Source: Aplysia californica
Lineage: Eukaryota
Assembly (NCBI RefSeq): GCF_000002075.1
Contig: NW_004798101.1
Location: forward strand, 62,001 to 126,000
Direction: 5' to 3'
Length of the DNA: 64,000 bases
In this document: one piece after another, positions 1 to 64,000 of the stretch
How the letters are laid out: each line of letters begins with the position of its first letter
Numbering within the stretch: the first letter of the stretch is position 1
Translations under genes and position numbers: made by a program
Notes under the pieces: model-generated
Told to the model about the DNA's origin: nothing
Databases searched by the model: none
Seen by the model: the letters and a program-made list of their open reading frames with translations, nothing else

Positions 1-12500: not shown

Positions 12501-15500
12501 GTCAGTCTTCCCCTGCGTGCTGATCGACTGACGCTTGCTGTTGATGCTGGGCACAGAGCCGGACCTCTGGGTTATACCTCCTTCAGCCTGAACAGATGAA
12601 ACAAGCAGTTTTCAAACACTGAAGGTATAGTGAACATGTTTGTCCAGGAACGCAATCATTTACGCAATTAACACTTTACACACTGGTCCACATCAAGGTC
12701 CTTTTCTTCCTCTTTTTTCCACTTTTATGACTACAAATCAAATAGGGGACGCTGAACTTGACAAAAAAGCTCTGACAAAACAAAGGCACCAAACAATCTT
12801 AACATTTTTCTAAGACATTTCAAACTAGTATGGGTAAATGGTGAGCACTTTGGTGAGAGCTGATCTTTCTATTCTTTATCAACATTTTGTTACTCTCACT
12901 CTCATTTGTCCTAGACAAAAGAAGCAGCCGTCATGTTGAGTTGCAATAAATTACAAAGTAACTATAATAATGCATCCCAGCCTGCAATTCATGAATGTGA
13001 CCCTACTGACTGCAGAGTCTCAACAAGTCCACAATAGAAAAAACTCCCCAAGGTACAAATTCATTGATTGACATTTACAGGTTTCAAATTAACTCATTTA
13101 TATTTTATTCTTCTCAGAACCGAGTCTTAGCTCTATGCACACAGACTAGTCAAAATGCAATTGCTAAACTAGTGCTGTATTAAATATCACAGCAATTTTT
13201 TTTGAGAGGCTAAAAAATGTTTTGTCTTTGTTCCTTTCCATGTTGAACAGAATCCCAAAACATAGACTCCTCCACTCCACTACAAGATAACTCACTTGTA
13301 AGAGAGACATCCTCTCATCCACCACATCAAACTGGTCTATAATGATGTCCTCAGCTTCTTCTCCCACCACCTCCACCTCCTCCGCCTCTTGCTGAGGCAG
13401 GGCAAAAGAGACATTGTACGGTCGAATGCTGCGTCGAGACTGAAACAAAATAAATAACAAGCTATCACTGGTTGAGTTCTCAGAAAGCATCTCTAAGCTC
13501 TCAAACAGATGTTTTTTCTACGTTATAGCACATGGGCTAGTCTTTATTTTTAAACTTCAATGTTTGCTCCATTAATGGAAAACAAAAAATAAAAGCAAAT
13601 GACAGAGCAAAATAATTACTGAGCCCATTACCGCTTAGAATGGTCAATCAAAGCAACACTTCTTTCCTCAAGCACATTTTTCATTTCTTCATTTAATTTC
13701 TGATTATCATTACAGTGCTTTGGTGTAACATCAAAATCATACTTTGCACAATTCATTAGGAGAAATTAAGAATAAAATAAAGACTTCAGCTCTGCTCATG
13801 ACAGCAGGCCAAAAACTAAACATCAGAATAGAAATCCCACTCCAAGAAAAAAAAACTATTTTTTCCAAAAAATACATCAGAAGATTTTGATCATTTAAAA
13901 ANNNNNNNNNNNNNNNNNNNNNNNNNNNNNNNNNNNNNNNNNNNNNNNNNNNNNNNNNNNNNNNNNNNNNNNNNNNNNNNNNNNNNNNNNNNNNNNNNNN
14001 NNNNNNNNNNNNNNNNNNNNNNNNNNNNNNNNNNTAGTCGAAATGCAACTGCTAAACTGGTAACATGCCAAACAATTCTCAAATGTGCTGCAAACAAATT
14101 CTAAGAATGTAAAAGACATTGTCAAAAACAGACTGACAGTAATACAATTCACTGTAAAACATTTTACCAAAAAGATAAAGCAGACATACAAAATATAATA
14201 GTATTCACAGATAGAAAGATTTACATCCACAGTCATTAAAGATTTCTTTGTCATTTATTTTGCACGTTTTGTACTATATCTGATGTTTCTGTGGTGTAAA
14301 TATGGGTATGTAGTGAGAGAGGGTGAATTTTGATGAATTTTTGAAAACCTCCAAAAAAGCCTGGACTCCAGAGGTTATTGTGTTTTCTAAAATACCCCAG
14401 ACTCAAGGACTTAGAAAAACACACACTCAATGACAACGGAAAAACAAAAAATCTCTTTCGTTTGAAACCAAACTGCATTTGTTTAGGGACATTGAAAAGG
14501 GGCTAAAATGTAAAACTAAAGTTTGTCATTAACCACAGCATTGACCCCCTGAACAATAAAGAATATATATTTCGTTTGAAGCTCCAAAAACAGAAAAACT
14601 CTTTCCTTGTCGATTCAAACAACCACACAAGTCAAAAACGTCAGAAACCAAGAAAAAACAAACCTTGAAGTTGATCTCACTGAGGTTGGGCATGTACAGG
14701 ACGTTCTTCCACTGCCTCATCAGAGCCAAGATGCCCTTCTGCACCGTAATAAGCTGAGGCACGGTCTCCGCGGCAACAGCTCTCTCCACGGGATTGGTGC
14801 CGTACTTGTGCAGATACTTGCGCAGCACTGTCAGCAGCTGATTGGATGGGTCCTCCTGGAGCGTGTGGGACAAAGGCGTCAGCTTATTGAACTTGCTCTG
14901 AAAAGACAAAGGCATTTGTTTTTTACACAAGACCCAACCAAAAAGGAACGGAGTTGCTGAGGAATTTCAATTCGAATGAATGATATCTAAATACTAGTAA
15001 AAAAAAATGGATCAAAACTGCACTTTGCATTTTTTTTAAATTCAATAAATACATGCTTAAAAAGTAAACATAGTGAGGGACACAACTACAATATATACTT
15101 ACAGGCTTCATTCTTATTGTCACGGCAAATTCTGTCTTGAAAGTTCATAACTTTTCCTTACACAATATAAGCCTTGGCAAATCCATAGGGAACAGTATCA
15201 GAAATCAGTGAATGCATATTTTCTGACACAAAAACGAACTTCCTTATTCAGACCCTCTAAAAGGTAATAATTGGGTTTTTTTACGTACTGGTTGGCAGCT
15301 TTGCAAATAGAAAAACTAATTTTTCTTGAGACAGGGATGTTATACTTCAGGAGACCCACAAACCCTCACCTTATATGCCACATGGATGCCCTGGCATTCC
15401 AAACCCTCAATCATCATGCACGCAATGACACAGCACAGCCTTCTTGAATACTCGCGCACCAAACCCCGTACAGCATTCATCAGTCGGTCGCTGGGGTTCA

Positions 15501-18500
15501 GCCATGCGTCAATGGCAGGACTAGCTGTGCTGAGCAGATTCCAGTCAAGTCTAATAGGAGACAGGTTAAAAGAGTTGATGAGAACCAAAAAAAATTATGA
15601 ACAGACAAGAAAGTGGTAAAAAGTGGGAGATAGAGAAATGTCAGTGAGGGACAAAAAGCTGGTAAATTTTCTGGGAGCGTAATCTATTACAGTCACATTG
15701 AAAAAGCAAAATTATCCAAGAATCCCTAATCAACACAATCAACCTGTCCAAGACGGCTACCCATTGTCGAGGAAAAATGTGGTCAACTTAGATAGGGGAA
15801 AATCTTGGACAGTGTCATTATAATATTTTTTTAAAGCAGGGGGGATGAGGTCTTTCGTACAGATGATTGTCTTGGCCATTTGAGCAAGTTTGATTGTATT
15901 ACCAAAATTATTTTTAAAGAAACAAAAATTCCTTCATAATAAAATTTGAACTTCAAAATGGTGTATAAGACCATGAAAACCAGAGTCACATATCATAATT
16001 TGCAAACCAAAAATGATATTACTAAGTAATCAAACTTTTACTTATGGAGACCTAATGGTGTTGAAACCATCTTAAATTTACCTAGTGAAATCAACTTTTT
16101 TGTGGATGGAGATGGGAGGGGGCGAAGCAAAGTTGAACCAGATGGTTTTGAGTTCAAGTCTCCCATTGGAAGCATCTCCATCAAGTGGGGTGGGCAGAGG
16201 GGCTGGTGGGTCCTCCATGCTCTCATTGGACCCAACCGACTTGTCCGAGTCCCAAGGTGAAGAGTCGAGCGAGTTCGATGTGTGCCGACCCGACGGAGAA
16301 CTCAGAGGAACTGGTTCATCAGTACTGGACTCCTCCTCCGATTCCCCAACCACACCCTCTTTCCTGGCTCCGGTACCGCGCTGTCCACTTGACTTTCCAT
16401 CCTGTGATTTAGTTTTCGACTCATCCTCACAACCACCAACCTCATCCTCCTCCTCGTCTTTCTCCTTTTTCGCATCTTTCCCCTCCACTTTGACCCTGGT
16501 TGACTCCTCCATATGCTGCACCGTCTTATCAATGTTTCCTAATTTCTCCTCCAGCTGAGCTTCTCCAGATTCACGGTAGCCCAAACGTCGGACTGCTGTC
16601 ACTGACACATCCTCTAGGCCGCACTCACACATGATGAAACCAATACTGGGGGCAGATGCTTGCCATGAGGAGCTGGTGTCGCTGCCGCTACCTCCTCTTG
16701 GGGTGGCTGCTTCACTACTCTCCCTGTCCTTACTAGAAGTGCGAGACAAACGTCGCTTCGGTGACGGCATAGTTCCACCAGGATAACCAGAACCTTGTGA
16801 CAAACAGAAAAAAATGTCATCAGACAAAAAAAGAGATAATTGCAGAAACATATTGACCATGTCAGAGGCACACTCATCAAGTCTGAAAGACAAAAAAAAA
16901 AGGTTCAGTTTCATTTGGTCACACTAGGTCAGGGTTTTATGAAATCAGCCAATTAACCAAATCCACATATTTACCTTGACTGAAGTGGGAGTCAGGAAAT
17001 TCATCTTCTGGCTAGTTAATTACCAAATTGAATAAATCTGCCAATTCGTAAACAATAATTTTAGGTCTCATTTGGTTTCTTAGCATTTAGGAAATCAGTA
17101 GAAGGAAATGAGTAAATGAAACAAAGGCCTTATTTCCTCACATTGTAATGTTAAATAAGAGGGTGCAAAACTGTTCACAATATCTATACTAATTGCAATG
17201 GGTGTGTTTCTTAGGGCAAGACAATTGATTAGCTCAAAACAAGACTATGTCGATCAGTGACCAGCAACTGTGCAAGTACCCCTGAGTTTACAGATTGATA
17301 TGTACCACTACTTGTCATGCAATCTTTGACAGCACATGTCATGACATAACCAAGTACCAGCAAGAAGAAACAGATGTCCTTTGTCATAACTTACCCAAAG
17401 TGCTGTTGTCGGTGCCAACAGGAGGGTGAGGCATCCCTGAGCTGGGGGTCTGTGTGGAGACTGGGGTGGTGGTGTCCTGCTGCTCCAGTGTGAACTGAAC
17501 GCGAGAGAACTGTTCAGGAATGGCAGTGAGCAGCACATGTTCTGAGAAGTTGCTGAACTTAAGCAACCTCCGAAGTTGAACATGGATATGTGAGATGTGC
17601 AAGGTGCCCACATTCTCTTCTCTTGTTATTTCTTTTGGTCTGTGGAGGGTGAAAAGACCATCGTGCTATTTATGTGACTTCTATACATGGATGCTACTTC
17701 ATAAAAGACAACGGTTAATGAATGTTTAAGACACAGGTAAATTCAAGATGAACCACAAGTCTCACAACGTCTTTTTGAGACATTTTTTAAGCCTGCTAGA
17801 GTAACAAATCCATCACATACCGATGGTAATGCAAAATTTGCTTTCTGTGTGTTAAATATAAAGGACATTTTTAATGAAAAGAGGACATTTTGAACAGTGA
17901 AAATTATTTTTCACTACTTATGATGGTAATATTCAGTACATGCTTTCCAATTTCTACCTTTCATAATGTTTGTTGTGCCTTATTGCATGAAAATACAGGC
18001 AAAAGGTATGTCAAATGTGAGAAGGTACTTACATTTTTAAAAATATACCATCATCTGTCCACATTATAATAAATCTAAACCTGCAAGCATGAAACTGGTC
18101 GCAAAGTGATCCACTAAAAAAAATCACTTTACCTTTCTTTTATAACATCCCTTCATTTGAATTGTATAATGGAAGTTCAGAGCCACATTGACACATTTTT
18201 TTCGCTACAAGAGTACTATTACATCTACACTCAATGAAGACACATAAGACAAACCAAAACAATTTCCTTTATCTCAGACATAGAAAGTTTGTGTGCAACA
18301 TTATTATCATGCAAAAATTCTTACTTTTCAATATCTGGCTCAAGCGGGTTCACCTCTCCTTTTGCCCTGGCCTGCGCTGAAGCAGAAAATTTTACAGAAG
18401 AACTCGGAGTGGAGCTGGTCTTTCTAGTCAGGGGTTCTTTAGCACCGTCAATAGCCACCTGAGAAAGGACGAGGTAATCTATGAATATCAGCCATCTCAT

Positions 18501-21500
18501 CTCAGCATCATATCTAAAGTTAAAAATAGGCTATAGAAAGATGCATGGATAAGGCCTTTTCATATCTTCATCAGACACTGGCAGAAAAGAGTGCAGAACA
18601 ATTACAACACATGTTATCTTCACTGAAGGTTATTTATACTGGTAAATGTTCATATTTACAAAGGAAATACACAATTTTTAAATGGACAGATATATTCCAT
18701 CATTCATGGTATACAACAGTTTCATTTGAACATACAACTATCAGTTAATTAGTACAGCTTTGGGTTAAATGTCCAATATGTTAAAGAAATGAATTAATGT
18801 CACAGTATACAAGCAAAGCCCCATGCCTGTACATGAATGTTCAACACTTTTTCAAGTAAAAAATATTGTAAGAAGTACTAAACCAGACTCAAAACCTTAA
18901 CGCTAAATCCAAAGGCTACTAGGGGTATTTTTTTGTGTTTCCTGAAATTAAGACAAAAAATGTAAATAAGCTGGGACACTGAAATAACAGCTGAGAAATC
19001 TGTTTCATGAGTCAATTTTGAAGCAAAAGCAAATCCATCGCAAAGAAAAAAGAGGAAGCTGCCACACTACACCACTGGCACGATCAGCCAATCCAGCTGC
19101 ATGATAATCTATTCTGTCAGCACGGCTTTCGCAGACAGGCTCAAAGAGTAGAAGTCTATGTTATTGAATACATGGGACAACTCTGCATCCAGTGATGCCA
19201 ACAAGTGAACTTAAACTAAAATCTACCTGTATCTAAGCAGTAGCAATTTACATGTAACGGTGCAATCAATTCTTTATTTCAGAAAGTTGAAAAAGAAAGG
19301 AGAGCTGAAAAACCATTTGCTGTTGTGTGTTAGCATAAGGAATTAAACTAAACAGCTGAGAAACCTGCTTTATACATCAGTCTTCAATGTTTCATGGTTT
19401 TGGCAACCCACCTTGCACGAGTGATTGTTGGAAAGTAGCTGGCAGCGAATGCCATCAATGCAAACAGCTAGTAATGATACAGCAGTCAGATCACTGGCAG
19501 TGCCCAGGTTAGAGAAGGCAATCACCTCCTCCACAATGGAGGCCTGCAGCACACAGATGTTGATCTGAGGAAGACAGGAGCTCATCAGTTCTCAGCATCA
19601 CTCACAACATGACTCATGACAATCATTACATTATTCAAAGGGAGCACTACTCTTGTCTTTCTATCCGTATTTTGAAATATAATTCAAAAATGTTACTTCT
19701 CACATCAAAGTTTCTATTTATCAATGCCGTGTGCTTGCAAAAACAAAGACCTTCATTGATCTTTACAATGGATTTTTGCTACTGCTTTTTTGTGCACTCC
19801 ATAAAATTATAACTAACAGTTGATAACTTACTTTGACTTTATCCCATACAAATCTTTGAAAATGTAGTTAATATTTCTACCAAACTGTACGCACTGTAAA
19901 AGATTGTCCATAAAGACTTCACTTTTAATTTTTCCGTATTTCTCTCTTTACTTCTTTAGGAAGTATTCTGTTTTTCACTAGCAAATGAACCATTGTTGGA
20001 GCTAGGTGAGCTGGTCTGAATTCAATCAATCTGAGAGACTAACGGCCAAGAGGTATATAAACGCTGTCAAAAAAATCAAGCAATGTCAAAAAGAGTTAAT
20101 GTCCAAGTGGGTAACAGTTTCTGACAAAGACATGTTAACCCTAGCACAAGGGTCACTGCGCTGTAGAAACCATGGTACTACAAAACATTTGCATGAAGAA
20201 CAGAGAGCATTTCTCTATTAAGGATAACATTTTTTCTGGGTCCATTCTTTCTTACCTTTGGCAACGTGAAAAGAGCCTGCAGAGAGGAGGTTTTGACTGG
20301 AGTGACATCACCACAGGCCTGCAGCTCATCCTCCTGCCCCTCCTTGCTCTCTTCGCTGCCTTTGCCTTTCTTCAGTTTGTTCTGCTGCTTCAATCGGTCC
20401 AGGCACTGGCTGTGGAGGCCGTCTATCAGAGCTGATGGGTGTAGCTTGGACAGAGTTGGGGTGACTGCCTCCACATATCTGTAGATCAGTACAAAACCCA
20501 GTAAAAAATAATGAAAATTCAAGGAGTTAGTATTATTGTTATCAAGAATGACATTATGAACGACATCAGACATCATGTAGGAAGAATATTTAAGAGACAC
20601 CCTCTGATTTGAAGCCAAATTTAGGTAGATTATTTTTGACAGACCCTTTGATTTGAAGGCAATCAGGAAGGTTATTTTGGAAGCAGAACTTCTGAGTCTA
20701 TCTCTCATACAACCAGGCCAAGAGATGAGAGAGCTCTGGGAAGTCCTCACATGACCCACAATAAAAGTAAACCTACTTGAGTCAAATCAGGATTCTCAGA
20801 TTGCAGTCTGTTTAGTTTAGTTTTAGTTTTGGTAGAGGTTTTACAGCGCTCACAACTGCATAAGGTCATATGAGCGCCAGAAGATTAGAGGTGTTACAAG
20901 GGAGTAACAAACATAAAAAAGAAGAAGGGGAGATAAGGACGATAGATGTCTGATAGGAAAGAAGGAGCAAACCACACCAGAACACCCATCAACCACCCAC
21001 GAATTGCAGTCTGACATGATGCATCTTTCAGTGAAGGCCTTACATGACGATTTCAAAGTATTAGATTCTACCGGAACAAATGACTTTTGGAACCACAGAT
21101 GGTAAAGACTGGGCCTTTCAACATGAAAAGTTTACCTGGAAAGTTTTTCACAAAAATATTCTTTTTTGCTGAGCGACAAAAATGAACTGCTTCAAAGCCA
21201 AACCAACCTTTGCCAGGCTTCCAGCAACAGTGGTGTGACCAGGACATCCAAAGAACCCGACAACTGGACCACAGCGGTGGTTTTAGACACATTGTCTGCA
21301 GAACTGGTGCTGTCTGCAAGGTACACAAAAACACACAGACCGGTATAATATTCAAGGAAGAATGCTTCTGATAGTGGGAATAGAAACAACTGAATTAAAT
21401 CTTTTCTGCCGAATTATGAAGAACAGCCCGGGCCTGCATTCTACATAGAAATTATTCAAGTAAAGTGTAATAACCTACTACATACCTGATCCTCCATCAC

Positions 21501-24500
21501 TGCAATGTCCTTAAAGGAAATACATTCCAGAAAAGACAAGAAAATAGGGGACTTCCATATAGTAGTCAAACAACTTGCATTAAAACCATCCAGCATAAAC
21601 ATTTAATGTCACTAACAGAAAAAAAAAGCAGCCCAAAATCCATATACTGGACTACATATGTTTAGCATGGAATTATCACAGTAACATCTTTACAAGTTCT
21701 TGTCGGTCATAAATACACATTACATACATAAATTTTTAGGATACATAAATTTTCATTATAGCTTACTCACTTTTGTCTGACAATGTTTAAAAAATTCTAG
21801 CTCATTGAGGAATTTACCTATGCGGCCGAAATTTTGCATGGCACTTCTGCAGGCCAGCAACCAAACAAACAAAATTTTTTTTCTAATCTTGACCCAGTAA
21901 TAAAATAGTTTTTCTCTTTGGGCCCTATATTAATAAACGCTCTTTGGATGCATTCACGGGATCACTAAAATAAATGACTTACAGTAACCTTGCTTACGAA
22001 TTTCTCATTTTGGGACAGCGACACCGTCCTGCCCCCACATTTCAGTGTAAGCTTGTCAATTTCATCCCCCAGCAGTCTAGACGTCTCAACGTGCTCCTCG
22101 TGAGTCTCAAAAATACTCACTCCGTCTCTTGAATCGTGTTTCTCAGGCGAACGTTAAAGTGTGGTGTTGTGGAAAGTATGTCAACTTTTAAATGTTTTAG
22201 GAGTATGCTGTAAATCGCATTATTATTTTTTACCCATATAAGGCTTGCATCAAAGAAAATGTGTCGGAACATTAGTTTGCAGTGACTTTTATGAATGTGC
22301 TTTTAGATTCTGTTGATCGCTTAACTCGTAGACTGGCATGCAAAGACCCAGAAAGATTAAACAGAGCAATTTGTTTCTATCCTGTATTAACTGCGGTAAG
22401 ACGAATTTGAATGAGCTATACAAGAACAACTGAGTCTTCAATACTTCACCTCTTTTCAACAAACACAAAACATCTGGAAAAGAGGCACTTCTCATATATG
22501 AAAAGTGACGATTCACGAGTCTCTGCAGCTCCAAATGTATTTTTTACATCCAAATCTAAAACTATTGTCTTTCTGGCATTCCATTTATTCTTTTCGATAA
22601 GGCATGAACAGAAAGAGTCAAACAAAAAAGTGTCAGTTTGACAGAAAACAAAATATTTCATAGCTCCAGGAGCTTTCAGCAACATGATATCCTAAAAAAA
22701 TGAACAAAACCTCTCTGAACCTGCATTAGGATGAGTCTGCTGCCAGTGCTCCCTGTCCATCGTAGCCTTCACATTGAACAGATCGGCCGCGATGCTTGTT
22801 GGCGACGGTTTCTGGAAAGGAAACAGCTATGTAATACTTCTTTTTGTAAATAATTCCTTATGGACAATACAGTCGAACCTGCTCTAATGACCACTTGTCC
22901 AAGATAACCAACTGTACAAATGACCACATCGAATTTCCTCCATTGCATTTTTTTACATCACAATCAAGATTGTCCAAGACTGCCACCTATTGCCAAGGAG
23001 AAAAATGATTGTCTTAGACAAATGGATGTTTTGAACAGTGTAATTATAATATAAAAAAGACAAGGAAGTGTTAGATATTACAAAGTTTCCTTATTCTACG
23101 GACAAATTTTAAGTTAAATTTATTTTTCAGTTCTAATAGAAACCCACTATAAAGACATACACACAATTTTCCTTGATGACACAGAGAGGAAAATTCGAAC
23201 ATCTCTGGAGAAATGGAGAAATGGTATAGGTTTAACGCCCCCACACACATGAAAAAAAAAGAAAATAAAACACTGACAACCTAGCTACACCTTTGAACTC
23301 ACTCATACCTTCATGTCTGCCCGCGGCTTCATGACATTCACACTGAAACCGTCTTTGACCTTGAGGAAGTGAGGTGTCCAGGCAGCTCCAGCACTGTAGA
23401 TGGAGTGACCAGCAGATGAAAGGGAGTACTCAGACTGGACAGAGGTCAGTCCTTGGCCACGGCCGGAATACACTGCCAGCTGAGGGCCTGTAGAGGCCCA
23501 GTCCTAAAGGAAAAAAATTGGCCACATTTTATGGGAGTAAAAAGTATGGTGCACACTATTTATCGGTTCTATAAATATAAAAGTACAGTTCTAAATTTAG
23601 AATGTTTGAACTGATTAACCACACAATTACATGCACTCATTTCATTGCCACTAAATGTGAGCCAGTGTGCATNNNNNNNNNNNNNNNNNNNNNNNNNNNN
23701 NNNNNNNNNNNNNNNNNNNNNNNNNNNNNNNNNNNNNNNNNNNNNNNNNNNNNNNNNNNNNNNNNNNNNNNNNNNNNNNNNNNNNNNNNNNNNNNNNNNN
23801 NNNNNNNNNNNNNNNNNNNNNNNNNNNNNNNNNNNNNNNNNNNNNNNNNNNNNNNNNNNNNNNNNNNNNNNNNNNNNNNNNNNNNNNNNNNNNNNNNNNN
23901 NNNNNNNNNNNNNNNNNNNNNNNNNNNNNNNNNNNNNNNNNNNNNNNNNNNNNNNNNNNNNNNNNNNNNNNNNNNNNNNNNNNNNNNNNNNNNNNNNNNN
24001 NNNNNCATGTGNNNNNNNNNNNNNNNNNNNNNNNNNNNNNNNNNNNNNNNNNNNNNNNNNNNNNNNNNNNNNNNNNNNNNNNNNNNNNNNNNNNNNNNNN
24101 NNNNNNNNNNNNNNNNNNNNNNNNNNNNNNNNNNNNNNNNNNNNNNNNNNNNNNNNNNNNNNNNNNNNNNNNNNNNNNNNNNNNNNNNNNNNNNNNNNNN
24201 NNNNNNNNNNNNNNNNNNNNNNNNNNNNNNNNNNNNNNNNNNNNNNNNNNNNNNNNNNNNNNNNNNNNNNNNNNNNNNNNNNNNNNNNNNTGTTTGCGTG
24301 TGCCTGTGTGTGTTTACAACTGATAATGAAGAGAATTCAGACTCTGACTACAGAAGTGATTTTTAGTATGACTGAAACTAAAAGCATATGTGACGCCTTG
24401 TGGTGAAATCAGGAAAAGAATGAAATCTGAGAAATTGGCATTTTTCGGGCAGTATGGAAATTTTTTTCGAATCTTATATTTTTTTGCTCAACACCTTGTA

Positions 24501-27500
24501 TGTCCATTCAAAAATGCTCTTGTGTGTGAATTTTTTTCAAAAACGTTGATTACAGGCATAACAGATTTAAATTTACAGTTTCCAAGGACTCTTAAGCTAT
24601 GGAAGTCACCAAACTTTGGCAGCCATTTTCTCGCTAATTTTACCTCTGAAACCAGGCGACCCCACCTGCAATCGCAAATATCTCGACTTCTATTCAAGAT
24701 AAATTAATATTTTTTAAAATCGAAAGCAAGGCAAATGAACAACTTTTAGGATGATATCAATAACTCCAAATGCCCGAAAATTGACGAGTGCCTGATTCCA
24801 CAGCGTCATGACACGTATAACTTAAGTTGGGAGAGAAAAATCATCATATTAAAGAGGACTTCTTGAGTAGGCGTTGCCACTTTTTAAAAAAATTCAAATT
24901 TTGTATTTCAACATTTCTCTTAGGATAAAAAGGCACAGCAGAAAGCTGCACTCCCATTACTGCTCATTCCATGGTGAACAAGGTGCTGGAATACTAGAAG
25001 TTTCCACTCCGTTTGTAGATTTCAGGTGTTTCAACCTCTATTTCCCTAAACCTCATTCAAGTCTTTCATTAATCCACTCACTCACCTGACAATAATAATG
25101 TGACAGATGCTGGGAGTAACAGGAGAGCAGTAAGGGGGACTCCGTGATGGGCAGGTCCATGTGACTGTGCAGATTGATCATGTCCAGGAGCTCCTCCTCC
25201 TCATCAACTTCACTCCCGGTCAGTTCGCTGTCGTGGTCGGTGAGGGCAGAGCAGTAGGACAATGTGCTGTCTTCTGATGACACGCTTGAGGAAGACTGGT
25301 GGAGACCTTTCTTGCCAAATACAGAACTCAGACCCGAGGGCTGGCCTGGGGCAGCTCGTTTGATTGTACTGGGGTAGCTGTCTTCATCTGCTTCAAAACC
25401 TTTAACGAGATCAAGAAAAAGACATTAAATGACTGAAAGCAAAAAAATAAAAAACTTGGAACTTGTGTTAAAAGAAAAAAAACAAAGCAACTGAGAATAT
25501 TACATTGCCAAAGGTGTCTGAGAACACTATAAACTTAATTTTACATAAAGCACTTCTTTGCCACATAACTATTGTCCCTGCTTTAAAAGGTATGGGCAGG
25601 ATAAATCACAAGCTGTTCAAATGTCCTAAGCCAAGAAAGAAAAATTTTTAAGGAGAGAGGAAAAATCTGTTTCACTTCTTTTACAAATTGTACCTATGTT
25701 ATGTATCTTTTCTTGCTCTTTTCAACATCAAGAACTTGAATTTTTACCAAATATTTCATGACTAGATCTATATGCAACCGATACCTTGAATTAAGAAATC
25801 GCAAAAAAAAATTTTAATTCAAAATTTTGGGCTTCATTCATCTCAACAGCTGGCCGACTATATGCATTAAATAAGAGTACGTAGGCCACAGGAATTTGAG
25901 ACTACAAACTTTCATTCTAACAAATATCTGGTATTATACAATAAGGAAATATGAAGATCTCGTTATTTGTTTAATTTTACTTCAGATAAACATTAGTGTA
26001 TTCATACAATTAGCATAAAGAGAGACTTCACAAAAACAACCATACATCACTCTAAATGAAAAAGCATAGGTCAAAGAGTAAAGCTAAAAGGATCAACAAG
26101 TTGAAAATCTAGCACCACCTCAGGCAAATACTTTTTTTAAATGCTGTAAATATAATAGTGAGAAACCCCCAAAAAAATACAAGAACACCTGCGTACAGGA
26201 AACATTTCGATTTAAGCTGAAATTAAACCAAATTACTGTCAGTCCAAGACTTTAGATACCCAGCCTGTATGAAGGTGAAGACTTTATGAGACTACTTGAA
26301 AGTTTTAACAGTTTTCTCCTTCATGTATGACTACTGCAAAAAGTTCGGGAACAGAAACAAGAAATGTAAATTACTGCCCTAATTTCCATCACTTACCAGT
26401 GGCCGGTAACGAATCCTTCTTTGGGGTCAACGTGAGATTCCCATCCGAGTCTGAGTTTTCCTCTGAAGCAGTAAAGTAAGAAACACTGTCCATGCTGACC
26501 TTTGAATCAGGTCGGATGAGGGGAGCCCCAAGAACGCTAGGAGGGGAAGACGAGTCCAAAGACTCGGAAGGGATGGGCTTGTAGTAAGGCGGTCTGCCCT
26601 GCCTGGTCACTGACGCTGGACTGCCAGAGGGAGGCGGGCGAGCCCTGCGGCCTTTTTTGGAGCCTGAGCGCATTTCTGAAAGCAAATAAAAATGTGTATT
26701 TATTCATTTATGTCATGTTATTCACATAGTGTAAAAACACCTGTGTATTTTCACATCATTTACTATAAGTTGTGTACGACCGATGAAAATAGAATTCAAG
26801 AAAAAAAAAAAAAGATGCAAATCTGACTGTGTTTTTTCTATGAGAAAAAAAAATTGGAGGGCTCATATTATATAGGAGTACTTGGCAGATCTGTTTCTGT
26901 AAAAAATCACATTTTTACAGTCTTGTTATTTCTCGATCTAAGTCCATGCTTTTGATGATATGCCAGTAGACTAATGAACTATGAACTCCATATTGAAATT
27001 GACAATAGCAGAGAAAGCAAACTTTCAATGATAAAAAAGAGCAAATACTTCAACATGAATTTAGCTTAAAATTACAAAAGTGATCTCAAAAGGTAAGGCT
27101 CCGCTCTTCATGACATAAAAATATTTGCTCTAAACAAAATTACAATCCTTGCACTTTAGAAATAAAAATGCTTGCTCACCGAACCCAACTGCAGCAGTTT
27201 GCTGTGAGGAGGGTAACTTTTCTGCCGCCGAGGGCAAGGAGCTCTGACGAATGAGCAGCTTGTCTTTGCTGTATCTGCGTACTTCCCCAGTCTTACTGCC
27301 GGGGAGCAGGGTCTGAGTGTCGCTGAACGTCGACTTTGGCCTCAGCTCATCAGACAGAGTGATACCACCTTCACCGGGCCGAACTACTGGAATGACAAGA
27401 GAAAACATGGTGGTGACTGTTTATTTTCTGAGTTTTGCAAGCTTAATTAAGTCTATGCTTATCTTGCATTTATAATTGTGTCAAATCTTGCTAGCAGTCT

Positions 27501-30500
27501 CTACATGCCACTTTCATGTAGGATATAAACAAAAGAATTTTTTGTTGAGATTGTCAGCAACCAATAAGGAAATGTATTTCCATATAAAATCCTTTACCAC
27601 ACCCTCTCTCTTATACAAAAATTCATTTCACCATAATCAAGATGAAAAAGCATTTAAAAAAGAGGACTTTGAAGCAAGCAATAAATTAATGAATCATTAA
27701 AGCAGTGTAGTCGGAGCATTCAAGTCAAACGGAAAAAATTTAGGATGTGAGTATTACTGTCCACAGTTTTGTTGTCCATGAGAGGCTAGAAAGAGATCCC
27801 ACAACAAAATAACTGAACATAAGTTCAACTGTAGCCATATAGTTCAGTTAAACGGAAACCAAAATTGAAAAGGAGCCAGTTCTGAGTTTGCAATATTAAC
27901 AGTGTGTACATATTTTGACAAGATATGATTCTAAATGAGAGCTGGGCCAGTTTTGAGCTGCTTCATGAGTTGACATTTAGGGAACTTGTTACCAGTGACA
28001 GCTTAAAATTAACAACATGTAAATAAGTAACATAGTTTGAAAATAATAATGGATAGGTAAGCAAGAGGCTGAGACGAGGCACCTTACCCTGCATGCAGCA
28101 GTTCTCTTCCCCTCCTTCAGGACTGGCAAGCTCACTCATGTAGCCTCGAGTGAAGGAAAAGCCATTATTCTCCGTGGGAGTCTTGGTTGGAGACATGCGA
28201 AGAGCCATGGTGCTGGTCTCAAACACCAACTTCCCTGCATGTAGTAGGCTTTGACCAAAACCAGGATCACTGCCATCTTTGCAGACCTGTAGCATGAAAT
28301 GGAAAGGATCACTGTTACAATATATGATGCAGAACTTAAAGCATAGATTCACTGTTCAAAATAATCCTTTATTAAAGCTCTTTCTTCATGACAGTAACAT
28401 ATCACTATGACAACTGCCAGTTTTCACGAAGTTAGATCATTGTGAAACAGAAAAGAAGTTCAGAACAAACAAAAGAATAATTATAACAAATTACACTGAC
28501 AAAAGAGCAATCAAAGAGAGGGAAAGAAGGGCAAGCATCATACAATGCAGCATGGTGAAAGAGCCATGTTTATACCCTCTTTGCTGAATTAATAGGCAAT
28601 ATCTTAACATATATACATGTAATGGAATAATAGAAATTGTATCCAAACCTGGGGTACTGCCACATGGCTTCCCTCTCTGTGCCGTTTCAGCTTAAAAAAT
28701 GTGAGCCCATTTTTGTTTTTGCCGAAGAACACGCATCCACCAAGACAACCACATTTGCCGATAACTGCAGGGGGAGGTGCGGAGAACAGGTCAGCCTCCT
28801 GCCATAGGAACCACAAACGTTTGGTCTTGTTGTCGTGGAGCCGAAGAAATCTGTCCTGGTTCTGTCGAGACAACAAAATTCAGTTCAGACTTTAAAAAAT
28901 AGTGATCGAAATACGACACCGGTCACTACTCTGTGCCCGTCATGTTTTCTTTAGAGATTAAAAAACTGTGACACTTTCCCAGGAAGGATGTATGCTTCCC
29001 GTCACAATAGTAACAGTTAACATGGTCAAAATTCATATCCTAGAAACCATCTCAATCAAATCTATGTTATGAAAACCTCAAATGTTTACAAGATGCTACT
29101 CTCAATGCTTCTCTCTTATTGAAATTGAGTCACTGAAAATACTGATTTTCTTTGATCATGACTGAATGATACCTTGCTATTTTGCAATGGCAATTTATGA
29201 GACTCAATGATCTTGAAACAACACAAATGAATGAATCCATAATCATTTAAAGAAGTTAGTGCCATTAAAGCTATACGGAAAAAAAAGAGATATAAAAAAG
29301 AATGTGCAAACTTACTTGTATTCAAGAATTAGTGCTTATTTTTTTTAGGAGGATAGGTAGCCTATAAAATATGATATTGATGAAATGGATTCTGAGAAGA
29401 TATTGTTATTTTTAGAGAATGATAAGCTATAATAAAAAATGAAGCTGAACCCTTATTACCTCAGACCATTCTTTCTAAAGCAGGACCAGTAACATGTTAT
29501 CTTATCCTATCCGACTCGGTGTTTATATTTATTTGTACACCCCTTTTTGAGATAAAAGATTTTTTAGGACTTACTCATACAATCACTTCCATATCTTATC
29601 TTATACAAACCTGATATATTACTATTCGTGAAAACAGGTAGCCATAGTGTATGTAGATGATTACCATATCCACTTCACATCATCATTGGCAAAATTGTCA
29701 CTACCATCATCACCACTGCAGTTTGCATAATACTTGTTATCATGTCTCTATCCTTTATCAGCCTCTCCTCAGTCATAGCGAAATTTTCTAGGAACAATTA
29801 AATACAACTAATTACAAATACACTTTAGTATTTCCATTGACCAATATCAGAGAATTGGTTCACCAAGACAGAGGGCAAAGAGAAAAATAATATCTGTCAA
29901 TATAGACAAAAAGGCCACATTCACTTTGAATCTTCATGTAGGGGGGGTTTCAAACAAACAAAACATCCCATCACACAATTCAACATTCTAAGAGCATCAT
30001 CCAAAAACATGTCTTTTTCAGTACAACAAAAATCCAGCTGCACCCACCTGATAGAGCTGTGGGTGAGCTAGGGCCATGGCGGCCTCCAACATGACTGGGC
30101 CCATGCTCAGTCCACCAGCCTCTAGCCAGTTGTGCAGGTTGTTGCCCGGGGAGGTACAGGACACATACTGCTTCAGCTCCACTTTCTCAATCATGCCAGT
30201 GATGCCAGCTCGCGTGCTGGGGCCATGCAGGTTGCAGTGTGCAAGACGCACAGGGTGAACCTGAAAGAAAAGGAGACAGTGGGGGGGGGGGGGGAATTGC
30301 TGAATGAATATAATACTTTTTAGGGGTCTTCTTCAGACATTGATCCCTGTCTGTTCTATGACAAAGACTACAGTCTTTCCCTGGGTTCTCTTGGTGGCCA
30401 ACAGTTTGTCCCTTAGCTCAGTACTTATGGACTTCTTTGGTAATGCTGAACATTGAAAGACAAGCAGTACAGGAGGAAATGATAAAGACTCCTTTGCAGC

Positions 30501-30948
30501 AATTACCCCACCCCTGAGTAAAAGTGCCAACACTATATATATATATATATATATAAACATGTGAGGCATCATGGTGAAATCAGGCGCTCATCAAAATAAT
30601 AAAATCGAAAAAACAGGCATTTTTCTGCCAGTTTGGCAATTTTTATTGAATTTTTGTTTTTTGGCTCAACACCTTTACTGTCCGTATAAAAAATATGTAA
30701 TTTTTCAGTTTTCAACAACTCTCAAGCTATTGAAGTTACAGAGGTTTTGAGGCCATTTTCTCAGTAATTTTACCACTGAAACCAGGCGACCCCACCTTCT
30801 TCAATCGTAAATATCTCGACTTCAGTACAAGATACAGGGTATTTTTTTTTCATTGAAAGGACTGCAAATGAATAAGCTTTTAGATGATACCAATAACTCC
30901 ACATAACCAAAAATTGACGATCGTCTGATTCTACTGCTCATGACACAT

Positions 30949-30980
<32 letters not shown>

Positions 30981-33900
30981 GACAGCCATATGTGCCTAAA
31001 AGGATACAGAGCTGTATTGCCCCTAAGGGAATGAGATAGACTGAATTTAGCTAGACAACCAAGGGATTAAGATAAAATGAAGTAGTGTGATTTTTCTGTA
31101 AATATTGAAATGGGACTACAAATAAGCCCCATAAACTTTTCAAAAATATTTATGGATCACTAAGACTTATGTGGAATGAAACTACAAGACCAGATGGAGG
31201 ATAAAAACCCAAAATCCACACAATTGATTTATTTATTCATAAATTTTGAACTTCTAAACTTCTGGCAACAGGATAAATCCAAGTAATTTCTAAATGTTTA
31301 ATAGGGACAAAACTGAGCCAGTACAACCACAACAAACTATGAAACTACTTCCTTTAACATCAGGCTCTCCTTCTTTAACAAAAGGATTTAGTGCTTTTTC
31401 TTTCCACCAACGAAACCCACATGCAGAGTACAACCCAAAATGCAGTGGAAGTTTTTACTTTTATAGAAGTCTCACTATTAGACCAATTCAACTAGTATCT
31501 TAGGTCAGTTCCCTTAATGATTCACAAGAACTACACATTATTCTTTGTCTATCCCATACTTCCACCACATGACCTCAGAGGTAGTAAACTGCGGGTACTT
31601 TAACCCATAAGGCAACTGATTTTTACATACAGGGGATATTTGCTACGTATATGTAATAACCTTCACCTTTCCGCCATATTTTTGCGATATTATCTAAAGT
31701 TACTTTCACTTTCAATAGTTGTTTTTTAAAATTCTGAATAGGGTTTAATTTAGAATTTTGCTCAGGCATCCAGCGGCAACAAGCCAACTATTTTTCAATG
31801 TGCCTTTACAGTGCCCGACAAGCATAAAGGATCTCCTTATCCGATAAGACCGGGCGACCTATCCCATCTATTCTAAGATCAAAGGAATGAAAAACTTAAG
31901 AGACATAACCACTTGCCATATCCACATAAACATGGAACCAAACCTCTTACTTTCATATCATGGGCAATATTTGACATCTGCAAGCACCCATACCTGCACA
32001 TTCAAAGCAGACCCTGATTCCACCAAGAAAATGTTGAGGAAGTCCAAAGACACGCGAGTCATTTGGTACTTGACATCTTCTGAAGACGGGCACAGAAAGG
32101 GGAGTTTCTTGGAATCGTAGCACTCCTCCTGAGAGATCATATGCTGACATCGGTTGAAAGGGAGTGTTGTCTGGAGCTTGTTTTCTGCATTCTCAATTGT
32201 CATGATGAAGCTCTGAAGGAATTCTGCTATATTTTGGAGCTGTGAAAAAAAAAGTAAAGACGTGATAAAAAAACTTAAGCAAATGGATTATAAAAATACT
32301 TCTAATTCAACCAGTTCAAAATTGCACTGGATAGTTTTAGAAACTGGGCAATTTTAGTATTTAGTAGCATTTTTAAAATCCAATATACAAAAATACTACA
32401 ATTTCAGTACAGCAGTCTCTGGTAAGATCCTACCACTTATGACCCCTGTTTGCTTAAGGGAAGGTACGGGTCTTCAAAATACGATGTTTGGGTCAAAATA
32501 TCAATTTTTTAAACTTTTTACATTTTCAGGTACCTGAATATGTTAGGAACCAATACCCTCTGACTTCCATTAGAAAATTTTTTTTTTAAATCGGATCAGG
32601 TTTATTTCCTTGAGGGTAGCCTACCTTCCTCAAAGTAGGGCCCATTTTTTTTCATGAAATGAGCCCCAAATGAGCTCATAATTAGATGGTGATGACAACG
32701 TGTCTCCACGTGACCCTAACATGTTTAGTATCGTTGTAACCACAAGCTTCTCCTCTTCCAAACCGAAAAACAATATTGAGTGATGTGTTTCTGGCAGTTT
32801 AGTTATGAAGCAGGACACATGACGCCCCATTTTGTAAATCTTAGTTTGTTTTGAACAAAATGAATCCCCGGTACTAAAAATAGTGACCATGACGTCAATA
32901 TTCAGTCAGAGATTGCCGCGCGGTAGGGAATCTTCAACAGTTTTTTTATGATCATCGCTACCATTTTCTTTCGATTAGATCTCTCAAAGCGGACTCCTTA
33001 CCAAGAGGCNNNNNNNNNNNNNNNNNNNNNNNNNNNNNNNNNNNNNNNNNNNNNNNNNNNNNNNNNNNNNNNNNNNNNNNNNNNNNNNNNNNNNNNNNNN
33101 NNNNNNNNNNNNNNNNNNNNNNNNNNNNNNNNNNNNNNNNNNNNNNNNNNNNNNNNNNNNNNNGGTGCTATTGCAAACATATAATTAGGTAGCATAAAAA
33201 GGGAACGTAAGCTGACTTGTGGCCCTCCAAGCGCTTGGTTTCGGTAAAATGGGGGTAATTCAGATCTCTGTTTCTTTGTTCTTTTGCTATAAAACACCAA
33301 ATGCTGAACATTTTGAAAAAGTTCAGACTTTCTTCATTACAATAGAGTAAGTTGTTTGTATATCCGATTATTTCGAGCTAGAGAATTGCCGTGGAAAGGG
33401 AAGCCCTTCGCTGTCGGAATGCGAGGTCGCCCGGTTCAAAATGGACACCCATGCATTTGAATGCTTTGCAGAAAGATTGATGATTAGATACCGTCTTTTA
33501 ATTGGCTGAGAACTATACAGCTTTGAGCGTGGTTTCCCATGGTTATTATTTTTGGCCTTTGGCGTTTGGATAGAAAACCTTGAAAAAAAGTGTTTAAGTT
33601 TTCAAAGATCATTTTTAACACGAAAAGTGTAAAATACCGGTTAAAAAAGGTACCAATAGAAAGAACAGTTCTTTTTCTATTAGAATAAAGTCATCGGCTT
33701 GGAATTATTTTACATGAATCCTTCCGCGAAACTCTGGGGAGCACTCAGTATACTACAGTAGGCTATAGAGCCGACTCACTCACCTCGGGGTACAATGCGG
33801 CCCTGGCCGAGACAAAGTTCGGCATTTTTATTGAAATAACGACAGATCATTGTGTTTGAGGTAATAAAATACTGATTTGTAATGATCTCACAGTCTTGAA

Positions 33901-36900
33901 CAAAATTAGGCTTCATTTCTTTATCATAATGATTGTACTCTGTTAATGTAGAGATGTTTGGTGCACTTAGTACTCTTTAATTATCTGTCAATCATGGGGT
34001 TGCAGCCAGTTAGCGACATCAGCAATATTATGTTAAATTGAAACAGTTGCCATTCTCTTAAACATTGACTGAGAGGTAAAAGTATGGTACCAAAATTCTC
34101 CGGAGACACAGGCCTTTCATATGAAACAGATGAAAATGTAGTATCTGGTACATAGTATATTTTGCTGCATTTGACGTGAAGTCCATTCTCGTGAAAATTT
34201 TGTTTTGTTTGTAAGTTTTTTCTCTGTAAATGAATAGTTTTCTACTTCTGTATGTCACATTGTAGTGGCATAGCCAAGATAACTGCTACATTTCAAGTCT
34301 CTATCTCAATTCTAAGACCCCCATTGCTCTGGAAACATGTTGCTCAACTTCGGAGGCCATTTTCTCCATTTCGTGTTTCCTCACCTCGCACAATTAAAAG
34401 TTCTGTATTTTCGTTAAATAAGGTCATATTTACTTCATTCTTGTTTTAAATTGTAGGGAAAAGGTGACAGTTTTTGAAAATAATATTAACTCAGTTTTGA
34501 AATTTCCTTTATATGACTGATATTGACCGGCAGGGACACAAATAAGTACAAGGTGCATAGCCAAAAATCAAGATCATTTATGTTCCACCTATTATGATGT
34601 ATTTATAGATGATTCATCTTTTTTTGCACAAAGAAAAATAGGAATCTAAACTCTGAATTGCAGAAAAGAAGCATCACAACAGTACATACCTGAGGTGTGC
34701 TCAGTTTGCCGGTTAATTCTCCAACAATCACTTCAATCAACCACCCGTACTCCAGAGTTTCACTCTCTAAGGGGAGCCCCTCCAGAGAGAACATGGCATG
34801 ACCTCTGACCTGTAACCCAGACAGGGCCAGATGACCATCGCGTAAATGCTCTTGCTCAGAGCCTCTCTGAGGAGGGGACAAAGAAGAAAAATGTTACCAA
34901 GGCATAATAAATTTCTCTTTTATCATACTTGAACATCCTATGACATCCTAAACTGTGTGAACCTGTGGAGGAGAACCAAACCACAACCAACTGACGGTTA
35001 GGTAAAACAAAAAAAAATGGCAATAGATTGGACGTATGCTTAAGGAGTCAGCCCAAAATGCAACAACACAAAACCTAAGACGGAGCCCCCTGGAGAGGAG
35101 AAAAAGAGGAAGATCCAGATCCACCTGGGAATGAGATCTGGGAGCAAATCTCAGGTATATGGGACAAAACTTCCTAAAGGTGGAAAAAGACCGCCGAGAA
35201 CAGAGACATATGAAGCGTCCTTCTTGGCAGTCCATACCCAATACAATGGTAAAAAAGGTTGATGATGATGTTGTGAACCTGTGTGCATATAAACAGATTA
35301 AAGTATCCACAACCATGTGAGTTCAGTACGAAAGCCATGAAAAAGCAATGCCTCCAAATTAATTTTCTTCAACTATCACAGAAGAGGGGGAATCATGATT
35401 GGTTTAGGGATAGAAACGATGAAAAAAGGTTCAGAAACATTGAACATTCATAGCTAGAGACAGTAAATTATGAATCTAAAATCATACAATAGAAACAGAG
35501 AGGTCTTACCTCCAGATGATCCTTTGCCAGCAGGACACATGGTGACAGCAACAACTGTAACTTTGTCTCTTTGAAAGACTTGTCCAGCTCAAAGCACAGG
35601 CGCTCAACATGGGCACTCGGACATGGCAAATTATCCCGTGAACAGTTCTGTCAATTGCAGAAAAACGACAAAAGCAGGAAACATTACACATTAAAATATT
35701 CTGTGTTCGAATAAAAACAACATACCATTGAAACTTACACTTGTGAATATAAACCGCATTCTGCCCTGTTGATCTACAACATGTCCTGAAAACCAGCTGC
35801 TCTGAGCTGTATTAACATACAAAGTGCATCATATTTTAGTCCTATGATTATGGCCAACTAATCAAAGTGGACAGCCCTTTTGGCAGCCTATACCCAACAT
35901 CAGGGTGAAAGAGGCAGATGATGATAATGAAATCACTCTGGAACATCCATCAAACACCACCCACACATCACATACAAAAATAGAAAAACTTGTTATCATG
36001 AAAAAAGACTCCAAAAGTCTTTGAACATTTCAGATTTCTGAAATTCAAGAAAAGTTGTGAATTTGGAACCTCTATGGAATATATGGTCCTTACCTTGGCT
36101 AAGTGAGCCTGTATGTCATGGAGTGTGACTGACACAGTCACTGAGAACGGTCTGTACTTCCTGGCATCAAAGGCAATTTCTTCGTCATCTGGCTTCTCTA
36201 CATGTACATAACTCGCTTCCATATCTTTCATCTTACTTGGACTCTCTTTGAAATCTGTTGCCTTTTGATACTCCCCCAAGTAGTTTTCCTGTGGAAAAAC
36301 AATAGTTATTAAGAAATATTCAGAAGAAAAATGGAGAATCAAACTTTCCTATGTATTGTTAAAAGCTAAAAGCATTTAACCAAATTTCAAGCCACAAAGG
36401 GTATGACCACAGAGTAGCTGGAACCTTTCTATTGTACCAATGTTTTTAGCAGGGTTTTTTTTTTAACTTAGCAAGCGACTGCAGGTACCTGAAATTATTT
36501 CTAGTTTGTACACTGATCTCAGTGGTAAGTGAAACAGAGGACTAACTCTTCTTAAAAAAAGGACCCCAAAAAATATAAGAAGTGTGAACACATTAAAGCT
36601 ATCGTTACTGTGTAAAGTAAAAAAAGAGCAGGCCCTATCAGGCCAACTGCCCTATTCAAATTCAGTAATATTCACAACCTAAAACTAAACAAAACCAAGT
36701 CACTTTTGTGACCAGGAGCATATTTCACACGGCACCTGACTGCCTGAAGAGCAATGCCCACTTAATCCTAGAAAGAAAAAAAAATGTGCCGGACATGCAA
36801 AAATCAGTCTCACAGTGGGTTGAACAACCTTGGAAGTAGGAGGGGAATAACACAGATGAAAGTACAGAGACTAAAAAAAGGAGGCAAACAGAAAATAAGA

Positions 36901-39900
36901 TTCTCACTTATACAATTTATATGTCATGTAACTCTGACCTTGAGATGTAACAGGTTACGTAGAAGTGAACCATACAGCACAAGAACTGACGGAGCGACTT
37001 CCAGCTCCACCTGTATCAGATCAGGCTCCATATTGCCAGGGTCAAAGGGCGCCTCCATCCCATCATTACTACCACAGCCGCTGGTCCCGCCGCCTTGCTG
37101 TGTGTCTGTGGAGCAGCCCGGGTCCTCGGACCGCGAAGGATTCAGGTACAGCAGTTCTTCCTCCAGCACTGGTGCCGAGATGCTGTGGTGGGCGCCGCGT
37201 TCTACAGAGGACTGAGACAGCAGGAGCGGCATAGGGAAGTACACGTAGGTGATGGTCAGGAACACATACGGCGTCGACCAGCAATCCACCCAACCATTGC
37301 TGAGATGACAGAAAGAGAACGTTACATGAAATAAAACTATATGGAATAAATAACATAAAACTGGACAGTACACCTCGTGATGGCCAGGACAATGTCAACA
37401 TCCAACCAGGGAGAGGATTAGCAGACATAACATAGACTGACTTCCCATAACAACTGGCTACAATACACCTCCAACACTGAGAAAAAGTCACAAACGCTTT
37501 AAATACATTCATCAGTACCCTGGCCTTTATACCAACCTATTGTATTTCTCAACATCCTATATGGCCAGTAACCTGACCCAGCATCTTTCTCCACACCCTG
37601 ATCCGTAAAGCGCCCCAGGGCCTACTTTTCCAGCATACCAAACGTCTGGTTTACCACGCCAGTGAGTATTTCTCAGCATCTCATTAGGCCGACACACCTG
37701 AGGTACACTGCTTGCGCATAGTCCAGGGATGAGGTTTTGGAAAACATCAAGGTCCAAGGTTCAATGAGCTAAGTAGCTTCTCACCTCTTCAGAGTGACAT
37801 TCCTCCACTGCTTCTCATCTGTGGCTCCAAATGGTTTCCCCGTGTCGTTTCCCTCCTTGTCCACAACCCGCATGTTCTCTGACATGGCAATGAGAGCATG
37901 TCTTATGGTGTTGCTCTCTGGCAGATACAGCCGACAGTACGCTGTCTCTCCCTGGTACAGACAAAGGCACAGCATGAGTTAAAGGTTTCAGTTTACACCA
38001 CAATCCACACATCTAAGTCATATAAGAGCCAGAAAGTAGACATTGATGAAAGCAACAAAAACAAAAACAAAAACTTACTTTTGAGACATAATCATTTCGG
38101 ATCTCGTTCTAGCTAATAGCTAATATTCTCAGTTAATAGCCATCCTATAGCCAATAAGGACACCAGCTACACAGAAAATAAGAAGTAGTAGACCCCATCG
38201 GAGCCCCCATCAACAACCCACCACAGACACAAAACACTTATTGCAGAGTTTTTCTTTAAAGCTGTGTCTCACAGTTACAACAAATTCTTAGAAAAGATAA
38301 AGATATAAGATAATGATAAAAGATAAGAAAAAATCTGAAAAGATAAGAAAACAGTTCTTTTGACACGGAAATTAGCCTATGATGGTAAGGAACCACAAAG
38401 ACAGCTTTCATGGCTAACAATAATATGACAGCTGTACTTGAAAGATCTTGTTATTTAGTGCCAGCAACTATATCATAAATTCATAACAAAAATCAAGGCT
38501 CAGCACTAAATAAAAATAACTTTACAGTGATGCATGACAAATAGTAAATTCAGTGCACATGATTGATACAATAATCTAAGCATAAAGAGATTGCAAAAGA
38601 AAGGGAGTATGCTACAGGCTACCACATCAAAACTATTAAGTGGCTTACGACCTACAATAATCACTTGAAAAATGACAATGTACAGCATGAAATATCCACA
38701 AGGAAAATTCGATTTAGTTTACAAGGTGGTTGCCATAGAACACTGTTCAGTGATTAACCCTCACTTTGAAGGATCACATAATCAAATACAGACATCCTAA
38801 TGTTGCATACCTTGATGACCAAAGGTACGGCTACCTTCACAGGCATGAAGTCTGAGAAGTCAAAAGTCACACACAAGTCCAACAGTTCTCCACAAAAAGC
38901 AACATGAGCTGAAAATATAAAGAATTATATTTATAGACACAAAAGATGAAACAAATGAAACCAGTTTTGCTCTGTACCTGCATTAGAACAGTTAAAAATA
39001 AGCCCTTTCCTGTTCAACAAAGCAGAAACTGACTGAAAAAAAACTAATGCAGCAATGGTAGCCTCATCTATGAAATAAATTAAAAAAAACTGACATTAAG
39101 GGGGCTCGATGCTTACGGGACAACATTTTTAACTAAAGACAAACTGAAACAACTTTTTCATGGAAGCAAAAAGTGGTGAAAAGGGGTGTTTCGAGAAAAA
39201 CAAGGTTAAACATAAAAAATGTTAGTACACAACGTAGAACTCAATAAAATTGAATTCTGTTAATGTTAATCATTCAGCGACTAGTGTCAATAAAATCTAG
39301 ACTGAAAGAGGGATCAGAAAATACCAACAATAAAAAGTGCTCAAAGTGAGAGAAAATTAGTCCCCGAGGCCCTAGACCCGACCCGCGAGCCCCCTTAAGC
39401 TGTTTCATTTCAAGAGAGGCGAAGTGTGTTAGAATTGGCATCAGCAGTCACAATATACTAATACTTCTACTGCATGAAAGAGAATGTGAAGAGAATGTTG
39501 CTAAGTGTGCAAGAAGTTGAAAAACTGAATGGCCATGGCTGGTGAAAGAAAGCATACATCGATAGGGCAGTTATCTCACTTTTTGTTAGTTGATTTCTGT
39601 GGCGTCGGTGGCCTAGTGGTTAGGCTCTCGGACTCGCAACCGTAAGGTCGAGGGTCCGAATCCCGTCATGGGCCCGACGTTGTGTCCTTGGGAAAGGCAC
39701 TTTGCATAAATTTTCCTCACTTCACCCAGGTGGAAATGGGTACCCGGCTATAGACAGTTAACGATCTTGTCAGTTTGATAGTGTTTGAGCGCGTGAAATC
39801 CGCAGCTTGCACTGTATGCTTCCGCGGAAGCTGAGAATTTTTCTGAGTGTTCTCAATTATTATTATTATTATTATTTCTGCTCGTATAAAATGAATCTTT

Positions 39901-42900
39901 CCTAGTTTTTATGCATGACATTCTCACACGCCAAGGAACTCTGGTTGTTTTATGATTTTGACAGCTCTTTTAGTCCTCCAAGCATCAGTGGTCAATGAAA
40001 TTGGACTCAAGTTTCGTTCTGTGGTGTAGCAGCTAATTTAATCAGCCATAATATAAGTTGCTATTTTGATTCATCTCATTTTTTTATATCACCAAAATTT
40101 TAACTCCTTCAAAAAGGAACTCGACTTGTTATTTCTATTCTACGTTTTGAAAATGTATATATTTATCCCCTTTACTTGCTTGGTTTGCCAGTTCTCGAAC
40201 ATTTTCCAACGTAATATGGTGAAAAATATATCATTTCCCCTTACATTAAAGACTACTTGTTACCAACACTTGAAGGGTAAACAGTATCTAGGAAAAACTC
40301 CTTGTCTCTCTGTTAACTTGGTGACTCTCTGTCTCTCTTTCCCCCAACTCTGTGATGTCAAACCAAACCAAGGCTCACCATTTTCCTGATGCTGAGACGA
40401 GGTGTCCACCCAGTTGTTCTCGTTAGCCATGGTGAGAATCTCAAACTGTTTGATGATGAGGGTCAAAGTCCAGGTGTACGGGATAAAAGTGTAAATATCA
40501 GGGGCAGCTTTGCTTGACCAGTCATCTATCAAATCTGAAAGGAACAAAAGAGAAAAAATGGACCACACATAATTATCACATCACTCCATTATCTATCGAA
40601 ACAACAATTTTAGGGTGTGCCAAACTTTTAAAAGATTTTCATTCAATAAACCGGGACTAGAGATATTTTTTTTCAAACTACACTAAACCATCATTACCAT
40701 CATAATTGTTTAAAAAGCAGAGTAGGAGGGAGAGGCTTGCTTGATTTACAGACAAAAAATATAAATATACAAAATAAAACATCATCATCATCATTATCAT
40801 CATCAATATCATCATAGTGTCATTCTTCGAGACTCGGGTGTAAACGACATATTGAGCTCCACATTCTTATCTTCCAAGTAAACAGCAGCCAGGTCACCCC
40901 TCCCAAAGAAACATTGCAAAATTAGTGTGCCATAAAATCAGTGTCACCAAAAAGAGTAGTTAATGAAATAGAAAGCAGATTACACACATTTTGTTTTTGA
41001 ATGATTATGTGCTGTAAGAGTAAACAAATCCATTTAAGAGCTGAATTGATTTCAATAAAACTTAGTCAATGTGATGAATTGGGTGCCAAATAACCTTCAC
41101 AGTTACAGGATGGATAACAACAATAACAACATTCTTGGACAAATGAATGGTTTAGTTCGAGAAACCCATATGCCACATTTTTCTTAAATCTTTTTTTTTT
41201 ACTTTCCCATGGCAGCAGATTCTTCTCTGTCAGATATTTTTTTAATGTGAAGATGGGATTGTAATAACTTTTTTCCGGTCCAATCCTCACATCGAAATGA
41301 TATGTGACTGAGAAAGATCAACCGCCAAAGAAGAGCAAATAAAGTAGATTTTAGACAAATGTGGTATTTGAGTTTCTTAAACTGAACCCTCAAAATGTAC
41401 CTACAGACTTACCGGAGAAAAATGGCTTGAGATCAAAGATTAGATAAGTGACTGCCTTACAAGCTGTTAGGTCCAGGTACCACTCCTGGCATGCATTCCA
41501 TTCTCTCGGGTAGCCCACACTCAGGTCAAACTGAAACAGTTACACAGCAATATGAAGGACCGATGGTTGAGATCAGCTCCTTCTACTTCTTTAGCGCTAC
41601 AATTATCCCATTCTGTTCCGGCCTGAAAGCAGCTGACATAATGCTAATTTGACATATACTACAAATTAAATAAACTCATCAACATGCACAAACTAAATTG
41701 GTATTGTACTTTAAAATCCTCTTTTCTACATATTCCTGTTGTTCTAGAGGAAGGATCCACTTCTTAACACTCATCAATTCCAACTTATTTGTTTGTCCGA
41801 TATTGTTTCAAGGCACATCATGACTAAAATGATCTTTCAGGATGTTGAGGAAATAGAAGAGTAGATAGAAATGTTTAAGAACAAATGTTTAAAAAGTATC
41901 AAGCCGTAACCGCCTTTAACCTTTGACCATAACAAAGCTTAGAGGGGGCCGGGGAGTGACTTGAAGTGAATAACTCAAGACAGAATTTAAAAAGAATGAG
42001 AATCAGAAAAAAAAGCGTACATTTTATTTACAAGTTGATATATTTGAACATACAGCTGATCACCTACAAACTGGGATAGATGTTACTACATCGGCATAGA
42101 CAGCAAGGAGCAAGTGTGACACGGGTATATGAGTACCTGCTTACATGTGTGTATGTGTGCTTATTCTAAAAGAAAATTATGTGTGAGCATCTGCATATAG
42201 TGTGTTGGAAAAACAATGGATACAGAACAGGAGATGCAGCAGAAAAGGGATAGAGAAAAAAAAATCAATTCAAACTTGTAAACAAGATTAGCAAAGCAGG
42301 GACAAAAAACAGCAATACATTTCTGTAAAGAGGTTACTTTTACCTCTAAAGTCTCACACTCGATCAGTGACCTGAAGGACATGCTGGTGGTAACATCAAC
42401 CAACATAAGCTGACCTTTGACCTTTGTAACATAACCATTCTCTTCAATTATCCATGGAATGGTCACTTCCACATATGATCCTTTCCCTGCATTCATGTGG
42501 ATGGCTTGTGTCATCTACAAAAGAATCAGAGAAAGGATTGAGTTAAAACTAATTTATCATGTAACTCCTAAATCATAGGAAGAAAATAGTACAGCTTAGG
42601 TAAATAAAATAAAGGTACCATTAGTTTTCACAGAATCTATGGTGCTCTATATATTAATATTTTCACAGTGTCAGCTCCTTCTTCTGTAACATGAAGATTG
42701 TCCTTCTCTTTTCCAAATCAGTACACTTCCAAAGCTGTGAATGGTAACAAAACACTGCAATCAACACAGCGTCTAAAGGACATGAAAAATATTATGCTGA
42801 ACAGATAATGGCCTTTCAATATAGAACCTAGATGTTAAAATGCACAAAGCAAGTATTTTAGAATAAAAAATGAACCTTTCACAAAAGAGAGATTAAACAG

Positions 42901-45900
42901 CTTAAAATCTACCGAATATAATACATCTTCACATGTTTACAAATGAAAAATACATATTTTAAAAACCTACAGCATTTTTTGTGAAGAGAATGTCAATAGT
43001 GGAAATTGCATTGATGGTCATTTTGACTTCCAGCGTCTTGTACTGTCTCTTCTCTCCTGGTTCCACTTCGCGAGTTGGCACCACAGGCTGGTAGTCCGCA
43101 GGGTAGAAAAACTTCCAGATCAGCTCTCTGTGAATATGGAACAGGCGGCAGAACTTAAAGCTAGATTCCCAAATGACTAATTTGTGCAAATGATGTTATA
43201 CCTTCACAGACATTTTTAATTTAGAGGTAACCATGCATATGAAAAGGCGCATAAATCTTATTTAGCAATTCAGCAATGTAGCCAACGATACATTATGCTA
43301 TTGTAATTAAAGTTTGAGTTTGAGAAAAGAGAAGGACATCAGCACAATTAACTTCACATAGTGCTGGGAAAAGGCAAGACAGACAAAAATGTAACAACCG
43401 AGGAAAAGAACTAAAATATGGCCTATCAGTAGCACCCTCTAACCACTCCCATAGCAAAATAATAAAATTGAAGTCCAATATACACATATATATTACATAA
43501 AACACACAAAACAGCCCACTGACCTGAAAATGGCATCAAAGTCAACAAAAGAAAGCAGAAAACAAAATAATTTATTTTCAAATAATTGTCAACAACAACA
43601 AAAAGTGCAAGGCAAATGGCAAAGGGATAGCAGAAGAATGAAGACAAAGTGATCAAGACATCCGTACCAAAGCTTTTAATGACAAACAAAACAAAACAAA
43701 GGAACATGGAAAGGTACAGTTGAGAGAAAACGATGCCGAAGAAAAGGTGGGCAAAGCATGATGTTCATTATATATAGCTAGCATGCTGATCCATGAATTG
43801 GGACGAGACGAAAATCAACAATATGATCGGATAAATAAATTTGACTTTTACTACTATAATTAACACCTGATGAAAAAATATCCACTTCTTCTATAACGCA
43901 GCTTCAGCAGCAACTGCAGAGGCAGAGAGTATTGTAATCACATTTTAATTGCAACAAATTCTCCAGACATAGTCTTTGGACCCAATACACTCTGAGAAAA
44001 ACTTTTCATACTTTTACACTTCAGTCCATTTATCTATACCATCATGCAAAAAGACAGCAGCTTGTATATGAAACAGCTTTCCACAGAATAAAGACCAAGG
44101 TCAACACAGAAATCATTCTACAGGCAGAAAGTCTTAGGTGTCTTAACCAACTTAAAGGCAAAGTGAGGCCATATGTAACTATAGCCTACTTAATTTGAGT
44201 AAAAAACATTTTGGTAAAGTTATGACCTAACCTTTGCCTATCAACCCATGGTCCATAATTGAAGTCAGTGTTTTTCCCACACTTGATGTCGACTCCAACA
44301 CACGGATACGTCCTTCTCACTAAAACCTCTCCATCAGCCATTTGGATCTGTTCAGGTTCATGTTGCACTATACCTGTAGGGTTTTTTTTTTAATGAAAAA
44401 TGAAAGTCATCAAATTATTCAGTTATTTCAAACTAGACAACCAGTTTTCCTTTAAGAGAATTTATCAAGACGCATGTATAGACAGAGGTTATTACCAAAT
44501 TTCACAATATCTTTACCCAAAGTTTCAGTAATCAAAATACAGGTATGTGGCTAGAGCTGGCCAAGGGTCTAACAAGCACTTAAAAACTACAGCAAAATTT
44601 ATACCTCCCAGTACAAGCACAAACATCAGCGTCGAATTAGAGAAGCGCTCTATCATTGGTAGTCAGAGTGATTAAAAAGAATCTTTCCCGCTTCACACAG
44701 ATTCAATCTTTAAAAGAAAATTAAAATGTCTGCCCTATTTCACTGACTATCCCCAGACAGATTCAATATTGATGGGATTCTGAAGTTTCAAAAAAACCTA
44801 AAAGAAGTTTCTGTCACTGCAAGTTGCAATAATTGTACTTTATTTTTCTCAAGTGTACATATTAGTACACACAACAACAACAAAAACTTTTTAACCAAGT
44901 GAAAATATTTTAACAGACATCCTTACAAACCTGGTTCATCTATGTAGAAGTACACATCAACAGAGTTTGACATTAAAACAACAAATCCCTCTCCCATGTA
45001 CCGTGGAGGTCTGAAACAAAGAATAAGACACATAATCAATTTTAAAATGCATCTTCGTGTAAGCACTATTTCAAACCTCATAGCAAATGTGTAATGATAC
45101 AGTTGAACCTTCCCTAACAGCCACCTATATAATACAGTCACATGTACATTCAGCCTCTTCCCCTGTTCCCCCTTGTGTGTGTGTGTGTTTGGTTTTTTTT
45201 ACAATATAATGATACTTTATATTAGTTGGCCACCTGTCTAGGATGTCCACTTTAATCCTCAACAATGGGTGGTCACCTTAGACAATTTCAACTGTACTCT
45301 CTTTTGAGTTTATGGGTTTGGGCCAATTTTCAAGGACAAGAAGGTGGTTGTAGAAAAAAAGAATTCCAATTAATTTTTATGTGGGTCACTGAGTGTAGTG
45401 GTTATGCTCATGTGTGTAGGATGTGTCATTTGCATATGTTGACCTTCTTACTGCGTGTCTATAAATTATAGAAGGAAGATTCTTTAAAAAACCATATGTG
45501 AATCTGATTCTATTTCTAATCAAAATAAAAATGCATTCAATTTTTCAAACTTTGTCTAAAACTTGAGCAATTTTACACCAGTTGCTATGGATGACAGCTA
45601 TACAAGAAGCATGACCTACTAGTTCATATTTTCACGGCTGTTCAGTTCTACCAGAGAGTTTGGTTCTACTATCCTTGCGGAGCACTTAGTTTAACACGTC
45701 CGCTGACCTGCGGGGGTCATAAATCCCACCTGACAGTCGGGCCGCGCATCGCTTCCTGGGCGATAGCGCTGTTAGCCGATTTCGGTTAGAAAGTCTGTAA
45801 TTTTCACTTGATTTAAAACCCTGTAAATGTCCTCTCTTATCTATCACTATGGGTGTGTGAGGTATCAAATGAAAGCTCAGATTCTCCTAAATAACCCGCA

Positions 45901-48900
45901 TCCTTTAGTTTGGTTCTACTTCTAATCGAGAACACACCCTGCCCCTGTACTTAACCCTACCTTGTGATGCACGTATTTCTCGGAATCCTCCAAAATCAGG
46001 ATTTTTTTCCATTCGTGAACTTCAGATTGTAACCAGTTTTTTATCTGCTGTATTAAGAGTCATTGAGGAGGTTATTTGTGAAAAAACTGTTTTGATTGGT
46101 TGGAAAACTTCAGCAGGACGGCGAGTTTTGTTACTTCACCCCGTAATATTTTCCCGGCCGCCGCGCTGCCCAACACGGTATTCACCCTGAGGTCCCGCTT
46201 TCACTTTCTGGGATTCTGTGTCGACACGTGTTACGAGAGTCTGCTACCAGAGTGAAAATGGAACACACGCGGGAACTACACCTTTGAGTGTTTAAAAAAT
46301 TGTGTAGAACGTGCAGGGCCAAAAGTCAAAAGGTTAAGAAGGCAAACTATGAGCAAATACTTTTGTGTAAATTTTAGAGAATGACGTACTCGTTCTCTAT
46401 CATGTGAACGTAGAGTGGGATAGTGCAGACACACATCCTGTACACTGTGCAACAAATGTGTAGGCCTACAGCGCATATACTCCTTAAAAATTTGAGAAGC
46501 AACCCTAGCTGCTGCACAACAACGTATTGAAGAAAATTGACACATATGGACACCTTTCGATCAAAATAAAACAGCAGGTTCTTGCCCTTTGCACACTTCA
46601 AAATAAAGATTGTATTAGAAAAGTACATGAAACACCATCTTGCTCAAAAGACCCACCAGAGCCTCCATCTGTTGAAACACCGACCCATGTAATTGCAGCA
46701 GACAAACAATCACATGAAATACTCAACAAACATCCATAGTAGATCAATCATCACTAGAAATATCTCCAGTAAACTCCCCACACAGATCTAACCCTAGAGA
46801 CCCCAGCCGCGACTTCAACACCCAAACGTACACAGAAAGAGTTCAAAGACAGTTTGAAGACATATCACTAGAGTATGCACTTCGAGACCTATTACACAAC
46901 CATTGTCTCATTTAGAAGAAACACCCGCTACACAAATGATACGCAGAAAACGTTACTCCTCGGCAGAGAAAAGAAAGGTACAGTTGAAATGGATTTGGCC
47001 TAGATCTAGGTGTAATGAGTGAGGAGGGTGGTGAACTTGTTCACTTCAGCATCGCAAAACTGGAGAAGAGGACAGTGGGAATTAAGGGAAAAGGGAAGCA
47101 GTTGAAATCTGTTACTGAAGGGAAAGAAGAAGAAGACAGCTAGCCTTTGAACTCAAAGACACTTTTGCATTTATTGTTATGAGTATTCATATTTGTTTTA
47201 GTGAAAAGTGAAAGCAGCTCTAGCTGTGAGAAGACAATGAGGCAATAACTCCTGTTTCATGAATTGGATAGCAGTGAACTTTCTACATGTTAACTATTTC
47301 TGCTTGAACTGTGAGGAAACAACAAAAAATCTCTCGTTTCATGAGCTGGACAGTAGTAAATCTTCTACAATTTCCACGTTTCTGAACCAATCGAACCAAA
47401 AGTAAGTGTTTCTGAAAGCTCATCATGTCACTGTTGTATACCACTGATTGTCTCATAGATCTGGGGTTCACATTTTAAAATATCGTAATTTTAAAAAGTA
47501 GACCCGCGTAAAAATTTCCATCAAAGTTGCCCTCAATTGCGGCGTGTTTTAAAGGGTGCCCAGCTATGAATATCAATAAAAAGTTATTTACTGTACAGTC
47601 CAAGAATGCCTCTATCTGTTGATAGTATTTTGACTTTGATTTGTCTGTGGGTAAAGCCACGATGACAATATCAAACTGTATAAAAATTGTTAAGTCACAA
47701 CAGTTCACTCGCAGAGCAAAGGTCAAAGTGACCTCGCTGACCACCCAGGCGCGGCATGGATGACCAGGTCAATTACTCAGGAAATTAAGTGCTACGCTCG
47801 GGAACAGTCGTGTTTTAAATGCAAACAAATAGTCACCAAGACATAAATAAATTCTTTGTCTCAAATGACTGGTTTTTTACCTAGATGTCAACATATCAAG
47901 TGGTTACTTATTTTAGACACAAATCGAATTCTTATTTGATCTATTTTCACTATTCTATAAATAGCAACACATATAGCATATTCCTGTTATTGCTAGAGAA
48001 GCCTCCGTTTGGCTCCCAGACATCACTAATTGAGAAATATAGATGTATATTTGTGCTCTGGCTCCATAATTTATTATTTACAGCTTGTAGGTGATCAAGA
48101 CGACACTCAAATAGAGCAATTTGAGCAAAATGCAACTCATTTTAATATATGGAAAAAACATTCTTTTCCCCATTTTTTTTTTTTTTTTTTTTTTTTGGCT
48201 AATTCATCAGAATCAAGTCTGAAACTTTAGGTAGAAGCATTAAATAAACCAGGTAAATTTGACAGAAACATAAGACTTGCAGCCACCCAAAACCATCACA
48301 CACTGTTGCAATCTTACTGTAAAAAATCTGTTGAGAGTGAAGTGGAATAACAAAGAGCAAATAAAATTTTGAGTACGCTAAGATTAATGAGGTGCTCACA
48401 GAGGCAGTAACCTCTTTTTTTATATTTGGGAAGTGTCATAGACTGCACGGGAGGAACAATCTTAGATGTCAAGACCATGATCGGAAAAGCAAAGGAGGGC
48501 ATTTCAACAGTTTTTTTGAAGATCAGGAAGCATTACGACAATTTCAAAGATCAGGATTTTCAATACTGATGTAAAAAGTGCATTGTTATACTGATCAGAT
48601 ACATGAAAAAGTAACAAAATTGATAGCCAACAAATTACAGTTTTTCGTTAATGGTTGCCTGAGGAAGACCATAAAAATTCACACGGGCCAGACCTTATAA
48701 AAAATGCAGCACAATGGAGGAAAACCACACAACAACCAACTGACAGGGAGATCAAGAAAAGAAGACGGAATCCCTAAGAGAGGGGGAAGAGAGCAAGGCC
48801 TAGTTCCACCTGGGAACAAGATCTGGAGGCAGATCTCAGGCATATGGGGCACAGCTGGCTGGAGGTGGAGACAATCACCAAGAACAGAAACAGGTGCAGA

Positions 48901-51900
48901 GCCTTCTTTGGCAGCATATACCCAGTACCGGGGTGAAAGAGGCAGATGATGATAAAACGACACGAAATTTTGTTTCAGGAGACTTTTGCATAGGCATCAT
49001 CTCATCTAAATAAAATATTACAAAGATGAAACCTCTTTTCTCTATTGCTTTAATCTCTTCTCTCATATGTGACAGAGTTCATCTCAGATGTCACATTTTA
49101 ATGGTGATTCAAAAATAAATCATATTCTTTAAAAACTTTCTTTAAAAAAGTTTTTGGGTTTTTTTGGAGACTACATTTGCTATTCCAGTCAACCTTACCA
49201 GTAAAAGCATTATGTAAACAGTAGGCAGCATGAAATAGTGAGATAGAAAATGCACATTCCCTTTTCATGCTTGAAATACCAGACAAAAAATGGCGGTCAG
49301 TATGTGAAGTTAACAAACACAATAATTACCACATTTTTCTAAAGAACAGAATTTAAAAAACCAGAATCATTGAAAAGAAATACAAAGAACTGGCTAAACT
49401 CAGGCGGTTTTGAACTTCCCCTCCACAAAATTAAAACCAATACAAATATAACCACAAGTACTCACTCATCCTGCACTGGTCCGTTATACTTGGGGCTGGG
49501 CACCAGCATGAGGCGCACTGTCTCCATGTTACACTTGACTGTGTGCATGAACAAGTCAAACACTGTGGAGGCCGGCTTGGTGGTGTACACCATATTGGCT
49601 TTGTCAAACTTGAACAGGAAACTGTACGGCATCAAGTAGTTTCCAAATATCACACGGCCCTGAAAGAAGAGAGAGACTATCAGTTTTCAGAAAAGAAACA
49701 CATCCTTTCATTTTAGCCTAAACATACCAATCAGAACAGCTTAAACTATTTTTGACCATCTTTTGATCTTTATCACAAACCAGTCACCTAATGTAAACAA
49801 TAACTTGTTCTTTTATTCTATCTGTCACATCACCTTGCAAAAAAAACGTAAAACTTTTCAGAAATCCAAGTAGTTTGTGTCCTCTTACTAAACTTCTCAG
49901 ACAAATTCATCACTCTCTTTTCTTTTTCTTTCTTAGTAAGGGGGGGGGGGGGGGGTTGCTCTTATTGAGGGCAGAGGGGGGAGGGGGAGTAAATAATCTT
50001 TTTTAAAAACAACTTACAGAAGAAATTTCAATTTTTGTAACAGGAACTAAATCTCTCCAATGAACATCTAACAATCTGGGGAGAGAAAAAAAAACATTCT
50101 TTGATATGATGAAGGTAAAGAGTACAAAACAGTGCATACATATTGTCACATGTCTCATGCAGAAAAAGCCAAGGTAGACAACTTCTCAAAGTTGAAAGTT
50201 TAAAAAATGGTAATCAACACCGCAAGACATCGTGAAAAGAAAGCATTTAGTTCTTTATAAAAGGTCTTTATTATGAGCTTCATCCGAAATCACATTCAGC
50301 ATTACAACATAATTCACTTATAAACTTTGTTTTCTTATATTTAATGTCAGTTTTCAATAAAAAGGAGCGTAAAACACATAAAGCATATTAAAAATAACTT
50401 GTTCAATAAGCAAACAAAATCTATAACCACTTTTAACCAAAACATATCGCTCACAAAGGCACTTGATTATTCCTTGCAGTCCTCCCCTCAATTTCAATAA
50501 AATAAATAAGCCAATAAGTTCAGAACTCTTTTTCTTATTAACAATTAGTTTTCCCATTAAGACATGAAAACAGCACGCGGGCTCTCGTGGCCTAGAGGTT
50601 AAGGTGTTAGCCTCTCGTTCAAAGGTCCCGGGTTCGAATCCGGGTAGCGACCGAAAAATTTTCTTCTCTAAAATTGTCTCCTTTCACCTCCTTTCCTGCT
50701 CTCTAGCAATGTTCTGTTGTCTGCTTTCAATTCCACTTTCTGTCCCCACCCCCTCACCTCCTTTGCCCCCTCCTCTGGGCTCCTGACTCTTTCTGCAGCC
50801 TTTCTACTGCTACTCCTTGGCCCCTCCTTACTGCTGTCTTTCTGCCACACCCCTGAACTTCTGGTAGGAAAGATCTACACCTAGCCTTCTCGGACAAGGG
50901 CGAAAAATCTCGGAGGGCCCGTGTGCAAGTTGCGCACGTTAAAGATCCCTTGGTGGTCTAAAATCGATAAGATAGGCTTCAGCCGCCACCCGGAAAAATT
51001 CAAAATTTCCTACCAACTGAAAATATTAGGTGTGTCCCGCGCGCTCATATGACCTATGCAGTTGCGAGCGCCGTAAAACACTTTACAAAAACAAAAAAAC
51101 AAACGAAAACAGCACACCTGAACATAAATTCTATAATGTCACAGAAACTATGACATTTATTCTCAGCGATAAAGATCCAATTTAAAAGAAAAAAGTGGAC
51201 ATCACTACAGTCTAATCATACATACGAGTTTTTCTTTGTCACAGCAGGCTCTCCTTCTTCTTCCACTTCTTCCTCTTCTTGAGCCATCCCGAACAATTTT
51301 TCTAAGCGTGTATAGACTTGTGACCGATTGTACACATGAAACTCAAAGCCATCTAGAGAAAGATTCATCCTTGTCTTCAAGTGGGACAGATCTGAAACCA
51401 ACCGCAACAATTCTTTTTTCAATACTGCATACAAACATTACTTCATCCTTTCAAATATTTTTTAGGCAATGCAATTCAAACCTACCCACTACAAGTATAC
51501 TTTCATTTATTCCCATCAATAAACAACGAGAGGGTAAGGGGATTCTCAAGCATTAAAATGAGGGCAATTCTTCCAAACCACCATTACAGCTGTTGTGACA
51601 AGTACACATCTGGTCAACATGAAACTTTTAAAAATCAAATTTGAGAGAATGTACGGGTCGTGTACAGTGAAACTCAGATATAACAAGCTGTCAGCCCTAG
51701 CCTTCAATTTCGTTGAATTCAAGTGTTCGTTATAGCAATGTGGGTAATAAGTTGCAGTTTAGTATAGGGTCTAGCATACAGAAAAGTTTGAAGCTACAAA
51801 CAGACATGCAATTCATTATGTAGTTCTATGTTTAAGCAAGCCTATAACTGTTAAGTGGTAGGGGAGGGGGGTATGATTGTGACGCTTCTGGTGACAACTG

Positions 51901-54900
51901 GAATGCCTGTGCCTACATTCCCCCCCCCCCCTTTCCCCTAGACACATGCAGTAACAGCCACAAAATCGTCCATCCAGCCTCTCCCAACCCCGAGACACGT
52001 TAAATATATCATGTCTCGTGCGTGAGTCAACAACGCACGTGTTGGTATGATTGGTTGTATCAGATGTACGCAAAGGTCTAGGCTAAGCATGTAATGATCC
52101 ACAGTGCATGTGCCATCCATGGTTTCTTGGAACACAGTACTGCCATAAGCTGATAAAACACCTTTTTTTTTATTTTGGCGTCAAATTTTTTTTAACCTAA
52201 ATCAAAAGCCTGATCAGTTACCCTATTTATGTCAAAAAAGCAAAGTCAAACTGTGACTGGTTATTATTCAAATTTCGGAATCGCTCTATTTTTAAATGGT
52301 TATGCTGACAAAAAAACTTTTTTCTGAAACTTCTGTGAAAAAAAAGGCATTTTGTTAGCTTACAGCAGAGTAGCCAAGACTTGTTGGAGGAGAAAAATAC
52401 ATGAAGAAACATCTGAAGGGTTTGTTCGCTCCACAAACGACTTCGTTGAAATCAAGTTTGCTCATTTATGTGTTTGCTGAATCCAAGTTATTGTGTTGAT
52501 TTTTAATGAAAGACAAAATTCAGAATCCATCTCCTCCTTTTGAATCTGAGTTCTTTGTATCAGAGTTTACTGTATAACACAAACAGCTAAGCTAGACTAC
52601 CTTGGAGCAGAAGAAAACGCAAAATTTAAAACTGGAAATGCACAATGTTATACAGACAATGTTCCTTGAATTAAAATATCTTTTTACTCACAAGCCAAAA
52701 AAAGTTTGAAAGGGAAGTCTATTTAACTCTTTCCGGACGTATCGCCGATATATCGGAGCGAGTCCACACACCTTGCGGACATATCGCCGATATGTCGGAT
52801 GTGATAGGGTGCCTCAGCATTGTTTCCTTTTAACATGATCCATCACTTATAATTACTTTTTATTGTTATTGAAAACTTGGAAAGGATTTAGGAAACGAAA
52901 ATATCTAGTTTCATTTTGTTAAAATGTTGGTTTGGAGAAAAACGAGAATTAGTTCTTGCGGTCTTGCATCAACAAAGCAATTTAACCAGACTCAGTATAA
53001 ATATCATAACAAAAAAAAAAATTGGAATATTGCTTTCAAATAAAAAGCTGTGCATTCAGAAAGTTATGGATTATGCTCTTGGCCAGTATATGATAAGACA
53101 GCTAAGCTGATTTGCATTCACATGTTTGGTGAAAGTAATTTTTTCCGTCAAAATTTATTTTTCTCATCGCCCTTGCCATTTCTAACCCCTGTAATGCATA
53201 ATGTTCATAATTAATCCTTGTTTCATATTGGAATGTATTCTTAATTCCATTTCCTTCAATTTGATATATCATGTTACGTTTTGAGTGATGGTTATGTCAT
53301 ATAAAGTTATTTTGTACACCACCTGTGTAGCCAAATCAAGCCACAAGTGAATTACGTCTAGACCCCCAAAAAACTACGTCCGAAAAGAGTTAAATTACCA
53401 CTTCACTTAGATGAAATAACATTAAAAGAGCCTTGATGTGTACCTTCAGTAAGCTCTTTGTAGACATAGGGCCGCCACCACCTAAATATAAGCCAGCCAT
53501 ACTCCACCCGCACAGAGAAGTCTTCAGTGATCAGGTGAACATCACGGAACATGACTTTCCCAGACAAAATAGAGAAGGAAAATGACCCTGGGGAAAACAA
53601 AACACTTCATTTATGTGGATCACATCAGAGACAAATCTAAAAAAAAAAAAACCTTCCTTTCTATTCAATACAGTAATGACACAGAGCTAAAGTTGTTGTA
53701 TGTATGAACATTAATCATTCTTCTTGGCCCTTTAATATTTTTTCTTACCAACTTAAAATATCTGAATCCCCATTGTGGACACAAATGCATTATCACAGTC
53801 CTCAGTACCCAGTTTGAAGAACGTCAGAGTACAAAGACACAAAGGCTCCTATAGACAGGCTCTTTGTTAATAAACATGCAGCAAAAGCCAAAATGTGAAG
53901 TAGTTACTTTGTTTCCAAACATTTTTAAATCCCTTCTATCTGTGAAATGATGAAGAGTTTTTAACAGCAATAAACGGGGCTTGCGGATTGTTTCAGAGTC
54001 TCCAGGATTTCTTTCTTTTTCTTGTTGACACTTAAGTTTTGTTTATAAACTATATAGCTTTATTTATAAATGTAAGGACTTTAAAATTTCACACAAATGG
54101 CAGACAGAAAAAACTATGAAACTTGCAATTATTTTTGTTATTAAAAACTTTAATTTCAAAGTTTGATATTCTCAAAAAAGCATTTAGTTAATTTGCAAGT
54201 TTTTTTCACACACCATATTTTTTTTAATTCACCAGTCAAAAATTTGGAAAACTGAAACAGGTTGTGTTTTGATATTACTACAAACAACTGGCAGCTTAGA
54301 CAGCTGGTATTCATAATATGTATCATGACGCTGTGGAATCTGGTGCTCGTCAATTTTTGGGCATGTGGAGTAATTGGTATCATCTTAAACCTTGATGATC
54401 CTTTTAAAAAATTTGACAGGTCCCAACTTTGAAGCCCCCCCCCCCCCAGAAGAACAAAAATCAATAAAGTAAGGTTTAAAACATCTAGCTCTTTACAATA
54501 TCTTAGATAAGAAAAATTAGAAAAGGCGTAATTAAAGTAGTCACTATACTTTCAAAGTGATCTTTTACAATAAAATTTCTGTTATTGTTACTACTCATAT
54601 TTCTGAAACAGACTTTGTTCCCATGACAACAAGTAGTTACATGTGTTTAAGTGACCAATGAAACATCATTTTTTTTACACTAGAGTCGAACCCGTGTAAG
54701 ACAGCCACCCAATGTAAAGGAGAAAAGTGGCTGCCCTTGACAAGTGGCCATCATGGTAGGTTCGACTGTAATCTATTTACTATAACAATCTATGTAACAC
54801 TTTTTCACTGGTTAAAAAAGAAATAGGCCAAGCACCAATCCCCTTTCAGAATTGATAAAGCACTAGCACACATTCAAAAGTGAGGCTCTAACCACAGACT

Positions 54901-55675
54901 GATGTGCTCATAGACAAGCACATTAGCACACCTTACCCTGCCACAAAAGAAATAGTTGTTAAATTTCTTTGAAATGTGGGCGGTTGTTGGCAAAGCAGGA
55001 ACAAACCATCATTATACATGACCTACTATCACTTACCAAGCTGGATGTGTCCATATTTGACCAATTTGTTCAAAATGGCAGTGATGATGAGGCCCAAAAC
55101 TCTACTGTTGTAGTATGTCAAATAGATCGTCCATGCCTGGGCAGCCACTATGGCGATAAGCATCCAGTACACAGTGGACTGTGGCAGTTCATTGTCCAAC
55201 CTAGATGTGTTACAAAGAGAGAATTCCAAATAAAAAGACAACCGGTATATGCCACTGCAATAAAACACCCCCCCAAAATAACCCAAAAAATTATTTTGAC
55301 CAGCCTGCAAAGAAATTTACTCTGTTCCAGATCAATGATCAGCAGACCTTCCAAAACTGAAAGTTATGCTTATAAAACAACTACTAGAATATCACACAGA
55401 TCAGCCAAAATGGCCGAAGTAAAAATATTTACAAAACTATTTTTACTTTGTTAAGACAGCAACATTCTAAAGCAATTTTTTTTGCATTTTCAGCTATTAG
55501 AGTAACTAGTATTAAGAGCATAATATGTCGGAGGAATTTCAATTCAAACAGGTTTATACAGCCATGCTCCTCAAAAAAACTTTACATTACAATTTTATAT
55601 ATCTTTTGAGCATTCAAAAAATTGGCTTGAAGATTCTCACCTATCAAATATTGATTCGTTATTGGATGCCTTCAT
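416..55675 (-). CDS. BLTP1: Bridge-like lipid transfer protein 1 (KIAA1109/Tweek/LPD-3 orthologue), 5' part, 48 coding exons, continues beyond the left edge
   Basis: The spliced peptide has recognisable BLTP1 blocks: N-terminal TM helix followed by YYNSRVLG, SFSFSILSGKVMFRDV, FEFHVYNRSQVY, WRDLVPV, EPPRYMGEGF, YGPWVDRQR, WKFFYPADY, LSGLQVRGHAMFS, TLEYGWLIE, TKRLWFLW, CGCLGGC. All 47 introns are GT-AG with matching phases. Total 9037 nt. Confidence 0.95.
1205..1535 (-). mobile_element. Older copy of the CORE-like SINE
   Basis: Reverse complement shares TTGTGTCCTT..GGCACTTT..AAATTTTCCTCACTT..CAGGTG with the 39600 copy; degenerate tRNA head; GTAAAGCGC..GAG tail. Confidence 0.75.
1943..2095 (-). 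CDS. BLTP1: BLTP1 coding exon 47
   Basis: Open frame, CAG/GTATG, phases 1/1. Confidence 0.8.
2429..2689 (-). CDS. BLTP1: BLTP1 coding exon 46
   Basis: TPQCWRHLYQLLELYATMPEPKTV; phases 1/1. Confidence 0.9.
3206..3612 (-). mobile_element. Short non-tRNA retroposon, copy 1
   Basis: 11-bp TSD ACAAATTTTTG; collinear with 6830-7225; 3' tail shared with the SINE at 50577. Confidence 0.8.
3741..3951 (-). CDS. BLTP1: BLTP1 coding exon 45 (low complexity)
   Basis: Open frame, CAG/GTGAG, phases 0/1. Confidence 0.8.
4358..4533 (-). CDS. BLTP1: BLTP1 coding exon 44 (low complexity)
   Basis: Open frame, CAG/GTAAG, phases 1/0. Confidence 0.8.
5430..5637 (-). CDS. BLTP1: BLTP1 coding exon 43
   Basis: VLTMVGNVKETRGELK...; phases 0/1. 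Confidence 0.87.
5951..6022 (-). CDS. BLTP1: BLTP1 coding exon 42
   Basis: INLLVNCHAIRQNVDMALLRLAHQ; phases 0/0. Confidence 0.9.
6680..6797 (-). CDS. BLTP1: BLTP1 coding exon 41
   Basis: FDVNVSLKDVVDF...KPSTLQ; phases 2/0. Confidence 0.87.
6830..7225 (-). mobile_element. Short non-tRNA retroposon, copy 2
   Basis: Collinear with copy 1 and has the same C-run 5' end; possible TSD GTTGACA. Confidence 0.8.
8211..8455 (-). CDS. BLTP1: BLTP1 coding exon 40
   Basis: ILFKPVLQSLGL...AFQCE; phases 0/2. Confidence 0.9.
9251..9467 (-). CDS. BLTP1: BLTP1 coding exon 39
   Basis: EDLYQWMAKQQ...QLADAQ; phases 2/0. Confidence 0.9.
10654..10872 (-). CDS. BLTP1: BLTP1 coding exon 38 (not in ORF track)
   Basis: AKRGVGATDSP...HSILKNR; phases 2/2. 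Confidence 0.83.
11937..12277 (+). repeat. About 340-bp near-identical direct duplicate of 14234-14573
   Basis: Direct alignment, about 8 differences counted by eye. Confidence 0.92.
12424..12587 (-). CDS. BLTP1: BLTP1 coding exon 37
   Basis: AEGGITQRSG...DFHSAES...; the GTATGT donor gives the phase 2 needed downstream. Confidence 0.82.
13296..13439 (-). CDS. BLTP1: BLTP1 coding exon 36
   Basis: SRRSIRPYNVSF...; CAG/GTGAG; phases 0/0. Confidence 0.85.
14234..14573 (+). repeat. About 340-bp near-identical direct duplicate of 11937-12277
   Basis: Direct alignment. Confidence 0.92.
14664..14897 (-). CDS. BLTP1: BLTP1 coding exon 35
   Basis: LTPLSHTLQEDPSNQL...KGILALMRQWK; phases 0/0. Confidence 0.93.
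15370..15550 (-). CDS. BLTP1: BLTP1 coding exon 34
   Basis: LDWNLLSTASPAIDAWLNPSDRL; phases 2/0. Confidence 0.93.
16082..16793 (-). CDS. BLTP1: BLTP1 coding exon 33 (712 nt)
   Basis: GFIMCECGLEDV...LKTIWFNFASPP; the AAG acceptor was chosen because it alone gives the long frame in phase 1. Confidence 0.85.
17395..17639 (-). CDS. BLTP1: BLTP1 coding exon 32
   Basis: HIHVQLRRL...LLTAIPEQFSRVQF; phases 2/1. Confidence 0.9.
18325..18458 (-). CDS. BLTP1: BLTP1 coding exon 31 (not in ORF track)
   Basis: VAIDGAKEP...; CAG/GTAAG; bridges phase 0 to phase 2. Confidence 0.82.
19412..19564 (-). CDS. BLTP1: BLTP1 coding exon 30
   Basis: INICVLQASIVEEVI...VSLLAVCID; phases 0/0. Confidence 0.9.
20256..20478 (-). 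CDS. BLTP1: BLTP1 coding exon 29
   Basis: YVEAVTPTLSKLHPS...LPK; phases 2/0. Confidence 0.9.
20808..20945 (-). mobile_element. Related retroposon 3' end
   Basis: Same GCGCTCATATGACCTTATGCAGTTG.GAGCGCTGTAAAAC tail plus an AAAACT-type repeat; left end clear, right end approximate. Confidence 0.7.
21208..21313 (-). CDS. BLTP1: BLTP1 coding exon 28
   Basis: KTTAVVQLSGSLDVLVTPLLLEAWQR; phases 1/2. Confidence 0.9.
22721..22811 (-). CDS. BLTP1: BLTP1 coding exon 27 (not in ORF track)
   Basis: KPSPTSIAADLFNV...; needed to bridge phase 0 to phase 1. Confidence 0.8.
23309..23503 (-). CDS. BLTP1: BLTP1 coding exon 26 (not in ORF track)
   Basis: DWASTGP...WTPHFLKVKDGFSVNVMK; phases 0/0. Confidence 0.87.
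23673..24290. other. N runs (others at 13902-14034 and 33010-33163), probably masked simple repeat or gap
   Basis: TG-rich flanks and a 6-nt CATGTG island inside the run. Confidence 0.7.
24389..24816. mobile_element. MITE family copy 1 (copy 2 at 30560-30946, inverted end fragment at about 54318-54410)
   Basis: Shared TGGTGAAATCAGG, CTGAAACCAGGCGACCCCACC and AAAATTGACGA..CTGATTC..CATGACAC; the two ends are imperfect inverted repeats. Confidence 0.7.
25086..25399 (-). CDS. BLTP1: BLTP1 coding exon 25
   Basis: GFEADED...NLHSHMDLPITESPLLLSCYSQHL; AAG acceptor, GTGAG donor; phases 1/0. Confidence 0.85.
26397..26675 (-). CDS. BLTP1: BLTP1 coding exon 24 (Ser/Pro-rich)
   Basis: Open frame, CAG/GTAAG, phases 1/1. 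Confidence 0.85.
27180..27386 (-). CDS. BLTP1: BLTP1 coding exon 23 (low complexity)
   Basis: Open frame, CAG/GTGAG, phases 1/1; acceptor is a CAGTAG NAGNAG. Confidence 0.8.
28088..28286 (-). CDS. BLTP1: BLTP1 coding exon 22
   Basis: VCKDGSDPGFGQSLL...; phases 0/1. Confidence 0.88.
28649..28861 (-). CDS. BLTP1: BLTP1 coding exon 21
   Basis: QDRFLRLHDNKTKRLWFLW...CGCLGGCVFFG; phases 0/0. Confidence 0.93.
30048..30260 (-). CDS. BLTP1: BLTP1 coding exon 20
   Basis: VHPVRLAHCNLH...WLEAG; phases 0/0. Confidence 0.92.
30560..30946. mobile_element. MITE family copy 2, embedded in (TA)n/(CA)n microsatellite
   Basis: Collinear with 24389-24816. Confidence 0.7.
31994..32239 (-). CDS. BLTP1: BLTP1 coding exon 19
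   Basis: LQNIAEFLQ...CPSSEDVKYQMTR...LVESGSAL; phases 0/0. Confidence 0.92.
34690..34866 (-). CDS. BLTP1: BLTP1 coding exon 18
   Basis: HLRDGHLALSGLQVRGHAMFS...TLEYGWLIE; phases 0/0. Confidence 0.94.
35040..35272 (+). mobile_element. RTE-like LINE 3' fragment; a further tail fragment at about 35875-35930
   Basis: Similar to 48770-48953 (TCCACCTGGGAA..AGATCTGG..GCA.ATCTCAGG); GATGATGATG tail. Confidence 0.65.
35510..35647 (-). CDS. BLTP1: BLTP1 coding exon 17
   Basis: ...CP...ERLCFELDKSFKETKLQLLLSP; phases 0/0. Confidence 0.92.
36094..36288 (-). CDS. BLTP1: BLTP1 coding exon 16
   Basis: ENYLGEYQ...YRPFSVTVSVTLHDIQAHL; phases 0/0. Confidence 0.92.
36939..37299 (-). CDS. BLTP1: BLTP1 coding exon 15
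   Basis: NGWVDCWS...FDP...PSVLVLYGSLLRNLLHLK; phases 2/0. Confidence 0.92.
37785..37951 (-). CDS. BLTP1: BLTP1 coding exon 14
   Basis: GETAYCRLYLPESNT...WRNVTLK; phases 0/2. Confidence 0.9.
38811..38908 (-). CDS. BLTP1: BLTP1 coding exon 13 (not in ORF track)
   Basis: AHVAFCGELLDLCVTFDFSDFMP...; phases 1/0. Confidence 0.9.
39100..39394. mobile_element. TTAA-flanked MITE (Kolobok-like termini)
   Basis: TTAA-GGGGGCTCG ... CGAGCCCCC-TTAA. Confidence 0.72.
39600..39873 (+). mobile_element. tRNA-derived SINE with CORE-like domain
   Basis: A box TGGCCTAGTGG, B box GGTCCGAATCC, GTGTCCTTGGGAAAGGCACTT motif, (ATT)n tail, TSD ATTTCTG. Confidence 0.85.
40379..40534 (-). CDS. BLTP1: BLTP1 coding exon 12
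   Basis: DLIDDWSSKAAPDIYTFIPYTW...NWVDTSSQHQEN; phases 1/1. Confidence 0.93.
41413..41530 (-). CDS. BLTP1: BLTP1 coding exon 11 (not in ORF track)
   Basis: FDLSVGYPREWNACQEWYLDLTACKA...FFS; phases 0/1. Confidence 0.92.
42344..42514 (-). CDS. BLTP1: BLTP1 coding exon 10
   Basis: TQAIHMNAGKGSYVEVTIPW...; phases 0/0. Confidence 0.93.
42971..43127 (-). CDS. BLTP1: BLTP1 coding exon 9
   Basis: ELIWKFFYPADYQ...TIDILFTKNA; phases 2/0. Confidence 0.93.
44232..44373 (-). CDS. BLTP1: BLTP1 coding exon 8
   Basis: ...CGKNTDFNYGPWVDRQR; phases 1/2. Confidence 0.93.
44931..45010 (-). CDS. BLTP1: BLTP1 coding exon 7
   Basis: EPPRYMGEGFVV...DEP; phases 2/1. Confidence 0.93.
45633..47812 (+). mobile_element. 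Decayed Chapaev/N-RAG-TP-like DNA transposon
   Basis: Termini CACGGCTGTTC...GAACAGTCGTG, TIR similarity continuing through GCGnAGCACTTA, TTTT on both flanks, internal decayed Cys/His domain. Confidence 0.65.
46258..46600 (+). pseudogene. Frameshifted RAG1-N-terminal-like (Chapa-type) zinc-binding domain
   Basis: MEHTRELHL*VFKKLCRTC / LYHVNVEWDSADTHP / LCNKC / IWTPF...SCPL, spread over three frames with stops. Confidence 0.65.
48415..48953 (+). mobile_element. 5'-truncated decayed RTE-clade LINE end
   Basis: Peptide remnants YLGSVID.TGG..DVK..IGKA, IRIFN..VKS.LLY, KLQ.FVN.CLR and RP.STW; (GAT)n tail. Confidence 0.75.
49466..49659 (-). CDS. BLTP1: BLTP1 coding exon 6
   Basis: GRVIFGNYLMP...LVPSPKYNG; phases 0/2. 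Confidence 0.93.
50018..50075 (-). CDS. BLTP1: BLTP1 coding exon 5 (not in ORF track)
   Basis: LLDVHWRDLVPVTKIEISS; CAG/GTAAG; needed to bridge phase 2 to phase 0. Confidence 0.9.
50577..51104 (+). mobile_element. tRNA-derived SINE with Nin/Deu-like central domain
   Basis: A box TGGCCTAGAGG, B box GGTTCGAATCC, GCACGTTAAAGATCCC motif, A-rich tail, 11-bp TSD GAAAACAGCAC. Confidence 0.88.
51226..51391 (-). CDS. BLTP1: BLTP1 coding exon 4
   Basis: DLSHLKTR...FEFHVYNRSQVY; phases 1/2. Confidence 0.92.
51665..52572. mobile_element. Tc1/mariner-pogo type non-autonomous element
   Basis: TA-CAGTGAAACTCAGATA ... TATCAGAGTTTACTG-TA. Confidence 0.65.
52727..53389. mobile_element. piggyBac-type MITE
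   Basis: TTAA TSD; TIRs CTCTTTCCGGACGTA / TACGTCCGAAAAGAG (1 mismatch). Confidence 0.8.
53444..53587 (-). CDS. BLTP1: BLTP1 coding exon 3
   Basis: SFSFSILSGKVMFRDV...WLIFRWW; phases 1/1. Confidence 0.93.
54681..54770. mobile_element. Mini pogo/Tigger-like MITE; relatives at about 22868-23040 and 15737-15898
   Basis: TAGAGTCGAACC ... GGTTCGACTGTA; TACAGTCGAACC at 22868; shared GTCCAAGAC.GC.ACC.ATTG core between the two longer copies. Confidence 0.6.
55037..55200 (-). CDS. BLTP1: BLTP1 coding exon 2 (N-terminal transmembrane anchor)
   Basis: LDNELPQSTVYWMLIAIVAAQAWTIYLTYYNSRVLGLII...; TAG acceptor, GTAAG donor. Confidence 0.93.
55641..55675 (-). CDS. BLTP1: BLTP1 coding exon 1 (MKASNNESIFD-R); exon extends as 5' UTR to about 55886
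   Basis: CACCATGA Kozak-like start with an in-frame upstream TAA; AG|GTGAG donor; phase 2 matches the next exon. Confidence 0.75.
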
Positions 55676-57464
55676 GGTGATCCAATGGAAGTCCCAACAG
55701 CACCGGGCTTGCAACGTAGTTTTATCAACTTCAACAGAAAACGGCACTGACAAACTCCTCCAAAAAGGCAATTCTTAGTCCATTGCCTTTGTACATTGTA
55801 ATCAATTTACTTTGAAGTCACTTTCATCAACTGTTTCTTCCATTCCTCAGTTGAACCTTCAAATCCATCCATTGCCTTTTTTGCTACTGGAGACAAAAAA
55901 ATAAACATTCTTGAAGACACATCAATGTCTGTTTAGTTTGCCACTTCTCTATTTCCTGATAATTATTCACCTGCGGTGTAGCGATACCTACAGGGTACTT
56001 TTTAAATGTTAAAAAAATGTACTTTTCTACTAATATTTCACATAGAGAGATTACAATTGACACTTTTTGTTATGAATCACACATGGCACCAAAAGGTGGC
56101 AGAGGACAAAAGACAAAAAAAACACGATAATATTATGATTTGACAGAAAATGGCCGAAGTCTACAACTTTATAAAATAAATGTTAATGCCCAAGTTTTCA
56201 TTCATTTATTTTTGTTGTATCATAAAGTGAGTGTCTTATCACACAAGGCACAGTCAGGAATATCAAATCCATTAGACACTCAAAGGGTACTCAAACTAAA
56301 TTTTTTTAAGTTGCCAACACAGTTGTCTTCACCTTAGATCCTAGAGCTTAGGAGAAAGAAAAATTAAGGATCTTCCAATTGTGAGTCTCAAGAATTTAGT
56401 CGATCCCATGTGCTCCTCCTCTCAATCTCAACTGTCCAAAATCCCATCTAGTGCAAACATTGCACCCACCCAGAGAGATTTTAAACGGAGTTGCGATTGC
56501 ATTCATGAGCGTGTTTGACCTGTGACTCGAAGCGCAGTACAATGATTACAAATTTTATCTTCTTGGTTGATCAGCTTAGCATGCCTATGTTTTTGTTCAG
56601 TAAATTTCTGATATGAAATATGGCATCCGGGCCAATATTAGTCCCTTCAAAGCAGGATCTTACAGATGAATTCTGTATTGTAAATATTGTTTTCTTAAAA
56701 CAGCAGAATCTTTCGAAGAATCCGGATCACAGACTGTGGGATCTTAGGCAGAGACCACTGTACCTACGAGAAAACATTCCAGGGGTAATTTCCACAAGTG
56801 TCCATTAAACCAAGAGGCACCAAAATTGTGGACTATTGCATCACTTAAAATGTAGCTTTTTGATCAGGAGTTCAGAATCTCCCCATGTCCATCGCAAAAA
56901 AGGTAATCTCGGAGTGTGTCAAAGTAACTGAAGTGTTTCTTTCAACGTAAACAATCTCACTTGAGTTGCATTTTCACTTTAAAGAATCAGGCCAATTCAT
57001 CCATGTTGCCTTTAAGTTATTTATACCATGAAAAGCTTGTTACTCTCACACTCAGTGACCCAGTCCCATCAATGAACAGGGTGTCTCAAAAGTCACCAGA
57101 CTGTACTGCAGTGTGCTTGTATACACAAAATACGTCAGGTTGCATTGTTCCCAAAACAATTCATATATATCTATGTTGTTGAGAACAGAAAGAGAGTGTG
57201 ACGGCACTGCACAGCTCAGCCAATCAAAAACAAATGTAACTAACTAGAAAAAAATGCAGCTTGTGCTAATATTAATTAAATAATTGTGCACCCCCTAAAC
57301 TGAAGAAGTGGTAATGATATCCTACCATTTTCATTTGTCATTAAAACTCAGGCAGTCAGAATTGATTTCTCATATATTTTCCGGAACACCCATAATTAAA
57401 TTTGCACTATCATTTACAGTTCAATAAGTTTTTGTATCAATTGATTACTTTAGATCTAGATCTA

Positions 57465-58730
57465 GGTCACTCTTTTCCATGATAAGACACATTAGGACAC
57501 GATATGATATTGATAAGACACCAATAAAACACGATAAGACATGAAATGACACGAAAAGACATTCTATTTACCAAGAATTCCGAGTCACTACACAAGTAGT
57601 GAGCTAAATCAATTTGTATTAGTGTCTCAGTTTGAGTTACATTACGCTCCCTTTGGATCATGTGACCAAAAGTAATCAAACGTCTTCAGTCCCATGTTTC
57701 AGGATGGCAATTCTGATGCTGAAACATTTTTTAAAATATCTTCAACACCTGTCAGGTGCGTTAGGGGTGGAGAGCCGTTAAGTTTTCGGGAGCGACAAAG
57801 GGAGGGCTATACGGATTGCCATTAAAAGAGCATTTCCTCATGCTCAAAGAGTCGAGTGTACAGTCCATGCCAGGAAAAACTTTGATGCATTTCACAGAGA
57901 TAATGTGGGGATGCCTCAAAGACATCGAACATAGCTTGTGAATCAGGTTTTTGGACAAGGTGGTGTGGTGGCCAGGGAGACAGATTAGATCCCTCCGTCC
58001 TGGCAGATGTCCTACAACTACTCAGCAGTCAGAAGGGACAATGCTCAGGTTAGGCAGTATATATATGAGGAGGATGGAGTCGCTCTTGGTTGAGAATGCC
58101 ACCACAATGACCAAACCAGGTTTGATTGTCAACTCAGCTTGTGGGACAACAATCTAGCTGAAAGTGCCAATAATTTCCTGAGACAGAAGGTGGGCAGGCA
58201 GCAACAGAAGCTGCCAGACCTGTGCAATATTCTAAAGAGAGCAGTTGAGGCGCAGTTCCGTGAGCTGCGGAGGTCACTTGTTGGACTTGGGCACTACCAA
58301 CAGATTTGTGATTACCAGAGGTTTTTCATGGTTTCGGAGGTTTTCTTAAGAAAACACAGAAACAGTGTGATGCCCTTTTCAGGAATTTCATTGCGAAAGC
58401 AAAGGAGGGCCGTCTGGTCTAGTCCACCAGTGGAAACACCACAATGAGACAGCCAGCTCATCAGAGCAGAAAACCTGGCCAAGTGCAAAGACCAAGGACT
58501 GATCGTACAACTTGAAAGAAACGTGTTTGGTGTTACATTGAAACATTTTTGGCTGAACATTGAAATGTGTTGCGGTGAATATCAGCTAATAAACACATTA
58601 AACATACTTCCAAAGTGTCTTTTCGTGTTTTAGAACATGGTATTTCTTTTCATGTCTCATTAGTGTCTTATTGTTGTCTTAACGTTTCTTAAATTGTCTT
58701 AAAATGGTTTATCGTGGAAAATAGTGACTC
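57465..58730 (+). mobile_element. Internally deleted Mutator-like element (MULE)
   Basis: TIRs GGTCACTCTTTTCCATGATAA / TTATCGTGGAAAATAGTGACTC with AAGACAC-type subterminal repeats, 9-bp TSD CTAGATCTA, transposase remnant NNLAESANNFLR...LPDL...Q..ELRRSLVGLG at about 58140-58300. Confidence 0.8.
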
Positions 58731-59338
58731 CTAGATCTACCTGGAAATATTGTCCCTACCCTAGGGAGCCTGAAGACCCGGCGGTGAACAGCAGCCTTTA
58801 CATTAGTCTTAGAGACTGAGATCTAAATAAGACGAAGAAAAAGAAGATCTACCTCATTCACCATGCAAAGATCTAAGAGCAACATCGGGGAAGTAGACAA
58901 TGTGAATGCATTTTAAAAAGAAAGTGCATTGTAAAGGAAAATGATAATCTTGTTTTCGAAATTGACTCAGATTCTTGTCCAAAATAGTCAGTGACACAAT
59001 GCGCTGCAATTAAAAAATACGCTTTTAAGAGTCAAATTCTAATTTTTAAAAAGAACACACATAGAGATATCATCAATCATCATGTCTATTTTTAACTTGA
59101 CCAATATTACAAGGAAAAATTTGGAGGAAAACTGGACGGAAATGTGCATTTAATCACTCTGTGTCTGTGTCACTCTTACAGAAGAGAGTAAACTGGAACG
59201 ACATATAATAATAGATAGAATATTTATATAATGTCATTCTGGCTGATCGATACGATCTGAGTAAACTGAGTTAACATGAGCTCATAACCTCATATCATAG
59301 CTAGCTACAATAGTACGTAGTAAGTTGCATTCATTTAA

Positions 59339-59905
59339 GGAAGAGGCTAGCCGTACTTAATGACGGCTAGACTGGCAGTCTAGCCGTACTTAAGTACGGC
59401 TAGACTCGCAGTCTAGCCGTACTTATTCTTAATATGATGGCTAGACTGACCATTTAACAAAAAATAGGCCTACTGAATTGTAAATATACTTTTTTAGTGT
59501 GCAGTACCTAAAGTATTTGTATTTGAGACGAAACCAGGTGCCTAAATGACAGTGCATGTATTTTAAACCTCCTGTTTTCTAATGTTAATAGGGCCTAAGA
59601 TAAGTACGGCTAGACTGTCAGGCTAGCCGTACTTAATATTGATGGCTAAATTGTAAATGAAATATTTAGTTTGCAATGCCTAAAGTATTTGTATTTCAGA
59701 CAAAACAAAAAGGTGCCTTACTGACTTGCATGTATTTGAACCTGAATAATTACTAGATCTAGATCTAATGAGACCTGTGTACTTAACAGGCTTGAGTCGA
59801 TAGGGCCAAACCTAGATCTAAGTACGGCTAGACTTGCAGTCTAGCCGTACTTAAGTACGGCTAGACTCTCAGTCTAGCCGTACTTAAGTACGGCTAGCCA
59901 CTTCG
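59339..59905. mobile_element. Foldback/Mutator-type MITE built from palindromic arrays
   Basis: 9-bp TSD TTCATTTAA; termini GGAAGAGGCTAGCCGTACTTAA / TTAAGTACGGCTAGCCACTTCG; repeated palindrome AGTCTAGCCGTACTTAAGTACGGCTAGACT. Confidence 0.8.
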
Positions 59906-60042
59906 TTCATTTAATTGTCAAAAGATTGGTTGGACTCACAATCCTACTAAACAATACCACTACTACTGTACTCTCAACTGAGTCATGGATGATACAGGGC
60001 TGATAGCAAGGGGCAACTTGGCCACTACTACATACTTTTATT

Positions 60043-60410
60043 GGGCAATCTCTGGTTTTGGCCCCAAGAGTCTGAAGAGCACTAGAAAGAATGTAAATCT
60101 TAGTCTATACTGACTTTAATACTCAGTACTGTATTCCATAATTGATGTTTGGCAATTAGGTTTGACATTTTCTCTCGCTCGCCTCGCGTCAAGCATCTTA
60201 TCGGCACGCACAGCGAAAAGTAATCGTTTCGAACCAGAAGTATAGCATAGCATGTGTGTGTGTGTGCGCGCGCATGTGTGTACGTGGTGAAACATCAAAC
60301 CAATGCCAATAATGTGCCAGGATCTGGACAATAAAGATGTATCTTATCTTATTATCATAAATTTAAAACGCTCGGTGGAGCCACCATTGGGGCCAAAACC
60401 GGATAACCCC
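60043..60410. mobile_element. Probable MITE
   Basis: Inverted repeat GGTTTTGGCCCCAA / TTGGGGCCAAAACC with GGG...CCC ends; TSD unclear. Confidence 0.5.
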
Positions 60411-60768
60411 TTAGTATGCATGCTAGGTTAAACACAACAAATCTAACATTTCAATCAAGGAAAAGATCTCGATTCTCTAGATCTAGATTTTCTAGATTAG
60501 ATCTCTAAGTCTAAGCCTAAAAAGCTTGTTTTGAATTAATTAGTTGTGCACCCCGCCCCCTGAACTGATGAAAAGATAAGCATTTACACTACCTACTGTA
60601 GAGGAATAGAAGATTAGCAGTAGCAGGAAAAGATAAGTCCTTTCTAAAAGTAATAAAAGAGACATTTAAATGAAATGTAGGCCAAGTCTGGCTCTTTTGA
60701 GACGACTACTATTGGTCTGCTAGAGATTTAGCGACTATAAAGACAGCTTCCATTTTATTTCAGCTCAC

Positions 60769-60950
60769 CATTGACAAAGGAGTAAGTGATCTTCATGAAA
60801 ACACCCTCCCTTAAACAGGAAATTTTAACATGATTTGGAACTGTAGATCAACAAAAATACAAGGGCCTCAAACAATCAATTGATTCAACACAGTCACAGC
60901 ATTAGGATTGTTTGAGTTAAAATCTTGGCCTAATGAAAGATCACAATACA
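60769..60950 (-). other. Putative non-coding first exon of BLTP1 (5' boundary approximate)
   Basis: ATG|GTGAGC donor at 60769/60768, just downstream of the ETS motif; the exon ending at 55886 has a good acceptor and needs an upstream partner. Confidence 0.45.
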
Positions 60951-60959
60951 CACAATACT

Positions 60960-61245
60960 CATTCGACCCGGAAGTAAATGTAAACAAAAAGTAGGCGTTC
61001 CTGACAAACAACCTAACTGCCAATAATAAGAAACAAAAGATTGAATTTGAGCAGTGATTTTAGCTTTATAGCATTTATACTCCTGAAACGACTGTTAAGT
61101 ATATATTTTCCTGTTAGTCTTATAAATCAATGCTTCGTTTGTAAATTTGAGTCAACCAGTTGGGAAAAAGATTTTTTTTCTTTCTTGTACGTGCCACCAT
61201 AATATTATTATTTTACATTTTACATTACATCAAGCAAATGGCGAC
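60960..61245. promoter_or_regulatory. Putative bidirectional housekeeping promoter
   Basis: CCGGAAGT (ETS-type) at 60968-60975 and AAATGGCG (YY1-type) at 61236-61243, between two outward-facing splice donors. Confidence 0.5.
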
Positions 61246-61249
61246 TGCT
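61238..61249 (+). CDS. Putative first coding micro-segment (MATA) of an unidentified divergent gene
   Basis: GCAAATGGCG start context immediately followed by a consensus GTGAGT donor; no downstream exon recognised in the window. Confidence 0.45.
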
Positions 61250-62504
61250 GTGAGTATCAAGAGTGTTATATGAGGAAGGAAGTGAAAGAAGATAGGCTAA
61301 ATGGGCCTCGATCATAGAGATAGTTGTATTATATATAAATCTAGACCTGGGATTTATTTTTTAGATTTTAAGCTGATGGACTTGGGAGGAGGAGCGACTT
61401 TTTATAGCCCTAGATCTCTAGATCTTTGTTTAAGGCAAATTAAGGCCTAGATCTAGATCTAGTGAGAATAGTAGTGCAGGCGAGTCTTGTGGCTATTCTC
61501 ACCCGGTGCGCGTTCACCAAATTTTGCGTTCACCCTAAACCACAGAATTCTACACTGTGATAACAGAAAAAGGTATACCCAGAAAAATTGTAGAATTATG
61601 TGCCGTGAACAAACGTTCCATTACAACTGTAGCCTACTAAAAGCGTACAATTTTGTTCTCCTCTGTGGTTCGAAATCTAGAAGCGGAGCTGCGGGTTGAT
61701 CGCTGTCCACACAAGCGCCCCACTTGTCTTCTTTATTGCTGTAAAATTTCAGATCTCTGCATTTAGTAGATGTTACATACCAACTTAAAATTACCACCCA
61801 TGCATTGATAAAACACTAGAGCTGGAAACTAGATCACGCATTCCAAACGCGAGGTGCCGGCATGCAAGAGGCGCATGATCGCTAGGCGGCATGTGATTGG
61901 CTGCCTATAACCAAATATGTCACGATGACTACATCGCGGGTTTTCCCGATAGCGCTTTACTGAGTTTTAGAAGGAGTGATCGCGTCGCGGTAAAAACGAT
62001 GTCACGCAATTCAACATTATATTTCACGCAAATATCAGTCTTTAAGATCTATGTAATAAAGACATCGAAAAAGTGATAGCAGAACTAGATTCTGCACTAA
62101 AAATCACATGAAGATGCCAAGTTTCATTCATATGCCCCAATTCATTACTGACTTATGAACAGTTTTTCCTCAAAATACATCAATACATGTCCCACATTTT
62201 GGCGATTTTTTCCTATATGAAGGTCTTCCAACATTTTGCAAACAAAAATCCCAATAACTTTTTTATTTATCAATGGATTTTTTAAATTTAAAAACCATAG
62301 TTCTTAGAATTTACTCTATTTTCATTTAAGCTCATTTTTAAGCAATTTGGATGAAAATTTCATTTTTCATTGTCATTGCTGCTACTTTCTCATGTTTAAT
62401 TCTGGGAGAGGACTTCCGTAATAAGGGATTTAGAGGCAGCGATCGGACCCTTGGATCTGTCCATAGCTAGAGGTCCAATCCCATGTCCTGAAGGAGGAAC
62501 TTAA

Positions 62505-63327
62505 CCTCTTGTCCCGCGTCTGTTGCGAATCTTATCAGCAACAGATTACATCAGACATTCCGGGCAGGCCGCTGGGGTCTCTCAGTGTGTACTGTTGGTG
62601 TACAGTGCGCGTGCCGGGAAATGTGTGTTTTCACCATGAATACCGTAGGAGTGTGTTAAACGATGATGAAAATAACGCTCTATCGTTCTTAGCTTCCTAT
62701 TTATAAAGTGTTACAAACATGAATAACCCCCTCTCACAAGCTGATGAGACATACGAGTAGTTACGCCCATTCGAATAACCTTTATGGACGCTCTTGTTGT
62801 TATGAATGACCTGAGGTTCGAAAGGGGATAATATAGGTCAATTTCCGAATATTTTGCACTCAAATTGCTCTTTGTACCTGCACAATGGTATTCGAAACTA
62901 TCAAACAAGTTTATTTTTTATCAGGTAGTATCATTTCATACAAAATCAAGCTCATTTGAAAGATTTTGTAGAAAAATGGAAGTCTTGTTTCCTGACTATC
63001 CTTTCGAGCTCCTCATGTCTAAGTGGGTCAATTTCTTCTATAATTTCATTGGACGAACATCTAGAGCTACCAACTTAGCGTGTTTTGAATGAGACGTATG
63101 CCTCGATTAAGAACCAACGCAGGTGGTTCTAGAAAAAGGTTGCAAACGCACACAAACTCAAGCAGACTGAAGCACACACACTTGACCTGCGTGAATGGGG
63201 ATCCGACTCGGGACCCCAATTTCACGTAAGATGGTGGGCATTCTACACTGATACGGGACCTGAATGTAGGCGAGGTGCCGAAATAGGCTTATCGGGCGAT
63301 ATAAACCCGGCCTCCGCAGGAGGAGGG
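62505..63327. mobile_element. Possible piggyBac-type non-autonomous element
   Basis: TTAA-CCTCTTGTCCCGCG ... CGCAGGAGGAGGG-TTAA, imperfect TIR. Confidence 0.4.
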
Positions 63328-64000
63328 TTAAGTGTCGGAGTAAGAACTCTAGATACTAGATGTAGGGAGAGGGACAAAATTTACGTCACTCAGGGCCGAT
63401 CCCTGAAATCAAGCAGTGCTTGATATTTTTCCGCCCCCAGCCTCTGTCTGCGCGTCGGGCGGCGGTCTGTTATTGACATTTCCAGTGTTCGTGACATCCC
63501 GGGCTAGTACGTGGAGGTACTTTTTCAAATAAATAAACAAAATGTGTTTTTTTTGCTTACAAATTTTAAAAAACTATTGCATATTTGTTATCAGCGACCC
63601 AAAATTGGCAAAGTCAATGCGTACGGATCACTTTTTCTTGCCTCATTAAAAAGAACGAAAAATCCCGTGTTGTTTCAACTATTGAACACACTATACTGAT
63701 GGTGAAATGCAAGTTGAAAATTGCAAATCATTGTAATGTAGTTCCCTCTTGTCGCCAGGAAACGTGAAGTGGCGGCCAGCCTCTCGTGAGGACTTATTGC
63801 TGCTCTGATTACTGTCGACTGCTTTTCAATAAGTGGGCTTACAATTCGTAGAAGGTGAAGATAGAGGTAGTCTCAGCCATTCTCAAATATTTCTTGAAGT
63901 CGCCTGGATATTCCCATAATTCTTTCACAATGTTATTGTTTGTGTGTGTATAAATAGGCCGTTTCAGTAACCATTTCTTCGCCCAATGTTTTCTCTTTCG

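Follow-up and report, generated by a model that had tools for sequence, protein, structure and literature searches.

Chapaev transposons generate target site duplications (TSDs) of 4 bp, and N-RAG-TP, a sea-slug element, is said to carry RAG1-N-like sequence only. For the CMC group as a whole TSDs of 2–4 bp are given (bioRxiv 2026.08.26.747230). The RING-less Chapaev-1, -2 and -3_ACa, in the parts of PMC4411706 covered here, combine a Chapa domain without a RING finger, a single DDE gene, CAC ends and a 4-bp TSD, and Chapaev3, within the covered parts of PMC3014272, has CAC ends, a Chapa-type domain and CMC/CMCT core motifs, with a 3-bp TWA TSD and a length of 1.8–1.9 kb. Chapaevs lie outside the Transib/RAG clade yet bear a RAG1 N-terminal zinc domain, and the geometry of their ends bears on a disputed question, where the 12/23 rule came from. 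A 2021 review has this rule as common to some Transibs only (PMC8355894), RAGL elements being added later to the systems with asymmetric ends, as told in the covered parts of PMC10462144 and PMC9435367. End asymmetry is on record for RSSs, Transib, RAGL and P elements; we found no report of it for Chapaev in the literature covered, Panchin and Moroz 2008 and Repbase Reports lying outside that coverage.

The window analysed here is a stretch of 64,000 nucleotides from Aplysia californica, and the element within it occupies 2,180 bp (45633..47812), starting with CACGGCTGTTC at 45633 and finishing with GAACAGTCGTG at 47812, with TTTT on each side, exactly the CAC...GTG segment and flanks given in the earlier note. 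It lies antisense to BLTP1 within an intron, as follows.

45013..49461, minus strand: host intron of BLTP1/KIAA1109, approximate limits predicted by homology to the flanking exons
49462-49662, minus strand: BLTP1 exon, PF20413 positions 209-275, by profile match
44923-45012, minus strand: BLTP1 exon, PF20413 positions 274-303, by profile match
45629..45632, no strand: left TSD copy TTTT, from the sequence and the family-wide 4-bp TSD (24/31)
47813..47816, no strand: right TSD copy TTTT, from the sequence and the family TSD

A DNA search of genome G000 with the element gives 63 matches, beyond chance, and in 31 distinct complete copies (window copy included, here and in all counts below) the element is bounded by both ends, which answers the worry that the two termini might not belong together. 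The TSD is exactly 4 bp in 24 of the 31 and 5 bp in none, and has no target consensus; a 3-bp TSD occurs once, namely at the TTTT site. At both termini every one of the three outermost bases is retained in 27–30 of the 30 other copies. An Rfam scan of 43000-56000 gave no match.

Beginning at the ATG at 46258 the copy reads MEHTRELHL*VFKKLCRTC, and the frameshifted peptide noticed there earlier is recovered, its motifs being spread over frames +1 (YHVNVEWDSADTHP) and +3 (LCNKC and WTPF...SCPL). Aligned to its parent (see below), the relic divides into four parts.

46258..46600, plus strand: Chapa zinc domain relic, frameshifted (H-x4-H, CxxC, CxxC, W), from translation and alignment to the parent, with the type II ligand pattern
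46601..46985, plus strand: Ser/Thr/Pro-rich linker relic, aligned to the parent and stopping just short of its KTRGQP motif
46985..46986, no strand: deletion junction, at which the copy lacks parent positions 1371-3126 (1,756 bp)
46986..47113, plus strand: transposase C-terminal tip, in which E at 47033-47035 is the third catalytic residue, from alignment to the parent and the motif position in an intact sister

Several frameshifts and stops cross the Chapa relic, and an 11-nt deletion at 46584/46585 has destroyed its last CxxC. WTPF...SCPL is indeed present, but SCPL is not a natural motif, because it arose where this deletion cut the CPVC of the parent. The linker is disordered in the predicted model of a sister transposase. 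The absent parental stretch held an NBD-like segment together with the greater part of the catalytic core; the earlier statement that there is no DDE core is correct for most of the core but overlooked the tip, in which SEEGGE corresponds to GEQGGE of the parent (46994-47098, 77% identical over 35 aa).

The parent, L032, is a broken 3,996-bp copy with a Chapa zinc domain and a DDE core (motifs GGDHG, FGDYD, CLWC, PPYLH, PKQH and GEQGGE; DUF1280 E 1e-11), and is the sole full-length copy of the window's own family, its reading split over four frames. We found no intact parent of this family in the genome, where three further core-bearing loci are partial, and the long copies L031, L033, L039, L050 and L052 owe their extra length to inserts unlike the parent. 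The window's deletion is common to 13 of the 31 complete copies and a second deletion to 14, which is the pattern of trans-mobilised derivatives. The matches of the parental Chapa domain to PF12560 (E 1.4e-4) and to zf-AD (E 4.6e-4) stay below the curated cut-offs, and the best PDB sequence match is the RAG1 NZD (21wb, E 0.29). With two N-terminal His and no W-x-P-H, the family's zinc domain follows the type II scheme (bioRxiv 2026.01.24.700457). The RING after Chapa and the His before the last CxxC that mark RING-bearing (type I) Chapaevs are lacking, and no RING finger is found in L032, L081 or P0001.

A search by end match together with a TSD yielded eight sister elements, whose TSDs are 4 bp, and full-length elements measure 3.8–4.1 kb, so that the family differs in both respects from Chapaev3. 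Chapaev core motifs are present in L032 and in the sister P0001, whereas the window copy retains the E tip alone. In a tree of 33 rows, which includes no Transib or RAG outgroup, the family groups with copies of Chapaev-1/2/3_ACa type (L084-86, L087 and L090 in this genome). It is nevertheless separate from them, its Chapa domain being 29–35% identical to theirs and its core 40–41% identical to the Chapaev-1 and -3 copies. We regard it as almost certain that the window copy is a Chapaev cut-and-paste transposon, non-coding and with an internal deletion, in itself ordinary debris. The earlier inference of an internally deleted Chapaev-type element is borne out by the TSD, by the parent with its Chapa domain and DDE core, and by the tree, and the full-length element is a Chapaev, not a RAG or Transib transposon. 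As described, N-RAG-TP resembles the deletion derivatives seen here, whose N-only form arises repeatedly by deletion of a full Chapaev.

Each end of the element is bipartite, with an outer and an inner block.

45633..45643, plus strand: left outer 11-bp block CACGGCTGTTC, from sequence and copy alignment
45644..45676, plus strand: left spacer, 33 nt here against 15 nt in the family, from copy alignment
45677..45691, plus strand: left inner 15-bp block GCGGAGCACTTAGTT, from its repeat pair at the right end and copy alignment
47783..47797, minus strand: right inner 15-bp block with two substitutions in the window copy, from sequence and copy alignment
47798..47801, minus strand: right spacer of 4 nt, against 15 nt on the left in the family (11 fewer), from copy alignment
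47802..47812, minus strand: right outer 11-bp block with one substitution in the window copy, from sequence and copy alignment

The left spacer is 33 nt in the window copy because of a private 18-nt insertion, absent from all 30 other complete copies; with this insertion and the substitutions in the right blocks the copy is likely to be immobile now. The TTAG-terminated inner block begins 33–36 nt from the left end and 24–25 nt from the right, and the offset between the two is 9–11 bp in all nine genome families with both ends known (in four of them the ends were chosen with a TTAG filter), the long spacer always being on the left and equal spacers occurring in none. Since the families share ancestry, nine of nine represents one conserved trait and not nine events, and copies matching Chapaev-1/-2/-3_ACa show the same geometry wherever both ends are found. 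Among 27 metagenome loci, 21 of them lacking a usable end, the elements L105 and L109 (one of them RING-bearing) have an offset of 10 bp with no TSD visible at their ends; together with the nine families they span cores 29–70% identical. The offset was missed in two of 12 pairs, L100 (17, including a 7-nt insertion lacking in four other copies) and L102 (4, p 0.08); in L110 a TTAG at 25 lies upstream of the ORF, on the wrong side, and no left end was recovered for the Chapaev-2-like family. Among 736 background CAC sites, 9 and 8 have TTAG in the slots of the inner block. A looser end pattern, with 106 matches against 59 in its control, was too close and was dropped. Within a family the 12 nt before TTAG match at 6.7 from one end to the other, against 4.0–4.4 between families (permutation p 1.5e-4): left and right inner blocks change together, and the offset is kept. 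No A-tract nonamer is seen in the inner block; at positions 20-28 and 31-39, the places of the RSS nonamers, the window's family has AGCACTTAG at its left and right end alike.

An intact 937-aa transposase is available in the genome, in copies 98.5–99.3% identical. The model of the intact sister P0001 (pLDDT 86.6) is predicted to have a RAG1-like core fold, matching the RAG1 core with Foldseek E 2e-16 and Z 27–29 (VIA Z 29.4, rmsd 3.4, 453 aligned; other structural rows reach RAG1 391 at rmsd 8). Directly before the core is a predicted three-helix, NBD-like segment, placed where the RAG1 NBD sits and collinear with it in the whole model. In isolation this segment has the RAG1 NBD-DNA structure 3gnb as second of 48,161 chains (Z 4.9, rmsd 3.7, 62/68 residues), a weak match (Z <8) with an unrelated chain first. 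Foldseek and a second structural search with the segment gave nothing relevant, and its dimer prediction, made without alignment, gave no verdict (score 0.00). The glycine-arginine of the RAG1 GRPR motif is not conserved, being absent from the region before a conserved PRK. A segment that weakly resembles the RAG1 nonamer-binding domain is, on this modelling, the likely reader of the inner block.

Within the covered parts of PMC1131882, PMC10462144 and PMC9435367, RAG1/RSS, RAGL-A, AanRAGL and asymmetric Transibs share with the family a CAC end, bipartite TIRs, a one-turn asymmetry (11 in RSS, 10 in PflRAGL-A), the core fold, predicted for the family, and, as a candidate in the family, an NBD-like segment, the spacers of AanRAGL (4/13) being close to those of the window's family (4/15); the family departs from them in its 4-bp TSD, its type II zinc ligands, very low identity, and the lack of RAG2, RING, A-rich nonamer and GRPR motif. 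We favour, as probable, a deleted Chapaev with outer CAC and inner TTAG blocks, the inner one a helical turn deeper on the left, whose offset is read by a RAG1-like transposase for left-right pairing. In this model a transposase dimer would hold the outer blocks at its active sites, while the NBD-like segments would bind the inner blocks and tilt to accommodate a long spacer at one end and a short one at the other, like the RAG1 NBD in the covered part of PMC10462144; strand transfer with a 4-nt stagger would give the TSD, and deleted copies would be mobilised in trans. That the offset acts as a pairing rule, by which one left end is joined with one right end, we consider reasonably probable.

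In the same Chapaev the inner block could be read by the Chapa zinc domain or by a host protein, be it a bending or a transcription factor; alternatively, the offset could be same-face phasing without any long-short rule. The weak NBD match leaves room for another reader, and the Drosophila P element, in the covered part of PMC7776569, has left and right ends differing by about one turn (9 and 21 bp between terminal repeat and transposase site), with an unrelated THAP domain, an 8-bp TSD, another superfamily and a structural Z of only 11 to the sister model. The NBD-like segment, however, sits exactly where the RAG1 NBD does, ahead of the core, and phasing, which also allows a full-turn difference, would permit the equal spacers that no family has and would not keep the long spacer on the left. 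Taken together we think these readings unlikely. It is very improbable that the family itself belongs to the RAG-like transposons (RAGL/Transib) or forms a direct missing link to RAG, notwithstanding its asymmetric ends, its RAG1-N-like domain and a fold that scores closer to RAG1 (Z up to 29.4) than to HzTransib (Z up to 24.7). Its TSD is 4 bp and never the 5 bp of Transib/RAGL in 31 copies, although TSD length is labile in some Transibs; structural alignments show only 12–16% identity, neither the core nor profile A1 retrieves RAG1 from the PDB by sequence, and the sisters are published Chapaevs. The RAG1 profile PF12940 matched nothing in the genome or in the controls, and so carries no weight. 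There is a single gene, with no opposite-strand ORF of at least 120 aa in six full-length elements (L084 has one ORF only), and the RAG2-like gene that the earlier note did not see is lacking in these too. The hope that intact relatives would supply a missing link finds no support, the type II ligands also being less RAG1-like; their bearing on the origin of RAG is instead through the end geometry, which that note had not seen.

Domestication or exonisation of the window copy for BLTP1 seems to us extremely improbable. Both element junctions are found in samples S2, S3 and S5 and no empty-site joint among four contig sets, which speaks for presence only, whereas the Chapa relic is frameshifted and stopped, the copy lies antisense in an intron, and it is about 7–8% diverged from most siblings, as are the others.

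If Chapaev ends are asymmetric by one turn and read by an NBD-like segment, the rule predates RAG2 and the Transib/RAG lineage, and the common ancestor had already joined Chapa, NBD, core and asymmetric ends. We put forward tentatively, with the balance slightly against it, that Chapaev obeys a 12/23-type rule, in which a transposase acting without RAG2, folded like RAG1 and bearing an NBD-like domain would pair ends offset by one helical turn. On this view asymmetric synapsis would be older than the split of Chapaev from Transib/RAG, and N-RAG-TP would be a deletion derivative and not a separate donor of the RAG1 N-terminus. Such a rule would be new to the literature, and the intact, young Chapaev-1 copies in the genome, among them L084 with its intact ORF, make its direct testing possible.

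RNA depth over the element is 0–3 (raw) in three raw runs and one contig set, and there is none over the BLTP1 exons either. Contigs of three other samples span the left spacer region with few differences.

The element at 45633–47812 has the termini, and the TTTT on both flanks, that the earlier note described, and the peptide motifs claimed from the ATG at 46258 are also there, spread over three frames. It lies in antisense orientation between two predicted exons, and both of its junctions are found in contigs of three other samples:

44923–45012, predicted BLTP1/KIAA1109 exon
45633–47812, antisense, the window copy
49462–49662, predicted BLTP1/KIAA1109 exon

A DNA search of the genome with the element gives 63 matches. 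Among the loci collected, 31 distinct copies have both ends (three duplicate loci dropped); the TSD is exactly 4 bp in 24 of them and 3 bp in one, with 0/31 at 5 bp or more, and no consensus is seen among target sites of the family. The full-length element that the note proposed to look for is L032 (contig C52), a 3,996-bp parent whose ends are those of the window copy. Its coding region, split over four broken frames, comprises a Chapa domain and a Ser/Thr/Pro linker, followed by a core bearing the motifs GGDHG, FGDYD, CLWC, PPYLH, PKQH and GEQGGE. Pfam identifies DUF1280 on it (E 1e-11), with PF12560 and zf-AD both under their cut-offs. The window copy shows 89.5% aligned identity to this parent and lacks parent positions 1371–3126, and is thus the internally deleted member of a Chapaev-type family that had been claimed. 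The statement that it has no DDE core needs correcting: most of the core has gone with this segment, but the third catalytic residue is kept. Aligned to L032, SCPL proves to be no natural motif and results from the loss of 11 nt within the parental CPVC.

The same deletion (within about 50 nt) is common to 13 of the 31 complete copies, and a second, near parent 905–2783, is found in 14; three of the others have a different structure and one is the parent. Mean divergence among window-subfamily copies is 8.8% (n=12). Because copies with the same breakpoints stand at numerous loci and have separate TSDs, we infer that the deleted copies spread in trans. The two deletions are independent and both yield elements of about 2.1–2.2 kb, and a deletion derivative of a sister family is 2,024 bp; there may be a preferred size.

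A protein search of the same genome gives 83 matches, and in the 20 stretches fetched from these there are nine or more additional families. Compared by eye with the Chapa domains given in supplement 5 of PMC4411706, L084–86 match Chapaev-1_ACa, L087 matches Chapaev-2_ACa and L090 matches Chapaev-3_ACa. In that paper ACa denotes Aplysia californica, so the host is likely this species or one closely related to it. The Chapa domain of the window family is 29–35% identical to those of these copies, among which a 33-row tree with no outgroup places the family. Its zinc ligands include two His on the N-terminal side and a CxxC on the C-terminal side, W-x-P-H being absent; no RING is found in it or in the intact sister, and six full-length elements have no opposite-strand ORF of at least 120 aa that might be a RAG2-like gene. 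The window family is therefore a Chapaev, and the finding of the earlier note was real and correctly read. By our own reading of the ligand pattern, this family and its sisters would have type II Chapa domains, the less RAG1-like kind in the scheme of bioRxiv 2026.01.24.700457. Chapaev3 identity is rejected, as a 3-bp TWA TSD would be expected (PMC3014272) and the family has 4 bp; so is Transib/RAGL, for which 5 bp is expected. Seven sea-slug homologues of this transposase (P0009, P0025, P0032, P0039, P0066, P0069, P0090) carry the public annotation 'amine oxidase', which the alignment indicates is an error.

Each end of the window family has an outer block of 11 bp and an inner block of 15 bp, separated by a spacer. 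This spacer measures 15 nt at the left end and 4 nt at the right in 37/37 exact pattern matches (control 0), and of the 30 other complete copies nearly all keep the spacing. The window copy itself has lost it through an 18-nt insertion and substitutions; it is likely immobile, and as a copy is ordinary. The inner 19 nt of the family's right end match the left end of a sister family (L082:6615) at 18/19 positions, and the right end of that sister family at 12/19, as if a left end shortened by exactly 11 nt had been reused as the right end.

The asymmetry extends across families. TTAG starts at 36/25 (left/right) in the window family and B, at 34/24 in C, Chapaev-1, D, F and G, at 33/24 in E and at 34/25 in the Chapaev-3 type, giving an offset of 9–11 bp in 9/9 families having both ends; a Chapaev-2-like family, with a right end only, has TTAG at 24. 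For five of the nine (window family, B, Chapaev-1, D, E) TTAG played no part in delimiting the ends, and those of C, F, G and Chapaev-3 were picked using it; among the latter, a 4-bp TSD is present in F and Chapaev-3, and the flanks of G match at 3/4 bases and those of C at none. TTAG occupies the left and right slots at 9 and 8 of 736 CAC sites in the background, and scanned against shuffles, offsets of 9–11 are recovered at p ≤0.033 in 10/12 pairs. The exceptions are L100, where a 7-nt insertion that four other copies lack brings the offset to 17, and the metagenome locus L102, at 4, which has candidate TTAG sites at 34/25. Among 27 metagenome loci scanned, both ends of L105 and of L109 were located near contig tips, by terminal match alone, with an offset of 10 each; single ends lie at 35 (L107, left) and 24 (L106 and L124, right), a site at 25 in L110 is contrary, lying upstream of the ORF, and the side of a site at 33 in L118 cannot be assigned. 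Between families the spacer sequences show no conservation. The 12 bases preceding TTAG agree at 6.7 positions between the two ends of one family, versus 4.0–4.4 between families (p 1.5e-4). As the families are related, this conserved 12/23-like offset of Chapaev ends is a single conserved trait.

A structural model of the intact sister transposase (P0001), built with 83 of 108 available sequences, has a pLDDT of 86.6 and matches RAG1 cores (E 2e-16; Z 29.4, rmsd 3.4 over 453 residues) ahead of BbRAGL (Z 24.9), HzTransib (24.7) and P element (11.2). Several structural alignments run from model residue 301 to RAG1 391–409, the nonamer-binding domain (NBD), at an rmsd of about 8. When this segment is modelled by itself (18 sequences, pTM 0.35), the RAG1 NBD-DNA structure 3gnb ranks second among 48,161 chains (Z 4.9, rmsd 3.7, 62/68 residues); further RAG1 chains rank 4, 7 and 28, and rank 1 goes to an unrelated chain. 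In a 64-row alignment it has a conserved PRK (R in 55/64 rows) and lacks GRPR. Taken by itself this match is weak, but the predicted segment is collinear with the RAG1 NBD.

In RAG, the NBD dimer pivots to take one 12 and one 23 spacer (PMC10462144). By analogy, we propose that a Chapaev transposase dimer would cut at the CAC outer blocks while its NBD-like segments hold the inner blocks, such that one long end would pair with one short end. The main rival explanation is that the inner block is bound by another reader, or that the spacing reflects simple phasing without a pairing rule. RSS nonamers lie at 20–28 and 31–39; at both ends of the window family these positions are occupied by AGCACTTAG, which does not resemble the nonamer.

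One-turn end asymmetry is described for some Transibs (PMC1131882), AanRAGL and subgroup I Transibs (PMC9435367), PflRAGL-A (PMC10462144) and P elements (PMC7776569), and as common to RAG and only some Transibs (PMC8355894). What we add is a 12/23-like geometry conserved among Chapaev ends, and an intact enzyme for testing it. Panchin and Moroz 2008 reportedly compared these ends with RSSs and so may already show the offset, as may Repbase Reports; our literature search found no report of end asymmetry for Chapaev. The word 'chapaev' is absent from the available portions of PMC10462144, PMC9435367 and PMC7204232.

Among the sisters, Chapaev-1_ACa-type copies (L084:2768–6872, L085:2685–6792 and L086) are 98.5–99.3% identical. 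Unbroken ORFs of about 937 aa are present in L084 and L086, and both ends plus a 4-bp TSD in L084 and L085; this family is young and possibly active. L109:62–5197, on a metagenome contig, is a Chapaev that carries a RING and whose Chapa domain has W-x-P-H (type I-like); its core is 29–38% identical to the others, and its ends, offset by 10 bp, have a different inner block. In a divergent relative (L126:4518–4628) a candidate right end is repeated in tandem three times with a period of 55 nt, and at L099:1099–5903 the ends of three Chapaev elements of two families are nested within 5 kb. At window 50575–51100 a tRNA-headed repeat, with A and B boxes by eye and no match in an Rfam search, is likely a SINE; its very deep RNA coverage is drawn from its many copies.
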